From Blastocladiella emersonii ATCC 22665 (Eukaryota; Fungi; Blastocladiomycota): a DNA stretch of 64,000 nucleotides. Below are positions 1-64,000 of this stretch, piece by piece. Position numbers and translations under genes: made by a program. The notes under the pieces are model-generated. The model was not told the DNA's origin. It did no database searches and was given only the letters and a program-made list of their open reading frames with translations. The number at the start of each line of letters is the position of its first letter. Position 1 is the stretch's first letter. The stretch is from assembly GCA_025594325.1 (NCBI GenBank), contig JANHCV010000006.1, forward strand, positions 1,550,001 to 1,614,000, given 5' to 3'.

Positions 1-23
1 CTAACCTCTCCCCAAACCTGTAG

Positions 24-258
24 CTACACCTCGTTCATCCCGCTGTACCCGCTCGGCGTCTTCTCCGAGTGCTCGCTGATCGTCGCGTCGCTGCCCGCCG
101 CCCACGCCTACAGCCCTGCCCTCTACTACGCCCTCATCGCCATCCTCTTCACGTACCCGCCCGGCCTCTACATGCTCTACACCTACATGATCAAGCAGCG
201 CAAGAAGGTTCTCGGCGGCGGCTCGTCGACTGCCGCCAAGAAGGTCAAGTCGCAGTAA
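24..258 (+). CDS. PHS1: Last exon of very-long-chain 3-hydroxyacyl-CoA dehydratase (PHS1/HACD/PTPLA); gene begins before the window
   Basis: Branch CTAAC at 1-5 and acceptor AG at 22-23. The exon reads YTSFIPLYPLGVFSEC...YPPGLYMLYTYMIKQRKKVL...KKVKSQ*, containing the catalytic Y-P-x-G-x-x-x-E motif and the YMxxQRKK signature. Confidence 0.85.
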
Positions 259-379
259 GTTGCGGCGGCTCCCTGTACATCACCCTCCGCGTCATTTTGT
301 TTTGTACAACACGGATTTTAATAGTCAATCATCGATCATGCAAGCAATACACGCAAAAGTCACCCACCACCCCGCTCAA

Positions 380-3300
380 TCACTCGAACCCCGCCGTTGA
401 CGAGTCGGACCGCTTCGACCCGAGCAAGCTCGACGTGCTGAGCGGCCGGGGCTTGGGCAGCCGCGACGACAGTCCCGCCGACGTGGGCAAAGGCGATCCA
501 GGCGCCGGAAGCCCCGACTGAACCCCGCCAAGTGCCGCGAACGCAAGCTGCGGCGACGCGGGGCTCGCGTTGAGCGAGTTCGCGCGCTCGAGCGCCGCGA
601 GCTTGCGCGGCGTCGAGTCGGCCGCGAGCGGGAGCATGCCGCGCGTCGACAGCGACGGCGGGCCCGGGTTGAATCCGCGCGGGAGCGGCGCTACCGCCAC
701 GGCCGGCTCAACGTTCTCGTCCGCGGAGTCGTCGAGCGACGCCGTCGACAGGTTCGACACGATGCTCGTGGTCGACGACGACGCGGACGCCGCGATGGCC
801 GAGTCCGAGAGCAACATCGCGCGCGCCGCGGGTTTCGGCGACGAGGGCACGGGTGCGGGGGCGGGCAGGTCGAGCGGCGCGGCGAGGATCCCGAGCGGGT
901 CGGCGGGGCCGGCCGGGGCGGTGGTGGTCTCGTTGGGCGGTACCTCCTGCATCACCTCGTCCTCATCTTCCTCGACGTTCACGACGTTGGCGACCTGGAG
1001 GATCTCGGCGCGCGACTGCGGCGCGGGGATCAGCTCGGGCGCGGGCCCGAGGAACCGGCGCTTCGCGGGCACCTCGATCTCGTCGGCCTCGCGCAGCCGC
1101 TTGGTCACGAGCTTGGTCGCGGCCGACTCGAGCCGCGCCGTGCGCTGCGTGAACCCCGTCACCAGCTGCTTGCAGTTGTCGACCATGGTCTGCGACTTGC
1201 GCGAGGTCAGTTTGCGGGACGCGAAAGCGGAAGGAGAGAAACGCGCACCTTGTGCTTCCACCACTGCGCGTCCTTGGTCACACCGTCCTTGGCCTTGGCC
1301 GACGCGTCCTTGAACGCGGCGACGCCCGCCGCGACCGTCGACGCGGCGGCCCCGAGCCCCTCGGCCGCGACCGCCGCGTGCGCCGCGAGGCTCTGCTCGA
1401 TCTGCGCGACGTGCTGGTGGACCGCCGCCGTCGCTGTCGCGAGGGACGTGCCCGTCGCCGTCGCGTGCGCCGCGGCGCCCGTCTCGGCGGCCGTGACCTG
1501 CGCCGTCGCCGCGGTCGCAAAGTCGGTGATGAGCGACCGCCCGGAATCGAGCGCGCACTCGGCCGCGAAATGCCCCGCGCCAGCCTTATCGCGGGCCTCG
1601 TTCGTGACGGCCGTCAGCGCCGTGACCTGGGCGACCGCGAGCGCGCCAAACGATTGCACGTCGGCCTCGACGCCCTCGACGGCGCCGCGCGTGGTCGCGG
1701 CCGCGGCCTGGATGGCCCCGACGCGAGTCGCGACGAACGCGTCAACGAGCCGCCCGATATCCGCGACGAGCGTGCGCGACATGGCGGTGGTCTCGGTCAC
1801 GTCGCGGTCGGCGGCCGCGCGCGCCGCCTCGCTGGCCGCCTGCAGCTTGGCCACGGTGTCGGCGCGGAACTGCGTGACCTGGGTCTCGAGCGCCGCCAGG
1901 GACTCGGCGTGTGCGCCAAAGTGCGTCGCGAGCGCGGAGAAGACGAACCCGAGGTCCGTCGTCAGCGTGTCGGACCACGCCGCGTGCTGCTGGCGGAGAG
2001 ACGAAATGTCGCCGCGCACGGCGGAGCTCCACGACTCGACCTCGCCGCGGTACGCGGCGGCCGAGGCCACGAGCTCGTCGCGGACCTGGTCGAAGAGGGC
2101 GCGCAGCTCGGCGGGCGTCTTTTGCCCGACGTGCTCGCCGACGCGCGCCGCGAGCGCGTCGAGCTGCGACCGCAGACGCGACTCAAGGTCGTCGTACTTG
2201 GCGCACGCGCTCGTGTGGTTCTACACGCGCCAGCGTCAGGTCAGCCGGCACTCGCTGGACCAAACCAAACGAAAGAAACCGTACCGTCTCCATGTCGGCC
2301 ATGAACTTGTCGAGCTGCTGCTGGATAACACTTCCAACATTGGTCTGGACGGCGTCGAACTGGTGCAGCTTAGCGGCGAGCGACTTGAGCTCGCCCTCGA
2401 GCTCGCCGCGGAACTTGCGGACCTCGGCGTTATTCCCGGCCGCGAGCTCGCGCGCGCCCTCGACGGTCCCGTGGAGCCGGGCGGCAGCGGCGTCGGCGTC
2501 GCCGATCGTGCCGAGCATGTCTTGGATGAGCGAGCGGAGCGTGGCCTCGCGCTGGGAGACGGCGAGGAGGACGGTGCGGTCGTCGCGGGTGCGTGCCTTG
2601 AGCTGGTGGTTGGCCTCGACGGCGGCGACGAGCTGGTCGCGCGTCGTGTAGAAGGCGGTGCGGGCCGACTCGGCGTTGCGGTCGGCGATCTGGCGGCGGT
2701 TGCGCTCGGACGTGACCTCGTCGTTCTTGAGGTCGAGGTCGAGCTTGGCCTGCTCGGCGGCCTGGCGCGCCTCGTCGCGCTGGGTGAGCAGCTCCTCGTG
2801 GGCCTCGACCGAGAGGTGCACGCCATTTTGCTCGCGCTGGGCCTTGAGCTCGTTCTTGAGCTTGACGATCTCGTGGGTGAAGTCGGACATGAGCACCTTC
2901 TTGTTCATGCGCTGGTTGGCCTCGGGCTTGTTCTGGATGTTCTTGGCGCGGTGCGCGTAGTCGAGCGTCGACTGGGTCTCCTCGGCGTTGTTGGAGACGG
3001 GCGAGACAGTGGCGATAATGCACGTCTTGGCGCGGCCGCCGAGCGACTCCTGCAGCAGGCGCGTCAGCTTGGACTCGCGGTACGGGATGTGCGAGTCGCG
3101 CTTGACCAGCGCGTTGATGACGCGGCCGAGGTACAGCAGCGACTTGTTGATGAGCCCGGCCTCGCGCGCCTGCATGTTCTCGGCGCCCGACCGCGTCACG
3201 TTCTCGGACCCGGCGAGGTCGACCAGGTTCAGCTTGCCCGTCTTGAGCAGCTCCTCGCCCGAGTCGGTGGTCTCGCGCATGAAGACGGTGATGGTGAAGA

Positions 3301-4045
3301 TGCAGTGCGAGCGCGACGACGCCGCGTTGAGGTCCGTGGCGGCCGTCTGGCGGCGGCGGCTGGCCTCCTGGACGCGCTGCATGGCCTCGTGCGCCGTCTG
3401 CACGCTGGCCTCCTCCTGGAACTGCAGGACCACGGACCCGGACCGGTCGGTGCTGAGGCGGATGGGCGGCGGGTTCGGGCCGAGCGCGAGCAGGTCGCGC
3501 AGGTTCTCGTTGTAGATCTCGATGCACGACAGCTTGACGGTAAACTCGGACCCGCTCAGCTCGAGCGTCTCGAACAGGTTGTACAGCGCGCGCGGGATCA
3601 TCCCCGCGTTGGGCGAGAACCGGCCGTCGACCTCGGACACGTCGCCGTTTATGGTGAAACTCTTGCCTGTGCCAGTCTGGCCGTACGCGAAGATGGTGCA
3701 GTTGTACCCCTCGAGCACCTCGCGCAGGATCGGCGCCACCACGTCGCGGTATACGAGTTCTTGGGATGCGTCCGGCGAGAACACCTGGTCGAACGTGTAC
3801 TTGCGCGGCCCGCGGTCCGCGTGCACGAACTCGAGCTCGCGCGACCGCGCGCCGGAGAACCGCAGGATCGCCGGCGCCCGCTCGCTGATCTCGCGCTGGT
3901 TCTGCGGGCGGCAACGCACGAACACCTGGATGTTCACCTCGCCGTTCGAGTTGGCCGTCGCTGACGACGACGACGACGCCGACTTGGCGCCGCCGCCGGC
4001 GGGACCGGCACCGCGGTCGCGCGGCGTGAGTGGATCGCGCAGCAT
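380..4045 (-). CDS. KIF11: Kinesin-5 (BimC/Eg5/KIF11 family), 3 exons: 4045-2285, 2220-1249, 1189-380; ~1180 aa
   Basis: N-terminal motor domain with P-loop FAYGQTGTGKS, switch I NAASSRSH, switch II LVDLAGSE and HIPYRESKLTRLLQESLGGRAKT, followed by a coiled-coil stalk. The 64-nt and 59-nt GT-AG introns join the three ORFs in frame. Confidence 0.9.
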
Positions 4046-6382
4046 GGTCGGTGCGGGTCGGGTTTCCGGAGATGGATGTGGATGCAGTCGGTCGGCCGAG
4101 TCGGAGAAGTTGCGTTGCAGTTACGTTGAGGCCGCAGCGGGTGCGGGCTCGAGGGATGCGGTGATGGGAAGAAGAAGCGGGAGGAGAGAGAGCAGGGACC
4201 GCGACGTCTCGGCCTGGGCGAGTGCGCGTGCGACGGCCGTCCCGTCCCGTCCCGTCCCGCCGTGTGATCGCCATCTTCCCCCGCACCTTCCACCCCACCA
4301 CCGCGAGTTCCCCTCACACGCGCAATACACTACACGCAAGCTAGCTCATGGATCACGATTATTTGCTTCAGTTATGTCTGAGCTGGGCTGAGTCAGCAGT
4401 GAGATCGAGGTCAACTCTCTGGGGCGGAGTTCGCTCAGTTCACGCCCCTCTTGTTGTTGCCCTGATCCGGCTACCTGTTCGACTCCAAGTCGCGCTCGTG
4501 GCTCATGAATTTTGCTAGCATGGATCTTGCTTCTACTACAGTTGCCCGTGCAACCTGACATCGGCTCGGAGGGCGCAGCGCCGCGTGTCCTTAGCACACA
4601 GGCTGGTCGCGCACTGGCCGCGGCCCCAAGACAGACGTTCCAAAGTATGCAGCGACTTGCGTGAACCACCAGTGTGAGGAATCCGTCGTGAGTTGCTTCC
4701 CGCCGAGACCGTCCGCCTCGCGTCCGAGTTTTCACCCTGCGTGCACTCCCTTCCTTCACGCACGCCAACGACCCCGAGGACTCGCTTGCGCGACACCGTC
4801 GCGAGCCGGCTGAGCCACACGGCTCAAATTCATTCAAGCTTACTTGAGACGCGCTTGAGCTCGTTGACGCACCTCTCGTCCAACTCGCCGTCGTTGCGAT
4901 CACGCGCGGGACCCACACAGCGTTGCGAGCAGTACAAGGTATATCAGAAGATGTATTTTTCGGCAAGTGCGAGCAAGCCGCCCATGCAGAACACAACGAT
5001 GAGCCAACGTAAAATGCCGCACGCAAAAACAAACACTGGCCTCACCGAGTACAGTTTTGCAAGGGTGTTGACATAACAAATGAGGACAACGAAGCCCAAG
5101 CCAGCGACCACGCCAAGTATCAATGTGGCCAGAAAACGACGGTTGCATTTTTCCCTCGCAGCTGAGATGGCAGGTGGTTTGTTAGCAGGCAAGGACTGCT
5201 TCATATGAGTAAAGTAAACATCGACGTACCAGACTCGATTTGGGCGAGGACTCGGACGGAATCTTCGTCGTAAGCCGTACCCTGCATGCGATTCACGCTC
5301 AACAACTTGCCGACTTCTTCAGACGGCAGCAGTGTAGGCAAGGACCGAGCCTCATGCCGGACCACCGTGTGCTTGTTCGAGACCTTGGGCGGTGGCCAGT
5401 ATGAGTGCAACTTGACGCCGTGATACGGGCCTGTAAGCGTCAAGGAACTGGAAGTCTGAAGCTCCTGACAGAGTGGTGGCAAGTGAGCAAAAACGATGCG
5501 AGAGCAACCAAAGTAGCGCGTACCGGTACGTGTTGCGGGTTGTCGAGAAGTTTATAGTTGGTGACTGGGATCATCATAACAGAAGCGCCTCTTGTTCGTG
5601 GTGGTCGCAAACGTTGGGGGAGGGTCAAAGTCAACCGGGCCGCACCGCTGAATTTATCGGTGACTACAGCCAATACCCCTCGTCCATGTATGCAGAATCT
5701 CACCTACAATGCAGCCATTGCGAAGGCTTGGAAAGCCTATTATGGCGGGCATGCTGAGCCACATGCATTCACGGATCCGGACCTTGATTAGGCCGTCAAA
5801 CCTCAGCAAAGTCCCGTTTGTTTGAAGCGAACAGGGCGCTATTGTAAGGAGCGACCACGGATTCGTGATAGTCTTGAGGCGTTCTGCCATGGCACGCTGA
5901 ATTACTTCGTTGCTGATGCCTGGCACGTTACTTCCTCGAAACGACTCGCTCGTAACCCGCCCGACCCAGAAAATGTTACTTGAGAGCATACCGTGCTTTA
6001 GAGCTTTGGTAGAGTTGACTCGGTAGTTGAAACGGTCAAGGTCGAGGCGCGAAGCGAGATGCGTCGCTTCTTGAAACATGACACGTGTGTGGCGCAGCGC
6101 GTCCGAACGCCATCAGATCCGTCCCGCGACGGGCCGAGGGAAGGACGGTTTATCGTGATTGATAGCGAAAACCACTTAGCTTGATCTTGATGGGGAGCTA
6201 CTTGTGGTCCATAGCTTAGCGTGCGATGGGAAATGTCGAGCACAAGAACAGTAAGCGTCCTGCTCTGCTGCGGTCAGCGTGAACGGCCTCACTTCCAATC
6301 GCACCAACTTTCAAGACCAATGGGAGAAACACGAAAAACGAAATGTACTGATTGAACAACAAAAGCGACCGCAAACCAACGA

Positions 6383-8639
6383 TTACCGCTGAAAGGACCC
6401 GATCGGTGCGACGCGTTTGAGCTCCTTGACGCACTCCTCGCCCGACTTGCCAGCGCACGACGCGATCGCGCGCTTGACCCAAGCGGCATTGCGCACGGTG
6501 TCGAGCGCACCGTCGGGGACCTGGCGCCAAAAATCAAGCAGAGTCGGACATCCGTCGCTTGAAATGATGGTGAGGAGCCCGCCGAGGTCAAAGCGGATCA
6601 GGGCGCGAATCAGCTCGCGCTCGGGGAACTCCTTGGCGTGCAGAACATGAGACTCTGGCACCGGCTTGCCGCGGTGCGTTCTGTTGCACCACACATCGAG
6701 CTGACCCGCGTGGTTGAGACTGTTGCGCAGCGTAAGTTTGGCAAACTCGGGAAGTTGGGCAAGGCCACTTATGAGGACGAGCAAGTTGGAAAGCGTTGCA
6801 AGGCAGCGCGCCTGGCCAAACAGCATGCACTGCTCGCACAGCTGCACGAGCCCGGCAATAGCAACGGGAAGTCTGTTGGTGACGCGCCACTGCAGTCCGA
6901 AGTGCGCCACGATCATGATCCCAAGAAGCTTTGGGGCCAGTCGAGGCAGGCAAAGCTGGCGCATTGGTTCAACTCGGGTCGAAGGCTTCTGCAGCGCGGT
7001 GACAATGAGCCAGTAAGCCTTGACGTACCCAGTACAGTGTTGCTCGGGAGTATGGTCAATCACGGCAACAAAAAGCGTGAACAGTGACATCATAAGCTCC
7101 TGGTCGCTCGTTGGCTCGGCAAAAACAGCGTCAAAACGAAGCTCAGGCTGAGTGAGAGCCTTGCGATGCTTTGCGTTGAGTGGATCATGTCCAGTGCGGA
7201 TGCATGTGGCAAGCATGTTCAAGAGCGAGGGCAGCTCCTGGCGCATGCGGTAGTGTGCGAACTCGAAGACACGTCGGGCCCCGCTCATGCGAAGGCGTTT
7301 CGAAACAAGCGAGGTGAGGAAGGCTACGGAGCGACAAGTTAAAGTCAGTTGGTATTTGTTGACTCTGAGCTTAAATAGACGCACCATGCGTCACCACAAG
7401 TGAGAGTTGTGAGCCAGCTTGAGCAATGATCGCCTCTTTGAGCGTTGTCGGGCCGGATTTGCTCGCCTGGAATGCGAAAGCCAAAATGAGGGCAAGTGTA
7501 GCAACGTCAAACAAAGCGTCGCTGTCAAAAACACGACAAATCTCCACCGGATAGCCGTCGTCGCGCAAAGAGGCGAGTAGGAATGCGCGGTCTTCTGTAG
7601 ACAGGTCCACGAGAACCTTGTTCGGGTAGTGATCAAGCATATAAGCAAGAGCTTGCCTCATGTGTGGTTTCGCTCTGAGAAAGTCGAGAATGCCCGATTC
7701 AACGTAGCAGTCTCCAAGCGCTGGCGCAAAGCGAAAGCACCAGTCAAGCGTGCGCGGAGCGTCCATAGCCGTATCAGCCGTCTTGGGAAAGTTTTCCTCG
7801 ATAACACGGTTTAAGCGCGCGTTATTTGAAACCAGATCACCAATGACAGGCAAGTTGAAGGATCGACCCAGGGCGTTCAAAGATTCGAGGAATCCCGGCT
7901 TCAAGGTCAGGATCGACAGAAGCGAAAGGTAGTTATCGAGACTGAGCTGCAGCTTGAGGCTCAACAATGAGGAGCGCGACAGACCTGGATGGATGAGGAA
8001 CCAGTCGTCTCGGACGTGATCAAGCAGTTGAGGAGCTCGCGCCAGGGTGTCCTCCACCATTCGTCTGCATGCTGTCGTGTCTCCATGAGTGACGACCGAA
8101 ACAAGCATTTGAACCAACGAGAAGACGGGGAAAAGGATGCACGATTTGAGTAACCGGGCGGAAGGTGCCGATACGAGGAGAGAAAGAAGGCTCGGATCCA
8201 CAGCAAGGCGCGCAAGGGAAGGTTTCATGAGGCCGAAAAAAACGTTCGATGCAGCGCGGTAAAAGCTGTCGCTGGGGCGCTTTGCATGGACCATATGCGC
8301 ACGGTTCAAGTAGTCGTCGAGGTCGGTGCGCGGGTACTCTAACCGAGGGCTGACCAAATAGCGGGCATTGAACCCGTTGCGAGCATTCTTGATCCATGAA
8401 GAAAGCAGGGGTTGGATCCAAATACGCTGGACTTCCCCGTCGACAACGATGTTGCGCAGCTCGCGCGTTGCGGCGGGGATGCAATCGCGAGGAGATGCGA
8501 GTTGCAGGACCTGGATGAGCAGCTCCGACGGAATTGTGTCAAGCGTGAGTGCGACGGTGCCACCGTCGCCGTGGGCGTATCCGTCGTCCACGGCGGAGCC
8601 CGCCAAGTCTCGATTCATGGCGTTGGTCATGTGCTCCAT
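6383..8639 (-). CDS. F-box-like protein of unknown function, 2 exons: 8639-7385, 7323-6383; ~731 aa
   Basis: N-terminal LTLDTIPSELLIQVLQLA...ATRELRNIV resembles an F-box. A 61-nt intron (GTGCGT...CTGAC...TAG, 7384-7324) joins ORFs 7371-8993 and 6383-7387 in frame. The rest is Leu-rich and helical, family not recognised. Confidence 0.6.
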
Positions 8640-9352
8640 AGTGCGTTCCGCAGCGACACACGGTGGTTCCCATCGCTTCGTCAGGTCATTCGACTCTCCG
8701 GCTGCCTGGACACGCTTTAGACGGCCCTTGCACACGCTCACACGGAAACGCGTGATTGATCCGATCAGCGCCACGCGTTTGTCACGGGGTGCTCGACGCG
8801 ACTTCAACCGCCAGGGGGAGCCGACTCGGCCTCGATCTGGACATGGCAAGTCCGGATTCCCCGGCGACAGCCGGGTGACTCCAACGCGTCGAACAGGGCT
8901 GATGGGTGTGACAGGGGCCTGTCGGCCCCGCCTGTTCAACCGCTCGGTCGCCAGGGGCGGCCTCAACAAAGCTTTTAGTGCGTATGACTCCATGCAATTT
9001 TATCTTAAAAGCATTACATGCGAGATTCAGCCTCGCTGTTTTTACGAGCCACCGTATCTCCTTTGTCAAAGGTGCAAGGCATGGCTGTCATTTGAGAGCC
9101 GCAACCGGCTCTCTCGCCGCGTCGCACGCTTTATGATGTCGAACTCTTTCGAACGTGGGATTCAGCCTAGTGGGACCTTAAGTGAAAGACGCGTTCGGGA
9201 AAACACGTGAGAAGCGCGCGAGACTTTTGTCGCCTGACATCACGTGGCATCGGCTGATAGCCGCCTCGCCCGATTTCGACGACGCGGTTTGCACCGGCTC
9301 TTCCCTTGGCTCTTCCCTCCCAGAGACCACCTCCGCAGGCTCATGTAATCGA

Positions 9353-11734
9353 ATGGAAGTCGCCGCATTGGAAAGCTTCCCCGAGGATGTCGTGCGCGAC
9401 ATACTGGATGTCGTCGCGCGCCCACTCCGCGTCAGCTTCGATTCGAGGGTGTGCGCGCATCCGCTCAACGTCTCCATCGAGTCAAGGTTGCGGGAATCGG
9501 CGGACTATGACACCAAATTTGAGGCCCGTCGCACTCTCTGGCGAATCGCAGCTGCCATCCCGTCGTGGCGGGCCGAGGCGATGCGCCGGTTCTGGAGCGA
9601 GCTCCTGATCAACCCGACCATCGACGCGTGGCCGCTTCTTCTGCCGAAATCGCCGACTCTCTCGGTTGTCGACTATGCTTCTGCTCGGTACGATCCGCGA
9701 GCGCTGCTACGGCCTGGATTCCAGGTCCCAGGCGCCGAATCCAAGGCCAATTACTTTTCGGTCCCCATCCCCGCTGGATGCGTCCAGACACTATTTGTGA
9801 TCAAGATTTCCACCGAATTCAAGATTTCCACCGAATTCCGTTTTTTTGGGAACGTTGGGAACCGTACCACCAGTGTGATCCGCCGCCTAAACACCGGCGC
9901 AAGTCTCTGGCGGCTCACACTTGCGCTCGGCGAGTCGATTTCCGCCATCTGCGCCCCTGTCGCTTTGCGCGAAGAACTTGTTCACGGCTACCCCTCCTTA
10001 CTCGCGGAGGCTCGCGCTCATCCGCGTCGCACGCCGCTCAACTGCATCGATTGGCCCTCGGCGAACCCGTCTCGCCGGATTCATTCCACGAGTGCGGCCG
10101 GGCACTTCGCAGTCCCATCTCGCTCACTTCTTGTCTGCACCCCGACCATCGATTCCGAGGATCACATCGCGCTCTACGGCATCCAGCCGCACGGGCTTGA
10201 TTCGCTTGCGCTCGAGTGTACGCTGACTCCAGCTGTTTTCCACGCTCTTGTTGGCTTTCCGAGCTTGAATTGTCTCTATCTTCACTTGACCGGCTTAATT
10301 CATTCACATGCGGTCCAATCTGCTAATGTCGGCAATCAACACCGGACTCTAAACAATCTTCGCTCACTCTCAATCAAGTGCAAAGGCTCACACGACACCG
10401 CCCACATTCTGCGACTGCTTGGACTCGAATTTTCGTTCCCGCAACTTGCGTGCCTTGACCTACACTGCCTGCCTGATCGTCACATCGACGAGTACACCGA
10501 CGAGTCTTGGGCGATCAGTGACGACGAAGACGAGGTTAGCGCCGAAGTAGCTCGCAGTGACGCGATTTTGCGCGCCACGTCTTGGTGTAGCGTCATGCCC
10601 TGGTCGTCCATGACCTCCCTGCGGCATCTCACCGTCCAAGGCGTTGATCTGACTCCTGATGCTCTCTATGAGCTCGGACAGCTTCCCCGCCTCAATACTT
10701 TGGATATTCAATTTACTTCGATTGTTGGATCTGGTCCAGCCGACGAGGTAAACAGCTCACGCTTACACTTCCCACCTTCCGCCGCTTTCCCTGCGCTTCG
10801 TGTGCTCTCGCTGGACGACTGGAACTGCTTCATGGCTTTCGCGGCGCTTTCGCTACCACTTCTTGTCACTGCTTCAATCACCTGTTATTTCAGCGGGATG
10901 TTGATGTTTCCCTTGCTCCCTTGGCGAGGTCTGCGGACCCTCAACTTTTTTGGGGCCGGATCAAAGGTTGTGCTGCCACAGGAAATCAACAAAGCGCTTC
11001 CGAAGCTCAATGCGCTCACAATCGAAGCGGTGCTCAGCGTCGATTTCAGTGCGACAAGCACCATGGGCTCGGGTCGAGTAGAACCCCCTCAGATTTCATT
11101 CCCAGGACTACTCTCACTGACAGTCGATTCAACCGATGCGCTCGACTGCTTTGCATTGATGCCTACCCTTCGGCAGCTCAAGATCACGGGTCGCGAGGCC
11201 AAATTCATTCCTCCGTTCCCGAAGCTCCACTCCTTGTACGTCGATCAATTCCATCTCGACGCGTTGCGCAGCATCTTTACGCTTCCTGAGCTACGGTCGC
11301 TCAAGATCCGCAAGGTTTCCGCTTGGGGACAAGATCCCCCTTACCTTATGTGTCCGATTCGCGCAACTGACCGGGATTGTGAGCTTTTGCGGCTCATTGC
11401 CAGCTTTCCACCTCCCAGGCGCTCCAAGCAACTGAGCGAAGTGGTCGTGGAGGTGGTCGAGGGTCACGGAACCCGTGTGACCCCGCTTAGTCTGCTTTCG
11501 CTCGTGCTCAAATGGCTTGCGGAGCTACGGAATACCGACGAGGATTCGAACAACTATTGGGACTCGGACGACGAGTACGAGTGGCACAGGCGCCAAGCTA
11601 TGGGCCCGCTGCCGTTTGTAGTAACGCTTCGCTCGCGCGGCCAAGGAGTTTCTGTCCAGGATCTGTACGCTATCGCTGCCTCGCTCCCGGCCCAGCTTGC
11701 TGGGCGACGCGTCAAGGTCGTCATTGACAAGTGA
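9353..11734 (+). CDS. F-box/LRR (RNI-like) protein, single exon, ~793 aa
   Basis: First ATG gives MEVAALESFPEDVVRDILDVV (F-box-like start), followed by repeated LxxLxL motifs (LRSLSI, LACLDL, LRHLTV, LNTLDI, LRVLSL, LRTLNF, LRQLKI, LRSLKI). Confidence 0.7.
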   Translation: MEVAALESFPEDVVRDILDVVARPLRVSFDSRVCAHPLNVSIESRLRESADYDTKFEARRTLWRIAAAIPSWRAEAMRRFWSELLINPTIDAWPLLLPKSPTLSVVDYASARYDPRALLRPGFQVPGAESKANYFSVPIPAGCVQTLFVIKISTEFKISTEFRFFGNVGNRTTSVIRRLNTGASLWRLTLALGESISAICAPVALREELVHGYPSLLAEARAHPRRTPLNCIDWPSANPSRRIHSTSAAGHFAVPSRSLLVCTPTIDSEDHIALYGIQPHGLDSLALECTLTPAVFHALVGFPSLNCLYLHLTGLIHSHAVQSANVGNQHRTLNNLRSLSIKCKGSHDTAHILRLLGLEFSFPQLACLDLHCLPDRHIDEYTDESWAISDDEDEVSAEVARSDAILRATSWCSVMPWSSMTSLRHLTVQGVDLTPDALYELGQLPRLNTLDIQFTSIVGSGPADEVNSSRLHFPPSAAFPALRVLSLDDWNCFMAFAALSLPLLVTASITCYFSGMLMFPLLPWRGLRTLNFFGAGSKVVLPQEINKALPKLNALTIEAVLSVDFSATSTMGSGRVEPPQISFPGLLSLTVDSTDALDCFALMPTLRQLKITGREAKFIPPFPKLHSLYVDQFHLDALRSIFTLPELRSLKIRKVSAWGQDPPYLMCPIRATDRDCELLRLIASFPPPRRSKQLSEVVVEVVEGHGTRVTPLSLLSLVLKWLAELRNTDEDSNNYWDSDDEYEWHRRQAMGPLPFVVTLRSRGQGVSVQDLYAIAASLPAQLAGRRVKVVIDK
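9803..9838 (+). repeat. Perfect in-frame 18-bp tandem duplication (KISTEF x2)
   Basis: aagatttccaccgaattc occurs at 9803-9820 and again at 9821-9838. Confidence 0.95.
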
Positions 11735-12175
11735 TTTGCGCGGTTCACCGCTTTGTCGCCGTTGTTTCAATTATAATTGTTGTTCATAATGTGTGCAGCT
11801 CATGGGCACTCGAAGGAAGATTGCGAGAGCAGGAAATATGTCATCGACTTCGTATCACGTTTCGCGCGACGTCTCACGCGACGAACAATCAAGATTGTGT
11901 TAGTGGACGTGAAACCATGACCTCGGATCAGTTCGGTCTATAGCTCATCATTGATTGTTGCGTGATGGAGGCAAGTAAATTTTCGTTGTTTTTTTGGCCA
12001 AGGAAAGTATGCATCGCATGCATTCACATAGTCGTCGAGTCTTGTGAGCGCCGGTTTCGTGAGCGTCAAGGCGGCTGCCGTAGAGCACGCTCAAACTGGA
12101 GCGGTTCAAGTCAACGCATTCAAGTTGGACGTGGACCCCAGTCCTCGCTCTCTTCCCGTGCAAGCAACCCCCGCA

Positions 12176-13427
12176 ATGAACTCGGCCATCAACTCAATCG
12201 TCGCGACTTCTCGCAGTCGATTGCCTGCTGTGGCAAGCTTGCTTAGTCGCGCGGCCGCACGCACAGGCGCAAGTCGCGGGACGTCGTCGGTCCTCAGGCG
12301 CGGCATGCAGTCGTGGTCCAACAACGGTTCGCGCCAGCGTTTCTCGAATGCTGGTTCGCGCCAGCGTTTCACGAATGGTGCGAGCAACAATGGGGCAACA
12401 TGACTTGCGCATCGGACGGAGGCAATTTAGCTGCACCGTGGTACGAGGACACGCGGTACCAGGTTGGCGTCGGGATTCTTGCAGTCGGCACCGCCGCATA
12501 CTACATGGCGCACCTCAACGAGGTGCCCATCTCGGGTCGATGGCAGTTCATTTACGTGTCTCCGGAGACGGAGGCACAGCTCGCCAAGCAGGACTACAAC
12601 AGTACGATGCGCAAGCACCAAGGTCAGCTACTGCCGTCAACTCACCCGACGGTGCAGACGGTGCGCAAAGTCGGCGAGCGCATCGTGCGCGCGGCCGGCA
12701 TGGAAGAGGTCGAGTGGGAGTTTCATGTGGTTGATTCCAAGGGTACAAGCTTCCCCGTTCCTGCGGGCGGGCGAGCAGGGTGACTGACACAATGTGGCGC
12801 GAGGGTAGTCAAAAACGCATTCGTTTTGCGCGGCGGCATGGTGTTTGTCTTCACGGGCATCCTCCCTGTGTGCCGGAACGAAGATGGGCTCGCCGCGGTC
12901 CTTGGCCACGAGATTGCACACCATATGGCGCGACACATTGCCGAGCGTGCCTCGTACACGAACGTGATCAAGCTGGTACGTCCACTTGCGCATCATCCGT
13001 GCTCAGACTAGCGTGACTGACTTACTGACCAACCACCCGGCGCTCCGCGATTCAGGGCCAGTTCATCGCGAGGGAGGTGTTCGAAGCGTCGCCAGACGTC
13101 ACTCGCATCTTCACGGACCTGGACGTACTCAAGCCCTTCTCGCGCATGATGGAGTTGGAGGCGGACCACATTGGGCTGCTGCTCATGGCGCAGGCCTGCT
13201 ATGACCCGCGCGAAGCCAGCAAGGTGTGGAGGCGCATGGCGGCTGCGGATACTGGGGCGCCGCACGAGTTCTTGTCAACGCACCCGGCGCACGAAACTCG
13301 CGTCACACAGCTGACGGACTTGATGCCCGAGGCCTACGTGCGGCTCGCGCAGTCTGACTGCACGGATACGTCATCGTCAGGTCACCTCACCGACATGTTT
13401 TCGAAAATGCCTAAGGTGCGGTGGTGA
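12176..13427 (+). CDS. OMA1: Mitochondrial metalloendopeptidase OMA1 (peptidase M48), 4 exons: 12176-12377, 12431-12742, 12809-12975, 13056-13427; 350 aa
   Basis: Arg/Ser/Ala-rich presequence, EVPISGRWQFI, NAFVL-GGMVFVFTGIL, zinc motif HEIAH, MELEADHIGLLLMAQACYDP and EFLSTHP. Three GT-AG introns restore a single frame (1053 nt). Confidence 0.9.
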
Positions 13428-14083
13428 GGGCCAAAACCCTTGTATTAGCGGGCGGAGGGTGCGAGTGCGCGAGCGCCGCCGCACGACGCTTTATTCTAGT
13501 GTGATTACAGTCGTTTTGTTGCTGAAACCCATGCTTTTAGCCAACGACGCGTGAGGGTATCGCGACGCGACTTGTCTCGCGGAACGAGAGACGCGACGAT
13601 CAATCACGTGAGCGCTGCGAGACAGAACGCGACGTGATCGGCGGCCAGCCGAGGGCAGGCGTGATTCGGTGGATATCACAACGCTTCGCTATATTCCTTT
13701 TATGATTATTTACAATGGTTTTATGGCGTCAACAGTCCAATTCCCACATTACGCTGTCGCGGGAACGGGGGCACCAAGTGAGAACTCTTCGATTAAATCG
13801 GGCTTCTGAGACTTCTAGGCGCAAACTGGTGTTCCCTGTAAGCTCCCGTTGCGGCGACGCCCACGCAGTAGACCCTGGCTGGGTGATCGACGCGCGCGTG
13901 CGCGCTTCTGACCTGCGAATCGACGTGCACCAGATCACTCGCACTTCTACGCATACGAATTTTGAACCAGACACATGCGAGAATTGGAGAGGCAGAACCG
14001 GGCTTTGGTCCTCTCGGCCTCTCAAAAGCCGCGTCCGCCCGCGTTCCGTACACGCTCTCTCTCCAGCAGCAGCCACACTTGCC

Positions 14084-15687
14084 ATGAACTTGCCCACGAC
14101 GCTTCCAACCTACGAGCCCATCGCAACGCAAGTACGACCGCGCCTCTCGCGCCACCGGGACCTACGGCCGCTTCTCCGTGAGGCCGTGGCCGAGGCGGGG
14201 GCCTTGACCCGATCCGCCATCCCTTGCGTCGCGGGCTCGGCCCTGTCCTACGCGAACAACGTGATCCCCACCCTCATCGTCGGCCACTTGGGCTCCAAGG
14301 AGCTCGCGGCGACGACGCTGGCCATAATGGTACGCCTCCGCCGCCGTCATCACCGCGTCCCACCGGATTCGTGCAAACCGCCAGACGAACTCGATCCCTG
14401 ACCGTAACCGACCGCCTCACCCACCAGTTTTCGAACGTGTTCGGCTACTCGATCTGCTTTGGAATCTCGACGGCGCTCGACACGCTCGCTGCGCAGGCCG
14501 TGACGGGCGCGCCGAATCCGCGGCAGGCCGGGATCTACCTGCAGCGGGCGATCCTGATCAATTTCGCGCTTGCAGTCCCGCTCACGGCCGCGTGGTTCTG
14601 CGCGGAACCGATGCTGCTGCTGGTGGGCCAGGACCCGGAACTCTCGAGGCTGGCGAGCGACTACGTTCGAGTGCTATGGATCGGATTGCTGCCGATGATC
14701 GTGAGCAACTGCGTCAACAAGTTCCTGGTCGCCCAAGGCATTGCGCACGCGCAGCTGCTCGTCTCCCTCGCCACGGTCCCGTTCAACGCGGCGGTCGGAT
14801 ACTGGCTGACGTTCGCCGAGTCGCTGTACCAGCTGGGCTTTCTCGGCACCGCCGTCGCTCGGACCGCGTGCGAATGGAACGACATGCTGCTCCTCGTCCT
14901 CTACACGTGGCGCGTCGACGGGCACCAGCGGTGGACGCCGTGGTCGCGAAGCGCGTTGCGCGGGTGGGGCTCGTTCATCTCGCTCGGTCTCCCCGGCGCG
15001 CTGATGCTGTGCGCGGACCACTGGTGCTTTGAGCTCGTCGCGCTGACCGCCGGCTTGCTGGGCCCACTGCCGCTTGCGGCGCAGTCGATCCTGCTCAACC
15101 TGTCCTCGATCATCATCGTGGCGTTCTCGGGCCTCGCCATGGTCGCTGGCGCGCGGGTCGGGAACCATCTCGGCGCGGGCAACGCGCGCGGAGCTCGGCT
15201 CACCGCGAGGGTGACCATCGCGCTCTGCCTGCTCGCGAGCATCGGCGTCTCGTCGCTCCTCCTCGCGTTCCGGTACCAGATCCCGCTCGCGTTCACCAGC
15301 GACCCGGACGTGATCGCACTGGTCGCGCGCGTGCTGCCAATCGTCGCGCTGTTCCAGCTCCCTGACGCTGGCGTCAGTATCATGAATGGCATCTTCCGCG
15401 GATGCGGCAAGCAGAAGGTCGGCGCCATCTTCAGCGTTACGTCGTACTACGCGATTGCCGTTCCGCTCGGCCTCGTGTTGACATTTGCCGCCGAGATCGG
15501 GCTGCCGGGATGCTGGTGGGGCCTCGCGACGGGGCTCTGGACATGTTTCTTTGGCGAGCTGCTGTACCTGCTACGATACGTTGACTGGCGCGCTGAAGTG
15601 ATGGCGGCCAAGGCGCGGATGGACGGGACGGGAAGGGGGCGGTCGCTGTATGTTCGGATCACCCGGGCGATCAATAGATTCAAGTAG
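14084..15687 (+). CDS. MATE family efflux transporter (copy 1), 2 exons: 14084-14329, 14428-15687; 501 aa
   Basis: VGHLGSKELAA, GISTALDTLAAQAVTGA, RVGNHLGAG and GIFRGCGKQKVGA motifs with ~12 hydrophobic segments; intron GTACGC...CAG. Confidence 0.9.
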
Positions 15688-15834
15688 CTACAAGACGCGT
15701 TTCGAAAACATGTGAGTGGCGCAACACGCCCTGAAACGAACGCAGTAGTGGCCAGGACCTCTTCTGTGGCCCACGAACGCACCATGAATGGAACTTTCAC
15801 CTCGCAACCATTCAATACGCACACAATCAGTATA

Positions 15835-16969
15835 TTACGTGATCGACGCGGCGACCTTGGCCACGAGCTCCACCATACGCCAGCAATACCCCTGCTCGTT
15901 ATCGTACCACGCGACGACCTTGAGCAGGCGTCCGTCCGTGACGGCCGTCGAGAGCGTGTCAACGATCGCCGACGCCGTATGCCCACGGAAATCCTCGCCA
16001 ACGAGCGGCTTCGTCTCGACCGCAAGGATCCCCTTGAGCGGCCCCTGCTCCGCGGCGCGCGCGAACATCGCGTTGACCTCGTCGGCGGTCACGTCGCGCT
16101 GGACTTCGAACACGGCGTCGGTGATGGACGCGTTGAGCAGCGGGACGCGGACGGCCATGCCGTGGATCTTGCCGTGGAGCTGCGGGAAGATGAGGCTGAT
16201 AGCGGACGCGGACCCCGTGGTGGTCGGGACGAGCGACGTCATGCACGAGCGCGCGCGGCGCAGGTCCTTGTGCGCCGTGTCAGCGATGGTCTGGGTGTTG
16301 GTGACGCAGTGGATGGTGGTGAATGAGGCGCGCGCGATCCCGACGTGCTCGAGGAGCACCTTGACGACGGGCGCGAGGCAGTTGGTCGTGCACGACGCGT
16401 TGGTCACGATCCAGTGGACTGCCGGGTTGTAGATGTGGTCGGTGACGCCCTGTTCGTAGATTTAGGTGTTAGTGCGCCGCGAGCTCGGCATGATCGAAGA
16501 ATGGGCGTACCATGACAATGTTGGCCGCCTCGGGGAACTTGCACGGCGCCGAGACCACAACCTTCTTGACGCCGTGCGCGAGGTACCGCTCGAGAACCTC
16601 CTTCGTCAGAAACTTGCCCGTACACTCGACGACGACGTCAATCTCGCCGACCTCGCTCCACGGGATCGCGTCGATCGTCGGTGCATCCGAGAACCCAATC
16701 CAGTGGCCGTTGACCTCAAACCCGTCGTAGTCGTCCGACGACACCGCCACGTCGTGCGTGCGCCACACGCCCTTGAGCGAGTCGTACTCGAGGAGGTGCG
16801 CGGCGGTCGCGGCGTCGCCCTTGAGCTCGTTGACGTGCACGACGCGGTACGGGTGCGTGGTGACGTCGCGGCCGTACGAGTCAAAGACGCCGCGCAGCCA
16901 CAGCCGGCCCATGCGGCCGAACCCGTTGATCAGGACGCGCGGTTGGCAAATCGGAGTATCAGTGTTCAT
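15835..16969 (-). CDS. gapdh: ArsJ-associated-type glyceraldehyde-3-phosphate dehydrogenase, 2 exons: 16969-16511, 16449-15835; 357 aa
   Basis: INGFGRMGR Rossmann motif, NASCTTNCLAP catalytic Cys and WYDNE. It also carries the subfamily-type stretches NELKGDAATAAHLLEYDS, TNTQTIADTAHKDLRRAR, SLVPTTTGSASAI and VRVPLLNASITDAVFEV. 61-nt GT-AG intron at 16510-16450. Confidence 0.9.
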
Positions 16970-17122
16970 TGCAATCAGGGTGCTTGGGCGGCGGGGAGAG
17001 CGAGCGAGGGCCGACGGCGAGCTGTTTGCCAAGGATGCCAACCGCCAACACGTTCTCGGCTCCGAAACCTTACGGGATCTTCCGAGGCCGCGGAAAAACC
17101 GGTGTCTATACAATTGAATATA

Positions 17123-18641
17123 TTACGAGCTCTGTGCTGGCGGCTCCTCGCCGGACACCGCCGCCGCGGCCTCGGCGAGCGGCACACCCTCCTCAACCGC
17201 CCCCTCCCTCGCCTCCCTCTCCTTTGCCTCGTCTGGATGCGCGAGCAACAAGTTGACGGCGTTACTCACGACCATAGCGCCGACGCTGAACCAGAGGCAC
17301 GCGGGGAGCCCAAACCCCGAGTAGATATACCCCGAGGCCACGGTGCCCGCAAGCCGGCCGACCGCGTTGGCGCAGTAATAGATGCCGACGTTGGCGGCCA
17401 CCTTGTCGCGGCCCGAGTACGCGACGATGAGGTAGCTGTGGAGCGACGACGCGACGCCAAACAGCGCGGCGAAGGCGCCGAGGCCCGCGATGAGGACGGC
17501 CGAGGTGCCGACGGCCGAGTCATCCACCGCGTACAGGAGCCCGGCGACGAGCGCGAGGACGGCGGCGAGGAGGCCGAGGACCGGGATCAGCGGCCTTGGC
17601 GAGTGCGGGTCCATCCCCGCGCGCTTGACGAGCTGGGGCGCGGCGCTCTGGACGACGCCGTAGACGATGACCCAGGTCGCGAGGAACGCGCCGGTCGAAA
17701 AGTACGCCCAGCCGAGCACGCCGCGGAGGAAGACGGGCAGGGGCACCTCGAACCACAGGTCGCGCGCGCCGAACAGGAACATGCGCGCGAGCGAGAGCCG
17801 GCGGATCTGCGGGTTCTGTTTGCGGACGATTTCGACGAGCGTTGTGCGTTTCGCGGACTTGCCGAGGTCGGCGCCGACGTACGCGAACGAGGCGACGAAG
17901 GTGAGGACCACGAGCGCGAGTAGGACTGAGAGTGCTGGGATGTAGCCCCATGTCACGAGCAGCGCGCCGAAAAAGTAGCCGACGCCCTTGACCGAGTTCT
18001 TGGCGCCCGTCAGCCGCGACACGAGGCGGAGGAGCGACGAGCCCGAGTCAGCGGGTTTCGCGGCCAGCTTGGTCACCGACTTGCCCGACATTTTGACGAG
18101 GTCTACGTGCGGCGGCAGGGTCAGTTGATGAGCGGGTGAGGGGTGTGAGCGCGTAGTACCCTTGGCGATGCCCGAGAGCCCCTGCGACGCAGCAATGTAC
18201 GCCGTCGTCGCGGCCTTGGACCACGCCGGGTCGAGCCCGTACAGCATGCCGATCCCCGCCATCTGCGACACGAGCCTGTCGAGCCCTCTTCCGTCAGCCC
18301 GCTATCCTCCCACAAACAACCCTGCAGACGCACCCAACGAGCAACAGCGGCCGCAACCCGATCCGCGACCCCATGACGCCGCCAAACAAGTTGGTGAACA
18401 CGCCGAGCAGCTCGTACAGCGTGAACATGAGCGCAATCTCGACGGGCGAGAACTTGCGAGTGAAGAGCTCGAGCAGTACGATCATGCGCAGCGCCGAGTC
18501 GCTCAGCGTGAAGGCGAGGTACGTGCACGCAATGGCGTAGAAGTTGGCCATGGACGTCGCCGGTGCCTTGGCCGGTGGCTCGCCGCCGTGCGCCATGGCC
18601 GAGTCGGATGCATTCAGTTGCGCAGCGTCGGTCGTGGTCAT
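17123..18641 (-). CDS. arsJ: Organoarsenical efflux MFS permease ArsJ, 3 exons: 18641-18334, 18275-18160, 18102-17123; 467 aa
   Basis: AFTLSDSALRMIVLL, YELLGVFTNLFGG, QGLSGIAKDLVKMSGKS, LTGAKNSVKGVGYFFG, ARMFLFGARDLWF, SSLHSYLIVAY and VGIYYCANAVGRLAGT match the ArsJ pattern I know from bacterial ars operons. The 58-nt and 57-nt introns restore the frame (1404 nt). Confidence 0.88.
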
Positions 18642-18833
18642 GGGCGATGATACATGTGCGAATTCGGGTCGGTACGGGGAGAGAATGGGGGTTCCCGGGC
18701 TGATCCGCTGCTGATCAAGCTCGGTCACGAACACGTTTTTCCGGCAGGCGGCGCCACACCTTGACCTTGAAAGCGCCGCGTTCGTCGAGCTCCAGGTCGA
18801 GCTCTCTCGCTCTCCCCTCCCCCAAAAATCAAG
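18642..18833. promoter_or_regulatory. Probable bidirectional promoter between arsJ and arsM (192 bp ATG to ATG)
   Basis: Head-to-head genes. Contains direct repeats GTCGAGCTC x2 (18784-18804) and CCTTGA x2; no TATA seen. Confidence 0.55.
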
Positions 18834-19975
18834 ATGGCTTCCATGAATCACCCCGACGGCGTCCTCGCAACGGTCAAGGACTACTACGGCCGCGTGCTGA
18901 GCACGTCCAAGGACCTCAAGACGAACGGTGCGCATCACCCCGCTCGCCTCCGCCGCCACCACCACTCACCCCTCCAATCGTAGCATGCGTGACGTCCAAG
19001 GCGCCACACCCGCTGATCCGCGCGGCGCTGGCCAAGGTGCCTCTCGCTGTGACGGAAAAGTACTACGGCTGCGGCTCGCCGGTCCCGCTGGGCATCGAGG
19101 GCCTGCACGTGCTGGACCTCGGGTCGGGCAGCGGGCAGGACTGCTACATCGCGGCGGCGCTCGTCGGTCCGACGGGGTCCGTGACGGGCGTCGACATGAC
19201 GGCCGCGCAGCTGGCCGTCGTGCGCGGGTCCGTGGCCGAGTACGCCGCGACGCTCGGGTACACGCCGAAACTCGCGTTCGTGCAGGGGTACATCGAGTGC
19301 CTCGAGTCCGCGGGGATCGCGGCGGGGTCCATGGACCTGGTCATCAGCAACTGCGTGGTGAACCTGTCGCCCGACAAGCCAGCGGTGCTGCGCGGCGTGG
19401 CGCGCGCGCTGCGCGAGGGCGGCGAGTTCTACTTCTCGGACGTGTACGCGGACCGGCGCCTCCCGCAAAGCGTGCGCGAGCACCCGGTCCTGTTCGGCGA
19501 GTGTCTCGGCGGCGCGCTGTACGTCGAGGACTTCCGGCGGCTGTGCCAGGCGGCGGGGTTCTCGGACCCGCGCGTGCTGAGTGTCGCGCCGATCGAGGTG
19601 CGCGACCCGGAGCTCACGGAGCTCGTCGGGAACACCAAGTTCTTCTCGATCACGTACCGGCTGTTCAAGCTCGCGGCGCTCGAGGATAAGTGCGAGGACT
19701 ACGGGCAGGTGGCCGTGTACCGCGGCACGATCCCGGGCCACGCGCACAGCTACGCGCTCGACGACCACCACGTGTTCGAGACGGGCAAGCCGATGCTCGT
19801 GTGCGGCAACTCGGCGGCCATGGTTCAGGAGTCGTGGCTCGGCAAGCATTTCGTGGTGACGGGCGACCGGTCGGTGCACTACGGGCTGTTCCCCGGGTGC
19901 GGCGACACGGTGACGAGCAAGGCGGCCGCGGCGTCGAGCGAGGGCGGCGGTGCCGTTGGCGGGTCGTGCTGCTGA
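18834..19975 (+). CDS. arsM: Arsenite S-adenosylmethionine methyltransferase (ArsM/AS3MT), 2 exons: 18834-18927, 18984-19975; 361 aa
   Basis: VKDYYGRVL...DLKTNAC, YYGCG, SAM motif VLDLGSGSGQDCY, ISNCVVNL and GECLGGALY. All four canonical arsenic-binding Cys positions are present; 56-nt intron; C-terminal GSCC. Confidence 0.92.
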
Positions 19976-20049
19976 AGCGAGCGTGGCTCTAGGGCGTAGG
20001 GCGAGTCGAGTGTGTCTCAGGAAGATGTATATACACATGAGCTTACTGC

Positions 20050-20994
20050 TTACTTTTTCGCGTCCTGCTTGTTCCCGAGCGTCGACGCGACGGTCGTCGC
20101 CTCCTGGATCGTGCGTGCGAGGGTGGACCGGATCTTACCGTCCTCCATGGTGAGCAGACCCGCGATGGTGCACCCGCCGGGGGTCGTGACCGAGTCCTTG
20201 ACCATAGCGGGGTGGTCGCCCGACTGGAGCACGAGCCGTGCGGCGCCCTGGAGCGCCTGCGCGGCGAGCTCGATGGCGACGTCGCGCGGGAGGCCCATCA
20301 TCACGCCGCCATCCGCGAGCGCCTCGAGGACGACACACGCGAACGCGGGGCCCGACCCGCTCAGCGCGGTGACGGGGTCCATGTGCTTCTCGTCGAGGTA
20401 CCGGCACCGGCCGAGCGTGGCGAAGATGGTGCGGGCAAACGCCTTGAGCGCGGGCGGCAGCGCGGCGCGCGCCGACAGCACCGTCATGCCCTCGCGGATG
20501 CGGCACGGCGTGTTGGGCATGGCGCGCACGACGTGGGTGCCGGCGGGGACCCAGGCCTCGAGCTGCGCGATGCGGACGCCGGCGAGCAGCGAGATGAGCA
20601 GCTTGCCCTCCCCCAAGGCCTCGGGCATGCCGTCTTCCGAGAGCACGCCCTGCGCGACCTGCGGCTTGGTGCACAGGATCACGGCCTGCGCGTTTGCCAC
20701 GGCCGCGACGTTGTTGCCGAACTCGACGGCGACGGCGCCCGACTTAACGGCGGCCGCGTACTCGTCGCGCAGAGCGGCGGCCGAGTCCTCGTTGGACACG
20801 CACGCGGTGACCGAGATGCCGCGGTCGGCGATCAGGCCCGACTCGAGCAGGCCCGACAGGATGGCGCGGCCCATGGTGCCGCACCCGACAATGCACAGGC
20901 GCGTCAGGTCGGCGGCGGCGACGGCGGTCGAGGCGGTCATGTCGGGGTCGCTGAACTTGGGCGAGGCGGGCGCCGCGATCATGGTCGATGGCAT
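20050..20994 (-). CDS. PRO3: Pyrroline-5-carboxylate reductase, single exon, 314 aa
   Basis: IVGCGTMG NAD(P)-binding motif, VVRAMPNTP, TALSGSGPAF and KDSVTTPGGCTIAGL. Confidence 0.92.
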   Translation of the reverse strand: MPSTMIAAPASPKFSDPDMTASTAVAAADLTRLCIVGCGTMGRAILSGLLESGLIADRGISVTACVSNEDSAAALRDEYAAAVKSGAVAVEFGNNVAAVANAQAVILCTKPQVAQGVLSEDGMPEALGEGKLLISLLAGVRIAQLEAWVPAGTHVVRAMPNTPCRIREGMTVLSARAALPPALKAFARTIFATLGRCRYLDEKHMDPVTALSGSGPAFACVVLEALADGGVMMGLPRDVAIELAAQALQGAARLVLQSGDHPAMVKDSVTTPGGCTIAGLLTMEDGKIRSTLARTIQEATTVASTLGNKQDAKK

Positions 20995-21753
20995 GCGAGT
21001 CCGTTAGGGTGGTGGAGAGCAAGGGCGCGGACGCGGAAGGGCGCGCGTACGTTTTATACGGCAGCTGTTATCGCTTGTGGCGTACGCGATGTTATCACAC
21101 ACGTCTGAGGGACAGGAGAGGCCGCGGGCGAGCGAGGAAGCGTCGAAAAAGCCAGCTCGTCGACCTCACGACGCGTGACTCAGGCGATCAGGCGGAGGCG
21201 GCGCCCGGTCCCGTGAGCAACATATAAGCGAATGTCTCGCACCGGCCACGTGCGGGTATCCGTGGCATCCGGATAGGCGCGGCACGGAGTTCATTAGCGC
21301 GCGCCGTGATTGGGTCGCGAATGAACGCCGCGCATGTCTCGAGCTGCCACGCCAAGCCGACTTGGCGGCGGCACCGGACGCGTCGCCGTCAGCGCCGCAG
21401 CGCCCAGCGAGTGCTGCCGAGTTGAGTTGCAGGTTGAGTGGAGTGGTCGACTCGATGCGTGCGCGGTGCCACCCATCATCGCCGACCGACCGGCCGCGCA
21501 CGCGGTGCTGCCTCCCGCCTCGCTCCCCCTCCCCGCGTATTACATTATCACGCACGGGCCCATCGCCCCCGACCGCACTCCACGCAACGGATACCACCAC
21601 CCTGACCACCTGCTCCGAACCAAGAACCAACACCGACGCGTCGTCCCCCTCGCCTGGAAGTCCGTGCGCCGCGCCTTCCGCGCACACATGCAGTACGCCG
21701 CCGCCCGCCCAGGCACTGACACTCTCCCGCCTCCCGCCTCAGTAGAACCCACC

Positions 21754-23712
21754 ATGTCGACGTTCCGGTACTCGAACGCCTCGGCCATGTCGTCGCCGAG
21801 CGCGCTGGGCACCAACGCGGCGAACCTGGCGCCCGGCAGCCCGTCGGCGCGCCCGCTGTCGCTCGGGTCCGACCTCGCGCACCAGGCCATGATCGGCGCC
21901 GCGTCCGCCGCCGGCGCGCCGGGCAGTGCGCGCGGCGGCCAGCACGACCTGCGGCCCATGTCGCTCAACTCGGACATGCCCGCGCACCACGCCCTGCACA
22001 ACGGGTCCGGTGGCGGCGGCTCGGCGCTCGGCATCTCGACGACGAGCAGCAACGGGCGCCCGTCGTCCGAGGTGCTGTACCACTCGGGTGGCCTGCACCA
22101 CGCCGGGCACGCCGTCAAGGCCGACCACCAGGCCGCGCTCGATGCCTACTACCGCCAGATCGAGCGCGCCGAGTCCATGCTCGACGAGATGCGCCACGCG
22201 CAGCTCGACGCGGCCTTCAAGGAGGAGCTGCGCGCCATCGAGGAGTGGTTCAAGGTCCTGACCGACGTCGAGCGCACGACCGCCCTCTACTCGCTGCTCC
22301 AGTACATCACGCCCGTCCAGGTCCGCTTCTTCACCACCATCCTGACCTCCATGTCGCGCCGCGCCGACCCGCAGTCGTTCCTCTACTCGCCGTCCGTCTC
22401 GGAGCGCGGCGGCCCCGACCACGCCGCCGGGTCGCGCCCGACCTCGTCGCTCCTCGACTCGGACCTCTCGGCGCCCTCGTCCGCCTTCTCGGTCGACGTG
22501 CTCCAGGAGCAGCTCGCGGCGATCCAGGCCCAGCAGCGCCACTCCATGGGCCGCGTCCCGCCCGCCGCCGCCCGCGGGAACGCCGCCGCCGCCGGCGGCC
22601 GGTACCCGCAGGACCGCATGTCGCTCGACGCACAGACCGACACCCACGCCGCCCAGTGGGCCTCGTCCATCTCCACCGACATGTACCCGCCGCCGCGCAC
22701 GGGTTCGGCGCTCGCCGCATCCGCCATGCACCACCACGCCGCGTCCCTGCACCACCCGTCCGCTGCGGCGGTCGCCGCCGCGCACCACGCCGCGGCCCGC
22801 CAGCGGTACTCGTCCGACGACGCGGCCGCGTGGGGCGCCGCGGGCGGCAGCTCGGCGCCCAACAGCGCGGGGCTCGCGCCGCCGCCCGGCTTCGGCCCGG
22901 CCCCCACGCCCTTTGAGGACCACCCGTCCGCCGCCGCCCTGCGCGCCAACAGCCCCGCGCCCCCGCCGCACCTCGTCCAGTCGCAGCCGTCGCCCGCGCT
23001 CACCTCCAACAACTGGCGGTCGCGACCCAGCTCGCCCGCGCTCGGGCCCACGAGCGCGGCGCTCGCGCGCGCCGCGTCGCCGATGCCGCCCACGTCTATC
23101 GGCGTCCCGGCCGTTGGCGGCGGCGGGATTGTCCCTGGCACGCCCCGCGGCGCGTCGCTCGCTGCGCCTTCGGCCGCGGGGCCCGGCGCCCGTGTGCGCT
23201 CGCCCGCGCCCGGCGCTTCCTCGGCGGTGCGTGCGGGTACGCCGACGCTGCCGCCGGGTTCGCCCGGGATCCACCGCACCCCGTCGGCTCGCCCGGGCTC
23301 GGCGCACGGCCACCGGGCCCACCGCCGCAACGACAGCTACAGCAACGCGATGCAGATCCCGTGGTCGGCGGGCAGCTCGGTGCCGGGTTCCCCCGCGTAC
23401 CCGCCGCTGTCGCCGACGCACAAGCCGCCCGAGATCGTCGACGTCGACCTGCTCAAGACCGATATCGCGGCGTGGCTCCGGTCGCTCCGCCTCCACAAGT
23501 ACACGGCCGTGTTCGAGACCATGGACTGGCGCAAGATGGTCATGCTGTCGGATGCCGAGCTCGTCGCGCTTGGCGTGTCGGCGGCTGGCGCGCGGTCGAA
23601 GTTCGTCAAGGTGTTCGCCCAGGTCCGCGGCGAGCTCGGGATGGAGGGCGGCGACGGGGAGCCCGCGGTGAAGGAGGGGAATGAGGAAGCGGCCGACCAC
23701 CAGGATGCGTGA
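21754..23712 (+). CDS. VTS1: Vts1/Smaug-family SAM-domain RNA-binding protein, ~652 aa (start uncertain)
   Basis: N-terminal AIEEWFKVLTDVERTTALYSLLQ...QVRFF block and C-terminal SAM domain DIAAWLRSLRLHKYT...GARSKFVKVF, joined by a low-complexity P/A/S linker. A likely 5' UTR intron (GTACGC...CTGAC...AG) lies just before ATG 21754. Confidence 0.85.
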   Translation: MSTFRYSNASAMSSPSALGTNAANLAPGSPSARPLSLGSDLAHQAMIGAASAAGAPGSARGGQHDLRPMSLNSDMPAHHALHNGSGGGGSALGISTTSSNGRPSSEVLYHSGGLHHAGHAVKADHQAALDAYYRQIERAESMLDEMRHAQLDAAFKEELRAIEEWFKVLTDVERTTALYSLLQYITPVQVRFFTTILTSMSRRADPQSFLYSPSVSERGGPDHAAGSRPTSSLLDSDLSAPSSAFSVDVLQEQLAAIQAQQRHSMGRVPPAAARGNAAAAGGRYPQDRMSLDAQTDTHAAQWASSISTDMYPPPRTGSALAASAMHHHAASLHHPSAAAVAAAHHAAARQRYSSDDAAAWGAAGGSSAPNSAGLAPPPGFGPAPTPFEDHPSAAALRANSPAPPPHLVQSQPSPALTSNNWRSRPSSPALGPTSAALARAASPMPPTSIGVPAVGGGGIVPGTPRGASLAAPSAAGPGARVRSPAPGASSAVRAGTPTLPPGSPGIHRTPSARPGSAHGHRAHRRNDSYSNAMQIPWSAGSSVPGSPAYPPLSPTHKPPEIVDVDLLKTDIAAWLRSLRLHKYTAVFETMDWRKMVMLSDAELVALGVSAAGARSKFVKVFAQVRGELGMEGGDGEPAVKEGNEEAADHQDA

Positions 23713-23973
23713 CACGTCAACGAGTGCGCGCTGGAGCTGGAGCGGCGGGACTAGGAAGAGGAAGAGGATCGAATGATGGAAGATCAAAGTAAGTAACAGT
23801 TTATATACATATCTCGACTTGCTCCGCTCCGCTGACGTGTCTGGGTTGCGATGACGCGACGGTGGCCATGGTCGTGGTCACGGTGGCCGCGCATCTCACT
23901 TTGACCTCCCGCGCTTCATGCACGCGCGTCGCTCATGCAAATGAAAGTATCGAAAGGCGCGCAATGCGGGTCA

Positions 23974-24161
23974 TCATCCCCTCGTCTCGTCCTTGAGGTG
24001 CATGGCGTTGCTCCGCTTGCCGTCCTTGGCCTAAAGCTTCACCAAGTCAGTGTGCGGTCCGCGAAGCACTGAATTGTCGAAGCGTACTGAGCGCAGATCG
24101 CGGCTACCACCGGGTCCGACGACATCCCCTTCCTGGCCAACCCGAGGTCGAAGCCGGCGTC
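23974..24161 (-). pseudogene. Orphan duplicate of the last two exons of the neighbouring gene (24161-24088, 24030-23974)
   Basis: Reads DAGFDLGLARKGMSSDPVVAAICA / AKDGKRSNAMHLKDETRG*, homologous to DAVHDLAVAKKSMPSDPVVAAIRSS / AREGNRSVAMYFEEEPEA* of the 24377-25664 gene. Acceptors are intact, there is a 1-nt deletion before the donor, and no first exon. Confidence 0.7.
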
Positions 24162-24376
24162 CTGCACGCTGGCAAGCGAGGCGTCAGCGCATGGCGAACT
24201 GGAGCAGAAGACGCGAAGCGCGTTGCGCCACACCCGTGTCACCCGCGACACGGCGCGTCAGCGCGATTCTGGCGGGATGACCTTGCGGCAGCAATTAACG
24301 AGAGGAGAATATGTTTTCTATGCAAGTGTGATGAGTTTATGAAGATGTGCGTGCATATTTGGGGGGGACAGGCGGC

Positions 24377-25664
24377 TCACGCCTCGGGCTCCTCCTCAAA
24401 GTACATGGCGACGCTCCGGTTGCCCTCCCTGGCCTACATCGCGGGCGGAATGGTCAGCTCAGAGGATGACAAACTCCGGAGCGAACCGACGTACCGAGGA
24501 ACGGATCGCAGCCACGACTGGGTCCGACGGCATCGACTTCTTGGCCACGGCGAGGTCGTGGACGGCGTCCTACGTGTTGACGACGAGGCGTTAGTGAGGT
24601 GTCACGGCGGCCAAGGGAAGGAAGCCACAGACAATGAAGTAGCGGAGGTAGGTGACGCGGCGCGTGAACCACCGAGTCGGGTACCGGATGCACTCCTTGT
24701 CGGGCTTCGGGAGCAGGTACTGGGCGAGCTCGGCGGGGACGCCCGGCAGCTCGGGCGCCGGCGGTGGCGGGCGGACCATGGCGAGCGCCGAGCCCGCGAG
24801 TTCTGCAGCGTCGGCGTCGCCGCTCGCGCGCAGCTCGGCGGCCACGCGCTGCTCGGCCGCGAACTGGGCGAGGATCAGGCTGTCCGCGACCTCGTCGCCG
24901 CCGGCCGCGTCCATGCGCTCGATCTTCTTGGTGATGGTGACGCGGCGCTTGAGGACGCCGCTGAGCACCGACGTGATGTTGTTGTGCTCGGTCGCGAACG
25001 CATGCATGTTGCCCTTCTTCCACAGCGGGTCCGTCCACACGATCACGCGGCGCGACGGCACGTACACGGCCGACACGTAGCGGCCCTTGTGCCGCACGAG
25101 GAACGAGATCATCTGGTGCGTGAGCAGCGGGCGCAGCACTGCGCTCAGCTTCTTGATGTCGAACACGGTCCGCACGCGGTCCCACCCGCCCCACGTCAGC
25201 GCCGCCGTCGCGCCCGCCGACAGGAACACGGCGTGCTGCGCGACCTCGGCGCGGTAGTTGAGGCGCAGGTGCAGGGAGCTCGCGCACGCCGGGATCGCCG
25301 GGTTGTCCTGGTTGGTGATGGTCACGATCATCTTCTCGAAGAGCGCGCGGCAGTGCTCGAGCATCCACACGGTGAACACGTCGCGCCGGTCACCGAAATC
25401 CTCGGCCAACGCGAGACACTCGTCCGGCCACTCGGACGTCGGCGTGCACAACATGCGGTTCAGCATCGCCCGCGGGATCGCCGACCGCGACACTATGTAC
25501 TCGGACTGCAGCAGGTTCATGGCCTGCGTGAACGCCGCGTACGCGGCCTTGTTGCTCTGCAGCTGCCGGTGCATGGCCGACGTCACAGTGCGCAGCGGTT
25601 CGTCGACGCGGGGCCCGTCGTCGCGCAGGGACGGGGCGTTGAGATCGATCGTTGCTGATAGCAT
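24377..25664 (-). CDS. Unknown protein with possible degenerate Ulp1/SENP (C48)-like fold, 3 exons: 25664-24633, 24569-24495, 24433-24377; 387 aa
   Basis: Long ORF plus two small in-frame exons with branch and acceptor signals; the first donor GTCTGT is weak. The segments FLSAGATAALTWGGWDRVR, HKGRYVSAVYVPSRRVIVWTDPL and ADSLILAQFA align by eye to the SENP catalytic domain. Confidence 0.65.
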
Positions 25665-25943
25665 GGTGGATAGTGGTGCAAGGTGGAGTGGAGTTCAGTA
25701 ATGCAGTGCAGTCGAGGACTGTGCGTGGTTGGGGAGAGCAGGCGTCCGCGGTCTGTGCGACGCGGCGAGACTAGGCGAAAACTAGTCGCGGCGCGAAGCG
25801 CGACGCGCCACGTGCGCTGGCCCGTGACCTGGCGTGATTTCCCGACGCGTCGGAATTCGAGTCAGCGCTGACCACTGACGGTTGAGCGTATACGAGATGA
25901 GATGCCCGCCTCTATGCGGGTGTATTCAATCGCATGTGAACTC

Positions 25944-27125
25944 ATCTCACGGCCCAGGCTCCTCCTCGAGATATACCTAGTAGGTAGGGCGACGCTCTGG
26001 TTCCCCTCCCTCGATGCGATTCAGTTTTCGGGAAGGCGGGGAGAACGAAGGAAAGTACCGAAGAGCGGATCGCGGCCACCACCGGGTCCACGGGCATCCC
26101 CTTGCTGGCCTTGGCGAGGTCGCAGACCTTGTCCTACGCGCGAGGTACGAACATTAGCGATCCGCGGACACATCAGATCAATTCCACTGTACAAAGAGGA
26201 GGTAGGCAAACTTGATCCGCCGATGGAACCACGGGTCGACTGGGAGAGGCATTGCGCCGCGCTGCGAGATGAGCGGCGGTGCGCCCGCCGCGGTCGCGGC
26301 CAGAGGGCCGCTGGGGAACAGCGCCGCGCACGCCGCGTACTCGGCGTTGAAGTGCGCCACCAGAAGACTCTCCTCGGGCTCCTCGAGGTGGGCCTTGCCC
26401 GCGACGCGTTTCTCGATGGGCACGCGGCGCTTTAGAACCCAGCTCAGGACCGACGTGATGTCCGCGTGCTCGGCGTCAAACGCACGCTTGTCGCCGTCCC
26501 ATATCGGGTCGATCCACTCGATCACGCGCTGCGCGGGAAAGTATACGGCCGAGACGTAGCGCGACCCGTGCTGCACGAAGAACCCGATGGCGCGGTTCGC
26601 GAGAAGCGGGCGCAGCAACGCGCTCAGCTTTCTGGTGTCAAACACGGTGCGCACGCGCTCCCAGCCGCCCCACGTTAGCGCCGCCGTGGTTCCGGGCGAC
26701 AGGAACACGGCGTGCTTGGAAAACGTCGGCGAGTAGTGGATGCGGAGGTAGAAGGCGCTGATCAGGCTGGTCAGGGCCTCTTTGCCCCGCAGGTTGAAAG
26801 TTCGCAGCGCGAGATCGCGCGTAGCCGGTTCGGCATGCGCCAGCATCCACTAGGTGAAGACGTTCTTGCGCTGGTCGTCTTTCACGACCACGCGCAACTT
26901 CGGGTCCCGCGACGCGAGCTCGGCTCCGCGCGCCGTCCCGCCCACGGCAAGAAACAGCGCAGCGACGAGGTGTTTCGGGATGCGCGTCGACAGGTACTCG
27001 CGCTCGACGAGCTGGACGAATGTGTACAGCTTGCACGCGATTGAGTCATAGTCCATGGGCCCCTCGAGGAGCTTGCTGGACATGGCTGCATTCCGCGTCG
27101 CTGGATCGGACACGGCGCGGTTCAT
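25944..27125 (-). pseudogene. Paralogue of the 24377-25664 gene with an in-frame TAG and a degenerate last exon
   Basis: Shares HAVFLS..TAALTWGGWERVRTVFD..KLSALLRPLL and RYVSAVY.P..RVI.W.DP. KNVFT*WML (TAG at 26850-26852) corresponds to RDVFTVWML in the intact copy. The DKVCDLAKASKGMPVDPVVAAIRSS exon is retained. Confidence 0.75.
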
Positions 27126-27303
27126 TTGTTTGCGTGATCGGATCCGTGAGTTGCGAGTTGTCCTGGGTGATGCCCGGACTGCTAACGAGGGGTTCTCCGG
27201 ACCTTGAGTCAAGCTGGTAGTGAAACGCGACGCGACGGACGCGTCGCGCCACAGCGTGATCGCCCGCTCGCGACGCGTTTTTAATACTTGCAAGGCGGTT
27301 CCC

Positions 27304-27363
27304 CGCGACGCGCTTACTCGCGACGCACTTCCTCGGGACGTGCTTACTCGCGACGCGTCTCTT
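27304..27363 (+). repeat. Degenerate 15-bp minisatellite, 4 units
   Basis: cgcgacgcgcttact / cgcgacgcacttcct / cgggacgtgcttact / cgcgacgcgtctctt. Confidence 0.85.
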
Positions 27364-27445
27364 GCGGCAGAAACCCTGCTTTTCACGCACTCGATCGGCC
27401 GAACAGCGGTCATAACATTGGGGTAAGCTATAATATATCTATCGT

Positions 27446-29020
27446 CTACACCAGCGTCACAGCCGAGGGCGCGCGCTCGACATCGACCTGCTTCTCGTCC
27501 GCCCCCGCCTTGCCGTTGCTCGACTCGTTGACGCGGGCGAGGGCCACAGCGACTTCCGCGTGCCAGTCGACGACGCGCCACATGTACACGATCTGGCCGA
27601 GGAAGCACGCGAACAGCGCGGACGTGAGCCCGATCCACATCCCCGGCAGACCGACCTTGAGGACAAACGTGAGGATCACGCCGAGCGGCACACCGAGCAC
27701 GTAGTACGCCGTCATGCTGAACATGGCGCCAATCTTCTGCTTGCCGCACCCGCGCAGCGCGCCGTTGATGATGGCCACGGCCGCGTCGGCAAACTGGTAC
27801 AGCGCCGCGATCGGGAGCACGGACGAGGCGAGCGCCACGACCTCGGGGTCGCTGATGAAGGCGCGGGGGATGATGAAGCGCAGACCGAACAGGAGCGAGG
27901 CCGTGATGAAACTGCCCGCGAGAGCGAGGACCACCGACACGACGGTCGTCCGACTCGCGGCCACGGCGTCACCAGCACCAAGGTGGTTACCAACGCGAGC
28001 GCTCGCGACGACGGCGAGGCCCATGAAGAGCATGAACACGAGCGACGCGACGTTGAGCAGCGTGGCCTGCGCCGCGAGCTCGAGCGGGCCGAGGATGCCC
28101 GCCATGAGCGCGACGAGCTCGAACACCCACCACTCACTCATTAACGTGATTGCGCCCGGAATACCGAGTGCAATGAACGGCTTCCAGCCGCGAAGTGCCT
28201 CGCGCGACCACGGGGTCCAGCACTGGTACCCGTTGACGCGCCACGTGTAGAGGATCGTGAGCAGCATCGCGAGCGTTTCGGTGACCACGCTGGCCGTCGC
28301 GGTACCGTAGAAACCGAGGCGCAGCGGCGAGTCGACGAACGTCAAAAAGTAGCCGAGCCCGACGTTGACGGGCACCGTGATGAGCGATACGAGGAACTGG
28401 ACCTGCATGATGCCCTGGGCGATGAGGAATTTGGCGACGCAGTTGCTGATGATCATCGGGAGCAGGCCGATCCACAAAACCCGAATGTACTGGCCCGCCA
28501 TGCGCGACAGCTCGCGGTCCTGGCCGACGAGAATGAGCAGCGGCTCCGCGCAGAACCACGCGACCGTGAGCGGGATTGCGATCACCGAGTTGATGAGGAT
28601 CGCGCGCTGCAGGAAGATGCCGGCCTGGCGCGGGTTCTTGGAACCCGTCACGGCCTGCGCGGCGAGCGTGTCGAGCGCCGTGGCGATGCCGAAGCAGATC
28701 GAGAAGCCGACGACGTTGGAGAACTAGGCGCGTTGGGTACGTGTGAGCGGACGGCTCGATTGGCACTGCTGGGCGACGATCGGGCGTTCCATGACGGCGA
28801 GCGATGCTGACGCGAGCTCGGCAGCGCCGAGGTGGCCGACCATGAGCGTCGGGACCATGCGGTTGGCGAACGACATGACGGCGCCGGCGATACACGGGAT
28901 CGCCATCGCGATGACGACCTTGGCCTCGGCCACGGCCTCCTTGAGCGTGGGTAGCCCAATGGGCTCGCGCCGCGGCTTGCTGCTTACGCTTGAGGCGGGT
29001 TTCTCTTCATGTGCTGTCAT
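27446..29020 (-). CDS. MATE family efflux transporter (copy 2), 2 exons: 29020-28790, 28723-27446; ~502 aa; intron begins GA rather than GT
   Basis: Same motifs and intron position as copies 1 and 3. The donor reads ATG|GAACGC at 28789, where the paralogues have ATG|GTACGC and ATG|GTCCGT. Confidence 0.8.
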
Positions 29021-29390
29021 GGTGGTGGTCGTTGCGAGGAGTGTGGGAGCGTGGAAGCTCGGGAAAGGGACCCGGCCCGCCTTTATACCTCGCAGGCAGG
29101 GACTCGCCGACCTGCACGCCGACGCCCAGGCCGTTCTAGGATGAACTCGAGATCTTCCGGGCGCCCTTGCAAACGGTTTCTTGTGCGGGAATCCGGCACG
29201 CGACCGCACGACGCCCACCTTGAACGGGGAAACGCACGGCCGCGGTGTCTCTCGCGCGAGACACACGTGTTAGATCGACGCGAGCGGCGCGATCGTAGCC
29301 TGATAAGACGAGCGGGCAGGAGGGACAGCTAAGGTTTATAGTTTAATAATGGATATGCGACACGCCCGTGGAGAAATCTCGACCAACACC

Positions 29391-31002
29391 TCAGACCAGC
29401 GTCTCAGCCGACTCGGACTTCTTCATGTCCTCGTCCTCCTCGTCGTTGAGCGACACGCCCTTGCGCGAGTCGTTGACGCGGGCGAGGGCCATGGCGACCT
29501 CGGCGCGCCAGTCGATGATGCGGATCATGTAGAACGTCTGGGCGATGAAGCAGCCGAACAGGGCGCCGGCGAGACCGATCCACATCCCCGGAAGCCCGAC
29601 CTTGGCGACGAACGTGAGCAGGATGCCGAGCGGGACGCCGATGATGTAGTAGGCGGACATGACGAAGATGGCGCCGACCTTCTGCTTGCCGCACCCGCGC
29701 AGGATCCCGTTGACGATGCACACGGCCGCGTCGGGCAGCTGGAACAGCGCGACGATCGGGAGCACGGACGCGACCAGGTCGACCACCTCGGGCTCGCTCG
29801 TGAACGCGTACGGGAGGATGAAGCGCAGACCGAACAGGACCGCGGCGATCGCGAAGCTTGTCACCATACCGATCCCGACCGAGACCGTCGAAGCGTGGCT
29901 CGCGGCAACCGCGTCGCCCGCGCCGAGGTGGTTGCCGACGCGCGCACCGGCGACCACGGACAGGCCGACGACGATCATGAAGGTCGTGGCGACCGTGTTG
30001 ATGAGCACGGCCTGTGCGGCGAGCTGGAGCGGGCCCAGGAGGCCGGCCATGAGCGCAACGAGCTCGAACACCCACCACTCCGCGCAGGTCATCAACATGC
30101 CCGGCAAACCGAGTTTGATGAAGGCCTTCCACCCGCGCAGGGCCTCGCGCGACCACGGCGTCCAGCACTGGTGCCCGTTGACGCGCCACGTGTACAGTAG
30201 GGTCAGGATCATGGCGAGCGTCTCGGTGACCACGCTGGCCGCCGCCGTGCCGTAGAAGCCGAGGTTGAGCGGCCAGTCGACAAAGGTGAGGAGGTAACCG
30301 AGGCCGACGTTGACCGGCACCGTGATGAGCGACACGAGAAACTGGACCTGCATGATGCCCTGGGCGATCAAGAACTTGGCGACACAGTTGCTGATGATCA
30401 TCGGGAACAAGCCGATCCAAAGGACGCGAATGTACTGGCCCGCCATGCGCGACAGCTCGGCGTCCTGGCCGACGAGGCGCAGCAGCGGCTCGGCGAGGAA
30501 CCAGCCCACGGTTAGCGGGATGGTCAGGGCGAGGTTGATGAGGATGGCGCGCTGCAGGAAGATGCCGGCCTGGCGCGGGTTCTTGGACCCCGTCACGGCC
30601 TGCGACGCGAGCGTATCGAGCGCCGTCGAGATGCCGAAGCAGATGGAGAAGCCGAGCACGTTCGAGAACTAGAGGGCGAAGCCGTGGGTCAGTTTGAGGG
30701 CTCGAGGAAGTAGTCCATGAGCGAGGATCACGGACCATGACGGCGAGCGACGCTGACGCAAGCTCAGCGGCACCGAGATGGCCGACGAGCAGCGTCGGGA
30801 CCATGCGGTTGGCGAACGAGAGGACCGTGCCGGCAACGCAGGGGACCGCCATCCACGAGATGACCTTGGCTTCGGCGACGGCCTCGGCCGCGGTCGGTCG
30901 CCTGATGGCTTCGCGCGGGCCACCGTGCGGTGCATGTGGCGCGGTCATGGGCAGCTCGGCGCCGGCGAGCTCGGTTGTTGGTACTGATTCATGCGCGGTC
31001 AT
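29391..31002 (-). CDS. MATE family efflux transporter (copy 3), 2 exons: 31002-30736, 30668-29391; 514 aa
   Basis: VGHLGAAELASASLAVM, GISTALDTLASQAVTG, RVGNHLGAG and GILRGCGKQKVGA; 67-nt GT-AG intron; tandem paralogue of copy 2. Confidence 0.9.
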
Positions 31003-31749
31003 TACAAAGAGTGTGCAGGGGTTGGAGTGGAGTGTTCGCAGGGGAAGAGCGGGGGCTCGGCAGTCTTTATAGTCGCTCAGGGACGGGGCCGACCCGAGCC
31101 CCAGGTGCCGTGCCTTGTCATCCCTCTTGTTTCGGGAAAATTCGATCGCAGGCCTTGTTCATCCAGTTTGAAACAACGCGAGCACTAAATCGATTAGGAC
31201 TTTGTCTTCCCACGCACTCGGCCGTTTGCATCGCTCGGCCCGACCGCGCTCGAGTCATTCGCCGTGTGTCGCCCATCCGTTGCGGTGAGAACCGCGGCGG
31301 AATCCGATGCGGGGGTGGCCGGTGCGAGACACTTGTGTCTCACGCTCACGTGGCCAAATGCGGGACGCGCCACGCCTGCGTCACCGGGCCCGCGCGCGCG
31401 CCACACCGAGTTCTTCCAGTTGAGCCTACGCGGGCCGCGTCTCTCCTCATCCCTCACTCACTCGCTCACGTAGAGTTTGTATGGCCCTCGCGCGGCACGT
31501 TGCACCAAGCGCCGTGCCCCCGGGGTCGCCGCGTGAACGCAGTCGCGGCAGGTTGACGCGATCGTCCGATACAGCCGCCTCGCGTTGACGCTCTCAACAA
31601 CTCACGCCCCTTTGAGGGACAAGAGGGCAATCTTTTCGCGAGAAGAAACTGTATTTATCGGCTTACACACGCCGGGATCAGAGCTCGATCACGACGCGAT
31701 CTTGGGCTGCTGGCCAGCTTGTGGACGCGATCTTGGGCCGGCGACCTGC

Positions 31750-32048
31750 TTACGGGCGCGGGCGGGGAGGGCGGGACGGGCAGAGGCGCTCGCAGTAGCT
31801 GCTGCAGTTGCAGTTCTTGCCGGCCGGGCAGTGGATCTTGCAGTTGTCGTAGCAGTCGCCCCACGAGCACGAGACTAAGTTGGTGCGAGGGTGAGGGTGA
31901 GGGTAAGTTGGCCGTTCTCGCGGTAGGAGAGCAGCTCGAGGCGGAACGTACTGCCCATGGACTCGGGATCAGCGGGCGCGGCCGAGACCGAGGTGGCCGT
32001 GAGGCCGAGCACGGCGACGAGGGCAACGAGGAGAGTGGTGGCGCGCAT
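31750..32048 (-). CDS. Small secreted cysteine-rich peptide A, 2 exons: 32048-31952, 31874-31750; 73 aa, 8 Cys
   Basis: Signal peptide MRATTLLVALVAVLGLTATSVSA and a phase-1 intron GTACGT...TTAG. The mature part reads ISCSWGDCYDNCKIHCPAGKNCNCSSYCERLCPSRPPRPRP*. Confidence 0.8.
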
Positions 32049-33312
32049 CTTGAGCTGTCTACACTGAGCTCGGACGGAAGTGAGGGGGAACGGCCGCCTT
32101 TTGTAGGCCGGCCAGCGCGCTCCGTCGTGCATAGCTACAACCCTCGCCGACGCGATCCTCGCGAGTCGCGAGGCCGAAAACTAAAAGGTTGGGGATCACC
32201 GGATGGAATAAACTGGTCGGCCGACCGCCGAGCATACGACGCGTTGATCCCTGTGCTCCGCTCGCGCGACAGGGACCGTGTGGGCAGATGCGCCGAGCAC
32301 AAGATCCGCTCCGCTGATCACAGGTCGGGTAAGAATGCATCTGGTGCCGGGTCTTGAGCGCACGAGCGCGTTCGCGCGTGAGTAGAAGTCAAAGCTCAGG
32401 GCGCTTACACCCGAATCAACCGACGCGGCCGGGATCTGCTGTGCACCGTGGCCTCGCCGTGATCTCGAGAGAACGGGTTGAAAGGGTTGCGCCCTGCCCC
32501 GTCAACTTGAGACGCGTCGTTCATGTCCGCGTGCGGGGATCAAGTTGGGATCGACTCAGAGAGTTTGGCCGTGCGGGTCGTCTCGCAGCTTGCCGGCGAG
32601 GTGCCGATGCTGGCTCGCCGCGGCATGCAAACTTGCGGGCGAACAGCGCATCATGCAACGCTAAGAGCTTATCGCACGGCTGATGGACGCGGCCATTCGC
32701 GTAACCTGGTGCCGGTCAACGCGCGCGTGCACGCGCGCTACTCATGTCACGAGTCCCAACCTCATAATCGCATCTGGGGCTCATCACTATTGCACTGCAA
32801 GGTCCCCTCCGCGTCATTGATGGATGTTTGATGGGGCAAGCACCGGACGCGGCGAAGTTCTTCTGGCACGACGCGTAACGTGACAGCTGCGTCTCGCGTT
32901 GAAGGAACTATCGTCGCCGACGGCGATCAGAGCATTTTTTGCACTCACGCTTTGAGGGCATGATTCAGACGAACGTTGTCTCCTGCGCCGGCGCCGGTTT
33001 GAGAAAGATGAGGCTCGGATCTGGGACCTCGGGCGACCGCGGTCCCGACAAGAGGTTCGCTTGAACTTGTCCGCGCGTGTGCGCTGACGCGCGACGCGGG
33101 CACCGTCGGATCACAAGACCGACCAAATGACTCCAACTGGGGAACTTTGGCGCGTTCTCGCAGGAAACGCGCAAGGCAGCACTCGCCCATGCGGAAAAGC
33201 AAGTCAAAGTGCTGTACATTGCGGTTCACTTCATGCTGCTGCGGCCGGATCCAGCGCTTGCCAAGGACGAGGAGTCGGCGAGAGACTTGGCCCCGTGCGA
33301 CGAGCCGACGCG

Positions 33313-33319
33313 TATAAAA
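33313..33319 (+). promoter_or_regulatory. TATA box upstream of secreted peptide B
   Basis: TATAAAA 86 bp upstream of ATG 33399, in GC-rich surroundings. Confidence 0.45.
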
Positions 33320-33398
33320 CGCGATCGCACCCCGCCGCCAGAGACCGTGAACCAACAGCAAGATACTCGTTGCCCAACCACCTTCATTATTAGACAAG

Positions 33399-33694
33399 AT
33401 GCGCGCCTCCAAGATTGTCCTCGCCCTCGCCGTCGTCCTCGGCTTCGCCATGAGCGGCGTCGCTGCCGCTGAGGCCTCGACCGAGTCGGCCTCGATCTCG
33501 GGTAAGGACCCTTGCACTCTCCCCTCCCATTCCTCGTACTAATCTACATCTGTCGCTATCCAGGCGTCGACTACCGGTGCTGGACTGGATGCGTGAAGCG
33601 TTGCGACGTCAAGTGCGGCAACGACTCGAACTGCAACAAGAAGTGCGACAACGAGTGCGACCGCATGTGCCGCCGCGACCCCATCCGCCCGTGA
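33399..33694 (+). CDS. Small secreted cysteine-rich peptide B, 2 exons: 33399-33501, 33564-33694; 77 aa, 8 Cys
   Basis: Signal peptide MRASKIVLALAVVLGFAMSGVAAA and a phase-1 intron GTAAGG...CTAAT...CAG. The mature part reads GVDYRCWTGCVKRCDVKCGNDSNCNKKCDNECDRMCRRDPIRP*. Confidence 0.82.
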
Positions 33695-34216
33695 GCGTGC
33701 AGTCCAGAAGAAGGGTCGGTGAGTTTAGTGATGAGATAAGATGTGTTGAATACATGGCCCCCTTGACCCTTGAACTCAAACTTGTTTGCGTGGGAGAGAT
33801 CGGTGAACCCGTGCGCGCACCACGGTGCCGGCGGCAAGACTGAGCTGTTACGTGCTCGATCATCATCATTGAAATTGCTCATTTGTTCCACCGGTGTTGT
33901 CTGGGTGCCGAGTGAAGCGGATCGAGCCTTAGCTCGAACGGCCTTGGAATGTTGGAAGCTGGCGGTCAGTGCTCCGCCGCGGTGGTTTCGGCCCGCTGAG
34001 TCGCGTGGTTGCGCTCCGTTTCCTTGATTTAGTAGAAATCGCGTGTTGGTCACCTATCGTTCAAGTCGCGAGTAGCGAGGCTTGTGAGATCGCGAAAAGT
34101 GACGCATCGGTCAAGTGCACGTGACCGGGGGTGGTCACGCGGCGGGCTGCCATGTCGATCAGCGACGTGTCCAGGCGTGCCGCGTCAGCAGGCGGCGGTT
34201 AGCGCCGAATGTGTGA

Positions 34217-37069
<2,853 letters not shown>

Positions 37070-37171
37070 GCGTGTCTCGCTGTGTCTCGGTTTGGTTTGG
37101 TTTGTGTTCAGTATCCTCAATAGTCGATGTCGTTTTGGTTCATAGTGGGTATTGTATTCAGGTCGGATGGT

Positions 37172-38812
37172 TTACAGTTGCGCGGCGTCGGGCCCAAAGG
37201 CGGCATCGACGGCGCGGCGGATCAGGTCCGGGTCCTCGATGAGCCGCGTGTGCCGGCGCTGCAGCGCGGTCCACGGCGGGACCAGCAGCTTCTCCCACGG
37301 CTTCTTGCGGCGGGGCTTGCTCGTCGCCGCGGTCGCGGTCGCGGATGGTGGCGGCGGGCTCGACTCGGTCACCGTGTCCGCCGACGTCCCCGCCGCTGCT
37401 TGGCCATCGTCGGCGTCGTCAGCCACGAGCACCAGCCGCCGCGCGCGCTTGCCGAGCTGCCCGCGCACGATCGCCGAGGCGACCGAGACGAGCGGGTCGT
37501 CCTTGACCGCAACCAGCAAAACCGGCGCGTTCCCCACGGCCACCCACTCGGCGACACTCGTCGGCCTCCCCAAATCGCGCGCGCTCGGCGGGAGCACCCA
37601 CAGCCACCGCGCGACCCTAGCCGCGGCGGCGATCCATGGCGCGACGCCCGCGTGCGGGCCCGCGAGGGATACGATCGCGGTGACTGTGACGTGTGCGGGG
37701 ACCGCGGCCGCGATGCGCAGCTGGACGCGCGCGCCGAGCGAGAACCCGACGAGCGCGAGCCGGTCGACGGCCGAGTGTCGCGCGAGGTACGCGGCGACCT
37801 CGGCGGCGGCGGCGTTGCCCTGGTCGGCGACGCGGTCCGAGGGGCGCAGGGTGCGGAGGAGGAGGACGGTGGATGGCGGGACGTGTGCGTGGTGTGCGCG
37901 CGAGACCAGGTGCGATTTCCACGCGGCGAGGTCGGTTGACGCGCCGCGGAAGCCGTGGCAGGCGACAATTAGCGGTGGGAGGTGTGGGAGGGACGGGCCG
38001 AGGTGACGCTGGCCCCACAGTTTGCGCAGGGAGAGGAACGGGTGCGCGCGCGTCACGGACGGCGGGGCGAGCGGGGCGCCCGGTGGTACGGCGTCGAGTG
38101 GGGAATGCGCGGGAGGGGGAGGGTGCAGCTGCACCACGACGTCGAGCTGCATCAGCGCCGGGAACGGGAACACGACCGACGTGTAGAACGAGTGTTCGGG
38201 CACCTCCCCCTCGGCTGCGCGCCACGGGGCGGGGGACACGGCGCCCGGCGCGCGCGGCACCGTGTCCCGCATCGCGTCAGCCAGCGGGAGCGTGACGGAC
38301 GCGACAGCGGACCACGTGTAGCTGGCCGTCGCCGACCCGGTCCCGTGCAGGCCCGCGCCCGAGTACAGCGCGGGCGCGGTGACCGACGCCTGCAGCAGGT
38401 CGAACCGCAGGTGGATCTTGTCGAGGTCTGGCGGGGAAGCGGCAGGGAGGCGGACCGTGTACGCGCGCTCGGTCAGGTGCGACTCCTGCGCGGTTTGGTA
38501 GTCGAACTCGACGTCGACGGGCGCCGACTCGAACGCCGCGAGGACAGACGCGTCGCGACGACGACGGTGGCGGGATTCGGGCGGTTGCACGGCGGCGGAT
38601 TTCGCGGACCACGGGAACTTGGTCGTTTTCCGTCGCGGCGGCGAGGTGGGAGGGAAGCGCAGGGGAGGCGGCGGCGTGTCGCCGACCGTCACGGACGCCG
38701 AGTAGCAGTACAACCCGCGGCGCCAGACGTGTAAGGCGTGCAGCGCGCCTGTCGCGATGGTCAGGGTCCATGGGGCGAGGTCGGGCGCGGGCGGCGGCGG
38801 TGGAGTGGCCAT
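37172..38812 (-). CDS. FAM135-like protein with C-terminal DUF676-type alpha/beta hydrolase, ~546 aa
   Basis: LIVACHGFRGASTDL, nucleophile elbow VGFSLG, IVSLAGPHAG and LLVAVKDDPLVSVASA. The N-terminal LHVWRRGLY recalls the FAM135 N-terminus. Confidence 0.65.
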   Translation of the reverse strand: MATPPPPPAPDLAPWTLTIATGALHALHVWRRGLYCYSASVTVGDTPPPPLRFPPTSPPRRKTTKFPWSAKSAAVQPPESRHRRRRDASVLAAFESAPVDVEFDYQTAQESHLTERAYTVRLPAASPPDLDKIHLRFDLLQASVTAPALYSGAGLHGTGSATASYTWSAVASVTLPLADAMRDTVPRAPGAVSPAPWRAAEGEVPEHSFYTSVVFPFPALMQLDVVVQLHPPPPAHSPLDAVPPGAPLAPPSVTRAHPFLSLRKLWGQRHLGPSLPHLPPLIVACHGFRGASTDLAAWKSHLVSRAHHAHVPPSTVLLLRTLRPSDRVADQGNAAAAEVAAYLARHSAVDRLALVGFSLGARVQLRIAAAVPAHVTVTAIVSLAGPHAGVAPWIAAAARVARWLWVLPPSARDLGRPTSVAEWVAVGNAPVLLVAVKDDPLVSVASAIVRGQLGKRARRLVLVADDADDGQAAAGTSADTVTESSPPPPSATATAATSKPRRKKPWEKLLVPPWTALQRRHTRLIEDPDLIRRAVDAAFGPDAAQL

Positions 38813-39301
38813 GGTTGTGCTGTGGGCGGTAGTGGGAGGATCGGCGAGTGCGCGGGAGCAGGTCCAAGAGCGAGGATCGAGGTGCAGGCGAGATGGTCCA
38901 CGAGCGAGGGTCCAAGAGCGAAGCGGAAGGGTAGAGTTGTGTCCGCGCACTTGCCGAGATGGAGGAGGGCCGGCAAACGGTGGCGCGGCGGCGGCAGTTG
39001 GCCGCAGTCGTGGTCGCGGTCAGTCGAGGGTGCAGGTGCCGCGCAGGCTAGAGTTTCATGAATGAGCTTCCTCGGTCGGTTTGCGTGGAGGGGAGAAAGA
39101 GAGCGGGCCGATCCTCGCGAAGAGAGGCGGCGGCTGGGAAACAAGGCCGCGAGGCGCGAGACACGTCCGTTTCACTGCCACGTGCACGTCTCCACGCGCG
39201 CGCGCCACGCCGCTCGCTCGCCACGCACGCCGAGTGCTCGCTTCCTCTCCTCCCTCTCTTCCCACTTCCCCCTTGACCACCAAATGCAGCCCATCGCAAC
39301 C

Positions 39302-39895
39302 ATGAAGCACCTGCGCCCGTCGTTCCTCGCGCTCCTCGTCGCGCTACTCGCCGCCGTCGCGTGCATGACCGCTTCGGCCGCCAAGGAGACGCCGGCGCCC
39401 GGTTCCGCCGTGTCCCCGGCCCCCGTACTGGAGCTCGCCGCGGGCAACTTCACGTCGGCCGTCAACGACGGCACCACCATGGTCTTCTTCTACGCCCCGT
39501 GGTGCCCGCACTGCAAGCGCGCCGCGCCCGCGCTCCGCAACTTTGCCCGCAAGACCAAGGCCATCCAGAAGAAGCACGGGTTCAAGGTCGCCATGATCAA
39601 CTGTGAGGCCAACGAGGGTGCGTACGCTCTGTCTAGGTGGTGAGCGTGTCGCTGACGCTTGGCACCCGATATAGCGACGTGCGACGCACACAACATCGAC
39701 GGGTTCCCGACCTACCTCGTGTTCCAGCGCGGCCGCATGCTGTTCGAGTACGAGGGCGACACCGACTCGGACTCGCTTGCGACTTTCGCCAAGGAGGCCG
39801 CCGAGTACAACTTTGTCTTCACCGAGCGCGGCGACGGCGCGGCGCACGACGCGAGTCAGGTCAACGACGGCTTCTTTGGGCACGAGGACCTGTAG
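39302..39895 (+). CDS. Single-domain ER thioredoxin/PDI-family protein, 2 exons: 39302-39617, 39675-39895; 178 aa
   Basis: Signal peptide, FFYAPWCPHCK active site, cis-Pro loop IDGFPT and C-terminal HEDL (HDEL-like). Confidence 0.85.
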
Positions 39896-39939
39896 ACGAT
39901 GCTGGCAAAACTGAGATATATATGTGACTCCATTTGCGC

Positions 39940-40992
39940 TCACAGCACAACCAGAATGAGGATTAGCAGGATCACGAGCGCGAGGATGAGCAGCCACGGC
40001 GCTACAGAGTGCGAGACAGGGGTCAGTGGCCGCTTGACCGAAGCAAACGCGCGAACACGTACACCGCTCGCTGATCTGCTTGGACACGGACGACAGCCGC
40101 CGCCGCGCGCGCGTCATCTGCGACCCGGTCCGCGTCACGCCCTCGGTCAGGTCGTCCAGCATCTCGTTCTGCGTCCCCAGCTCCTCGTCCATGGCCAGCG
40201 CCAGGTTTTTTTGCCGCCCGACCACCTGCACCAGCGCCTCGAGTTCCGCGTCTTGCTCTATTCACGAGACGGGAGGTGTCAGTCAGCGCGCTAGGTATGG
40301 TGCAGGAAGAGAGTACCGTCGAACATGAGCCGCTGCATCTGCATCAGCTGCTGCGGCTCCGCCTCCGCCAGCGTCGTCGGCTCGGGGCTCTCGCCGTGCC
40401 GCCGGTGCGCCATCGACACGCGCGCGACGCGCGTCATGGGCGCCGACGGGTTGATGCCGAGCAGCTGAGCGCGTCTACCGTCACAAGATGGTCAGTGTCG
40501 TGAGCCGCGAGCGACCGAGATGACGTACTCGTCAGCCTGCTGACCAAGCGTCGCCTGCCTCGGCGCCGGCACCACGGGAGCCCCAGCCGCCGCCCCCGCC
40601 GCCCCCGCCGACGAACCCGCCGCCGCGGCCGACTCGTCGAGGTCAAGCGCGACGTCGCGTATGCTCTCGAGCAGCGTCGCCAGGTTCACGAGCTTGTCCT
40701 CCCACACCTTGAGCTCGTCGGCCGGCAGCAAAAGCTGCTCCTCGGCGCGGCTCAGCGCCGCCTCGGCCGCACGATGCCGCGCCTGCAGCGTGCGGTAGTT
40801 GCGCTGGAACGCCGCCACGTTCGGCGACGTGTGTGCCGCGGAGCCCGGGATGTGCGCCACGTCCACGGCCTGCAGCAGGGTGGACTCGGCCAGCGCCGTC
40901 GTCGCGACGAGGTCCGACTTCCATGCGTTGTTGGCGAGGGCGAAGGTGGGTTCAGTCGTGGGGCCGTTCATTTGCGATACTTTCGGTTGCAT
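39940..40992 (-). CDS. Qc-SNARE, syntaxin-8/Syn8-like, 4 exons: 40992-40529, 40474-40317, 40257-40063, 40001-39940; ~292 aa
   Basis: SNARE motif EQDAELEALVQVVGRQKNLALAMDEELGTQNEMLDDL and C-terminal TM anchor PWLLILALVILLILILVVL*. The three GT-AG introns give 879 nt in frame. Confidence 0.8.
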
Positions 40993-41094
40993 GGGCTGGT
41001 GAGCGGGAGAGAGAGAACGCGACGCGCCTCACGGCTCCTTCAAGCGCGCGCGGGAGAGTACTTCCAACGCTCGCTCCGACGAGAACGCACACCC

Positions 41095-43020
41095 ATGGAT
41101 CCAAACCTTGCTCCAACTTTATGCAATCTACCCGAGAAGCTCCTGCGCGACATCGTTGACTGCGTTACCTTTGTCGATGGCTTCAGCACCGACCACGCCT
41201 CGCTCTTCGCACCGGCCCGCGTCAGCCGCGAGCCGTACGACATTGCCATGGCCAAGCTTGCTCTGTCACCGAGGACGGCGTACTCGATTCAGATGCGTTC
41301 ACGCTCACGCGCCGCGGGCTGTACCTCAAATAAGTCGCGCGCAGGTCGCCTGGCTTCCCCATCAATGTCGCGCTGGTGCACAGTGCTACTTTGGCCCACT
41401 TTTCAGGCATTGGCGATAATCACCGGCGGCTGTCTGCCTTGTCCGCCGTGTGCGCGCCTCTGAAGCGTGCGACTGGACTTGGTCACCCCGCGATCGAGTG
41501 CCACGACTCGCCATGCGACGCTGCGGACGCTGGCCGGCCTGTGGACGAGTGAATGGAGCTGTCGTGCTTTTCGAGACGTTTCTCTCTCGCTCCCCGCTGT
41601 GGCAAACATCCGGTTGCGCGTCGATGACTTGAGCGCGGGAGCGAGAACGAAGTTGCTCAGCGGCTTTCCGGCACCCTCGTTGTCTCAAGGAACTTTAATT
41701 CCGCGACATGCCGAGGCCTACTACTCACAAGGATGGATGGAATCTGTGGCATCGCCCTGGGAATCGCCGCCGACTTGGTCGGGACTTTGCCGCGCGTGCT
41801 CTCGCCGCATCTCACCTCGCTGAAGCTTGAGCTACGCTCGTTGACCTCGCTCGCCAAACATCTTTTACCGAACCCACAGCGTCGGCTTCGTGAGCTGCAC
41901 GGCTGCGAGCTTCACGTAGAACTCGGTGGCAGACGATTTTCGTGTCTCACAAAGCTCAGGGACTGCGAGTTGTCCGCGAAAGCGATCGATACCTCCTCGC
42001 CAGGTGATTTTTCTGGGCTGTCTCACTTGACCGACCTCGAACTTGGCCGCGGCCCTTGCTCTGCGCTCACGGGCGCAATCTTAGCCGCCGTTTCGCGCAT
42101 CCCCCCTCGTTTGCGCAACGCGCCCAGTAGATCGCGTACGTCGCACTCGTTGACGAGGCTCGCGGCGCCGCAGGAACTCGCAACTGTCATGCTCTCCTTC
42201 TTTTTCATGCCGAACTTGGTCAATCTCGAGGTCAGCCTTTCGGTTGAGCGTATTGTCAAGTCACAGCGGCGGCTGGCTCCAGCGTACCGTTGACCGTACA
42301 ACATGAGACCGGTTGAACTCGGCGCCGCACCTTGTCCTCGGCGACTCGCTAACCAGACCTTGTCACGTTGCTTTCCTTTCCCCATTGCTCGGCATCGCGG
42401 GCCCGCCGCAGGTCTTGTTGCGGCTCAAGTCCTTGGACATGCACTCGCAGCTGGACAACACTTGTACGCTGCCAGCGGATTGCTAATCGCTTGAGTCGCT
42501 TCGCTTCACGCGCTTTCCCAAAGCCGTCCACTAACGCTGCCCCAACATGACCTCGGTTCCCGCCGCTCGCTGCGGATGCATGAAACAGTGGGGAATCGGA
42601 TTGCCGCCTACGGTTCCATTCCTCAACGAACACTGGTTGTTCGTTGCTTCGACGCGGTCGGCTGACGACGACCTCAAGTGGGCCACGCTGGGCCCGGCAG
42701 CGCTTCAGATCCTCGCAAAGTCGCGATGGATGAGCAAGGTCGACGTAAACCTGGCTCCAAGGTTTCCTCAAACTTGATGACACCGGTGCCTTGGACCCTC
42801 CACTTTCCGCTGCTGCTCCCGATGAGAATGGCTCGCCTTGACTGAGATTGAGTTTACCGTCCGGCCCTCGCGAATTGTTGGGCAACTCGCTGAGAGCGCG
42901 AAGCGGGACTCGAGCTTCGTGGGTCGCGATGTGGAGCGTGTCCGCGCTTGGGTGTACGACGCCTCGCAACTAGAGATTGTCGTTGAGGTTGTTGGTGAGG
43001 ATGAGGGCTGGGAGCCATGA
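41095..43020 (+). pseudogene. F-box/LRR-like family member, disrupted by deletion, frameshifts and stops
   Basis: Starts MDPNLAPTLCNLPEKLLRDIV and ends RPSRIVGQLAE...EVVGEDEGWEP*, like the intact copies. LTEDGVLDSDAFTLTRRGLYLK* lies in a shifted frame with TAA, and the rest is split over many short ORFs. Confidence 0.8.
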
Positions 43021-43593
43021 ATATCGTGTCGCTGCTTCTTTTTGGGCGAGATGTGGGGGACCGCGATGGACTGTTGACTGCTCAGTAGACAGGAGATCAC
43101 ACTGAGAGGTCCTGGTGAGTGAGAATAAGAAACACCTCCTGGTGTAGGAGCGAGATCTTTTGGCCAGCGACTGGCCCAGGAGCAGGATCGCCAGTCGAAG
43201 CGGGCCAGACCGCGTGGTCCAGATCCAGAGCCGAAACCGATTACGCGACCAAGATCATCAGTACGCGGCCGGCGAAGCGTTGTACACCATTACGTCCGCC
43301 TAGCGAGATTATGCGCGCGGGAAGTCGAACTTCTCTGAGCGGCAGCCGCGAGAGCAAGCGTTGCGTGGGCGCTCAGCTGGCAGACGCTACTGGGGCATTT
43401 TCGCGGCTTTATCATTTTATCTTGGAGCGCACGACTAATTTTGTACCATTTCAAGAAGGCGGTGCTCCGCGGAAGCGCGTTAACGTGGAAGTGAGGCGGG
43501 TACGTGTTGTTCATCCTCACGTGAGTGCGCCGTTCCCACGCCTTTTCGTTTCGCTCGCCAGCCCCGGCTCTCGCTCCCTTCATCAACGCAAAA

Positions 43594-44872
43594 ATGAATG
43601 AATCTGATGCACCCACTCTATGCAATCTGCCCAGCACGGTCTTGCGCAGCATCGTACAGCGCGTCCTTGGCTCGTCGGGTGTCGCGGTTATGGATCACGC
43701 TTCGGTGATCGCGCTTGCCCGCGTTAGCCGCGAACTGCACGATCTCGCAATGGTCGAGCTCTCTGAACACGTTGAGTTCCTCGGCTGCACTTTGACCGAC
43801 GATGACAGCCTTGTCTTGGAGCACTTTACGCTCACGCGTAACGGGCTATACATCACGAGTGGCGGCGACCACGGCGCGTCCGATGCCACTCCCGGATTCC
43901 CCATGAATGCCTCACTCGTTCGGAGCCTTCGATTCTTTGTTTGTACGAGCATTTCCGAGCAGGCAGCCCGTTTCCCAGCTGTGCCCGCCGTCTGCGCCTT
44001 GCTGCAGCGCACGACCAGTCTTCGCTGCATCTCAGTCGAAAACTACGACTCGGCCGCGACGCTTGGAACGCTGGTGGGGTGGAGCTCGTCTCAAATCAAA
44101 TCGTGTCTCTTGGCGTGTCCGTCGAACGCATGAGTGACATAGCGGCGCTCGCCGGCCTGCCATTCCCGCGCGCGCCCGAGGTGAACATCATGTGCATTTG
44201 CCGCCCAGGCCCCAGCGTTCCCGCCAACACCTCGTACCTGTTGCGCGATCTACCAATGTCCCTACCAGTGGTGCAATCCCTCTCCTTGTGCGTTGCCGAC
44301 TTGGATGCGGTGGCCTTTGCAAAGCTTCTCACCGCGTTCCCAACGCTCAAGCGGCTTGCGATTCGTACTTATGCCAGCCTTCTCGACAGACCGCCGCCGG
44401 GAAACGTCACCGAAATTGGGCTCGGAATTGCCTGGGACATCAACGAGGACCAACTCGCACTGTTGCCTCGAGCGCTTCCCCCGCAGCTCACGTCCCTCGT
44501 GTTGCAATCGGCTTCCAGCAGCTTGATTTTTGAGCACTTCATGCCAAACCCGGAGTGTCAGCTTTGCGAGCTCGAGTGCAGTCATTTGCGCATCGCGCTC
44601 GATGGCAAACGGTTTCCGTTCCTTGCGAAACTCAAACTTCGCAGCGCAAGCAGCACAAGCGGCGCGGTGGCTCTGGTCCCTGTCGACCTTGGCGAACTTC
44701 CCGGGCTCGGCAATCTCACCGCCCGTCGCGGATTGTTGGGCACCTCGCTGAGAACGTGGCTCGTGACTCGAGCGCCGTTGCTCGCAGCACGGAACGGATC
44801 CGCACATGGGCCTGTGACGCAGCTGGGCCAGCGATCGAGGTCGTGGGCGAGAACGAGGGCTGGGAGTTGTGA
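43594..44872 (+). pseudogene. F-box/LRR-like family member, frameshifted and internally deleted (~1.3 kb vs ~2.1 kb)
   Basis: MNESDAPTLCNLPSTVLRSIV start, frameshift near 44075, and C-terminal RPSRIVGHLAENVARDSSAV...EVVGENEGWEL* in a third frame. The central LRR block of the paralogues is missing. Confidence 0.75.
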
Positions 44873-45142
44873 GCTTTTGTCTCGGGTTGGAATGCGGTGA
44901 AAGTGAATACCCTTGTTATAACCTGCCAGTTTACGCAGTGCAGACCTGCTCCCACAAGCGGAATCTTGACGGAAACTGAGATCGCTCGTCGCGTCACTGT
45001 CTCGCGTGGAACATCCGCACGTGGCTGACATGGGATCCGTTGCGCGCGTTTCACCTCGCCGGATCCCCTCAACCTTCCTCAACGCCCAAGGTCCACCCCA
45101 ACCAAGGTATGAATCAGGCTAGTCAGTGTATCATCATCGAGA

Positions 45143-46983
45143 CTACACCCACACCTTGAGCTCGCGCGTGGACATAGGCCGGAACAGGACCGACTCGGGC
45201 GGCCGCGTGAGCACCGCGAGCGATTTGGCCACGGCCGTCCCCGCCGCCGCTGCCGCGGAGCTTCCACCGCCGCCTGTTTGTGCCCCAATGACCGGAATCG
45301 CTGTCGCGCCCACCGCGTACCACGTCGCCGCGACGCGTCGAAGCGCTGCCCCCGCGACCACCGGGTCCTTGCGCTCCGCGGGCCGCAGCCGCTTGCGCTC
45401 GGCGCGCCACACGGCCGCGAACCGCGGGAGCTCGTGCGGGTCGTCCATGAGCGCACCAAGCCACCCGAGCAGCGGGTCGGCCGCGGGGACGTGCGGGATT
45501 CCGCGTGTGGCGGTGCGAGCGGAGTTGAGCTGTGCGCAGAAGGCGGCGATCATGGACAGCGAGCCGAGCGACGAGACCGTGTGCGGCGGGAGCGCGAGCG
45601 TCGCGGCGTGCCACTTTGGCTCGAGGCGCGACACGTTGAGGTGCAGGAGCGTCGGTCGGCCGTTTGCGGGCGGCTGCTTGGTCGGTGACGTCGATTCGGG
45701 TGCATTTGGAGAGGTCGGACTCGCTTCTACACTCGAGCAAGGGTGAGTCGCGATGGTGCGGAGGAGAACCGTAGACGGCCACGTACTGCTGTGCAGCTCG
45801 ACGGCATCCTTGTCGTCGGGCCGCTTCTCGCGCATGCGCAGCGAGTACCGGCGGTACTCGGCAATGTCGCCCGCGCTCGTGAGCAGGTTGTGCGCCGCCC
45901 ACCCACCCGAGACGTCTAGAGCTTGCGCGTTAGCGTTCTCCGTGGAATAAACGCAGCGGAAGTCGTACGTCGGAGCTTGGCCTTGGCATCGCCTGTGACG
46001 CCCGGCACGCGGAATGTGTGGACCAGCTCGAGGACGAGATGCACGTCGAGATCCGATGAATCGACGCGCACGAACAGCCGGTGCTCGTCGTACTTGGCGC
46101 CCGATCCAAACAGCGTCGTCTACTCGTCCGCAACGTTAGCCACACGGTTCAGAACTCCATCAGCACCTGCCGTACCGACTCGGTGAACCGCCACCCCTTG
46201 GCCCCGTCGCGGTACGCCAGCAGAGTGTGTACGTTTCCGACCACGGTGCCGCCGCGCACCATCCCGACCCGCAGCATCGAGCGGTGGTGGTTCGCGAGCG
46301 TCAGCCCGACCGGCGGCTCGACGGGCGGCGCGTTCTGGATCCCGTGAAGCGAGATCAGCACGCCGACGACGGGCGCCTGCGCATGGCTGGGCGCAGGGTC
46401 CGGCTGGCTCAGGTGCCGCGAGATGGAGACGTCGGCTACGGAGATTGACGAGATTCAGTTAGAAAGTCGCACTGCTGTCGATCCTTGGGTTTGATGTACC
46501 CCGATTTAGCGGCAAGAACGGTTTACCGCGACGCCCAGGAAGCCGGCCACGGCGCGTCGGCGACATGGACTTCACGCGATACGGCGAGACCGGCCGCGCC
46601 ACTTCCGCTGGTGCGGCTCGGCCTCGGCTCGGTGGCCGTGCCGGAGCGGCGGGTTGCGGAAGTACCTGTGCAGGCGGCTCGAGGACGTGTCGCGGCAAGA
46701 ACCCCTCGCGGCCGTGCACGCGGACGTACACCCAGAGCGACGGGTCGCAGCCCTCGGTATCGGTGCCCGGCGGCATTTCAAGGACACGCACCAGGTTGTT
46801 CGCCTGGACCGTGAGCTCGTCGGTGCCCGGCCGCGCCGTGTATGCGCGCGTCGCGACCATGAGCCGCATCGACGACGACGAAGCCGCAGTCGCCGAAGAA
46901 TCAGTCATGCTGTGGCCCGAGTGGCTCTGCGGCATGGCGAGGTGTTGAGTTTCGACGGTGAGATGGGGAGCAGCGGCGAGCAT
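45143..46983 (-). CDS. NPHP1: Nephrocystin-1 (NPHP1)-like ciliary transition-zone protein, 4 exons: 46983-46500, 46435-46176, 46119-45969, 45915-45143; 555 aa
   Basis: SH3 domain (MVATRAYTARPGTDELTV...WVYVRVHGREGFLP), then LRVGMVRGGTVVGNVHTL, LFVRVD..DVHLVLEL, VSGGW, ADPLL..LMDDP..WRAERKRLRPAERKD and FRPMSTREL. These parallel the nephrocystin homology domain as I recall it. The introns (64, 56, 53 nt) give 1668 nt in frame. Confidence 0.72.
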
Positions 46984-47356
46984 GGTGGCGGTTTGGTCGT
47001 CTATAGTCTATGGGTTCGCGTCACGTCGCGTCGTCTAAGTCTATCTATACATCCAGCTCCATGCGTTGCGTTTAGTCTTTGCTATTGCAACTGGAGAGCG
47101 GGGCCGCCGTTCACGTTGACGGCTCGGGCCCGGCGACGCGACGCGTCGCGAAAATGGAGACAGTCGCCGTGAGACATCGCGTGACCATAAGCGATCACGC
47201 GTTTTGAAGTCCCCGACTCCACAGTCTCGCTTCGCCTCCTGTCCGCGAGTCTGGCCATCGGACATCGAAGGGCCATCCGATCACGGCCGACTTGTGCGCG
47301 GGCGGCTCTCCTGACGCGCTCCGAAATGGCCTCCAAGGCAGTCATGTGACGACGGA

Positions 47357-47376
47357 GACGCGTCGCGCGACGCGTC
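47357..47376. promoter_or_regulatory. Perfect 20-bp palindrome containing two ACGCGT (MCB-like) boxes in the NPHP1/Kv divergent intergenic region
   Basis: GACGCGTCGCGCGACGCGTC; a further ACGCGT-CGCGAAA lies at 47141-47153. Confidence 0.5.
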
Positions 47377-47613
47377 GTCGCCGTGTCTCGCACCGCCGGA
47401 GCGCCAGGGCGCGCGGTCGGATCGCAAACTACACGTGTGCGCGCTAAGGTTCGAGCGCACGCGTCACGGCAGCGTTCGGGCCGCGACATCCATGCACACG
47501 CCCCATCGCAATGAATCTCAACGTGCATGCATTCTGATCAGCGCGACTCGACGTTTCGGTGTCGACCCTTCACCTTCTACCAGCTACTTTGACCGCCACA
47601 TCCGCCGACCTAC

Positions 47614-50266
47614 ATGACCGGATTCCCGTTCGGAAGGAGGTCTCCGCAGGACCAGCGGGTCTATCCCGGTGCAAATGGTGACGACGGGACCGCGAGCGCC
47701 GGGGACATGCAGCAACAGTCCGCGCCGATCGGCCGCGGGAACGTGCTGCCGCCACTACGGCAATCGAGTGCGTCGACGACCGCGACCGACGAGCAGCAGG
47801 TGCGACCGAGCGACCAGCACACGGTCATCCAGGTGATCCGCGCGTCGCCCAACTCGAGCGCCATCGTCCACGCTTCCAACTCGCAGGAGAGCAGCAGCCA
47901 TTCCTTTTCGGTCGCCATGGGACCAGCGACTACAGGCGCTGACCCGTACCGGTCGCGCTCGGTCTCGCCGTCGCCGCGCGCGAGCATACACAACGGTATC
48001 ACGCCCGCCCGATCCGCGCAGCTGCGCGGCCCGCCGGCCCTCTCGATGCCGCTTGTGTCGGTCAACGACGGCGAGGAGCACGTCGACACGCCCGTCACCG
48101 ACAAGAGCCCGAGGGCGCTGCTCCCGCACACGGCGTCGACGCGCAAGGCGACCATCATGTCCAACGATTCGTCGGTCTCGGGTGACCGGCGATCGCAGGG
48201 CAAGGGCGGCAGTCTGTTCACCTCGTTCCTCAACTTCAGCGGCATCCGGCGCAGCCGCCAGGTCAGCGCGCAGTCGTCGGTCGCGGGCATGTACTCAGCG
48301 CAGACGTCGGGACTCCTGCGCATGCCCAAGGTGCAGCAGAACGCGCTCATGGCGGGCGGCGTGGGCGGCGCCACGGCGAGCCAGTGGAGCCTCGGGTCCG
48401 TCCAGCACGTCAGCAAGCTCCCGCTGTGGCCACCGATCCCCCCGTCGCTCATGAGATACGGCGTCGTGCGCATGCGCATCCATCGCACCATGACGCACCC
48501 GACCGGGTCCAAGGTCTCGCTCGTGTTCAACTGGATCTACCTCGCCATCGTCGTCGTGTCGTTGGTCCTCATGATCGCCGGTACGCGCCTCGTGTCGCTC
48601 GTGGCACGCTTGTCGTAGCTGACTCGCGCCTCGCCTCCGCGTAGAGTCGTTCACGGTCGTCATCAGCAACAAGGAGTACACGGAGATCCTCTTCTCGCTC
48701 GAGATCATCACCAACGTCTTCTTCACGGTCGAGTACGTGAGCCGGCTCGCGACGTGGCCGACCGACGAGCTCGAGCGCTTCTTCAAGTCGATCATCAACT
48801 GGACCGACGCCATCGCCGTGGTCCCGTTCTGGCTCAACCTGCTGTCGTCGAAGCGGGACCCGTCGCTCGGGTACTACGGATTCTGGCGCGTCGTGCAGCT
48901 GTTCCGCGTGTTCCGCCTGTTCAAGGTCATCCGCATGTCGACGCAGCTGCGGCTCGCGTACCGCGCCTTCAAGAAGTCGCGCGACGGGATCCTCATGCTC
49001 ATCTTCATCTTCTCGCTCGCCCTCACCTTCTTCTCGACCCTCGTCTACTACGCCGAGATCCAGACGTGTGAGGTCAACGCCAACGGGCAGCTCGTCTACA
49101 ACTGGCCCGACGAGCTGGTCGGCACACGCTGCGCGTTCCAGTCGATTGTCGACGCCATGTGGTGGGTACGTGGCCCACTCTCGCGCTTCACTCGTTTCTC
49201 CCAGGCCGGTCGTGCTGACATTTCGCCCGCGACATGCAGTGCATCGTCACAATCACGTACGAAAATTTTCATTGATGACCACCGCCCGTCGCCCGCGCTG
49301 ACGCCTTCGCGTCCCGTAGCACGACTGGTTACGGCGACATCGTGCCAAAATCCGTGTACGGCAAGCTCGTCGGTGCGGGGACCATGCTCGCGGCCGTCAT
49401 GATGTTCTCGTTCCCGATCACCATCTTCAGCCAGTCGCTCGCCGAGGTCTACCGCGTACGTGGTTCACTTGTTGCTCCGCGACTCCACAACATCTCACAC
49501 GTCGCGTCGACTGTAGGAACACCGCCAGCACAAGGCGACCATGGAGGCCGTCGCGCAGCGGCTCAAGGAGAAGCGCGAAAAGGAGATTGCCGAGATCGCG
49601 CGGCAACGCGCGCTTGCGAACGGCGACGCCGCGGGCCTGAAAGCGGCAAGCCAGTCCTCGCTCAACCTCAACGGCAGCGTGCGGGACCTGACGCAGTCGG
49701 TGCGCGCCATCAGCGCTGCGGGCAACAGCGACGACGGCGCCGGTGTGCACCCTGACGACGCAGCCCACCTGCACGAGACGCAGATCATCCTCGAGCAGTG
49801 CTTCGACCGGTGTACGCGCGAGCTCGAGAACGTGCGCAACGCCGTCGAGGACCTGACGGCGCTGCTCAGCGAACTGCGCACCGTCAGCTCGCGCCAGGTG
49901 TCCACGGCCAAGGCGCACCACGACCACGCCGCCGGCCGGATCCGCGGGCTGCAATCGCAGGTCGAGCAGCTCCAGGCCAACGCCGTCGTCAACAGCAGCG
50001 GCGGAGCAGGTGGCGGCGGCGGGCCGCGGCGCGACCGCGAAGGATCGGTCATGCTGTCGTCCAGGGCGGGCAGCGTCAACCTCATGGCGACTATCTCGGC
50101 GTCCATGCGTCGGCGATCGTCAACCGTGTCCATGGAGTCGAACCGGTCCGGGTACTTTGCCGCGGGGCACGCCAGCGCGACAGGGCTCGAAGGCCTCGCC
50201 GTTCTGCAGCCACTGGCAGGAACGAGTCCGCGGTCTCAGGGGTTGCAGCCGCCAACGGGTCCATGA
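47614..50266 (+). CDS. Voltage-gated potassium channel (Kv-like, 6TM), 5 exons: 47614-48580, 48645-49165, 49240-49256, 49320-49455, 49517-50266; ~796 aa
   Basis: S2 FFTVEYVSR, S3 NWTDAIAVVPF, S4 RVVQLFRVFRLFKVIR, pore WWCIVTITTTGYGD, S6 FSFPITIF and a C-terminal coiled coil; 2391 nt in frame. Confidence 0.9.
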
Positions 50267-50395
50267 CGAAATATAGAGTCTATCGCTATTTTGATGAACG
50301 GCTTATATTATTCAACGACAAAGGACGAGATCGAGTGCAAGCGCCACATACGCGTGAGTGGCGCAACGCGTCGTGGTGGCGCGGACGCGCCGCGT

Positions 50396-51082
50396 TTAAT
50401 ACTTAAAGCGAAGGTCGCGAGTGCCGTTGGCCTTCAGATGGTACTCGCGCGTGTAGCGCATATCGTAACCACTGTCAGCGCGCCGCGGGCGGCCAAACCC
50501 ACCGTGCGAACGGCCGCCACTACCGCCGCCCCAGCCGCCGCCGTATCCATCGCTCATGTAGACAAACTGCGGGGCGTAGCCATACGCGAAGAAGCCAAAC
50601 GGCTGTGCGGGCGGCGATTCGGGGCGCGCGAAGAACTCGTAGCCCCACGTGTCCGAGCTCTGCTGATGCTGCTGCTTCGGCGGCTCGGGCTGAGGAGCTG
50701 GTTGCGGCTGCGGCTGCGGCTCAGGGGCAGGCGGAGTGTACGACGAGTTCGAGCTGTAGGAATTGTGCGGCGAGTTGAAGCCGCTCGAGTTGCTGTACGA
50801 GCTCGAAGTACTCGAGCTGTAACCGGGCTGCTCGCGGGGAGGTGACGGCGGCGGGGCCGGTGCTTGGGGACGAAAGAATTCGTTGTCGTAGATTCGACGC
50901 CTTTCGGGATCATTGAGCACCTCGTATGCCGTCGTGATGGCCCAGAAGCGCTCCTTGGCGCCGGGTGCCATGTTGCGGTCTGGATGGCAAGTGAGCGCCA
51001 GCTTGCGGTACACGCTGCCGAGCTCCTCCTGTTTGACGTAGCGTGAGACGCCAAGAACTTCGTAATAGTTTGTGCGGGTCAT
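50396..51082 (-). CDS. J-domain (DnaJ class C) protein, single exon, 228 aa
   Basis: NYYEVLGVS...YRKLALTCHPDRN...AYEVLNDPERRRIYD with intact HPD, then a P/S/Q/G-rich tail; TATAAAA-like element upstream near 51135. Confidence 0.8.
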   Translation of the reverse strand: MTRTNYYEVLGVSRYVKQEELGSVYRKLALTCHPDRNMAPGAKERFWAITTAYEVLNDPERRRIYDNEFFRPQAPAPPPSPPREQPGYSSSTSSSYSNSSGFNSPHNSYSSNSSYTPPAPEPQPQPQPAPQPEPPKQQHQQSSDTWGYEFFARPESPPAQPFGFFAYGYAPQFVYMSDGYGGGWGGGSGGRSHGGFGRPRRADSGYDMRYTREYHLKANGTRDLRFKY

Positions 51083-51301
51083 TGAATGATGGGTAAGATG
51101 ATGGCCAAGCTCGCGCAGGGAAGGCAGGCTGCCTTTTATACGTCGGCCGCGATGCCCGCCGATCCTCATTTCTAGCGGACAAACGTTTGACAAAACACAA
51201 AAAGGACATAATTCATTTCGGTTTTCCAATTTTTACAACGTTCGGCCCCTGGGACATTCGTGTGACAAACCTTTTCCCTTTGGGGAACTTGGCTTGGCGC
51301 G

Positions 51302-53320
51302 TCAAAGCCCCCATCCCTCCTCGTCGCCAACCAGCTCGACGTTGGGCCCTGTTGCCGTTTGCGAATCGCAGGCCCACCCTCGGACGCGCTCAATCGCACG
51401 GACCACGGCGCGGGACTCGCGATCAAAGCCGTCCGCGATGTGGCCAGCGACACGGGACGGCCGGAACAGGAAGTTAAGCTTGAGCAGCCTGGCCCAGCCC
51501 GAAGTCAGCGGGATCGGGAAGTGCAGCGTCCACGGCTCGTTGGTGAGAGGTCCGACAACAACGCGCTTGCCGACGTTCAAGTCCGTGAGATTCGGCGACT
51601 GTGCAAGCAAGCTGAGAGTGGCAGGGCTGATGGCCGCGAGCGGCACGTTCTTGCGCACAGTCTTGACACGAATTTCGAGGCTAAGGCTCGTGAGCACCGG
51701 GAACACGCGGGGAAGCTCAAAGTTCCACGGAAACGCAGGGTGCGTGTCGGGTTCTTTGACGATGTGGAGACGTTTGAGTGCACCGACGCGTACAAGCAGA
51801 TCGGCATAGCTGAACCGCTTGACGTTGACGGAGAGTGAAGTAAGCTGATCAAGCACTAGAGCTTGAGCGTTCAAGAAAACATCGGGAACGCGGCTGAGGT
51901 CCACCTCGCGGAGGCGAGGCAGGTAGGCGGGCAACCCTACCGGAATGAACGGCCGGTTTCCCGCAAAGTATTCGGCCTGGTTACCGGTGTGAACGACCGA
52001 AGGCCACGTTACGATAGGCTGATTGTCTAAGTTGGTAGACGTTCCACAATCATCGACGGTAAGCTTGACCAAGCTGGGAAGCCTGAAAGCCAGGCGCAGC
52101 GCCATGACACTGTCGGATGACACGGTGATTTCTTCGAGTGAAGAAAGTGTGCGCAGGCTCGTACAGTCGTCAGCGGTAATAGCGCGCATCGTAGCCTCGT
52201 TTGCTAGAGTCAAGTTGAGCTGGCGCATACGGAAGAAGCCTGTAAGTTGACCAATCGGGAGATCAATGGAGCTGTCGACCGAGGCAACAGACGACTCGAG
52301 CCGTGGAAATCGAACACCGTCAAGGGCGACATGCAGTTCGCCGCCCTTGAGCGACCGCAAGTTACACGTCGCGTCCGGTTGCATGTGCGCGAGAAACACG
52401 TGTGCCGAATTCATTTTGAGATCGAGGGACAAGAGCTGCGGCGGAAGAGAGCGCGGTAGCCGCTCGAGCTGTTCGTCTGTAATTCCACGCGCGATGCCAT
52501 CGAGTGGGTGCGAGGAAAAAGTGCCTTGAGTCGAGCTGCGAGCGTCATCGAGGTGCAGTGTGAGCATTGCGAGCGTGGGATAGTTGGTAAGCAGCGAGCC
52601 AAGCACGGGGAGAGCAATATCCGAGACCTCGATTGAGAGCGACTTGACCGCGGGAAGGAGTGGGAGCTGGCGCGCGATACACGGCGAGGATTGCGGAGCC
52701 GAGGCTTGCGAGCGATGGTTGGGATAGCAACAGTACTCCTCGATCAGCTTGACGTCGGTGGCGCGCGGAAGCGTGAGGCCATCCAGTGCGCTCGCGTCGC
52801 TGGCACACAGGAGGTCCAGCTTGAGGTACGTGATTCGTTCGGCAACGAGATCGAGGATCGTCCGCAAAGTTTCTCGCGAGTCATAATTCGAGAGCTCGAG
52901 GCGCTGGAGGCCCGTCGCGTAGCTGAGAAGCTGGCAAACGGCAGGCAGCGCGTGCATACGGCGAACGCTGTGGCCGTGGTCGGAACGAAACAGCTGAAGC
53001 TTGCGAATGTAGGCCGCGTTCACGGCAAGACGACTGGTCGAGTTGACGTAGAGTCCGGTCAGCGCCACCGTGAAGTGACTCGAAACGAGTCCGTTACCGT
53101 CATCCGAAGCGTTGCATTTGGTGAGGCGGATCGAGTGTGCAAGCTCGCGCCCGGCAATCCCAAAGAGCGACCGGTTCGCGCGCCCGAACGCGACGAGGGA
53201 GGCGTAGTCGGGGTCCCACGCCGCCTTCGCCCCGCTTGCGACAACGCGCCGGGCAATGATGCGCAGAACGTCATCCGGCAGAGTGCATAAAGTCAGAGGT
53301 GTTTCATTAGCTTCGTTCAT
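51302..53320 (-). CDS. F-box/LRR-like family member, intact, 672 aa
   Basis: LTLCTLPDDVLRIIA...SLVAFGRANRSL F-box-like start, LRR-like body and family C-terminus PWTLHFP...RPSRVAGH...ELVGDEEGWGL. Confidence 0.75.
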   Translation of the reverse strand: MNEANETPLTLCTLPDDVLRIIARRVVASGAKAAWDPDYASLVAFGRANRSLFGIAGRELAHSIRLTKCNASDDGNGLVSSHFTVALTGLYVNSTSRLAVNAAYIRKLQLFRSDHGHSVRRMHALPAVCQLLSYATGLQRLELSNYDSRETLRTILDLVAERITYLKLDLLCASDASALDGLTLPRATDVKLIEEYCCYPNHRSQASAPQSSPCIARQLPLLPAVKSLSIEVSDIALPVLGSLLTNYPTLAMLTLHLDDARSSTQGTFSSHPLDGIARGITDEQLERLPRSLPPQLLSLDLKMNSAHVFLAHMQPDATCNLRSLKGGELHVALDGVRFPRLESSVASVDSSIDLPIGQLTGFFRMRQLNLTLANEATMRAITADDCTSLRTLSSLEEITVSSDSVMALRLAFRLPSLVKLTVDDCGTSTNLDNQPIVTWPSVVHTGNQAEYFAGNRPFIPVGLPAYLPRLREVDLSRVPDVFLNAQALVLDQLTSLSVNVKRFSYADLLVRVGALKRLHIVKEPDTHPAFPWNFELPRVFPVLTSLSLEIRVKTVRKNVPLAAISPATLSLLAQSPNLTDLNVGKRVVVGPLTNEPWTLHFPIPLTSGWARLLKLNFLFRPSRVAGHIADGFDRESRAVVRAIERVRGWACDSQTATGPNVELVGDEEGWGL

Positions 53321-53542
53321 GATTGCGGTGGTTGTGAACGGGAGCTGGTGCGAACGCTCTCAGCAGGGGTTCTGCTCTCAGAAAGCGCGGAACCGAGTCG
53401 ACCGCGCACCCGATGCACGTGACACTGACCTCACGTGCGGGTAAGCGGCGCGTGGCCGAAGCGAAACCTAGCGGTGTGTCTGAGCAGCGTCGTTGACTGT
53501 GAAGAGTAAACAAAACCAATGTAATGACAGACTGCTTCATGA

Positions 53543-55651
53543 CTACACCAAATCCCAGCCCTCGTCTTCGCCCACGACCTCGATCTCTGGAACCGCACCT
53601 GCCGCAGGATCGCAAGCCCACGTGCGGATCTGCTCCACACCGCGGATCACGGAGGCAGCTTCGCGGTGCGTGCTGGAAGCGAGATGCCCAACGACGCGCG
53701 AGGGTCGGACCGTGAAGGCGAGTTGTGTGAGAGCGAGCCAGCACTTGGGAAGCGGCAGCGGGAAGTGCAGCGTCCAGGGTGCTGCCACTGACTGATTCGG
53801 GGTAAGCGGACCGACTTTGATGGATCCGATCACGGAAATCTTGGACAGCTTGGGCGAACAGGCAAGGCTGCGGAGCGAGACTGGAGCAAGCGCGGCCGCA
53901 TGCTCGTTTTCGTGTGTTATGATGGCTGCGATAGTAAGGGAGAATGATTTGAGTCGAGGAAGTGCGCGTGGGAGCACAATTTCCCAAGGCTTCACGCAGC
54001 CGCACTGCAGCGGGCTGATGGACGGGTCGGGGCAAGTGAAATGTCTCATGGACACAACGTGATCAAGCTGGAGCTCCACGAGGGAGCTGCAATCCGCAGG
54101 TACTGCGAGGCGGTCATCCGGGAGCGGGCGCAAGCGAAGCGTTTTTAGCCGAGCGAGGACGTGAGCGGGGCCATCAATGACAAGCGAGTGTTGCCAGATG
54201 TCGACGTCCCGGAGTCGCATCGAGTAACCAGGAAGAGTGAGGCATGGGCGGTCGCCAAAGACTCGCGCGACATCGTCGCTCAACCAAACTGGCCAAGTTA
54301 CAAGAGGCGCCACCGTTTCGCCAAAGGGACCTACGATGTCCCCGCGAACGTAAAGCTTTCGAAGACCTGGCATGAAAAAGATGCGAAGGATCGCAGCCGC
54401 AATTTCCGGGGGAACAGTAAGCGTGGTCATGCACCCCAAAGTACGCCCCGGCGAGGGCAGGTTCGCGTGCGAGGGCGATACGAGTGAGGCTGCATCTGCA
54501 AGGGCGCGACTGGTGGCCATGCAAGGCTTGTTGAGACTTAGCTCTGTCAGGGCGTGCAACCTAGAAAGCTCGAAAATTGATGTGATCCTTTTCGCTTGAG
54601 GTGAAGCAGCGACGGTAAGCTGCTCAAGACGCGGGAACCGTTGAGTGTTGAGCGCGACATGGAGCTCGCATCCGCCGAGTGAGCGGATTTGACAATCCGG
54701 GTTTGGGGCCAGGTGCTCAAAGATGGAGCTAGCCGAGTCCATATTGAGCGAGACCGACGTGAGCTGCGGGGAAAGAGTACGTGGCAAGATACTGAAATGC
54801 TCGGCCGTGATTCGAGTAGCGATACCGTCACGCGAAGATGTCTGAGAACTCACTGAGCTGGGCCCAGCAGTAAGAAAAAGCTTCACAAGGGTGGGATAAG
54901 CAGTTAGGAGCGTCCGCATCGTTGTGGCATCCAGGTCGGTCACCCGCAGTGAAAGAATCTGAACAGCAGGGAGTTGAAGCGATAGTTCTCGTACAACGCA
55001 CAAGCTGCGGAAGTGGCGCTGCCGGTGCTCGGAGAGCAAGCAAAAGTCACCCTTGATCGTAAATGTAGTTGCGCGCGCAAAGTTTAGGTCGCCCAGCGCC
55101 GCCAACTCGGTTGCGCATCGCAAAGTCACCCTGACCGACGAGACGCGGTCTGCAACTAAGCCAAGCAGCGTGCGAACAGTTGCCGGGGAATCACAGTTTT
55201 GCAGCATGATACGTTCCAAGCCCGTTGCGCGGCGCAAGAGGGAGAAAAGCGCAGGGACTGCAGGAACCTGAGCAGACCGGTTGCTTGATGTGCTCGATGA
55301 CACGAAAAACCAGATTGTCTGCACGAGGGCGGCGTTGGCGGGAAAACCTGGAAAACCGGGCACGCCGCGATCGCCCTCGTTGAGATACAGGCCCCTGCGC
55401 GTGAGCAGGAAGTTGTTTGAGCGAAGCCCGCCGTCTTCGGTCAGGACGCAGTCCTCGAATTGAACAAACTTGGTAAGTTCCACCATGGCGAGATCAAAGA
55501 GCTCACGGTTCACGCGGGCCAAGGCAATGAGCGACGTAAGGTCCTTGGTCAGAGAAACTTTGTCAGCCCTCGCCCAGCCGGTGCGGCGGATAATCATTCG
55601 CAAGAGTTCCCTCGGAAGATTGCATAAAGTGAGCGTCGGCGTTCGATCCAT
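53543..55651 (-). CDS. F-box/LRR-like family member, intact, 702 aa
   Basis: LTLCNLPRELLRMII...SLIALARVNRELFDLA; same C-terminal motif ending EVVGEDEGWDLV. Confidence 0.75.
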   Translation of the reverse strand: MDRTPTLTLCNLPRELLRMIIRRTGWARADKVSLTKDLTSLIALARVNRELFDLAMVELTKFVQFEDCVLTEDGGLRSNNFLLTRRGLYLNEGDRGVPGFPGFPANAALVQTIWFFVSSSTSSNRSAQVPAVPALFSLLRRATGLERIMLQNCDSPATVRTLLGLVADRVSSVRVTLRCATELAALGDLNFARATTFTIKGDFCLLSEHRQRHFRSLCVVRELSLQLPAVQILSLRVTDLDATTMRTLLTAYPTLVKLFLTAGPSSVSSQTSSRDGIATRITAEHFSILPRTLSPQLTSVSLNMDSASSIFEHLAPNPDCQIRSLGGCELHVALNTQRFPRLEQLTVAASPQAKRITSIFELSRLHALTELSLNKPCMATSRALADAASLVSPSHANLPSPGRTLGCMTTLTVPPEIAAAILRIFFMPGLRKLYVRGDIVGPFGETVAPLVTWPVWLSDDVARVFGDRPCLTLPGYSMRLRDVDIWQHSLVIDGPAHVLARLKTLRLRPLPDDRLAVPADCSSLVELQLDHVVSMRHFTCPDPSISPLQCGCVKPWEIVLPRALPRLKSFSLTIAAIITHENEHAAALAPVSLRSLACSPKLSKISVIGSIKVGPLTPNQSVAAPWTLHFPLPLPKCWLALTQLAFTVRPSRVVGHLASSTHREAASVIRGVEQIRTWACDPAAGAVPEIEVVGEDEGWDLV

Positions 55652-55869
55652 TTGTGTGACATGAGCGGGGTTCAGGGGAGGCTCAACAGGATGTGTGGCG
55701 CCGCGATTCGTTCAGCCCGCTTCAAGTCCGCAGGTCGTCCTCACATGATCGATCATGTGATTGTCTCACGCGCGGAGACACTGACGCGTCGCGTGGTCGA
55801 TGTCGATCGGACCACACGTTCGCCGAATTTTACTTGAACCACCTAGACGCTTCGCGTCTGGTCTTCAAT

Positions 55870-55887
55870 GGAGGGCTAAAGCCCTCC
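55870..55887. repeat. Hairpin / putative 3' subterminal inverted repeat of the Helitron
   Basis: GGAGGGCT-AA-AGCCCTCC, a perfect 8-bp stem. Confidence 0.75.
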
Positions 55888-56034
55888 GCCACGTTGGAGC
55901 ACGGCACACGCGGGAGGTTTTGTACCGCTGACAGTCGCGCGTCATTATGGAGTCGCATCTCTGTTCCCATCACACACCAAAAAAAATTGAAAGCAGCTAA
56001 GTATACTTTATAACACTACAAATGAAATCTTACA

Positions 56035-59000
56035 CTATATATCGCGAAGCCTGTTGCTCCGCCGCTGCTCATGCAATTCTGGAGCGCGCTTCTGCTCGTG
56101 GGTACGCTTGCGATCCCGCCTTGAGTACTCTTGGTCTCGCGCCTTCTGCTTCGCCTCCTTGTCGCTCTTGATCTGGCGGTACTCTTGCATCGCGTGGCAA
56201 AAGAGCTCCGCGACTCGGGGGTGGTTTTGCGCAACGGTTTGTCCGTGAGCGAACGCGCCCTTGGTCAACACGTCTAGCGCCTGGAGCCGCAGGTCTTCGG
56301 CCACGGCCCGCGGATCAGGGACCATGGCGTCGTACACGCTGTCCGGGATCGGATGGAGAACCCACAGGAGCGCGCTCTGGCGGAGCCGCGAGAGCGCAAC
56401 GTACAGCGACGACCCGTTGATCGATCCAGACGAGCCAGCTGGGCACGGATCCGTCAAGATGATGGCGTTCTTGGTCACGCCTTGGACCCCGTGCACCGTC
56501 ATCGCAAAGGCGGGCACGATTGAGAACTGCTTGACCTTGACCTTTTCGTGGTCCTTGTACTGCTCGTGAGTATTGAAGTTCTTGACCATCTTGGCGCACA
56601 GTGCGCTGGACTCGGGTTTCTTGAGTTCGGTTCGCTCGCGCGACGTCATACCGAAAGTCGTCCGAGTGCATGGCGAGCGGGATGACCGTGTCTGGCCAAT
56701 CGGCCGGCATGCCAGGAAACCGAGGGCCAGGCGGCGCGTCGGGCAGGTCGATCCACACGGTATGCGGCTCCCGCGATAGGCAGTACATGCGCGAGCCGGT
56801 CTCGGTAAACGTCGTGCCCGGAAACCAGTCGATGAGGTGCGCGACGCCGATAGCGCCATTCGCGCACCCCTTCTCGACGCACTGGTTGACCTTGACGCGC
56901 ACTTCCATACCGACAAAGACCTCGAGGATGGTTGGCAAACGAGCGATCGAGTCGGGCTCCTCGGCGAGACGGAACAGGTACCTTTCGCCAATCGGGAGGC
57001 GGACGGTTGCGCCGTTTCTCTCCTTCTTGCGCGTGATGCTGGCCTTGATCTGAAACACGACGCGTTCTGGGTCCGCAGCGGCGAGCCGCGTGTACAGCAG
57101 GTTGAAGGTGTGACGCGTGTAGTTGTCGGGCGCAATGACTGTGAGCCCGCGCGTCTGGAGGATCTTCTTGAGCGCGTTGTTGCCCTGGTCGTCGCTCAGC
57201 TGGCGCAGGCGAGCGGTCGTGCGCGAGTCAAGCAGGCGGCGCAGCTCGTCGGGGGCCTTGTCGAGGCGGAACGCGTCGAGACACCTGCCCCATGATGGGT
57301 CGTTGACGAACTGGTTGCTGCGCACGAGTCGAACGACACGTCGGGCGCGCCAGTACGCGAGCTGGCCCGAGTGCTTGTTTTTTTCGCGCCCGTGGTGTCG
57401 TACGCGAGTAGCCGCTTGAAGAACGAGTCTGGTGCATCGTCGAGCACCTCGGGTAGCTGGAACAGCGCCGTGCCGTTCACTGGTGGAAGCTGCAAATGGT
57501 CGCCGGCGAGCATGACGATGCAGCCGCCAAACGGCTCGTCGCACCGACGCAGGTCGCACATGGAGAACTCGTCGATGATCACGGCGTGACGTCCTTGCCA
57601 CGCGCTGGCGACAGCAGAGTCGGTGCGGATGCGCTTGATGTCGGGGCTGAGACTCTCCCCCTTGAGCGAGAGCTGGAACGCGGCGTGGATGGTGGTACCG
57701 CCAATGTTGGCGGCCGCGATGCCCGTCATGGCCATGACCATCATACACTTTTCGCGGTTCCAGGACGCGAGAAAGTACCGGATCGCGTCAATGACGCGCG
57801 ACTTGCTTGTGCCGCCCGAGCCGGTGAGAATGATTGGCGAGCGATCCTTGATCATGGGCGGAAGCGAGGCGAGAGCTGGTGCGTTTGGCCGGTCGCGGCC
57901 CAACGCAAGCGCGCCTGGATCCGATGACGTGGCGGCCTCGGCGATACCGCTGTCGCCGCCAATTAACGTGGCGATGAGCGGCATGAGGAAGAGCACGAAC
58001 GCGAGGTGCTGCTCCTTGTTCAGGTTGAACTTGAGCGAAACCTGCGCGAGGCTCGCGTACGCAGGCGTGTGCTTGGTGCGCTGCTTCGCCTCCGTCCACT
58101 CCTTGCCGCGAGTCGCGTGGTCAAAGTTGTTGAGCGAGTCCGCAGCCTTCATGACAAGGAACCGCTTGCGCTTCGCTGCAGATTCCGTTGATCTCGCGGC
58201 GAAGGTACCACGCCAAACGTCGGCGGCGGTTACTTCTGGAGCTTCTGGACCGTTCTCAACGACGTTTTTAGGATCGACGCCAATCTGCGACTCGGCAGCA
58301 GCGTCTGACGTGGTTGACGCGCCAATGAGCGGCGACTGCCCGCCTTTCGGAGCGACAGGAGCGGTTCCAGCAGCGGCCGGCGCTGCAGATGCGGCGCTGC
58401 GGTGCTGCGCCAGGAATGCTTTCAGCGTGTTCGCCGAGATGGGCTCCTTGAGCGTCGTCGGTGGGACGGCCGCCTTGACGTCGAACGGGCGCACTCGAGG
58501 GAGGCGCAGGTGGTCGACCAGGTCTGCAGCAGCACCAGGGACCAGCGCGTCGATCACCAGCTTGAAGTTCTGCTCGCTAACGGTGGGCGCGACCTCGGCG
58601 CCAGCACCGTCCATGGCGTTGTCGGCAATGACCGGATCGAGGGCAATGTCCTGCTGCGACTGAGTGAACATGGTTCATTCTGCAGTCGGGTCCTCGTTGG
58701 CGCTCGCCTTGGCGCGCGAGCTTGACGCGTTGCGGTCGCCGTCGCGAGATGGAACGAACAGCTCGCCGCGCTCCTCCTGCGACAGCCCGGCCCAGAGCTC
58801 GGCGTTCTCGCGATCGCGGCACTCACGGTACGCGCGCGCACCGTCGAGACTGAAGTAGTACTCCTGGGCGTACTCGAGGTGGTTGAGCGCAGGGTCGCCG
58901 GGTTGGAGGCCCTCCTTGAACGCCTTGAACTTGGCGATCGCCGAGCCGTTCTCGTCGAGAATGTCGCTCGAGACGCGGAAATGGCGGAGCAGCAGCAGCG

Positions 59001-60485
59001 CCATGCGCGAGTACTTTTTCCTCGGACCCGGGCACGTCGCCAAACTTGCGCGGGTCGGGCATGTGCGGGCCGGCGATTTTGGGCACGACCTCGACGATGT
59101 TCTTGCGCAGCTCGTGCGTCTTGGCCAGCGGGTGGTCGGCCATGAAGGACAGCCTCGTGCCGGGCGGCATGTCGGCAGCTGGTCCGAGTTCTGCTTGCGC
59201 GGGCACGACGCGCCCGCCGTTGACGAGGACCTCGCGCATTTTCGGCGGCATGTTGACGCGCGACCACGAGGAGATAAACTCGTACCACGACAGGTTCTCG
59301 AGCTCGGGCGGGCGGAACACGTAGTCGTGCAGCGCGACGTTGAGCATCGGCTTGCCGTCGACGCTGATGGTGCTCGCGATGCACTCGACATCCTGCTCGG
59401 TCACCTCGCCAGCAGCGACGCCCGCGAGGTCGAGCCACCGCATCGCCTGGTACAGCAGCAGCGGCGCGAACTTGTGCGAGAAGATCCCGGCGGCCGCCGT
59501 GTGCAAGAACAGCGCGGTCATGGTCTCGGTCTCGGGAATCTCCATGGTGTTGCCCGACATGTGGTACGCGAGCGAGAGGAGCTTCTTGTGGCCGCGCGAG
59601 AACGCGTCGTCCTGCGCGTCGAAGCGCTCGAGGCGCGCCTTGAACGCGGCGACGATAGCGGCGTGGTTCTCAATGACCTCGCGCGCCTTGGTCGAGTACT
59701 TGGTCGCGTAGAAGGCCACGAGCGACGTGCCAAACGCCTTGAGGATGCGCAGGTCCACGTTCGAGTGAATGACCTCGCGCCAGAGCGTGCAGAACGTGTT
59801 GAGCCAGCAGCTGATCATGTCGCGCTGCGGCACGAATGTGCCCGGCGGCGAGGTAGACGATGTGGACGGACGCGCGTCAGGTGAAGCGCTGGCCGAAGCC
59901 GCGGTCGCGTCGCCGTCAACGTCCATGGCGTCAGAGGACGCGGTCGGTGAGCTACACGTCAACGTAGAACATGCAGAAACCGTACCCATCCTCAAAACCC
60001 GCAGTGCACGAGAAGAGGACCGAATCGCGCGGGAAACCGTAGCGGCACACTTTGCTGCCGCCGTCCTTGTCCTTGCTGCGACATTTCGTGCAGCTCGCGA
60101 GGTGGTGGTACAGGTGCGTCTGGTTGAGGCGCAGCACCGGCGTCGCCTCGTCGTCCTCCTCGACGACGGCCGTGCAGACCGCCGCACCGCAGATCACCAA
60201 CGCGTCGTCGTCGTCCTCGACCGCCGTGCAGCCCGCCGTTTCGCAAGTCGACGCGACCGTCGCCTCGTCGTCGTCGACCTCGACGCTCTCGACCGCCGTA
60301 CAGCCCGCCGGGCCGCCGGTCGGCTCGTCGGCTGCGTCGTCGGCCGCGTCGTCGTCGTCGTCGTCGACTTCAAGTGCGACAGTCGCGCTCGCGGCGCCCA
60401 TCATCGAGAAGGCGGGCACGACGGATCGCGAGGTCGCGTCGGCCACGGCCGTTCCTGCTGACGCGCCCAAGCGCACGGCCGCCAT
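56035..60485 (-). pseudogene. Helitron RepHel (partial HUH Rep + PIF1 helicase), disrupted
   Basis: Rep remnants HLYHHLASCTKC..CRYGFPR, NTF..HSNVDLRIL and FYATKYSTK. PIF1 motifs LTGSGGTSKS, AMTGIAAANIGGTTIH, IIDEFSM, PFGG..MLAGDHLQLPPV, AFAMTVHGVQG and LYVALSR. Lesions: frameshifts near 59015, 57380 and 56640, TGA at 58675-58677, and a Gly->Ser change in the P-loop. Confidence 0.85.
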
Positions 60486-60816
60486 GTCCGCCAAGGAGGG
60501 CGGTGACGTCGACGAGGACGAGTTTGAGGCGGTCCCCAAGCGCCGCCGCCGCCGCGGCGGCCGCAGTTAACTGAACGACGTCCGTGTTCCTCTCTCCACT
60601 TCCTCCGTTTCCCTCTTTTGTTGTTGCTGTCCTCTCATTCACAATATTTGATTTTTTTTTGTTACTATCACGATTGACTGCAGGCGAGAGAGCTTGGTGG
60701 TGGGAGACTCGGACGCGTTGGTTATATCCCGTGAAACGCGTGAAACACGTGCGTGACGCACGTGGGCCAGGGAGACACGTCAGATCCCAAGGGCGCGCGT
60801 CGGCTAGGCAAAAACA

Positions 60817-60832
60817 GAGGGTTTTAGCCCTC
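60817..60832. repeat. Putative 5' terminal inverted repeat of the Helitron
   Basis: GAGGGTTTTAGCCCTC; its reverse complement GAGGGCTAAAACCCTC matches GAGGGCTAAAGCCCTC at 55871-55886 at 15/16 positions. Confidence 0.7.
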
Positions 60833-61179
60833 GACAAGTAGCAGCCAGCTGTTTTGCACAGCGCCGCGAAGCAGTGCGACGCGCTGGAGCGTGACCACGG
60901 AACACTTCTGCGCAATCGCGATAATCGCCTGGATTCGTGCCTCCGTGAGCTGCTTAGCGGCATCAACGTCATCCACGCTCAATTTATTATCATCTTCATC
61001 CAACGGCGAGTGGCAGTTGCAGTCGCGAGGCGAGTGCATCACGCGCAAAACGCTTGGGCCAACTCGTGTACATCGGACGGCACAATAGTTAACCGAATCA
61101 ACAATTAGTTTGCTCGAAATTTTGAATTTATGTCGAACTGATGAACGAGCAATCACAGAAGGCATCGCCTCGACGCCAA

Positions 61180-63270
61180 CTACACGTCCCAAGCATCATG
61201 TTCGCCAGCAACTTCAATCTCCACCGCAAAGTTTGTTGCGGGATCACAAGCCCAGGCACAAATGTGTTCCACGCTGCGCGCCACAGCCCGAGAATCTCGT
61301 CTCACGTTCGCCGTGAGGTGCCCAATAATCCGCGACGGTCGAGCCGTGAATGGGAGCTTGGTCAGCGCCAGCCAACTCAGCGGGAGAGGAAGCGGGAAGT
61401 GCAGCGTCCAAGGTCCCGCTGGAGAGTGATCCGACGTGATTGGGCCAACCTTGATGGACTCGCTGAAGTGAAGCTCGACCAGCCGTCGCGAGCGGGCAAG
61501 CGTTCTCAGTGACGCGGGCACGACAGCCGAATATTCGTCGTCCTCTGGAAAAAGAATTGGACTGCTCAAGGACAGCGACTTGAGCCACGGCAAAGCAGAA
61601 GGAAGCGCTATTTCCCAAGGCTTGGCGCATCCACACCGAAACGGGCTGATCAGCGGGTTGGGGCAGTTGAAGTGAACATTAGGCGGATGGTGAAGTTTGA
61701 GCTGAACAAGAGAAGCGCATGATTCTAGTAACGCAAGCAAGTCATCCGTCCTTGGCTGCAACTCCAGAGTTTCGATCTGAGCGAGAACATGCGCTGGCCC
61801 ATCGATGGCAAGCAGATTTTTCTTGACATGAACATTGCGAAGCCGGGAGACGGAGTCAGGAAGCGTTATGCACGGGCGATCGCCGAAAGCGCGCGCAATA
61901 TCGCCGCTGAGCCAAGCTGGCCACGTACTAACGAGCGGTACTTCTTTCTGTCGCGGATTCCTGGCCAATTTCGCCTCAATGCAGAGCGTGCAGAGGCTTG
62001 GCATGACGAAAACTCGAAGCATAGCTGCCGCAATTTCTGTTGGAACGGCAAGCGTGACCAGGCAGCCCAGCGTGCGCCCAGGCGAGGGCTGATTGATTTG
62101 GGATGGAGGCACATGAGTAGCGGCCTCCGCAAGGGCGCAGGTCAACGCCATACATGGCTCATGGAGCTTGAGTTCCGTCAGGTTGTGGAAACTCGAAAGC
62201 TTGAACAGGGAGGTGGTCATGCTCGCTTGAGGGCAAGCCGCCAGGGTGAGCGACTTGAGACGCGGAAAACGTTGGTCGGCGACTGCAACCTGGACGTGAC
62301 ACCCGTCAAGAGCGCGAACCTGAGAGTTCGGATCTGGGCCCAAGTGCCCGATAATGGACGTGGCCGAGTCAATATTCAGCGTGAGCGAAGTGAGCTGGAG
62401 GGGAAGCGTCCGCGGCAAGAGCTTGAGCTGATCGGGAGAGATCGACGTGACAACACCACTACGAGGTGAATTCTTAAACCAGTCGTAAGTTGCACCGACG
62501 TCCAGCGTTTTGATTGTGGAATAGGCGGTGAGAAGTGTCCGCATCGTCGCCACGTCCAGATCGAACACGCGCAGTGTGAGGTGCTGAATGACTGGTAGCA
62601 TGAGCGAAAGGTCACGGGCAATGCACAGACGACGAAGGTCGTGCCGCTCCTCGGTCAATCGACACGCAATACCGTCCTTAAGAGTGACTGTGCTTGCTTG
62701 GGAGAAGGTGGAATCGCCGAGCACTGCCAAATCGGTTGCACAGCGCAGTTCCACATCGATCGAGGTGACGCGATCAGCAACGATCCCAAGAAGCTTGCGT
62801 AAGGCCGCCGTCGAGTTATAGCGCTGAAGCATGAAGTGTTCGAGTCGGGTCGCCCGTTGCAGCAGGGAGCACAGCGCAGGGACTGCAGGATAAGACCGAT
62901 AATCCCCACCTTTCGAGACCATGCAGTCGCGGAAGGCCGTGACGGATTGAACGAGCGCAGCATTGAGAGCGAATCCGCGTGATTGAAGGGAGCCGTCCTG
63001 GCCCTTGTTGAGGTATAAACCAGTTCGCGTAAGTGTAAAGATCTTTGAACGAAGCCCGCCTTCCTTGGTCAATACGCAATCTTCGAGTCGGACGTGCTTA
63101 GCAATCTCGGGCATGACGAGATGGAACAGTTCGCGGTGCGCGCGGGCCAAGGCGAGGAGCGATGCATAGTCCTTAGCGCGGCCTCGGTCCGCACGACCAG
63201 TGCAACGGATAATGATTCGCAAGATCTCTGTGGGAAGTTTGCATAGAGTGGGAGCCTGCATTTGATCCAT
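61180..63270 (-). CDS. F-box/LRR-like family member, intact, 696 aa
   Basis: PTLCKLPTEILRIII...SLLALARAHRELFHL; C-terminus PWTLHFPLPLPLSWLAL...RPSRIIGH...EVAGEHDAWDV; closest to the 53543-55651 copy. Confidence 0.75.
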   Translation of the reverse strand: MDQMQAPTLCKLPTEILRIIIRCTGRADRGRAKDYASLLALARAHRELFHLVMPEIAKHVRLEDCVLTKEGGLRSKIFTLTRTGLYLNKGQDGSLQSRGFALNAALVQSVTAFRDCMVSKGGDYRSYPAVPALCSLLQRATRLEHFMLQRYNSTAALRKLLGIVADRVTSIDVELRCATDLAVLGDSTFSQASTVTLKDGIACRLTEERHDLRRLCIARDLSLMLPVIQHLTLRVFDLDVATMRTLLTAYSTIKTLDVGATYDWFKNSPRSGVVTSISPDQLKLLPRTLPLQLTSLTLNIDSATSIIGHLGPDPNSQVRALDGCHVQVAVADQRFPRLKSLTLAACPQASMTTSLFKLSSFHNLTELKLHEPCMALTCALAEAATHVPPSQINQPSPGRTLGCLVTLAVPTEIAAAMLRVFVMPSLCTLCIEAKLARNPRQKEVPLVSTWPAWLSGDIARAFGDRPCITLPDSVSRLRNVHVKKNLLAIDGPAHVLAQIETLELQPRTDDLLALLESCASLVQLKLHHPPNVHFNCPNPLISPFRCGCAKPWEIALPSALPWLKSLSLSSPILFPEDDEYSAVVPASLRTLARSRRLVELHFSESIKVGPITSDHSPAGPWTLHFPLPLPLSWLALTKLPFTARPSRIIGHLTANVRRDSRAVARSVEHICAWACDPATNFAVEIEVAGEHDAWDV

Positions 63271-63390
63271 GTTGATACATTCGTGTCGAGGTCTCGAGAG
63301 CGAGGACGTTGAGCTGGGCGGTCAGGCGAGATAGCCTGGTTCTAGTGACTCGCTCCTGCCGCGTCCATCACACAACGGATCAATCAATAT

Positions 63391-64000
63391 TCATCGCGAC
63401 AAAACCGCCGACAGCACCGCGGCCTCCTGCCCCTTCTGCGCCGAGTACAGCGTCATGGCGAGGCACCGGAGGACCTTGACGAGGTCCGCGTCGCGGTCGT
63501 CGTCGCGCCACTCTACACACTTCGGTCAGTCTTCGCCCCGCACCGTCAAAAACAACCCATCGCCGTACCGTTGACCCAGTGCCCAATAAGCTGCAGATGC
63601 GCGCCGACCTCGCGCACCACGACCGCGGGCCGGTCGGCGTTGGCCTCGAGGACGACGAGGTACGCGAACAGGAGCGCGCGGCGCGCGACGGCCGAGTGCG
63701 CGGCGGGCATCAGGCTGAGCGCCCAGTCCCATACGTCGCGGACGAGGGTCCATGTTTCGGGAAGGTGGACTACAGGTCCGTTCGTATCAGTTAGATCGCG
63801 GGCGTGATGTGAGCCGATCCACGCAAACGGACGTACCGGTTGTGTACATCACGTTCGCGAGCGCGACGAGCCGCTGCTCGAACACCATCTCGTCCGAGTC
63901 AGCCGTCGCGAGGCCGAGGAGCGGGTAGACGAAGTGCGCGGCGATCCCGGCCATGCGGTTCGCGCGGCCGGCGGGCGGGCGCGAGGGGGTGAGGCGGCGC
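63391..64000 (-). CDS. TEL2: 3' part of Tel2/TELO2 (TTT complex) homologue: exons >64000-63837, 63769-63569, 63512-63391; gene starts beyond the window
   Basis: Spliced translation NRMAGIAAHFVYPLL...RLVALANVM...VARRALLFAYLVVL...HWVNEWRDDDRDADL resembles the TELO2 C-terminus (NRF..AGHFFFPLL...VRQGLL...WL.DVAEKDPD); two GT-AG introns in frame. Confidence 0.65.

What the first reader, a model, noticed from the sequence alone, without database searches (positions are those of the whole stretch)
15835..19975. Eukaryotic arsenic-detoxification gene cluster: arsenate-type GAPDH + ArsJ + ArsM, all with spliceosomal introns
Seen: three adjacent genes in 4.1 kb. arsJ and gapdh are in tandem on the minus strand (153 bp from stop to ATG), and arsM is head-to-head with arsJ (192 bp). 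They carry four GT-AG introns of 56-61 nt in the host style, and GC-rich codon usage like the core genes, so this is not bacterial contamination. Established: in bacterial ars operons (characterised in Pseudomonas aeruginosa DK2) a dedicated GAPDH makes 1-arseno-3-phosphoglycerate from arsenate and ArsJ exports it, while ArsM methylates As(III). Typical fungal arsenic defence is instead Acr2/Acr3-based. Inference: this fungus has a two-arm cluster covering As(V) by GAPDH/ArsJ efflux and As(III) by methylation, probably seeded by horizontal transfer and then intronised. I am not aware of this arrangement being described in fungi, but that needs a search.
Basis: partly seen in the sequence, partly recalled or inferred. 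Interest (0 to 1): 0.93.

Follow-up and report, generated by a model that had tools for sequence, protein, structure and literature searches.

The report
Fungal arsenate-efflux and arsenite-methylation gene cluster
The water mould-like fungus Blastocladiella emersonii keeps three arsenic-defence genes side by side (a special GAPDH, the ArsJ exporter and an arsenite methyltransferase). This is a fungal version of a gene neighbourhood already described in green algae, inherited from old ancestors rather than recently taken from bacteria.

Summary
There are three adjacent intron-bearing genes, with four GT-AG introns of 61, 58, 57 and 56 nt and spacers of 153 and 192 bp. My gene models are identical to NCBI proteins H9P43_005836, _005837 and _005838 of Blastocladiella emersonii ATCC 22665.

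The gene identities hold:
- The GAPDH sits inside the ArsJ-associated GAPDH clade and is far from glycolytic fungal GAPDH.
- The MFS protein is a full-length ArsJ.
- The methyltransferase is a eukaryote-type AS3MT/ArsM with all four catalytic cysteines.

The evolutionary reading needs correcting. ArsJ is widespread in Blastocladiomycota, Chytridiomycota and Glomeromycotina. It forms one eukaryotic clade with green-algal ArsJ, and it shares intron positions across blastoclad genera. So it is an old resident, not a recent transfer. ArsM has a separate, eukaryote-wide history.

Clustering is patchy. B. britannica keeps only the arsM/arsJ head-to-head pair. Paraphysoderma keeps only gapdh-arsJ. 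In the other six fungal species examined, arsJ has neither partner within 4-10 kb.

The novelty claim is weakened by prior work. An ArsJ-GAPDH(-PGK) neighbourhood, with arsenate-sensitive arsJ and PGK3 mutants, was published for green algae in 2020. I found no paper describing it in fungi. I rate it a new variant of a known kind, of moderate interest. Function is inferred from homology; no RNA data were available.

The parts
15835..16969 (-). ArsJ-associated-type GAPDH gene (H9P43_005836, 357 aa): exon 1 16969..16511, intron 16510..16450 (61 nt), exon 2 16449..15835
   Evidence: Model built and identical to P0121. NF033735 scores 451.6 bits against a cut-off of 450. Trees. Catalytic motif SCTTNC starts at residue 172 and TTIHC at 197.
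16970..17122 (-). 153-bp spacer between the arsJ stop and the gapdh ATG. It must hold the arsJ 3' end and the gapdh promoter and leader. It contains the leader motif at 16984-17008.
17123..18641 (-). ArsJ MFS permease gene (H9P43_005837, 467 aa): exon 1 18641..18334, intron 18333..18276 (58 nt), exon 2 18275..18160, intron 18159..18103 (57 nt), exon 3 18102..17123
   Evidence: Model built and identical to P0001. NF033734 scores 385.2 bits over profile positions 2-389 of 392. Tree. Intron positions shared with Allomyces, B. britannica and Catenaria.
18642..18833 (.). 192-bp divergent (bidirectional) intergenic region between the arsJ and arsM start codons
   Evidence: The same head-to-head arrangement occurs in B. 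britannica, where the spacer is 251 bp and has no alignable conserved block apart from low-complexity sequence.
18834..19975 (+). Arsenite S-adenosylmethionine methyltransferase gene (ArsM/AS3MT type, H9P43_005838, 361 aa): exon 1 18834..18927, intron 18928..18983 (56 nt), exon 2 18984..19975
   Evidence: Model built and identical to P0241. Scores 457 bits against the solved Chlamydomonas ArsM 5evj. The cysteines lie in the motifs TNAC, YYGC, ISNC and FGEC, and the SAM motif is LDLGSGSG.
16984..17008 (-). Pyrimidine-rich leader motif upstream of the gapdh ATG (core CTCGCTCTCCCC), 84% identical over 25 nt to the arsM leader
   Evidence: (pair I4)
18802..18826 (+). The same leader motif upstream of the arsM ATG
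18676..18683 (-). CTCTCCCC core of the motif in the arsJ leader

Best explanation
This is a native, nuclear three-gene arsenic-detoxification cluster of Blastocladiella emersonii.

Proposed mechanism (inferred from homology):
- The dedicated GAPDH paralogue uses arsenate in place of phosphate and makes 1-arseno-3-phosphoglycerate from glyceraldehyde-3-phosphate.
- The MFS permease ArsJ exports this unstable compound, which removes As(V) without reducing it.
- The divergently transcribed AS3MT-type ArsM methylates As(III) with S-adenosylmethionine.

Proposed history:
- gapdh and arsJ descend from an old bacterial-type pair that has been vertically inherited in early-diverging fungi for a long time.
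- arsM is the eukaryote-wide AS3MT.
- The three-gene arrangement was assembled or retained within the Blastocladiella lineage. Relatives keep only sub-pairs or have the genes dispersed.

Shown here: gene structure, family placement, phylogeny, intron conservation and synteny.
Inferred only: enzymatic activity, export, arsenic induction and co-regulation.
For: Structure and host origin.

GAPDH:
- The best NCBIfam model is NF033735, ArsJ-associated GAPDH: 451.6 bits against a cut-off of 450. The Chlamydomonas GAPDH3 of the published arsenic neighbourhood scores 458.7.
- It scores only 208.8 bits on the E. coli GapA/eukaryote-like model, and about 210 bits against yeast-type structures versus 312 for Geobacillus.
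- In trees it lies inside a 100/99* clade that holds all named bacterial ArsJ-associated GAPDHs and Chlamydomonas Cre07.g354200.

ArsJ:
- It matches NF033734 over its full length at 385 bits. The Chlamydomonas ArsJ scores 380. The arsJ mutant of Chlamydomonas (Cre07.g354150) is arsenate-sensitive (PMC7826186).
- In the tree, 30 named eukaryotic ArsJ form one side of a 100* branch against 78 bacterial ArsJ. Blastoclad, chytrid and Glomeromycotina clades are each recovered.

Long residence in the lineage:
- ArsJ intron positions at alignment columns 144 and 188 are shared by B. emersonii, Allomyces and B. britannica. Catenaria shares column 188.
- The GAPDH intron position is shared with Paraphysoderma.

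ArsM:
- It scores 457 bits against the solved Chlamydomonas ArsM, with all four cysteines conserved.
- All named top hits are eukaryotes.

Non-random linkage:
- The arsM/arsJ head-to-head pair is conserved in B. britannica.
- gapdh-arsJ adjacency is present in Paraphysoderma and in a eukaryote-like metagenome contig.

Biochemical precedent: the P. aeruginosa DK2 gapdh/arsJ pair, as summarised in PMC6205960 and PMC9454679.
Against: - There are no expression or splice data. No RNA run was listed for this locus, so induction by arsenic and co-regulation are untested.
- ArsJ scores just below the curated bacterial equivalog cut-off (385 against 400).
- No sequence determinant is known that makes an ArsJ-associated GAPDH arsenate-specific.
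- The cluster is not conserved. In Catenaria the two genes lie on different contigs. In Allomyces, two chytrids and two Glomeromycotina arsJ stands alone. Linkage is therefore not required for function.
- The genome is very compact, so short spacers alone mean little. There are 74 bp between the arsM and P5CR stops.
- The shared leader motif also occurs upstream of unrelated genes, so it is not evidence for arsenic-specific control.
Confidence: 0.7

Rival explanations
1. Recent horizontal transfer of a bacterial ars operon segment into B. emersonii, followed by rapid gain of introns and amelioration of composition.
For: The GAPDH is 62-67% identical to bacterial ArsJ-associated GAPDHs over its C-terminal domain. 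The gene pair is a bacterial operon unit.
Against: - ArsJ and GAPDH orthologues occur in other blastoclad genera, and intron positions are shared.
- ArsJ is also found in chytrids and Glomeromycotina, in a single eukaryotic clade.
- GC3 is indistinguishable from the neighbouring genes.
- ArsM is of eukaryotic type.
- The gene order arsJ then gapdh is the reverse of the order in Paraphysoderma.
Confidence: 0.03
2. The three genes each work in arsenic defence, but their adjacency in B. emersonii is a neutral accident of genome rearrangement in a compact genome, with no shared regulation or selective value.
For: Linkage is absent in Catenaria, Allomyces, chytrids and Glomeromycotina. There is no synteny beyond the ars genes. 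The shared leader motif is not specific to the cluster.
Against: Three functionally related genes in a row are very unlikely by chance in a genome of thousands of genes. Two different sub-pairs recur in relatives: arsM/arsJ in B. britannica and gapdh-arsJ in Paraphysoderma. gapdh-arsJ linkage also recurs in green algae and in a metagenomic eukaryote-like contig.
Confidence: 0.12
3. The GAPDH/ArsJ pair has a role unrelated to arsenic in this fungus. It could, for example, export a phosphorylated glycolytic intermediate, or the GAPDH could be a second metabolic isozyme. Only ArsM would then be an arsenic gene.
For: Any GAPDH can in principle use phosphate. No arsenate-specific residues are known. 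No functional data exist for fungi.
Against: - Family-level placement is with ArsJ-associated GAPDH and ArsJ.
- The arsJ mutant of Chlamydomonas, whose ArsJ belongs to the same clade, is arsenate-sensitive.
- Physical linkage to arsM here, and arsJ-arsM linkage in B. britannica, point to arsenic.
Confidence: 0.1
4. Bacterial contamination or mis-assembly.
For: None beyond the bacterial affinity of two of the gene families.
Against: - There are four spliceosomal introns with branch motifs.
- The contig is 2.02 Mb.
- Host-like GC3.
- Eukaryotic neighbours.
- Orthologues with shared introns occur in related fungi.
Confidence: 0.01

Closest known systems
ArsJ-type arsenic gene neighbourhood of green algae (ArsJ - GAPDH3 - PGK3/PGK4; Foflonker and Blaby-Haas 2020, PMC7826186)
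   Same: It is a eukaryotic, intron-bearing, physically linked pair of ArsJ and an ArsJ-associated-type GAPDH. The window's proteins score like the Chlamydomonas ones on the same models: ArsJ 385 against 380, GAPDH 452 against 459. The ArsJ proteins fall in one eukaryotic clade.
   Different: The host is a fungus. No PGK-like partner lies in the immediate flanks, which are MatE and P5C reductase. An AS3MT-type arsM is joined head-to-head, whereas in the algae arsM is present in the genome but outside the neighbourhood. The gene order differs.
gapdh-arsJ pair of bacterial ars operons (Pseudomonas aeruginosa DK2; Chen et al. 2016, as summarised in PMC6205960 and PMC9454679)
   Same: The same two protein families are involved, and the GAPDH lies inside the same clade as the bacterial ArsJ-associated GAPDHs. 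The presumed mechanism is the same: formation of 1-arseno-3-phosphoglycerate and its export.
   Different: Here they are separate monocistronic-looking eukaryotic genes with introns. The order is arsJ then gapdh. There is no ArsR, ArsC or ArsB context. ArsJ is on a long eukaryote-specific branch and scores below the bacterial equivalog cut-off.
AS3MT/ArsM group I of eukaryotes (animals, SAR, green algae, chytrids, Glomeromycota; Palmgren et al. 2017, PMC5398495). Solved structure: Chlamydomonas ArsM 5evj.
   Same: Scores 457 bits against 5evj. The four cysteines, the SAM motif and a C-terminal cysteine pair are conserved. The nearest named relatives are all eukaryotes.
   Different: It is physically linked to arsJ. 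I did not find this linkage described.
Saccharomyces ACR/ARR cluster (ACR1/Yap8 - ACR2 - ACR3)
   Same: It is a compact eukaryotic arsenic-resistance cluster that includes a divergent promoter.
   Different: The proteins and chemistry are unrelated: As(V) reduction followed by As(III) efflux. No homology is involved. This is an analogy only, and this item rests on my own background knowledge.
Pteris vittata GAPC1 / OCT4 / GSTF1 arsenate tolerance system (Cai et al. 2019, cited in PMC7826186 and PMC9454679)
   Same: The logic is the same: GAPDH arsenylates and a transporter moves the product.
   Different: It is convergent. It uses a plant cytosolic GAPC and an OCT transporter, not ArsJ-family proteins.

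Membership tests
ArsJ-associated GAPDH (NCBIfam NF033735) | Whole-protein score at or above the curated cut-off of 450 bits, and higher than for any other GAPDH model | tested here: met
   451.6 bits over profile positions 2-323 of 323. The next model, PRK08955, scores 417.7, below its cut-off of 563. The margin over the cut-off is small. Catenaria scores 410 (below) and Paraphysoderma 484 (above).
ArsJ-associated GAPDH (NCBIfam NF033735) | Phylogenetic placement with ArsJ-linked GAPDHs, apart from other GAPDH subfamilies | tested here: met
   It lies inside a 100/99* clade with all named bacterial ArsJ-associated GAPDHs and Chlamydomonas GAPDH3, separated from nine other GAPDH representatives. 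The 133-row tree gives the same result.
ArsJ-associated GAPDH (NCBIfam NF033735) | Gene adjacent to arsJ | tested here: met
   It lies 153 bp downstream of arsJ on the same strand.
ArsJ-associated GAPDH (NCBIfam NF033735) | Intact GAPDH catalytic Cys and His and the NAD-binding glycine motif | tested here: met
   SCTTNC starts at 172, TTIHC at 197 and NGFGRMGR at 15.
ArsJ-associated GAPDH (NCBIfam NF033735) | Forms 1-arseno-3-phosphoglycerate and confers As(V) resistance together with ArsJ | not testable with these tools
   Needs an enzyme assay and heterologous expression.
ArsJ organoarsenical efflux MFS permease (NCBIfam NF033734) | Full-length match to the ArsJ profile as the only strong MFS subfamily hit | tested here: met
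   385.2 bits over profile positions 2-389 of 392. No other family matched at E<=1e-10.
ArsJ organoarsenical efflux MFS permease (NCBIfam NF033734) | Score at or above the curated equivalog cut-off of 400 bits | tested here: not met
   385.2 against 400. The cut-off was set for prokaryotic annotation. Chlamydomonas ArsJ scores 380, other fungal ArsJ score 362-404 and a bacterial ArsJ scores 620. I read this as a divergent eukaryotic subclade of ArsJ, not as another family.
ArsJ organoarsenical efflux MFS permease (NCBIfam NF033734) | Groups with ArsJ proteins in a tree, and is linked to an ars-type GAPDH | tested here: met
   Its only other rows are named or unnamed ArsJ-like proteins, and no other MFS subfamily was sampled, so the placement shows the subclade within ArsJ-like proteins rather than exclusion of other MFS families. 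Adjacency is shown.
ArsJ organoarsenical efflux MFS permease (NCBIfam NF033734) | Exports 1-arseno-3-phosphoglycerate | not testable with these tools
   Needs transport assays.
Arsenite methyltransferase ArsM/AS3MT | Four conserved cysteines of the As(III) binding and relay site, plus the SAM-binding glycine motif | tested here: met
   The cysteines lie in the motifs TNAC, YYGC, ISNC and FGEC. The SAM motif LDLGSGSG starts at residue 75. All align to the cysteines of the solved Chlamydomonas ArsM.
Arsenite methyltransferase ArsM/AS3MT | Strong full-length similarity to an experimentally solved or characterised ArsM | tested here: met
   5evj (Chlamydomonas ArsM) scores 457 bits over residues 7-357. 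Cyanidioschyzon ArsM 4fr0 scores 292 bits.
Arsenite methyltransferase ArsM/AS3MT | Passes the bacterial NCBIfam ArsM model cut-off (NF008823, 263 bits) | tested here: not met
   159.8 bits. This is expected for the eukaryotic AS3MT branch, because the model covers only the bacterial subfamily and about 230 residues.
Eukaryotic ArsJ-type gene neighbourhood (green algae, PMC7826186) | ArsJ and GAPDH3 encoded by proximal genes | tested here: met
   with the definition taken.
Eukaryotic ArsJ-type gene neighbourhood (green algae, PMC7826186) | A PGK-like (PGK3/PGK4) neighbour | tested here: not met
   The immediate neighbours are a MatE transporter and P5C reductase. The rest of the window was not scanned for PGK.

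The most novel reading that the evidence does not exclude
Early-diverging fungi (Blastocladiomycota, Chytridiomycota and the arbuscular-mycorrhizal Glomeromycotina) retain a reduction-independent arsenate-efflux pathway (ars-type GAPDH plus ArsJ). No Dikarya sequence appeared among the 120 best ArsJ hits. In the Blastocladiella lineage, selection has pulled this old bacterial-derived pair together with the eukaryotic AS3MT into one co-regulated unit around a bidirectional arsM/arsJ promoter. That would be a case of de novo assembly of a detoxification cluster from genes of different origin. The algal clusters assembled independently and recruited PGK instead.
Probability: 0.35. Interest if true: 0.6.

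Novelty: new variant of a known kind. Interest (0 to 1): 0.45.

Why it matters
Textbook fungal arsenic defence is the yeast Acr2/Acr3 route. A recent survey of 16 arsenic genes in 670 microbial genomes did not include arsJ or gapdh, and a 2026 fungal paper still calls ArsJ a bacterial family.

If ArsJ with its dedicated GAPDH works in zoosporic and mycorrhizal fungi, these fungi can expel arsenate without first making the more toxic arsenite. This is relevant to arsenic cycling in water and soil, and to arsenic handling in mycorrhizal plants.

The patchy clustering across blastoclads also offers a small, tractable case of how eukaryotic gene clusters form and decay. One species has all three genes together, two have different sub-pairs, and in the others the genes are dispersed or arsJ stands alone.

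The finding does not open a new category. The mechanism and a eukaryotic precedent are already published.

Tried and rejected
- **RNA evidence.** No RNA run was listed for the cluster or for the GAPDH gene. Only three DNA runs of the probable source sample were listed. I therefore did not use read laying. Splicing rests on frame restoration, homology across the junctions and identity with the NCBI models.
- **Conserved promoter element.** The arsM/arsJ intergenic regions of B. emersonii and B. britannica do not align beyond low-complexity sequence. The cluster's leader motif is absent from the nine related loci fetched up to that point.
- **Arsenic-specific element.** The leader motif CTCTCCCC is enriched: 8 matches against 2.05 expected, three of them in the cluster leaders. 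It also lies 47-74 nt upstream of two unrelated ORFs. I therefore read it as a general leader or core-promoter feature.
- **Single eukaryotic origin of the GAPDH.** It was neither recovered nor rejected (AU p = 0.21).
- **Partner GAPDH in chytrids and Glomeromycotina.** I could not settle this. The word-index search was saturated by bacterial hits. The 50%-identity representative library has no names. The Atlas search returned only bacterial clusters. No GAPDH lies within 4-10 kb of arsJ in Rhizophagus, Gigaspora, Geranomyces or Fimicolochytrium.
- **Synteny.** There is none between the window and the related loci beyond the ars genes.
- **Primary paper.** Chen et al. 2016 (PMC4992400) is not held in the library, so I cite it through secondary sources.

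Full report
**What is in the sequence**

The region 15835-19975 holds three genes, exactly as described.
- On the minus strand, an MFS permease gene (18641..17123, three exons) is followed 153 bp later by a GAPDH gene (16969..15835, two exons).
- On the plus strand, 192 bp from the permease start codon, a methyltransferase gene runs from 18834 to 19975 (two exons).
- The four introns are 58, 57, 61 and 56 nt long. Each begins with GT and ends with AG, and each carries a CTRAC/CTCAC branch-like motif 15-19 nt before the acceptor.
- Removing the introns restores reading frames whose products are identical to three consecutive NCBI proteins of Blastocladiella emersonii ATCC 22665: H9P43_005836, _005837 and _005838.
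- The products align without gaps across the junctions to intronless bacterial homologues.
- GC3 is 0.90-0.95, the same as the neighbouring MatE and P5C-reductase genes.
- The contig is 2.02 Mb long.

**What the three proteins are**

GAPDH:
- Its best match is the NCBIfam model for ArsJ-associated GAPDH, at 451.6 bits against a cut-off of 450. It falls below the cut-offs of every other GAPDH model, and scores only 209 bits on the GapA/eukaryote-like model.
- Among solved structures it is nearest to bacterial and chloroplast-type enzymes, not to fungal glycolytic ones.
- I built a 133-row tree with representatives of the whole family, and a careful 39-row tree. In both, it lies inside a fully supported clade (100/99) with all named bacterial ArsJ-associated GAPDHs.
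- That clade also holds Chlamydomonas Cre07.g354200, the GAPDH3 of the published algal arsenic neighbourhood.

Permease:
- It matches the ArsJ profile end to end at 385 bits, and no other MFS subfamily comes close.
- The score is just under the bacterial equivalog cut-off of 400. The Chlamydomonas ArsJ scores 380, and the arsJ mutant of Chlamydomonas is arsenate-sensitive.

Methyltransferase:
- It is an AS3MT-type ArsM, scoring 457 bits against the solved Chlamydomonas ArsM.
- The four cysteines, the SAM motif and a C-terminal cysteine pair are conserved.

**Evolutionary history**

ArsJ is not special to this fungus. Close homologues occur in these groups:
- Blastocladiomycota: Allomyces, Catenaria, B. 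britannica, Paraphysoderma.
- Chytridiomycota: many genera.
- Gonapodya.
- Glomeromycotina: nearly every sampled genus.
- Green algae.

In the tree, all 30 named eukaryotic ArsJ sit on one side of a 100% supported branch, opposite 78 bacterial ArsJ. Nine unnamed metagenomic sequences sit with them, and at least one of those lies on a eukaryote-like contig. Blastoclads, chytrids and Glomeromycotina each form their own clade.

Intron positions point the same way:
- Two ArsJ intron positions are shared by B. emersonii, Allomyces and B. britannica. Catenaria shares one of them.
- The GAPDH intron position is shared with Paraphysoderma.

The blastoclad GAPDHs form a 100/99 clade. So gapdh and arsJ are old residents of this fungal lineage. 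Any bacterial origin lies deep in the past. This agrees with the remark in the red-algal paper that eukaryotic arsJ is monophyletic.

For the GAPDH, a single eukaryotic origin is neither recovered nor rejected (AU p = 0.21).

ArsM has a different history. Its nearest named relatives are B. britannica (77%), followed at 60-70% identity by green algae, stramenopiles, rhizarians, dinoflagellates, Diplonema and chytrids. This is the 'group I' AS3MT of Palmgren et al..

**Conservation of the cluster**

I examined the arsJ loci of eight other fungal species, plus the Catenaria gapdh locus. I used both the called genes and tblastn with the three window proteins.

| Species | Arrangement found |
|---|---|
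| B. britannica | arsM and arsJ in the same head-to-head arrangement. A tRNA-synthetase gene stands where gapdh would be. |
| Paraphysoderma | gapdh then arsJ in tandem, the reverse order of the window. No arsM nearby. |
| Catenaria | arsJ and gapdh on different contigs |
| Allomyces (both copies) | arsJ with neither partner nearby |
| Geranomyces | arsJ with neither partner nearby |
| Fimicolochytrium | arsJ with neither partner nearby |
| Rhizophagus | arsJ with neither partner nearby |
| Gigaspora | arsJ with neither partner nearby |

'Nearby' means within the 4-10 kb of flanking sequence available on each side. No flanking synteny links any of these loci to the window. Among the nine fungal species looked at, the three-gene arrangement is specific to B. 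emersonii, while two different sub-pairs recur in relatives. This argues that the linkage is not accidental. It also shows that linkage is not needed for the genes to persist.

**Regulatory hints**

- A 25-nt pyrimidine-rich stretch (core CTCGCTCTCCCC) lies just upstream of both the gapdh and arsM start codons, in the sense orientation. It is found nowhere else in the window as an exact 12-mer.
- Its 8-nt core also lies in the arsJ leader.
- The core is enriched in the window, with 8 matches against 2 expected. However, it also sits 47-74 nt upstream of two unrelated ORFs, and it is absent from the related loci fetched up to that point.
- I therefore take it as a general leader or core-promoter feature, with at most a local duplication between the gapdh and arsM leaders.
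- The intergenic regions of the two Blastocladiella species do not align.
- No RNA run was listed, so expression, induction and transcript structure are untested.

**Mechanism**

The dedicated GAPDH arsenylates glyceraldehyde-3-phosphate and ArsJ exports the product, while ArsM methylates As(III).

Shown here: gene structure, family membership, conserved catalytic residues and recurrent linkage. Inferred only: the activities themselves and arsenic responsiveness.

Rivals:
- Neutral adjacency without co-regulation (0.12).
- A role for the GAPDH/ArsJ pair unrelated to arsenic (0.10).
- Recent bacterial transfer (0.03).
- Contamination (0.01).

**Comparison with what is known, and novelty**

- The biochemical system was defined in Pseudomonas aeruginosa DK2 (summarised).
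- A eukaryotic, intron-bearing ArsJ-GAPDH3 neighbourhood, usually with a PGK-like third gene, was described in green algae in 2020. That study also reported arsenate-sensitive arsJ and pgk3 mutants, and arsM lies outside the neighbourhood there.
- Six full-text searches returned no paper that describes ArsJ or an ArsJ-linked GAPDH in fungi.
- A 2024 survey of fungal arsenic genes omits them, and a 2026 fungal paper calls ArsJ bacterial.
- Database annotation has already labelled at least one fungal protein (Rhizophagus clarus) as ArsJ.

The finding is therefore a new variant of a known kind. It is a fungal ArsJ/GAPDH neighbourhood that has arsM in place of PGK as its third member.

I score interest at 0.45. 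The finding is real, neatly organised and apparently unreported for fungi. It may bear on arsenate handling in zoosporic and mycorrhizal fungi. However, neither the mechanism nor the eukaryotic clustering is new, and nothing here is functionally tested.

Noticed in passing
window 18638-18655 (minus strand): The arsJ leader holds a five-codon upstream ORF (ATG TAT CAT CGC CCA TGA). Its stop codon overlaps the arsJ start codon in an ATGA arrangement. If the transcript starts upstream of it, this could impose termination-reinitiation control on ArsJ translation.
   Followed up: no
window 16984-17008 (-), 18802-18826 (+), 18676-18683 (-); also 25731-25738 (-) and 52607-52614 (-): The pyrimidine-rich motif (G)CTCTCCCC lies 24-74 nt upstream of start codons. 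It is found in all three cluster genes and in at least two unrelated ORFs, with 8 matches in the window against 2.05 expected. It is probably a general leader or core-promoter element of this fungus.
   Followed up: partly
L010:4399-7143 (JGI metagenome 3300025006): An unidentified contig that looks eukaryotic: it has many short unannotated ORFs, and its ArsJ is split into two called genes. It carries an intronless ars-type GAPDH (58% identical to the window's) divergent from an ArsJ. That ArsJ branches at the base of the eukaryotic ArsJ clade.
   Followed up: partly
L003:6015-7097 versus window 18834-19975: The B. britannica arsM is intronless, whereas the B. emersonii orthologue has a 56-nt intron after codon 31. 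This is an intron gain or loss within the genus.
   Followed up: partly
ArsJ tree: B. britannica ArsJ groups with Catenaria (99*) rather than with B. emersonii. The cause could be that the genus Blastocladiella is not monophyletic, or that the ArsJ copies are old paralogues.
   Followed up: no
L009:8001-9151 (Catenaria gapdh) and L008:7645-9091 (Paraphysoderma arsJ): Two public gene models look wrong. The Catenaria GAPDH model lacks 13 conserved residues exactly at the intron site shared by the other blastoclads. The Paraphysoderma ArsJ is split into a 100-aa 'gene' and a truncated 334-aa gene.
   Followed up: partly
window 15688-15834 and 19976-20049: Convergent neighbouring genes end only 147 bp apart (MatE and gapdh) and 74 bp apart (arsM and P5C reductase). 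Their 3' untranslated regions must be very short or must overlap. The genome is very compact here.
   Followed up: no
L003:7098-7348: The arsM/arsJ intergenic region of B. britannica is largely a (CTG)n/(CAG)n microsatellite. B. emersonii has no such repeat.
   Followed up: no
L001 and L013 (Allomyces macrogynus): The two Allomyces arsJ copies lie in duplicated blocks with the same neighbours (sugar transporter, Atg3-like, Arf, RICTOR). This fits the known large-scale duplication of that genome.
   Followed up: no
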